Shown in pieces: positions 1 to 15,607 of a DNA stretch of 15,607 bases (the first letter of the stretch is position 1; the number at the start of each line of letters is the position of its first letter). Below the pieces are notes generated by a model. That model was not told the DNA's origin, ran no database searches, and was given only the letters and a program-made list of their open reading frames with translations. Source of the stretch: Nanobdellati archaeon (GTDB taxonomy: Archaea > EX4484-52 > WAPT01); the NCBI GenBank assembly GCA_015520605.1, contig WAPT01000003.1:1-15607 (forward strand). The letters are read 5' to 3'. Position numbers and translations under genes: made by a program.

Positions 1-2
1 AT

Positions 3-752
3 TTAAACAAGTATGAAAACACTACTGCAGCACCTCTTGGCAAACCGGCAATCTTGATGATAGAAGCGAAAGACAACAATGGTAACCAGGGTGTTATCGC
101 AGTATATGCGGACGATGACAGCGGGAAGATAACCGTAGATAATGTGCTCATGGGACCGTCAATGTACACTACAAGCGACAGCGATGTGGAACAGGGACTT
201 GATGTGTACGGAACACTGCTGGAGGTCAATACCGCTGACCAGGGTAAGGTAACGATATACTACCCAGACGAGCAGGTGCACTACACCGTTGCTGTCGGAC
301 CTGATCCGCAGTTCGGTGGAACCGTAACTGCCGGAAACGCCGAAGTAACCTTCCCAGCACTTGCTGGCACCGGAATAGCAGCTCTCGACACCGAGGCTTC
401 AACTTTCAAAGGCACAAAGAATGTGATACTCGTTGGTGGTCCTGCAGCCAACAAGCTCGTCGCAGAGCTTGCCGAAGCCGGCAAGACACCGACATTTAAG
501 GAATGGCAGGAGAGGCTCCAGGGCAAGGCGATAATACAGGCGATAGACAACCCGTTCGGAGGCGGCAAGGTAGCGATAATCGTCGCCGGTTGGAGTGCTG
601 ACGACACGAGGGCGGCATGCCTCAAGCTTGCAACTGAGAAGCTCAGTGGAGAGGCAAAGATACTGGTAAATGGCGAGCTTACCGACTTCGAGTACCCGTT
701 CTCTGCCCAGGAATCAGAGACAACCGAGGCTACAAACGAAACAGCTCAGTAA
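3..752 (+). CDS. S-layer protein, C-terminal part (5'-truncated by window edge)
   Basis: The frame is open from base 3 (LNKYENTTAAPLGKPAILMIE...), so the true start lies upstream. It carries motifs of the archaeal S-layer C-terminal domain (KNVILVGGPAANKLVAEL, AIIVAGWSADDTRAA), has an acidic Thr/Gly/Val-rich composition and ends in an E/T-rich tail. Confidence 0.85.
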   Translation, partial: LNKYENTTAAPLGKPAILMIEAKDNNGNQGVIAVYADDDSGKITVDNVLMGPSMYTTSDSDVEQGLDVYGTLLEVNTADQGKVTIYYPDEQVHYTVAVGPDPQFGGTVTAGNAEVTFPALAGTGIAALDTEASTFKGTKNVILVGGPAANKLVAELAEAGKTPTFKEWQERLQGKAIIQAIDNPFGGGKVAIIVAGWSADDTRAACLKLATEKLSGEAKILVNGELTDFEYPFSAQESETTEATNETAQ

Positions 753-768
753 CACCGGATTGATTTAG

Positions 769-801
769 GGAGCCAATGGCTCCTTCCATTATTTTATTTT
801 T
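769..801 (+). terminator. Putative terminator of S-layer gene
   Basis: GGAGCC-AAT-GGCTCC hairpin (769-783) about 16 nt after the stop codon, followed by the T-rich tract TTATTTTATTTTT. Confidence 0.6.
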
Positions 802-942
802 GTTCCAATTTTTAGAAGTATCGGGTAATTCTAAGGATATTTGGAATATATTCTTAATCCTGCGGAGTTTTCACAAAATTAAAAACAGGTAACTTCCATT
901 TACTGTAAGATTGTCCAAGAAATGGTAGAAAATCGACATTAT

Positions 943-2316
943 TCATTTCTTTACTCTATAAACTCTGACATTGCACCAACCAGTATGTTTGTAGATCTCC
1001 TGCAACCGGTCTGCATGCTTTTCAATATACCCTTCCACCCATTTCGGCTTGTTTTCACAGCTGTCGATAATTATGTATGCGACATTGTACTTCTTAATGA
1101 ATTCATCCATCGCCCACTCGTCCTTTGGGAAATAAATAACGTCCCTTCCCGTAAGCAGGTTGTATATCGGATAGCTGGATGACATGATGTTTCCACCAGT
1201 CCCTTCCTCGATCAGTTTAGCAATCTCAATGATCTCGCTCCTTGCGGTTTTGTTAATATAAGCTTGATGGACAGCTGAAGGCAGGTATAAGGCGAAAATT
1301 AGAGAGACAGTTGAAAGCACTACAGCTCTTCCAATCCCACCATCGCTACCCAATCTTTCCAGAAAGCGGGCGGATACGATTACAATCGCGGGTAAAACAG
1401 GGAGCATATATCTGTGGTTTTTTTCGCCCACAACAAAGCTCATCAAAGCAAAGTAAATCGCGAACCATAAGACAGGGAGAAAAAGCGACCTTTCCCTTTT
1501 GTCTAAAGCATAAAACACCCCTGCCAGAAATATGATACCTTGCAACTTGAAGATGTTGTAGAAATTCAAAAGATAATAATCCCACGGACTCTGCTTGGTT
1601 ATGTTGTTAACTATGTACAAATTGTAAGTGGCTGACCCGATCAGACTATTGTAAACCCGGTACCCATGGATTACCCATGGTAAAAGAATAAAAAATGCAA
1701 TCACGACCCCGAGCCAGAACCTTCTGGAGGTGAGCCAGTCCCTGGTTTTTCCTTCAATCAGAATTGCAATTACAAACAAAACAAATAGAGATGCGAGTGT
1801 GTATTTGGAGAGAAAAGCAACAGTCACGAGCGGGAAGGAAAGGAGCATTTTTCTTTCATCACGTGCACACATCCAGAGAAAAAGGAAAAGACTCACAAAA
1901 AAAATCTCGAGGGGTTCCACCAGAGCCTTCGTGCTCCAGAAAACGAGTTCACTGAAAGAAAAGAATAAAAAGGAGGAAAGAACCGCAGCAACATCGTTCC
2001 AGCACCTCCTTGCAGTCTCGTAAATCATAAATGCCGACGCTACTGTGAGCATCAGGTTGAAAAGATAAGCAAACTTGATGGAGAACCCAAAAGTAAAATA
2101 AAGGATTGCAAGCAAAAAAGGATAAAGAGGAGGCCTGAACGCTTCCTGATGAAACAGGTTTATTTCAAACACATGCTTTTCTACAAGGCTCTTTGCAAGC
2201 CCCATGTAAACACATTCATCCCACCATGGTGTACCGACGAAAGTATAGGCTTTCCATGACACGAACAAAAAGGCCGAAGTTATGATCAAAAAGGGAAAAT
2301 ACTCAGAAATTCTCAT
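943..2316 (-). CDS. GT-C fold glycosyltransferase, family 39/PMT-2/ArnT-like (lipid-linked sugar donor)
   Basis: Polytopic membrane protein with WWDE in the first external loop, RPPLYPFLLA, and FLSKYT, LPW and RYMLPVLP motifs, plus a soluble C-terminal domain (KKYNVAYIIID). The start is placed at ATG 2316, which forms an ATGA overlap with the upstream stop (2313-2315). Confidence 0.85.
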   Translation of the reverse strand: MRISEYFPFLIITSAFLFVSWKAYTFVGTPWWDECVYMGLAKSLVEKHVFEINLFHQEAFRPPLYPFLLAILYFTFGFSIKFAYLFNLMLTVASAFMIYETARRCWNDVAAVLSSFLFFSFSELVFWSTKALVEPLEIFFVSLFLFLWMCARDERKMLLSFPLVTVAFLSKYTLASLFVLFVIAILIEGKTRDWLTSRRFWLGVVIAFFILLPWVIHGYRVYNSLIGSATYNLYIVNNITKQSPWDYYLLNFYNIFKLQGIIFLAGVFYALDKRERSLFLPVLWFAIYFALMSFVVGEKNHRYMLPVLPAIVIVSARFLERLGSDGGIGRAVVLSTVSLIFALYLPSAVHQAYINKTARSEIIEIAKLIEEGTGGNIMSSSYPIYNLLTGRDVIYFPKDEWAMDEFIKKYNVAYIIIDSCENKPKWVEGYIEKHADRLQEIYKHTGWCNVRVYRVKK

Positions 2317-3008
2317 CTTTCCACACCCTCGCATATGGGCGGCTTGTTTCTGTACAGCGGACAGATGATCTCGAGGAGCTCTTTCTCAGTTCTAAAGCCA
2401 ACCACACGCTCATGACCATTTATAATCAGAGTTGGAAACACACTCACGTTGTATTGCGTTGCAAGAACACCCACCATGGGTTCTTGGGTGTAACTCACAT
2501 CAAAAGGAAACACGAGAAGTCTGTCCCGCAGTATGCTTTTCAGATGACTGAGGATGAAACCCTGCGTGGGGCAAACCTCACAATTTTTATTATAAAAATA
2601 CAGCACGGTCACTATATCGGCATCGCACTCCTTTCTGCTCTTCTCCGCAAGTATGAAATACCTTATGTTTGCAAGAATGTACTTCCTCTTGAGAAATTCG
2701 TACTCTTCCCCATATCTTTTATTGTTTTCTTCATACTCTATTAGCTTTTCAAGGATCGGCTGGAGCGTCTTCAAATTGTTTTCCAGAATCTTAGTTATGA
2801 CCGGACAAACCTCGTTCTTTGGAAGATACTGGAGATAAAGGTACTGAAGTTGCAGGCTCTCAAACTCAACATCCTGCTTTTGCACAATACTTTCTGCATA
2901 GTTGACCTTCTGAATGTCAGTAATTAATCCGACAAGCATACCCATGAGGAATATAAATATGGTGATCACACCCGCAGCGATATACCTATCCTTTTCTACT
3001 TTTCTCAA
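2313..3008 (-). CDS. Membrane-anchored thioredoxin-fold (CxxC) protein of unknown function
   Basis: N-terminal TM helix (YIAAGVITIFIFLMGMLVGLI), a helical stalk, then VLYFYNKNCEVC and a cis-Pro-like VFPTLIING motif. The likely start is TTG 3008, preceded by AGGTGGTGG; GTG 3017 or 3020 are alternatives. The ORF-track extension to 3302 is overlap with the GT2 gene. Confidence 0.75.
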   Translation of the reverse strand: MRKVEKDRYIAAGVITIFIFLMGMLVGLITDIQKVNYAESIVQKQDVEFESLQLQYLYLQYLPKNEVCPVITKILENNLKTLQPILEKLIEYEENNKRYGEEYEFLKRKYILANIRYFILAEKSRKECDADIVTVLYFYNKNCEVCPTQGFILSHLKSILRDRLLVFPFDVSYTQEPMVGVLATQYNVSVFPTLIINGHERVVGFRTEKELLEIICPLYRNKPPICEGVER

Positions 3009-3010
3009 GC

Positions 3011-4267
3011 TTACCACCACCTGCCCTTCTTTTTCACCATGCTCAGAATCGAAAAAACCCAGATGAAGCTGAGCAAAATGTAGTAAGCAAAGAAGAACAG
3101 CACGAGAGCAGGAATAAAATAGATTTCCAATTTTTCTCCGGTTTCCTTGTAGGCTTTGTACATCCAATACATGTTGATTATAAGCAGAAGCAGAATAATA
3201 AATATCTTGCCGTAATCGTAGGCGAAGAGCACACTCATCATTTCGGTTCTGTTCCACAAGGAGTGCAGGGATGGGAAAATATTGAATCCGACCTGGTACC
3301 ATCTCAGTGTGGATTTCAGAACGGGGTAAATGAGGAATCTCAATGTGATGCTAACCGTAACGAAGGGTAAAATTGCGGCTCCGATCAATAAGGTGGGGGT
3401 CTGAAACATGCCGAAATCACCGTACTTCCTGTTGAATATCATGTCACGATATTTCCAGATTGTCTGAAGCGATCCGACGTACCACCTTCTCCTCTGCTTG
3501 TAAAGCTGCCTGAGCGTTGCCGGAGCGTTGGTAAGCACCTCACCTTCCATGCTCTGCCTTATGATATAGTGGTGCCTCTGCATCCTCCATGCTATTTCTT
3601 GATCTTCAACTATTGAGCTTTCATCAAACCCGCCAAGCTTTTTCACCACGCTCGTCCTGTATATGCTGAAAGGTCCCGGCGTGACATGCACAGAGTTCAT
3701 TGCAGCATAGATTTTCTTCAGAAACGCGTACAGGATGTATTCCAGCCATTGCAACTTCTGCAACAGATTTTTTGGATTGTTCACCTTCATAAGAGGACAA
3801 ACGGCGCTCACCATATCGTTTGTAAAGTAAACGATCATTTTTTTCAGAGTATCCTTCCTCACAAACGAGTCAGCATCCAGGCATGCAACGAACTCCGTAT
3901 CCACATGTTTCAAACCATGATTTAAAGCCGCAGCTTTACCTTTATTCTCTTGGCTTAGCACTAAAACACCAGCTTCCTCGTATTTCTTTGCAATCTCGAG
4001 CGTTCTATCGGTTGAGCCGTCATTCACCACTATTACCTTCAGCTTATCTTTAGGGTAGTCCAACTTAAGCACGGATTCTATTGTTTTGGCTATTGTTTTC
4101 TCCTCATTGTAAGCGGGAATTATCACGCTCACGCTTGGTAATTCTTTCCATCTTTTCTTTTCTATTTTGTCCCCCTCCAATAGAAGAGTAAGCAGCAGGA
4201 AGACCGCACAGTAAATCAGGAAAACATACACAGTCCAGAAAATTACATCGCTCCACAGCATTCTCAT
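3011..4267 (-). CDS. Processive GT2 glycosyltransferase (cellulose synthase/PgaC-IcaA-like)
   Basis: VSVIIPAYNEE, VNDGSTD, GKAAALN, DAD, VED and QRRRW give the complete D,D,D,QxxRW signature. It has one N-terminal TM helix and about three C-terminal TM helices, and an ATGA overlap with the upstream gene. Confidence 0.9.
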   Translation of the reverse strand: MRMLWSDVIFWTVYVFLIYCAVFLLLTLLLEGDKIEKKRWKELPSVSVIIPAYNEEKTIAKTIESVLKLDYPKDKLKVIVVNDGSTDRTLEIAKKYEEAGVLVLSQENKGKAAALNHGLKHVDTEFVACLDADSFVRKDTLKKMIVYFTNDMVSAVCPLMKVNNPKNLLQKLQWLEYILYAFLKKIYAAMNSVHVTPGPFSIYRTSVVKKLGGFDESSIVEDQEIAWRMQRHHYIIRQSMEGEVLTNAPATLRQLYKQRRRWYVGSLQTIWKYRDMIFNRKYGDFGMFQTPTLLIGAAILPFVTVSITLRFLIYPVLKSTLRWYQVGFNIFPSLHSLWNRTEMMSVLFAYDYGKIFIILLLLIINMYWMYKAYKETGEKLEIYFIPALVLFFFAYYILLSFIWVFSILSMVKKKGRWW

Positions 4268-5451
4268 CCATTAGAAATAAACATTTTTACAACTTCCCTA
4301 ACGGATCTGAGCGTGCTAATTTTTATGAACTCGTCTGTACCATGAAAGTTACAATCCTCATCCATCGGCCCGAAACCTATGGCTGGTATGTCGGCATTGT
4401 GATAAACTATCGAGCCATCAGTCGTGCCGAGCTCAACCCCGCAGATGGCTCTGGAAGGATCAACGATTTCAACGGCACTCTTCAACCTTTTAACATACCT
4501 GTTGCTCTCATCTATTCCGTACCCCGGAATTGATTCGTGAAATTTAAGCGAGGCGTCAATTCCAAGCTCATCAGCCCAGTTCCCAAATTCCTTCTTCAAT
4601 TCCATCTTTCTTTTCTCAAGATTTTCCTCCGGAATCAGCCTCCAGTTGAACTTGATTGTTGCTTTTCCCGGAACCACATTTGGCTTCTCTCCACTCTCCA
4701 GCACAGTAACAGAAAGCCTGTTCCATATCATCCCGCTTACGGGATTCGGTGCCGCCTTAAAGCGGGAGGACACATGCTTCTCTTCCTTTTTCCCAAATTC
4801 CATGAGTTTTGAAGCCATCATCACGGCTTTTTCCGCTGCGTTCACGCAGTTGAATGGATAAGCAGCATGCCCCTGCTTGCCCACAATATTTATTATTCCG
4901 GTTATGCTTGTTGAGCACCCAACACTTAGACATGAAGTTGAAACGTCCAGAATGTAGGCAACATCTCCTTCAAGCAGATGCCTGTGTTCCGATAGCAACC
5001 ATCTTAATCCTGCTTGGCTACCAATTTCCTCGTCTCCATTGCAGATGAACCTGACGTTGAACGCAGGACTGTCATTTCCTTCCAGAAGATCCTTCATGGC
5101 AGAAAGAAAGACCGCTACACCGCCTTTATCGTCACTCGCACCTCTTCCAAAGATCTTACCATCTTTCACCACAGGCTCAAACGGATCGGTGCTCCAACCT
5201 CTGCCAGCAGGTACAACATCATAGTGTGTTATAAAAATACAGGTTTCATCAGCATTGCAGTCAAGCCCCCCAACCACCACCGGCCTGTCTTCAAGCTTTG
5301 AGAGCAACCTCGTTCTAAATCCGAGCTTTTCAAGTTCATCCGCTATGAAGTCTGCACATTCCTTGCCATCCTGAAGTCTTTGGTCGTAGCTGAAACTCTC
5401 GGTCCTGAACTTTATGAGTTCTTTGAGGATCTTAACACCGTAGCTGCTCAT
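4264..5451 (-). CDS. M20 family metallopeptidase/deacylase (ArgE/DapE-like)
   Basis: Metal-binding and catalytic motifs THYDVVP, GRGASDDKGG, DEEIG, GHAAYP, GTTDG and FHGTDE are all intact. Confidence 0.9.
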   Translation of the reverse strand: MSSYGVKILKELIKFRTESFSYDQRLQDGKECADFIADELEKLGFRTRLLSKLEDRPVVVGGLDCNADETCIFITHYDVVPAGRGWSTDPFEPVVKDGKIFGRGASDDKGGVAVFLSAMKDLLEGNDSPAFNVRFICNGDEEIGSQAGLRWLLSEHRHLLEGDVAYILDVSTSCLSVGCSTSITGIINIVGKQGHAAYPFNCVNAAEKAVMMASKLMEFGKKEEKHVSSRFKAAPNPVSGMIWNRLSVTVLESGEKPNVVPGKATIKFNWRLIPEENLEKRKMELKKEFGNWADELGIDASLKFHESIPGYGIDESNRYVKRLKSAVEIVDPSRAICGVELGTTDGSIVYHNADIPAIGFGPMDEDCNFHGTDEFIKISTLRSVREVVKMFISNG

Positions 5452-5455
5452 TCGA

Positions 5456-6886
5456 TCAGCCCTTTATGTTGCCGATTGGTCTGAGTCTCGCAACCTTGGT
5501 TGAGAGCATGGCATGATGCACACTCTCGATCACTTCATTCACATCCTTATACGCTTCGGGAGCCTCCTCAGCAACACCCGGCATTGAATGAGCCCTAACA
5601 TATATCCCCTTCTGAGCGAGCATCCTTATTACCTGTTCACCCCAGAACTTCTTCTTAGCCTGCGTTCTTGACATCCTTCTGCCAGCGCCATGGCATGTGG
5701 AACCAAAGGCTTTCACCATACTCTCCTCCGTGCCCACAAGAATGTAAGAGCAGGAACCCATACTCCCCCCGATAATAACGGGCTGACCCACACTCCTGTA
5801 TTTTGCTGGTAGTTCTTTTCTACCCGGTCCGAACGCTCTCGTTGACCCTTTCCTGTGCACATAGAGCTTCTTCTTTTTCCCGTCAACTTCATGCTCCTCA
5901 ATTTTACATGTGTTGTGTCCTATGTCGTAGAGGGTTCTGAGATCCTCTCTCGGAAATATTTTGCTGAAGGCTTTTCTTGCGAGATGCGCTATCACCTGTC
6001 TGTTGGCAAAAGCGTAGTTTATACCACAGCACACAGCTGCAAAATATTTCTGCCCCTCAGGACTATTGATTGGAGCGCACACGAGCTCCTTCTCCTTTAT
6101 CTTTATACCGTACTTGCGTGATGCTTCAGCAAGAACTTTCAAGTAGTCCGTACCTATCTGGTGTCCTAAGGCACGTGAACCACAGTGAAAGGTTATGACG
6201 ACCTGTCCTTCAAAGAGACCAAAGACCTTTGCAGCTCTCTCATTATAAATTTCATCGACAACCTGCACCTCGAGATAATGATTCCCGCTTCCGAGGGTGC
6301 CAACCTGACCGCGTTCCCTTTTTATTGCAGTCTCGCTAACAGCTGATGGATCCGCTCCCTCAACTCTACCGTTTTCCTCCGTGTATTCAAGATCATCATC
6401 CGTACCATATCCCTGCTCAACGACCCATCTTGCACCCTCTGTAAGCACTTCATTGACCTGAGCTCTGGTCAGCACTATCTCCCCCCTTGAACCTAGGCCA
6501 GCCGGTACAGTCCTGAAAAGCTCATCCACAAGCTCCTTTATTTTTGGCCTAACGTCCCGTTCCGTAAGGTTAGAAATCATGGTTCTAACTCCGCAGTTTA
6601 TATCAAAACCCACTCCGCCTACAGACACCACGCCACCTTCATCCGGATCAAAGGCAGCAACACCGCCTATCGGAAAGCCGTAACCCCAGTGACCATCTGG
6701 CATTACGAGTGAGGTCTTGACTATGCCGGGCAGGCATGCAACATTGCTGCACTGCTCGTAAACTTTCTCGTCCATCTCCTCCACTACCTTCTTCATCCCG
6801 AAAATTCTGCCCGGAACATTCATCTCCCCCTGTTTTGGAATCTCCCACTCGTAATCATTTATGCGTCTTAGCTTTGAGAGATCCAT
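5456..6886 (-). CDS. rtcB: tRNA-splicing RNA ligase RtcB
   Basis: MPDGHWGYGFPIGGV, GFDINCG, GTLGSGNHYLE, HCGSR, GHN, VHRKG, HGAGR and EEAPEAYK motifs, with no intein. The start is placed at ATG 6886, 5 nt after the SD GAGGTGA (6898-6892). Confidence 0.97.
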   Translation of the reverse strand: MDLSKLRRINDYEWEIPKQGEMNVPGRIFGMKKVVEEMDEKVYEQCSNVACLPGIVKTSLVMPDGHWGYGFPIGGVAAFDPDEGGVVSVGGVGFDINCGVRTMISNLTERDVRPKIKELVDELFRTVPAGLGSRGEIVLTRAQVNEVLTEGARWVVEQGYGTDDDLEYTEENGRVEGADPSAVSETAIKRERGQVGTLGSGNHYLEVQVVDEIYNERAAKVFGLFEGQVVITFHCGSRALGHQIGTDYLKVLAEASRKYGIKIKEKELVCAPINSPEGQKYFAAVCCGINYAFANRQVIAHLARKAFSKIFPREDLRTLYDIGHNTCKIEEHEVDGKKKKLYVHRKGSTRAFGPGRKELPAKYRSVGQPVIIGGSMGSCSYILVGTEESMVKAFGSTCHGAGRRMSRTQAKKKFWGEQVIRMLAQKGIYVRAHSMPGVAEEAPEAYKDVNEVIESVHHAMLSTKVARLRPIGNIKG

Positions 6887-7041
6887 AACCATCACCTCAA
6901 TAAAACTTGTCGTGGAAGCTTTAAGAAAATTGTCATCTCGAAACTCTAAAACCGAGAGACTTTTCTAAGAACTTTTGATATATATTTGCTTTTTAACACA
7001 ATAACACAACCATATTAACAACACTATTAAACACGCAGTGA

Positions 7042-7593
7042 TCAGTATTCCACTCCCTTTTCGGCAGGCACACCCCTATCATATGGGTGCTTTACCTTTT
7101 TCATAACGGTTACAAGATCGGCCATGTTGAGTATTTTACTGGGAGCGTTTCTACCCGTGAGCACCACGGTGATTTCCTTTGGCAGGTTCTCAAGCCACTT
7201 CACAACCTCATCCACATCAATAAGTTTGGCGTGCATGGCCAAATTTATTTCATCAAGCACGAGCAAATCAGGCTTCTTCTCTCTTGCAATCTTTTTCGCG
7301 AATTCAAAAGCTCTTACAGCACCTCTCTTGTCCTCCTTCGTTGGATTTTCAAGATCAATAAAGCCGGTCCTTCCGAACTGATAAATCTCATAGTAAGGCT
7401 GGAGAAGTTCTCTCACTTTGTACTCCCCAACATACTTCCTGCCCTTCAAAAACTGCACCACAACAACTTTATGCCTGTGACCAACAGCTCTCAAAGCCAA
7501 ACCCAAAGCCGTTGTTGTTTTTCCTTCCCCATCTCCCGTGTAAACGTGAATTCTGGCGTGTTTTCTGTAATCTTCCGTAACTTTTTTCCCCAT
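7042..7593 (-). CDS. cobO: ATP:corrinoid adenosyltransferase (CobO/BtuR/CobA family)
   Basis: VYTGDGEGKTTTALG P-loop, VVQFLKG, LVLDEI, VLTGR, ADLVT and KHPY...AEKGVEY motifs. Confidence 0.93.
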   Translation of the reverse strand: MGKKVTEDYRKHARIHVYTGDGEGKTTTALGLALRAVGHRHKVVVVQFLKGRKYVGEYKVRELLQPYYEIYQFGRTGFIDLENPTKEDKRGAVRAFEFAKKIAREKKPDLLVLDEINLAMHAKLIDVDEVVKWLENLPKEITVVLTGRNAPSKILNMADLVTVMKKVKHPYDRGVPAEKGVEY

Positions 7594-7615
7594 GTATAAA
7601 GATTTGGGAAGGAGG

Positions 7616-7624
7616 TATTTATTT
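7616..7624 (-). promoter_or_regulatory. Putative TATA box of leaderless cobO transcript
   Basis: AAATAAATA on the minus strand ends about 23 nt before ATG 7593, and no SD precedes the ATG. Confidence 0.5.
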
Positions 7625-7882
7625 GTTGGAGTTCTCGCGGATTAGCCTGAAAACCCTGCTGGAAGTGCATCCCGAATGAAGTACAGCACCGTTCCTTTGA
7701 GGTTTACAGACAGTCGGAACATTTGGAAACGCTTTCGTTTTTGTGATGTGGTGGAAGTCGCAACAGATCAATACTAAGAAGGATCGATCAGGACAGATAT
7801 AGGGGAAGAGCAGCTCACTTATTGAGTTAATAACACCACCTCAGATTATGATTTTTTTGGTATATCTTTAACACCTTCCTAC

Positions 7883-7895
7883 TATAAAATTAAAA
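7883..7895 (+). promoter_or_regulatory. Putative TATA box of leaderless ychF-like transcript
   Basis: TATAAAATTAAAA, with TTAAAA (7890-7895) about 24 nt before ATG 7919 and no SD. Confidence 0.5.
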
Positions 7896-7918
7896 CTTTC
7901 CTTCAACAATTCCTCACC

Positions 7919-9109
7919 ATGTCAGTAAAAATTGGCCTTGTTGGTAAACCGAGCGTGGGTAAGAGCAGCGTTTTCAGGGCTCTTACTCTTGCGGAGGTGG
8001 AGATAGCGGAATACCCTTTCACCACCATAAAACCGAATGTTGGCGTAGCTTACGCGAAGCTTGAATGCGTGTGCCGCGAGTTTAACGTAAAATGCAATCC
8101 AAGGCAGGGCTTTTGCCTCAACGGACGGAGATTCGTTCCCATTCAGCTTATCGATGTCGCTGGCTTGGTTCCGGGAGCACATGAAGGCAAGGGCCTGGGT
8201 AATCAGTTCCTTGATGATCTAAGGAATGCTGATGTGTTGATACATGTTGTAGATGCTTCCGGGTCAACCAACGAAAAAGGAGAGAAAGTGCCTCTGGGCA
8301 GCTATGATCCGTGCAAGGATGTTGAGTTTTTGGAGGAAGAACTGGTTATGTGGATTTATGGGATTCTGAAAAGAAGCTGGGGTAAAATGGCAAGGGCAGA
8401 GATGCAACGAGATAAGGAAGAGCTCCTTTACGAGATGCTTTCCGGTCTTAAGATGAGAGAGGAAGCTATAAAGAACGCTCTGGCAAGCTGCGGGCTTGAA
8501 GATAAGAAGCTATACAACTGGAGTGATGATGAGATCAAGAGCTTTGCAAAGGCAATCCTGCATGAGAGCAAGCCGATCATAATAGCAGCAAATAAGGTTG
8601 ATATAGCCTCACAAGAGCTTGTTGATAGGCTCAAGGAGAAGTTTCCCGATAAAATCGTGGTGCCGTGCTCCGCCCATGCGGAGATAGCCCTTAAGATGGC
8701 AGCGAAAAAGGGCTACATAGATTACGTCCCTGGAGAAAAAGATTTTGTTGTCAAAAAGGAGCTGAACGATCAGCAAAGGAAGGGTCTGGAGTTCATAAAG
8801 GAAAAAGTGCTCGATGTTTACGGAAGCACGGGCATTCAGCAGCTGATAGATAAAGCTATCTTCGAGCTGCTTGAGATGATAGCTGTCTTTCCCGTACCGA
8901 ATGCCAAGCTGACGGATAAGGAGGGGAATGTCCTTCCGGATTGCTTCCTGATGGAAAAGGGTTCAACGGCCCTTGATCTGGCTTATGCTGTGCACAAAGA
9001 ACTTGGAGACAACTTCATAAAGGCGATAGACGTCAGAACAGGGAAGGTTGTTTCAAGAGAGTACGAGCTTAAGCATAGGGATGTCATAGAGATAGTGGCA
9101 AGAAGCTAA
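7919..9109 (+). CDS. ychF: Obg/YchF-family translation-associated NTPase (archaeal Ygr210-like) with C-terminal TGS domain
   Basis: GKPSVGKS (G1), YPFTT (G2), DVAGLV (G3), GLGNQFLDD, NKVD (G4), a Cys-rich insertion CVC...C...C, and a TGS-like end (GSTALDLAYAVH...LKHRDVIEI). Confidence 0.92.
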   Translation: MSVKIGLVGKPSVGKSSVFRALTLAEVEIAEYPFTTIKPNVGVAYAKLECVCREFNVKCNPRQGFCLNGRRFVPIQLIDVAGLVPGAHEGKGLGNQFLDDLRNADVLIHVVDASGSTNEKGEKVPLGSYDPCKDVEFLEEELVMWIYGILKRSWGKMARAEMQRDKEELLYEMLSGLKMREEAIKNALASCGLEDKKLYNWSDDEIKSFAKAILHESKPIIIAANKVDIASQELVDRLKEKFPDKIVVPCSAHAEIALKMAAKKGYIDYVPGEKDFVVKKELNDQQRKGLEFIKEKVLDVYGSTGIQQLIDKAIFELLEMIAVFPVPNAKLTDKEGNVLPDCFLMEKGSTALDLAYAVHKELGDNFIKAIDVRTGKVVSREYELKHRDVIEIVARS

Positions 9110-9122
9110 AGGCAACGTTTGA

Positions 9123-9557
9123 TTAAACATCCAGAACACACTGAGCAATCCATTTCTGCTCTTCTTCATTAAAGTAAACTCTAAGCTGGGAGTATGTGGC
9201 CGCCTTAACTTCCACTTCTGGCTTGTGTTTTTCAGCATCGAACCGTTCCCCGTACGCCTTTGCTTCCAGCACCCATCTACCGTCATCAAGCTGCTCGAGC
9301 TTCTCAACCTTAAAATGAGCAAATACAGCATCATTAATGTCTCTCTCGGCAAGGAGAGCATTGAGCCACTCTATGAAAAGCTCTTCAAGGTTTGGTGCAT
9401 CACACCTTATCTCGATTTCTAAATTTTTTCCAACCTTGCTTATGTCGAACATAACGTTAAACATAGCTTTTGCAGCCTCCTCAAAAGCTTCTTCGAGAGT
9501 TCTTCCAGTTCCCCTTATTCCTATATCTGCTTTATGCTCGAAAAATTCGTAAGGCAT
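9123..9557 (-). CDS. Archease (RtcB activator, SHS2 domain)
   Basis: YEFFEHKADIGI, LEEAFEEAA, EVKAATYS and C-terminal VLDV. The start is corrected to ATG 9557, with a TATA-like TTAAAAA at 9587-9581 about 24 nt upstream. Confidence 0.95.
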   Translation of the reverse strand: MPYEFFEHKADIGIRGTGRTLEEAFEEAAKAMFNVMFDISKVGKNLEIEIRCDAPNLEELFIEWLNALLAERDINDAVFAHFKVEKLEQLDDGRWVLEAKAYGERFDAEKHKPEVEVKAATYSQLRVYFNEEEQKWIAQCVLDV

Positions 9558-9635
9558 GAATTGAGTAGCGCTCAAGAATGTTTTTAAGTTTTTGACATGG
9601 TAGCATCTCCTGTCCTCTCTCGGGCAAGGTGATCC

Positions 9636-9743
9636 ATGAGAAAGCACGAGAGAGAAAAATTACTAAAAAATAAAAACTGTCGTCATGTTGAACCCCGGAG
9701 TGGATTGCGCAGAAGAATACAATCGTTCTGTGCAATGAATTGA
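9636..9743 (+). CDS. Candidate small basic protein (35 aa, MRKHEREKLLKNKNCRHVEPRSGLRRRIQSFCAMN)
   Basis: The ATG is directly preceded by AGGTGATCC, complementary to the archaeal 16S 3' end, and a TATA-like TTTTTAAG lies at 9581-9588. The ORF fills otherwise empty intergenic space. No family recognised. Confidence 0.35.
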   Translation: MRKHEREKLLKNKNCRHVEPRSGLRRRIQSFCAMN

Positions 9744-9869
9744 TTATCGCTTCGGAATTCCCTGTGATATTTATTTAAATGTTGTGAAACAGGTATCAAG
9801 GGATAAGAACAAAACTTTTAAGATTTATATCCCCAACTCAGTCCAAATTTGCATTTCTCGGTGGTGGTG

Positions 9870-11072
9870 ATGAAAAGGAACATCGTAGTGGAAAAGATGG
9901 AGGCCTTTCCTTTCTGGAAGAGGGACGTGGAGATGGTGGAGAGAAAAGGAATAGGACATCCCGACACGCTTGCGGACGGAATAGCTGAAAGCGTCAGCGT
10001 TGCTCTCTGTAAGAAGTATCTTAGGAAATATGGTGTGCTGATGCACCATAATACGGATCAGTGTGAGGTTGTCGGTGGCGAAGTACATGTTCATTTCGGA
10101 GGTGGGGAAATACTCAAACCAATCAGGATAATTCTTTCCGGAAGAGCGACAGCAAAGATAGATAACGAGTATGTGCCTGTGCACGAGGTCGCTATGGATG
10201 CAACGCGAGAATTCCTCAGGAAAGCACTGCCCAACCTAAACGTTGATAATGAGATTGTGATAGAGTCCGTTATAGGTAGCGGATCTGCAGACCTTGTGAA
10301 TGTGTTTAAAAGAAAAGATGAGGTGCCGTTGGCCAACGACACGTCGTTTGGTGTGGGATTCGCTCCATACACCGAGCTGGAGAGGCTTGTATTGGATGTG
10401 GAGCAATACTTGAACTCAAAAGAGTTTAAGGAGAGGTATCCTTATGTCGGAGAAGATATAAAAGTTATGGGCCTGAGGACGAAAAACGCGATTCTCCTTA
10501 CAGTGGCTGCAGCATTCATTTCAAAGCATGTAAACTCAGCTTCAGAATATCTCGATGCCAAGGCGGAGGTTCTCAATGAAATAAAAGAATATGCTTCAGG
10601 AATTGTGGAGCAAGCAGAAAAAGTGGAGGTGTTTCTCAATACGGCTGATAATGAAAATGGCACCGAGCCATCGGACTTTTACCTCACGCTCACAGGTACA
10701 TCGGCGGAGCAGGGAGATGATGGAAGTGTTGGCAGGGGGAACAGAGTATCCGGCCTTATAACCCCTTACAGGCCCATGTCCATGGAAGCCGCAGCAGGTA
10801 AGAACCCGTACAATCATGTTGGCAAGATATACAACGTGCTTTCTTTCAAAATAGCTAACAGAATAGTGGATGAAGTTAGTGGTGTGGACGATGTGGTGGT
10901 CAGGATTCTCAGTCAGATAGGAAGGAGGATAGACTACCCGAAGATCGCAAGCGTGGATGTGTGGGGCTCCGGCTATGACGAGGACAGAATAAGAAAAATC
11001 GTGGATGAGGAACTTGCCACAATCACAGAAATAACAAAGGAGATAATCGAAGGTAAGCACAGGCTCTACTGA
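9870..11072 (+). CDS. mat: Archaeal-type S-adenosylmethionine synthetase
   Basis: VEMVERKGIGHPDT, HHNTD, PLANDTSFGVG, GEDIKVMG, GTSAEQGDDGSVGRGNR and EAAAGKNPYNHVGKIYN motifs. The start is ATG 9870 after GGTGGTGGTG, with TATA-like TTTTAAGATTTATA around 9816-9829. Confidence 0.96.
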   Translation: MKRNIVVEKMEAFPFWKRDVEMVERKGIGHPDTLADGIAESVSVALCKKYLRKYGVLMHHNTDQCEVVGGEVHVHFGGGEILKPIRIILSGRATAKIDNEYVPVHEVAMDATREFLRKALPNLNVDNEIVIESVIGSGSADLVNVFKRKDEVPLANDTSFGVGFAPYTELERLVLDVEQYLNSKEFKERYPYVGEDIKVMGLRTKNAILLTVAAAFISKHVNSASEYLDAKAEVLNEIKEYASGIVEQAEKVEVFLNTADNENGTEPSDFYLTLTGTSAEQGDDGSVGRGNRVSGLITPYRPMSMEAAAGKNPYNHVGKIYNVLSFKIANRIVDEVSGVDDVVVRILSQIGRRIDYPKIASVDVWGSGYDEDRIRKIVDEELATITEITKEIIEGKHRLY

Positions 11073-11100
11073 ACACATCCCCTTTTACGGTCTCGGGCCT

Positions 11101-11127
11101 CAAAGATTCAGAGCAATGGGATCTTTG
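11101..11127. terminator. Inverted repeat between convergent genes (possible terminator/processing hairpin)
   Basis: CAAAGATTC (11101-11109) pairs with GGATCTTTG (11119-11127) with one G-T pair. No long T-tract is adjacent. Confidence 0.3.
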
Positions 11128-11144
11128 CCAATCTCTTCATCTCT

Positions 11145-12086
11145 TCACTTCTGTTCTTTGGTGATTGAAGATATGGCTTCCTTTATTTCTGGGACTGGAC
11201 ACAGACCCGGGGTTTCCTCGTAGACATTCTCTATACCCTTCAGTATTGGATCGTCTCCCACAATTGTGTGTTTATCGTCCATATATATCTGTGGGATACC
11301 ATAGAATTTAGAATCCCCTCCCCTCACGTTTTCAACGTACCAGTCCATTACCTTAGCGTTGTACTTGCTTTCTCTGTAGACCTCGTATTCAACAAGAACA
11401 ATCGGATGTGTTGGGAGAAATTCATAGAAAAGATATGGGTCGGTTTTTGCGCAGTGGGGACACCCTATGCCCGTGAAATAGACCGCGCAGCTCTGTGGAG
11501 CTTCGCAATTTGCTTGGACACTTTCACCGGTGTCACAGTCTTTCATTCCCCATTGAACAACACCATAAGGCGTTTCCACGGCGTGCTCAAAACAAACCTT
11601 ACCGTTGTGTTTACAGGCCCCAACATCTTTCCTGCAGGAGAATTCCACAACCTCAGGCTCGGTGGCATTACCGAGCTCCTCAAGGTTCGTTGTCGGATTA
11701 AGGAATTTTGCGATAAACTCAACGGGGGGTTTGATGCCTTTCTTCAGTATCAGAACCCTGTTACAGAACCAAATCTTCGCTTTGCCTTCGAACCACTTGG
11801 ATTGATTTGTGTTCTCACCACCCGGCACTCCTTGGCTGGTGGAGTGATTTAGAGATGTTTTTTTGAGCGGGTTTACGGTAGAGATGGATGAGACACCCTT
11901 CCAGGTGAGGATAACACCTCCGACAAGTGCGAGGATAACTATGATAGCTACAGTAACCTTTTCTGACATGTTTGTCGCTCTCCCAACTTCCGCTTCAGAA
12001 ACACAACTTTTCTTAACCTTCTTACCCCTCTTCTCCGTGGTGGTTTTAACTTCTTTTGCTTTGCTGCGTTTCTTTTTTCCGGCCAT
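11145..12086 (-). CDS. Membrane-anchored, probably exported, Cys-rich thioredoxin/glutaredoxin-like protein
   Basis: Lys-rich N-terminal tail, a single TM helix (VTVAIIVILALVGGVILTW), N-x-S/T sequons (NHS, NQS, NAT), a Cys-rich middle, then VYFTGIGCPHCAK ... EYEVY ... GIPQI ... IVGDDPI. The start is ATG 12086 after the SD GGGGTGA; 12092 is an alternative. Confidence 0.75.
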   Translation of the reverse strand: MAGKKKRSKAKEVKTTTEKRGKKVKKSCVSEAEVGRATNMSEKVTVAIIVILALVGGVILTWKGVSSISTVNPLKKTSLNHSTSQGVPGGENTNQSKWFEGKAKIWFCNRVLILKKGIKPPVEFIAKFLNPTTNLEELGNATEPEVVEFSCRKDVGACKHNGKVCFEHAVETPYGVVQWGMKDCDTGESVQANCEAPQSCAVYFTGIGCPHCAKTDPYLFYEFLPTHPIVLVEYEVYRESKYNAKVMDWYVENVRGGDSKFYGIPQIYMDDKHTIVGDDPILKGIENVYEETPGLCPVPEIKEAISSITKEQK

Positions 12087-12091
12087 GATCA

Positions 12092-12958
12092 TCACCCCAC
12101 ACTGACAAACATCCATACAAGAATGGCAAGAACTACGAGAGCAATACCTTCAACAAACCTCATTCCCCTTCTGTGCTTATTGTATATTTTCTCATAAATT
12201 GCTTTCGGTTCTCTCCCGCTATACACAAGCAAGGTTATAAGTATTTCCGGTAGCACGAACAGAAAACAGTAATAGATCAATATGATCACCACACTCCCAA
12301 AGCTTGAGCTTGTTGAGTGAAGAAAGCTTATCAGTCCGAGATAAAATAGGCCCGTGCACGGTAGTTCCACTATGGTGACAAAAATTGCCAGCAGAACAAC
12401 GGCCGTAAACGAGACATATAGCATAAGTCGGTGTATGGTGTTCTTTGCGGAATCCGGAATGGAAAAAGCTGACTTTTTTCCTTTCAGCGCATCGAAAATA
12501 TTTATCACTCCGGCTATCAGTAGAGCGGTCACAAGCAGAGTTTTCATTATATTAAAGCCGTTCATGGCAACAGCCATAAGGTGAAGGTAAGAATAAGCGA
12601 GGTAAATTGCCACACCGAGCACGAAGTAAGTCACATAGCATGTTAGCGTGAAAACAGCGGCTCTTGTAACGATGCCCTTCCTTTCGATACCAAGAGCCAC
12701 CATTCCCGCTATCATCATTACCATTACCGATATCATGCACGGGTTAATGGAATCCGCAAGTGCAAGGGCACTCACAACCCCCAATAATAACCAGGGCGGC
12801 ATGTTTTTGCTCAGTTTAAGGTTCTCTTGAGAAATGACTCCTGATTTCAGCATCAGAACGCCTCCGAAGAATATGACAATGAGCAGAGCAAAAACATGGA
12901 ATATCATCCTCTTTTCCGATCGAGACTCTCCGCCTGTTTTGTTCTTCTTCCCACTCAT
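12092..12958 (-). CDS. CcdA/DsbD-beta-like transmembrane thiol-disulfide electron transporter
   Basis: About 7 hydrophobic helices with the two intramembrane Pro-Cys motifs ADSINPC and VELPCTG. ATGA overlap with the upstream gene. Confidence 0.8.
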   Translation of the reverse strand: MSGKKNKTGGESRSEKRMIFHVFALLIVIFFGGVLMLKSGVISQENLKLSKNMPPWLLLGVVSALALADSINPCMISVMVMMIAGMVALGIERKGIVTRAAVFTLTCYVTYFVLGVAIYLAYSYLHLMAVAMNGFNIMKTLLVTALLIAGVINIFDALKGKKSAFSIPDSAKNTIHRLMLYVSFTAVVLLAIFVTIVELPCTGLFYLGLISFLHSTSSSFGSVVIILIYYCFLFVLPEILITLLVYSGREPKAIYEKIYNKHRRGMRFVEGIALVVLAILVWMFVSVG

Positions 12959-13722
12959 TCTTCTCTCCCTCCGTGCAGGGATTTTATGAGAAGCTGTGAA
13001 ATCTCCACAACCCTTACCTTCTCGTTTTCCAGCAATCCTGAAGCATGTTTGAGTGAAGCGTAACAGAGCGGACAGGAAGTAACGAGAATATCAGCGCCAC
13101 ATCTCATAGCTTCAAGGATACGTTCTTTTGCTATCTCTCCTGCCAACTCGGGATAGTTGGCCTTCACACCACCACCGCCACCGCAGCAGAGAGCGTCTTC
13201 CATGGTTTTTTCCATTTCCACAAGTTCATAACCAAGAGTTTTTATTATTTTTCTCGGCTCCTTAAAGATCCCCTCCCACCTACCGAGATGACACGGATCG
13301 TGGTAACACGCCTTTATTCCGTTATTTTTTGTTTCTCTAACTCTGAGTCTGCCGCTCTCTATAGCATCCCACAAAGCATTAACGGTGTGCAGGACATCGA
13401 TATTCCACTCGTTTCTCAGCACTTCCATGTACGCGGAACGGAGCGTGTGATAGCATGCTGGACAGCTTGTGATGATCCTCCCTACATTGTACTTCTTTAG
13501 GATTTCTAGATTCTTTCTTGCGAGCTTCTCAAAGTCATCGAGATACCCGGCATTCCTAACAGGAGAGCCACAACAATAAATATTCTGAATTTTTATGTAA
13601 TTAACGCCGGAGAGCTTCAGGAGCGCGTCGTAATTCTTCTCAAGTTCCTTCAGAACAGTAGATGTCAAGCATCCCGGATAGTAAAGTGTGTTCGGTTTCA
13701 AAAGCCTTTCGAATACACCCAT
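12955..13722 (-). CDS. CCG-domain Fe-S protein (LutA/HdrD/GlpC-like)
   Basis: Two CCG domains: YYPGC...CCGS...TSCPAC and YHDPCHLGR...CCGGGGG...TSCPLC. The start is ATG 13722 after GGTGGTGGG. Confidence 0.88.
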   Translation of the reverse strand: MGVFERLLKPNTLYYPGCLTSTVLKELEKNYDALLKLSGVNYIKIQNIYCCGSPVRNAGYLDDFEKLARKNLEILKKYNVGRIITSCPACYHTLRSAYMEVLRNEWNIDVLHTVNALWDAIESGRLRVRETKNNGIKACYHDPCHLGRWEGIFKEPRKIIKTLGYELVEMEKTMEDALCCGGGGGVKANYPELAGEIAKERILEAMRCGADILVTSCPLCYASLKHASGLLENEKVRVVEISQLLIKSLHGGREE

Positions 13723-13736
13723 CCCACCACCCGTTT

Positions 13737-15029
13737 TCAGCAGCAATACATCTTATCGAGCTCAAGAGCATCCAAATTCTCAACTTTACCGAAGGGATTG
13801 CCATACTTCCTTGTGTTTTCAATCATCTCAACGTTGGATGTGAGCTCAAACTTATTCCTCACGCATTCTTCTCTTATTTTTCTTACCATTTCCGGAATGT
13901 TTATCCTGAGAGGGCACATTTCCCTGCATGCTCCGCAGGTTGTGCAGAGGTACACACCTCTATCGAACGCTTCCTTCAGACCTTCAAAACAGTAAGTTTT
14001 AACTATTCCTATCCCGCCGTGGTAAGCATCTCCGCCATAATTGTTCAGCAAGACTCCATATACAGGGCAAGCGGCAAGACATGCGCCGCAGTTAATGCAG
14101 TACAGAGCCTCCCTGAACTCAGAATTAATCATTTTACTCCGTCCGTTATCCACCAGCACCAGATGCACTTCCTTTGGGCCCTGAGCACCCACAAGCTTCA
14201 CTCCTCCTATATCCGCGGTTGCGCTAGGAGAACTTATAACGTTTATGTAGGATGGCATATGTAATCCAGTCCCCCAGATGGACTGTACCTTGCATATAGT
14301 CATCGCGTCTTCCAGAGTTGGCACGATTTTATCGATCGTCGCAACAACCACATGCTTTTCTGGCAGCCTTGACACAAGGGATATGTTGCCCTCATTCTCA
14401 AGAATAACAATTGCACCTCCAGCCGTCAGAACGTTTGCTCCCGTTATTCCAACGCGCGCTTTCGTTATCCTTTCCCTCAGGTAGCTCCTTACGAATGTGA
14501 GAATGCTCTCCGCACTTTCCTCCACTTTCGCTCCCGTCTTTTGCCGGATCTTTTCCACAATTTCATTTAGCCTTATGTGGGCCGCCGGCAACACAGGATG
14601 TATATCTTCTTCCTCACACAGTTCCACCAGAAAATCTCCGCAGTCCGTTTCCACAACCTCAATACCTTCACTTCTCAAATATTCAACAAGGCGGATTTCT
14701 CTCATCACATTGGATTTGGATTTCACAACAATACTCTCGTTTCCGATTATTTCCCGCACGATTTCTCTTGCTTCCTTGCTGCTGGACGCTTCATGAACTC
14801 TTATCCCGCTCTTCTCCATCTTTCGTATCATTTCCTTTTTGAGATCATTTAGGTTGTTTATTGAGAACTCTTTTATGTGTCTCACTTTGTCTTTGAGAGC
14901 ATCAGCATCGGTTTCTTCCAGAACCCGCGATAGAGCTATCCTGTAATTTTTCAAGGAGGTTCCGAAAACATCCCTTTTATCTTTGAGTCTCTTATCTTCT
15001 AGAAGCTTTTTGACCGTATCGTTATCCAT
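13737..15029 (-). CDS. LUD-domain/2x[4Fe-4S] protein (LutB/LldF-like)
   Basis: VKSKS, VVETDCGD, HPVLPA, GITGAN, ENEGNI, ISSPSATADI and GAQGPKEVHLVLVDNGR motifs, with ferredoxin motifs CINCGACLAACP and CTTCGACREMCP. A TATA box TTATAAAA lies at 15062-15055, about 25 nt upstream. Confidence 0.9.
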   Translation of the reverse strand: MDNDTVKKLLEDKRLKDKRDVFGTSLKNYRIALSRVLEETDADALKDKVRHIKEFSINNLNDLKKEMIRKMEKSGIRVHEASSSKEAREIVREIIGNESIVVKSKSNVMREIRLVEYLRSEGIEVVETDCGDFLVELCEEEDIHPVLPAAHIRLNEIVEKIRQKTGAKVEESAESILTFVRSYLRERITKARVGITGANVLTAGGAIVILENEGNISLVSRLPEKHVVVATIDKIVPTLEDAMTICKVQSIWGTGLHMPSYINVISSPSATADIGGVKLVGAQGPKEVHLVLVDNGRSKMINSEFREALYCINCGACLAACPVYGVLLNNYGGDAYHGGIGIVKTYCFEGLKEAFDRGVYLCTTCGACREMCPLRINIPEMVRKIREECVRNKFELTSNVEMIENTRKYGNPFGKVENLDALELDKMYCC

Positions 15030-15155
15030 GTAACCTACTTATGAAGGAAACAACTTTTATAATTTGGTTGCAAAATGTGAAACTAAAGGACAAACACACC
15101 ATAACAATCCGGCAATGACAGTTTTCGAATGGCAAAATCTATCCTTTGCAAAAAA

Positions 15156-15178
15156 TTTTAAACTCATATACTATAATA
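15156..15178 (+). promoter_or_regulatory. Putative promoter of tRNA-Ser
   Basis: An A-rich BRE-like run followed by TTTTAAA (15156-15162), and a second candidate TATAATA (15172-15178), both upstream of the tRNA 5' end at 15200. Confidence 0.5.
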
Positions 15179-15199
15179 TTTAGAATTGCTGAAACACGT

Positions 15200-15316
15200 G
15201 CCGGGGTCGCATAGCCTGGCCAGTGCGCTGCCCTGGAGAGGCAGTGCCCGTAAGGGCGCGTGGGTTCGAACAGGCTAAATTTTTCAGAAGCCTCGAAAAT
15301 CCCACCCCCGGCGCCA
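15200..15316 (+). tRNA. tRNA-Ser(GGA) with 29-nt T-loop intron; CCA encoded
   Basis: Acceptor stem GCCGGGG/CCCCGGC, D stem GCA/TGC, anticodon arm CTGCC-CTGGAGA-GGCAG (GGA at 15235-15237), long variable arm GCCC-GTAA-GGGC, T stem GTGGG/CCCAC, discriminator G and CCA. Removing the intron restores the T loop TTCGAAT and gives an 88-nt mature tRNA. Confidence 0.96.
15271..15299 (+). other. Non-canonical tRNA intron at position 59/60 with strict bulge-helix-bulge motif
   Basis: GTGGG-TTCG-[AA^C]-AGGCT ... AGCCT-CGAA-[AA^T]-CCCAC: a 4-bp central helix, two 3-nt bulges and 5-bp flanking helices. Confidence 0.92.
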
Positions 15317-15359
15317 ATTCATAATAATAATAAAATCTTTTACCTTCCCATTCTTCTTC

Positions 15360-15607
15360 ATGCTCTGCGTGATAGGGGGAAGCGGACTGGAAAAGTTGTT
15401 CGAGGACAGTGAGGAATTTGAGATAAATACTCCCTACGGAACTGTTGTTGCATACAGGGTTAAATTTCCCGATGGTAAGGAGTTCTCTTTATTCCTCGTC
15501 ACGGCAAGGGACATGATGTTCCACCGCACAGGATAAACCATCATGCAAACATAATGGCCGCCAAACTTTCTAATGTTCGGATGGTTATCGGCGTTAACGC
15601 TGTCGGC
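15360..15607 (+). pseudogene. mtnP: MTAP/purine nucleoside phosphorylase family gene, 5' part, with a single-base frameshift near 15482 (pseudogene or sequence error); truncated by window edge
   Basis: Frame 0 reads MLCVIGGSGL...INTPYG...DGKE and stops at 15534-15536. The -1 frame continues VLFIPRHGKGHDVPPHRINHHANIMA...VIGVNAVG, which are the MTAP-family motifs. Confidence 0.8.

Follow-up and report, generated by a model that had tools for sequence, protein, structure and literature searches.

A tRNA-Ser(GGA) gene interrupted in its T loop

Positions 15200-15316 (+) of the window, by which we mean the whole 15,607-nt stretch of DNA analysed, very probably hold a functional tRNA-Ser(GGA) gene that is interrupted by a 29-nt endonuclease-type bulge-helix-bulge (BHB) intron between tRNA positions 59 and 60, and that is the sole gene for this tRNA found in the source genome. 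We put the probability of this reading at roughly 0.88, and we infer from the sequence that the transcript is cleaved and ligated, and in what order it is processed. The source genome is denoted G000 and its contigs C1-C24 and so on, with the window lying on C2.

A class II tRNA was apparent from reading the sequence and was called by ARAGORN once the insert had been taken out. Its cloverleaf comprises a 7-bp acceptor stem, a D arm, the anticodon loop CTGGAGA and a long variable arm, and its T stem (GTGGG/CCCAC) encloses 36 nt instead of 7. The features are as follows (window coordinates).

15173..15180, +: candidate TATA-like AT-rich box, a possible archaeal promoter judged from the sequence, 20-27 nt 5' of the gene
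15200..15270, +: 5' exon (acceptor 5' strand, D arm, anticodon arm, variable arm, T stem 5' strand, T-loop nt 54-59), from the ARAGORN cloverleaf after splicing in silico
15235-15237, +: anticodon GGA, from the sequence
15260..15305, +: hBHBh' motif, central helix with 4/4 pairs, h' with 5 adjacent pairs
15260-15264 / 15301-15305, +: outer helix, the T stem GTGGG/CCCAC
15265-15268 / 15294-15297, +: central 4-bp helix TTCG/CGAA
15269-15271, +: 5' bulge AAC
15271..15299, +: 29-nt intron between tRNA positions 59 and 60, from bulge geometry and in silico splicing
15272-15276 / 15289-15293, +: inner helix AGGCT/AGCCT, 5 bp
15277-15288, +: intron hairpin loop, 12 nt
15298-15300, +: 3' bulge AAT
15300..15316, +: 3' exon (T-loop nt 60, T stem 3' strand, acceptor 3' strand, discriminator G, encoded CCA)
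15313, +: discriminator G (G73)
15314-15316, +: encoded CCA

A preliminary description of this DNA had drawn these helices, bulges and the anticodon, and each was found in its place. It had also held that cutting after the second base of each bulge removes 15271-15299 and restores the T loop TTCGAAT. Indeed, deletion of these bases left an 88-nt sequence that ARAGORN called as tRNA-Ser(gga) with exactly this loop. On the unspliced 117 nt, ARAGORN called no tRNA. Default finders were likewise blank on the window (no tRNA by ARAGORN, nothing at gathering score by Rfam), as had been anticipated for default pipelines, and a genome-wide RF00005 search at E<=1 gave no match on C2, the contig that carries the gene. 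Annotation of this genome that rests on ARAGORN or the Rfam tRNA model undercounts its tRNAs.

The motif has the make-up of an archaeal hBHBh' element, with two 3-nt bulges, a 4-bp helix between them and 5-bp helices on both flanks. As in archaeal BHB introns, cutting at the bulges yields a canonical tRNA, and the host has EndA and RtcB genes. Because the focal motif is of the strict form, no relaxed endonuclease specificity would be needed. A cut at 57/58 or 58/59 (the 29-nt deletion shifted 1-2 bases to the left) would give the same mature sequence, so the assignment to 59/60 follows from the bulge geometry, the sole discriminator.

The fold and the motif were both compared with chance. The focal 117 nt had a minimum free energy of -58 kcal/mol, compared with a mean of -44.6 (sd 3.6) for shuffled sequences (z = -3.75; 0/200 shuffles as low). 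The minimum free energy fold is a register variant that is one pair off, in which the TTCGA/TCGAA helix has 5 bp and the inner helix 4 bp, and it keeps the two 3-nt bulges. Furthermore, a SPLITS-like scan was performed in which all strict 3-4-3 motifs with flanking helices of >=2 bp were collected, the predicted intron was removed and ARAGORN was applied. In the real genome, 116,399 candidates gave 47 ARAGORN hits spanning the junction, whereas 117,395 candidates from the reversed genome, used as control, gave 1. The scan also recovered the canonical introns of Leu CAA, Trp and Met in G000. Every computational test thus upheld the central claim of the preliminary description, a tRNA-Ser(GGA) with a 29-nt BHB intron at 59/60, from which splicing is predicted.

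Two other views of the 29-nt insert were considered. A guide-RNA reading was dropped, as C/D-box motifs were not seen by eye. Membership in a multi-copy intron family was ruled out, as no second copy within 3 mismatches was found in G000 or in the genomes G001 and G002 of the same genus.

The 59/60 site is used by at least nine tRNA genes of the genome

The preliminary description had proposed a survey of tRNA intron positions in the genome. When the BHB scan was combined with a relaxed scan and a search specific for T loops, an intron at 59/60 was found in no fewer than nine tRNA genes of this DPANN genome of 863 kb (intron coordinates are given).

Ala GGC, C1:21277-21325: 49-nt intron; 37/38 intron too
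Ser CGA, C1:28771-28796: 26-nt intron
Ser GGA, focal gene, window 15271-15299: 29-nt intron
Arg GCG, C10:19471-19487: 17-nt intron
Leu CAG, C13:20789-20838: 50-nt intron
Ser GCT, C14:31219-31255: 37-nt intron
Pro TGG, C22:28221-28279: 59-nt intron
Leu TAA, C24:41627-41657: 31-nt intron; 37/38 intron too; central helix TTCG/CGAG; no inner-helix pair adjoining the bulge
Ile TAT, C3:44903-44946: 44-nt intron; 37/38 intron too

In all nine, the 3' end of the intron pairs with T-loop nt 54-57, with 4/4 pairs in seven and 3/4 in two, and at least two inner-helix pairs adjoin the bulge in 8/9. The tRNA-Leu(UAA) gene shares the site with the focal gene and differs from it in having two introns, the TTCG/CGAG helix and no inner pair next to the bulge. 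The introns of the nine genes (17-59 nt) had no evident sequence likeness to each other, as judged by eye.

These genes change the apparent tRNA set of the genome. ARAGORN with its intron option gave 29 tRNA genes in G000, one of them a mis-call of the Ser GCT gene. Overall, 26-29 tRNA genes were counted by ARAGORN or the Rfam tRNA model, compared with at least 37 here once the eight newly found genes are added, nine of the 37 having T-loop introns. A second intact tRNA-Ser(GGA) had been named in the preliminary description as the observation that would speak against it; RF00005, ARAGORN, the BHB scan and the relaxed scan found no second tRNA with anticodon GGA in G000, which is 90.7% complete, and such a gene could lie in the missing part. 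In long open frames of G000, UCC is the most used of the UCN codons (12.5 per 1000) and UCU stands at 9.2 per 1000. Without the focal gene, the genome would look unable to read UCC and UCU, ~2% of its codons.

After all scans, the anticodons not found in G000 were Asp GTC, His GTG, Glu TTC, Lys TTT, Arg TCT/CCT/CCG, Thr CGT, Ala TGC and a third CAT. A relaxed BHB scan of GC-rich islands for the missing tRNAs added only Ile(TAT) and otherwise gave spurious re-splicing of known genes. The missing tRNAs may lie in the absent ~9% of the genome or may be more heavily disrupted. A separate locus, C3:34520-34649, was read by ARAGORN as Ser(tga) with a 35-nt intron and by the BHB scan as Leu(gag), in which a strict-BHB insert of 41 nt occupies 34566-34606. 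The Leu(gag) reading would put the insert just 3' of the anticodon stem, another non-canonical position.

A single one-unit EndA and RtcB as the predicted splicing enzymes

Genes for both predicted steps of splicing were identified.

5456..6895, - (window): RtcB tRNA-splicing ligase gene (PF01139, E = 1.1e-173, 578.8 bits)
C15:45492-46076 of G000: EndA gene, 195 aa (PF01974 92.3 bits, PF02778 59.8 bits, TIGR00324 94.9 bits, cut-off 59.6)

The architecture of EndA, which the preliminary description had wished to see determined, was that of a single one-unit, alpha4-like gene, with one N-terminal and one catalytic domain in a single polypeptide. The protein aligned end to end with the homotetrameric enzyme of M. 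jannaschii (1a79, E = 4.5e-32). In a phmmer search against 6,817 six-frame ORFs of G000, only the self match fell below E = 0.1, although such a search might miss a beta subunit that has diverged strongly. One further Pfam hit, and no more, was seen for the EndA domains; it (E = 0.156) fell in a separate 307-aa ORF, which we take from its HxHxDH motif to be of metallo-beta-lactamase type. A second subunit could also be encoded in the missing part of the 90.7%-complete genome. Across the phylum set, which comprised 42 genomes of one order, exactly one EndA match each was found in 36 genomes, and the other 6 had no match.

Compared with the M. jannaschii enzyme, EndA has a 7-residue insert, PYKRGEK, flanked by the residues that align with the catalytic Tyr and His. 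This insert aligned with those of two other enzymes, the alpha subunit of N. equitans (3iey) and EndA of ARMAN-2 (4fz2), and it was kept as NPYK-G-K in 30/30 phylum enzymes examined, family f2 included. As described in the accessible text of Kaneta et al. 2018 (PMC5829648), DPANN EndAs have an 'L3' loop in the C-terminus region, and alpha4 enzymes bearing L3 are linked to disrupted tRNA genes. We think that PYKRGEK may be this L3 loop, which the text of that paper locates no more closely than the C-terminus region. The idea that the insert tracks T-loop introns was rejected, as the 30/30 enzymes with the insert include those of f2, a family in which no genome had any match to the intron pattern described below.

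The preliminary description had tied non-canonical introns to broad-specificity endonucleases. This tie has to be hedged for the present genome. The single one-unit EndA is neither of the (alpha-beta)2 nor of the epsilon2 kind and the focal motif is strict; EndA does have the loop insert in common with the N. equitans and ARMAN-2 enzymes. According to the available part of Fujishima et al. 2011 (PMC3239211), typical alpha4 enzymes act on strict BHB motifs at the canonical position; that the one-unit EndA cuts at 59/60 is thus an assumption.

We propose the following course of processing. In the precursor, the T stem would act as outer helix, the 4-bp central helix would arise from pairing of T-loop nt 54-57 with the 3' end of the intron, and the intron hairpin would provide the inner helix. 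This 3-4-3 bulge-helix-bulge would match the one built by the anticodon arm around a canonical 37/38 intron. The single one-unit EndA, presumably as a homotetramer, would cut after the second nucleotide of each bulge, and RtcB, encoded 8 kb upstream in the same window, would join the exons to give the loop TTCGAAT. The T arm and the anticodon arm both have a 5-bp stem and a 7-nt loop, with the cut lying between loop nt 6 and 7, and in either arm an intron at this point whose 3' end pairs with loop nt 1-4 gives this motif; thus, 59/60 is the T-arm counterpart of 37/38, as judged from the geometry of the focal gene and from how the cited papers describe the motif. Since nt 54-59 would be sequestered in the precursor, the elbow between D loop and T loop would be expected to form only after splicing.

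T-loop introns are widespread in the lineage

Introns at 59/60 were sought across the phylum set with the pattern GGTTCRAA-N10-40-YGARAATCC, and the reversed pattern served as control. The pattern gave 76 matches in 23/42 genomes, and the reversed control gave 0 in all 42. Matches were found in 2/2 genomes of family f1 (G000 not counted), 8/10 of f3, 1/1 of f4, 10/16 of f6 and 1/2 of f8, and none in f2 (0/5), f5 (0/4) or f7 (0/1). When 51 of the 76 matches were fetched, 48 became an ARAGORN tRNA once the insert was removed and 3 did not. At least three inner-helix pairs adjoined the bulge in 25 of these 51 introns, compared with 5.7% of shuffled interiors; 17 had no inner-helix pair adjoining the bulge and represent relaxed forms.

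The Rfam tRNA model found 9-48 tRNAs per genome across 41 related genomes, with 17 in the 96%-complete G001. This undercount by the Rfam model is lineage-wide and would distort judgements of decoding capacity. Low Rfam counts were also seen in the nearly complete genomes G008 (11 tRNAs, 91% complete) and G009 (13, 95%). The 59/60 pattern had no match in G008, whose tRNA genes are therefore likely to be disrupted in other ways.

In genus g3 of family f3, one intron family of ~46 nt was found at 59/60 in twelve genes of five genomes, with seven anticodons (genes L046, L047, L049, L050 and L064-L071; genomes G020, G032, G004, G030 and G028). The hosts are the tRNAs Gln CTG, Gln TTG, Gly TCC, Glu CTC, Arg GCG, Arg TCT and Lys TTT. 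For the 59 pairs with different anticodons, the median identity of the introns was 0.85 (minimum 0.72), compared with 0.57 for the 5' exons. The inner hairpin of this intron is set back from the bulges, a relaxed motif. From these sequence identities, it looks like the intron spread between tRNA types. The focal gene alone is of modest interest, and the g3 intron family in its relatives is of greater interest.

A hexamer, GCAAGC, was noticed by eye inside the T-loop introns of different tRNA genes and families, in 6 of the 76 listed matches. These introns belong to G001, G005 and G033 (families f1, f4 and f6), and a longer stretch around the hexamer is common to G005 and G033. The recurrence suggests either an old common ancestry of introns or a functional element.

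The focal intron is probably one among many gained at a permissive 59/60 site in this lineage. A wider proposal, to which we give an even chance, is that 59/60 serves as a second 'canonical' intron site of the phylum as the T arm mimics the anticodon arm; introns would have been gained there repeatedly, the g3 intron would have moved as DNA into seven or more tRNA types, and all would be served by a one-unit alpha4-like EndA with a conserved loop insert. If this were true, intron mobility of the Thermoproteales kind would need no heteromeric or three-unit endonuclease, and the lineage would offer a natural series of substrates, from strict to relaxed, for one simple enzyme.

Relation to known disrupted tRNA genes

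T-loop introns of this kind are already known, also in DPANN, from the 59/60 introns of ARMAN-2. According to the available part of Fujishima et al. 2011 (PMC3239211), the ARMAN-2 pre-tRNA-Cys has a 13-nt hBH intron at 59/60 that is cleaved in vitro by a three-unit enzyme, and its pre-tRNA-Pro has strict BHB introns at 53/54 and 59/60. From what that paper shows, the two systems share a DPANN host, a T-loop intron at 59/60 and splicing of the BHB type, and the Pro gene has a strict hBHBh' motif as the focal gene does. They differ in that ARMAN-2 has a three-unit epsilon2 EndA and a relaxed hBH Cys intron that was cut in vitro, whereas here a one-unit EndA and a strict motif are known from the sequence. 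They differ also in that the present genome belongs to another lineage, from hydrothermal vents, in which at least nine genes use 59/60. Literature searches for this lineage or for DPANN-wide surveys of T-loop introns returned only the ARMAN-2 and EndA papers; the supplementary tables of PMC3239211 and PMC5829648 may list more.

The focal intron resembles canonical 37/38 introns in its 3-4-3 geometry, its 5-bp outer stem, the four loop nucleotides that make up half of the central helix, the cut at loop nt 6/7 and the expected use of the same enzymes. In contrast to these, its host is the T arm and not the anticodon arm, the unspliced precursor would be expected to have no elbow between D loop and T loop, and standard tRNA models fail on it. 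The archaeal mode of tRNAscan-SE 2 seeks non-canonical introns by default, but only in first-pass candidates, according to the accessible text of PMC8450103.

In Thermoproteales, many non-canonical introns at many positions and intron transposition have been described, together with an (alpha-beta)2 EndA with a crenarchaeal loop (Fujishima et al. 2010, by way of the accessible parts of PMC4090602 and bioRxiv 10.64898/2026.10.13.758758). As far as these accounts extend, the present lineage is similar in its many non-canonical introns per genome and in having one intron family across tRNA types (in the sister family, g3). It differs in that one site dominates, EndA is one-unit and the focal intron has no second copy at <=3 mismatches in the three genomes of its genus. 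At the level of sequence identity, the g3 pattern matches the signature that these accounts take as intron transposition in Thermoproteales, here with a one-unit endonuclease. The available text of Kaneta et al. 2018 (PMC5829648) raises the question whether the loop insert, and not the subunit architecture, widens the substrate range. With a single one-unit EndA and many 59/60 introns from strict to relaxed, the lineage is a clean test system for the part of loop insert as opposed to subunit architecture.

The variable 3' flank and the persistence of the intron

A second path through the 3' flank was found on contig C10. Its first 70 nt (C10:1-70) repeat the last 70 nt of the gene; C10 diverges right after the CCA, runs through an 837-nt insert (C10:71-907, L011; noted against window 15317-15331) and then matches window 15318-15607 at 96%. 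The 837-nt cassette contains a 55-aa basic ORF without a Pfam match and a 198-aa PIN-domain ORF (PF01850, E = 1.2e-7), and the variant also occurs in the public run X3 of another study (record 9). Many contig ends of this assembly overlap, and C10:1-70 is therefore attributed to a strain-variant branch; an att duplication from an integrated element was rejected as its source.

Downstream of the tRNA, an ORF starting at 15352 was assigned to the phosphorylase superfamily from its C10 copy (PF01048, E = 1e-39). In the window, this ORF is frameshifted at ~15482, where one T is missing; the extra T is present in the C10 copy and in the X1 and X3 contigs. Lying at the contig end, the frameshift probably reflects an error or a minor variant.

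The preliminary description had suggested that the insertion could protect the gene against integration. In that case, the intron would persist since integrases could no longer use the 3' half of the tRNA gene, now split, as a target; the idea concerns persistence and does not conflict with splicing. It has been published (an idea of Randau and Soll, as cited in the accessible part of PMC4090602), and the 3' flank of the gene is variable, with the cassette of the co-occurring variant placed directly after the CCA. However, the cassette is placed beyond the gene and contains no copy of any tRNA sequence, the 3' half of the tRNA was not found duplicated in the manner of an att site, and neither an integrase nor an integrated element was seen at or near the gene; the one PF00589 (tyrosine recombinase) match of G000 is on another contig, C15. 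No integration event came to light by which tRNA genes with and without introns might be compared. Related introns at 59/60 in seven tRNA types of the sister family also fit the spread of introns better than gene-by-gene selection. We found no support for protection and regard it as improbable.

Conservation of the interrupted gene in related genomes and public DNA runs

The reading as a functional gene with a predicted intron is supported by the two other genomes of the genus. In G002, the ortholog has 97% identity, also over the 5' exon, and its intron is the same 29 nt with two single-base changes, which fall in the 5' bulge and at the inner-helix end. In the 96%-complete G001, the 5' exon is 89% identical and the exons overall are nearly the same as in G000, with three compensatory pair changes in the anticodon stem; these two-sided changes indicate selection on the folded tRNA. 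At 59/60, the G001 ortholog likewise has an intron, of 45 nt and unrelated in sequence, with the junctions kept (TTCG...CGAG, 3' bulge AAT). Its motif is relaxed, with a small internal loop that sets the inner helix back from the bulge, so that EndA, if this intron is spliced, must tolerate more than the strict form. T-loop introns are also present in the Ser(TGA) and Ser(CGA) genes of G001, whereas Ser(TGA) of G000 is without one. The Ser(GGA) genes of three genomes of the neighbouring family f2 (G003, G010 and G019) have no intron. The 3' CCA is encoded in G000 and G001 and not in the G002 ortholog (L005).

This conservation bears on whether the gene is instead dead or decaying after being hit by a random insertion, as the failure of standard finders to call it might suggest. 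The insert, however, sits exactly where a 3-4-3 BHB forms, and its removal gives a perfect cloverleaf. The exons are kept across the genus together with compensatory stem changes, the same arrangement recurs in eight other genes of G000, and no other decoder of UCC and UCU was found in that genome. A dead gene is thus very hard to reconcile with the data.

The intron-containing gene was also found on assembled contigs of four public DNA runs from three studies. A contig of run X1 covered 14900-15382 with 0 differing letters. In the contigs of runs X3 and X7 (~90% alike, from other studies), the differences listed included one in the gene, 15276 T>C, as in G002, and more than 30 over the 300 nt upstream of it; with 23 further differences outside the listing, these counts are lower bounds. 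A DNA joint lacking the intron was found in none of the contigs of the four runs. An assembly artefact or chimera is next to inconceivable: although the gene lies 291 nt from the contig end, C10 begins with a copy of the gene's last 70 nt and many contig ends of the assembly overlap others, the X1 contig is identical, X3 and X7 carry the same gene with its insert, the independent genome G002 has it too, and C10 rejoins the window as a strain-variant path. The best-matching DNA runs are labelled as hydrothermal vent metagenomes.
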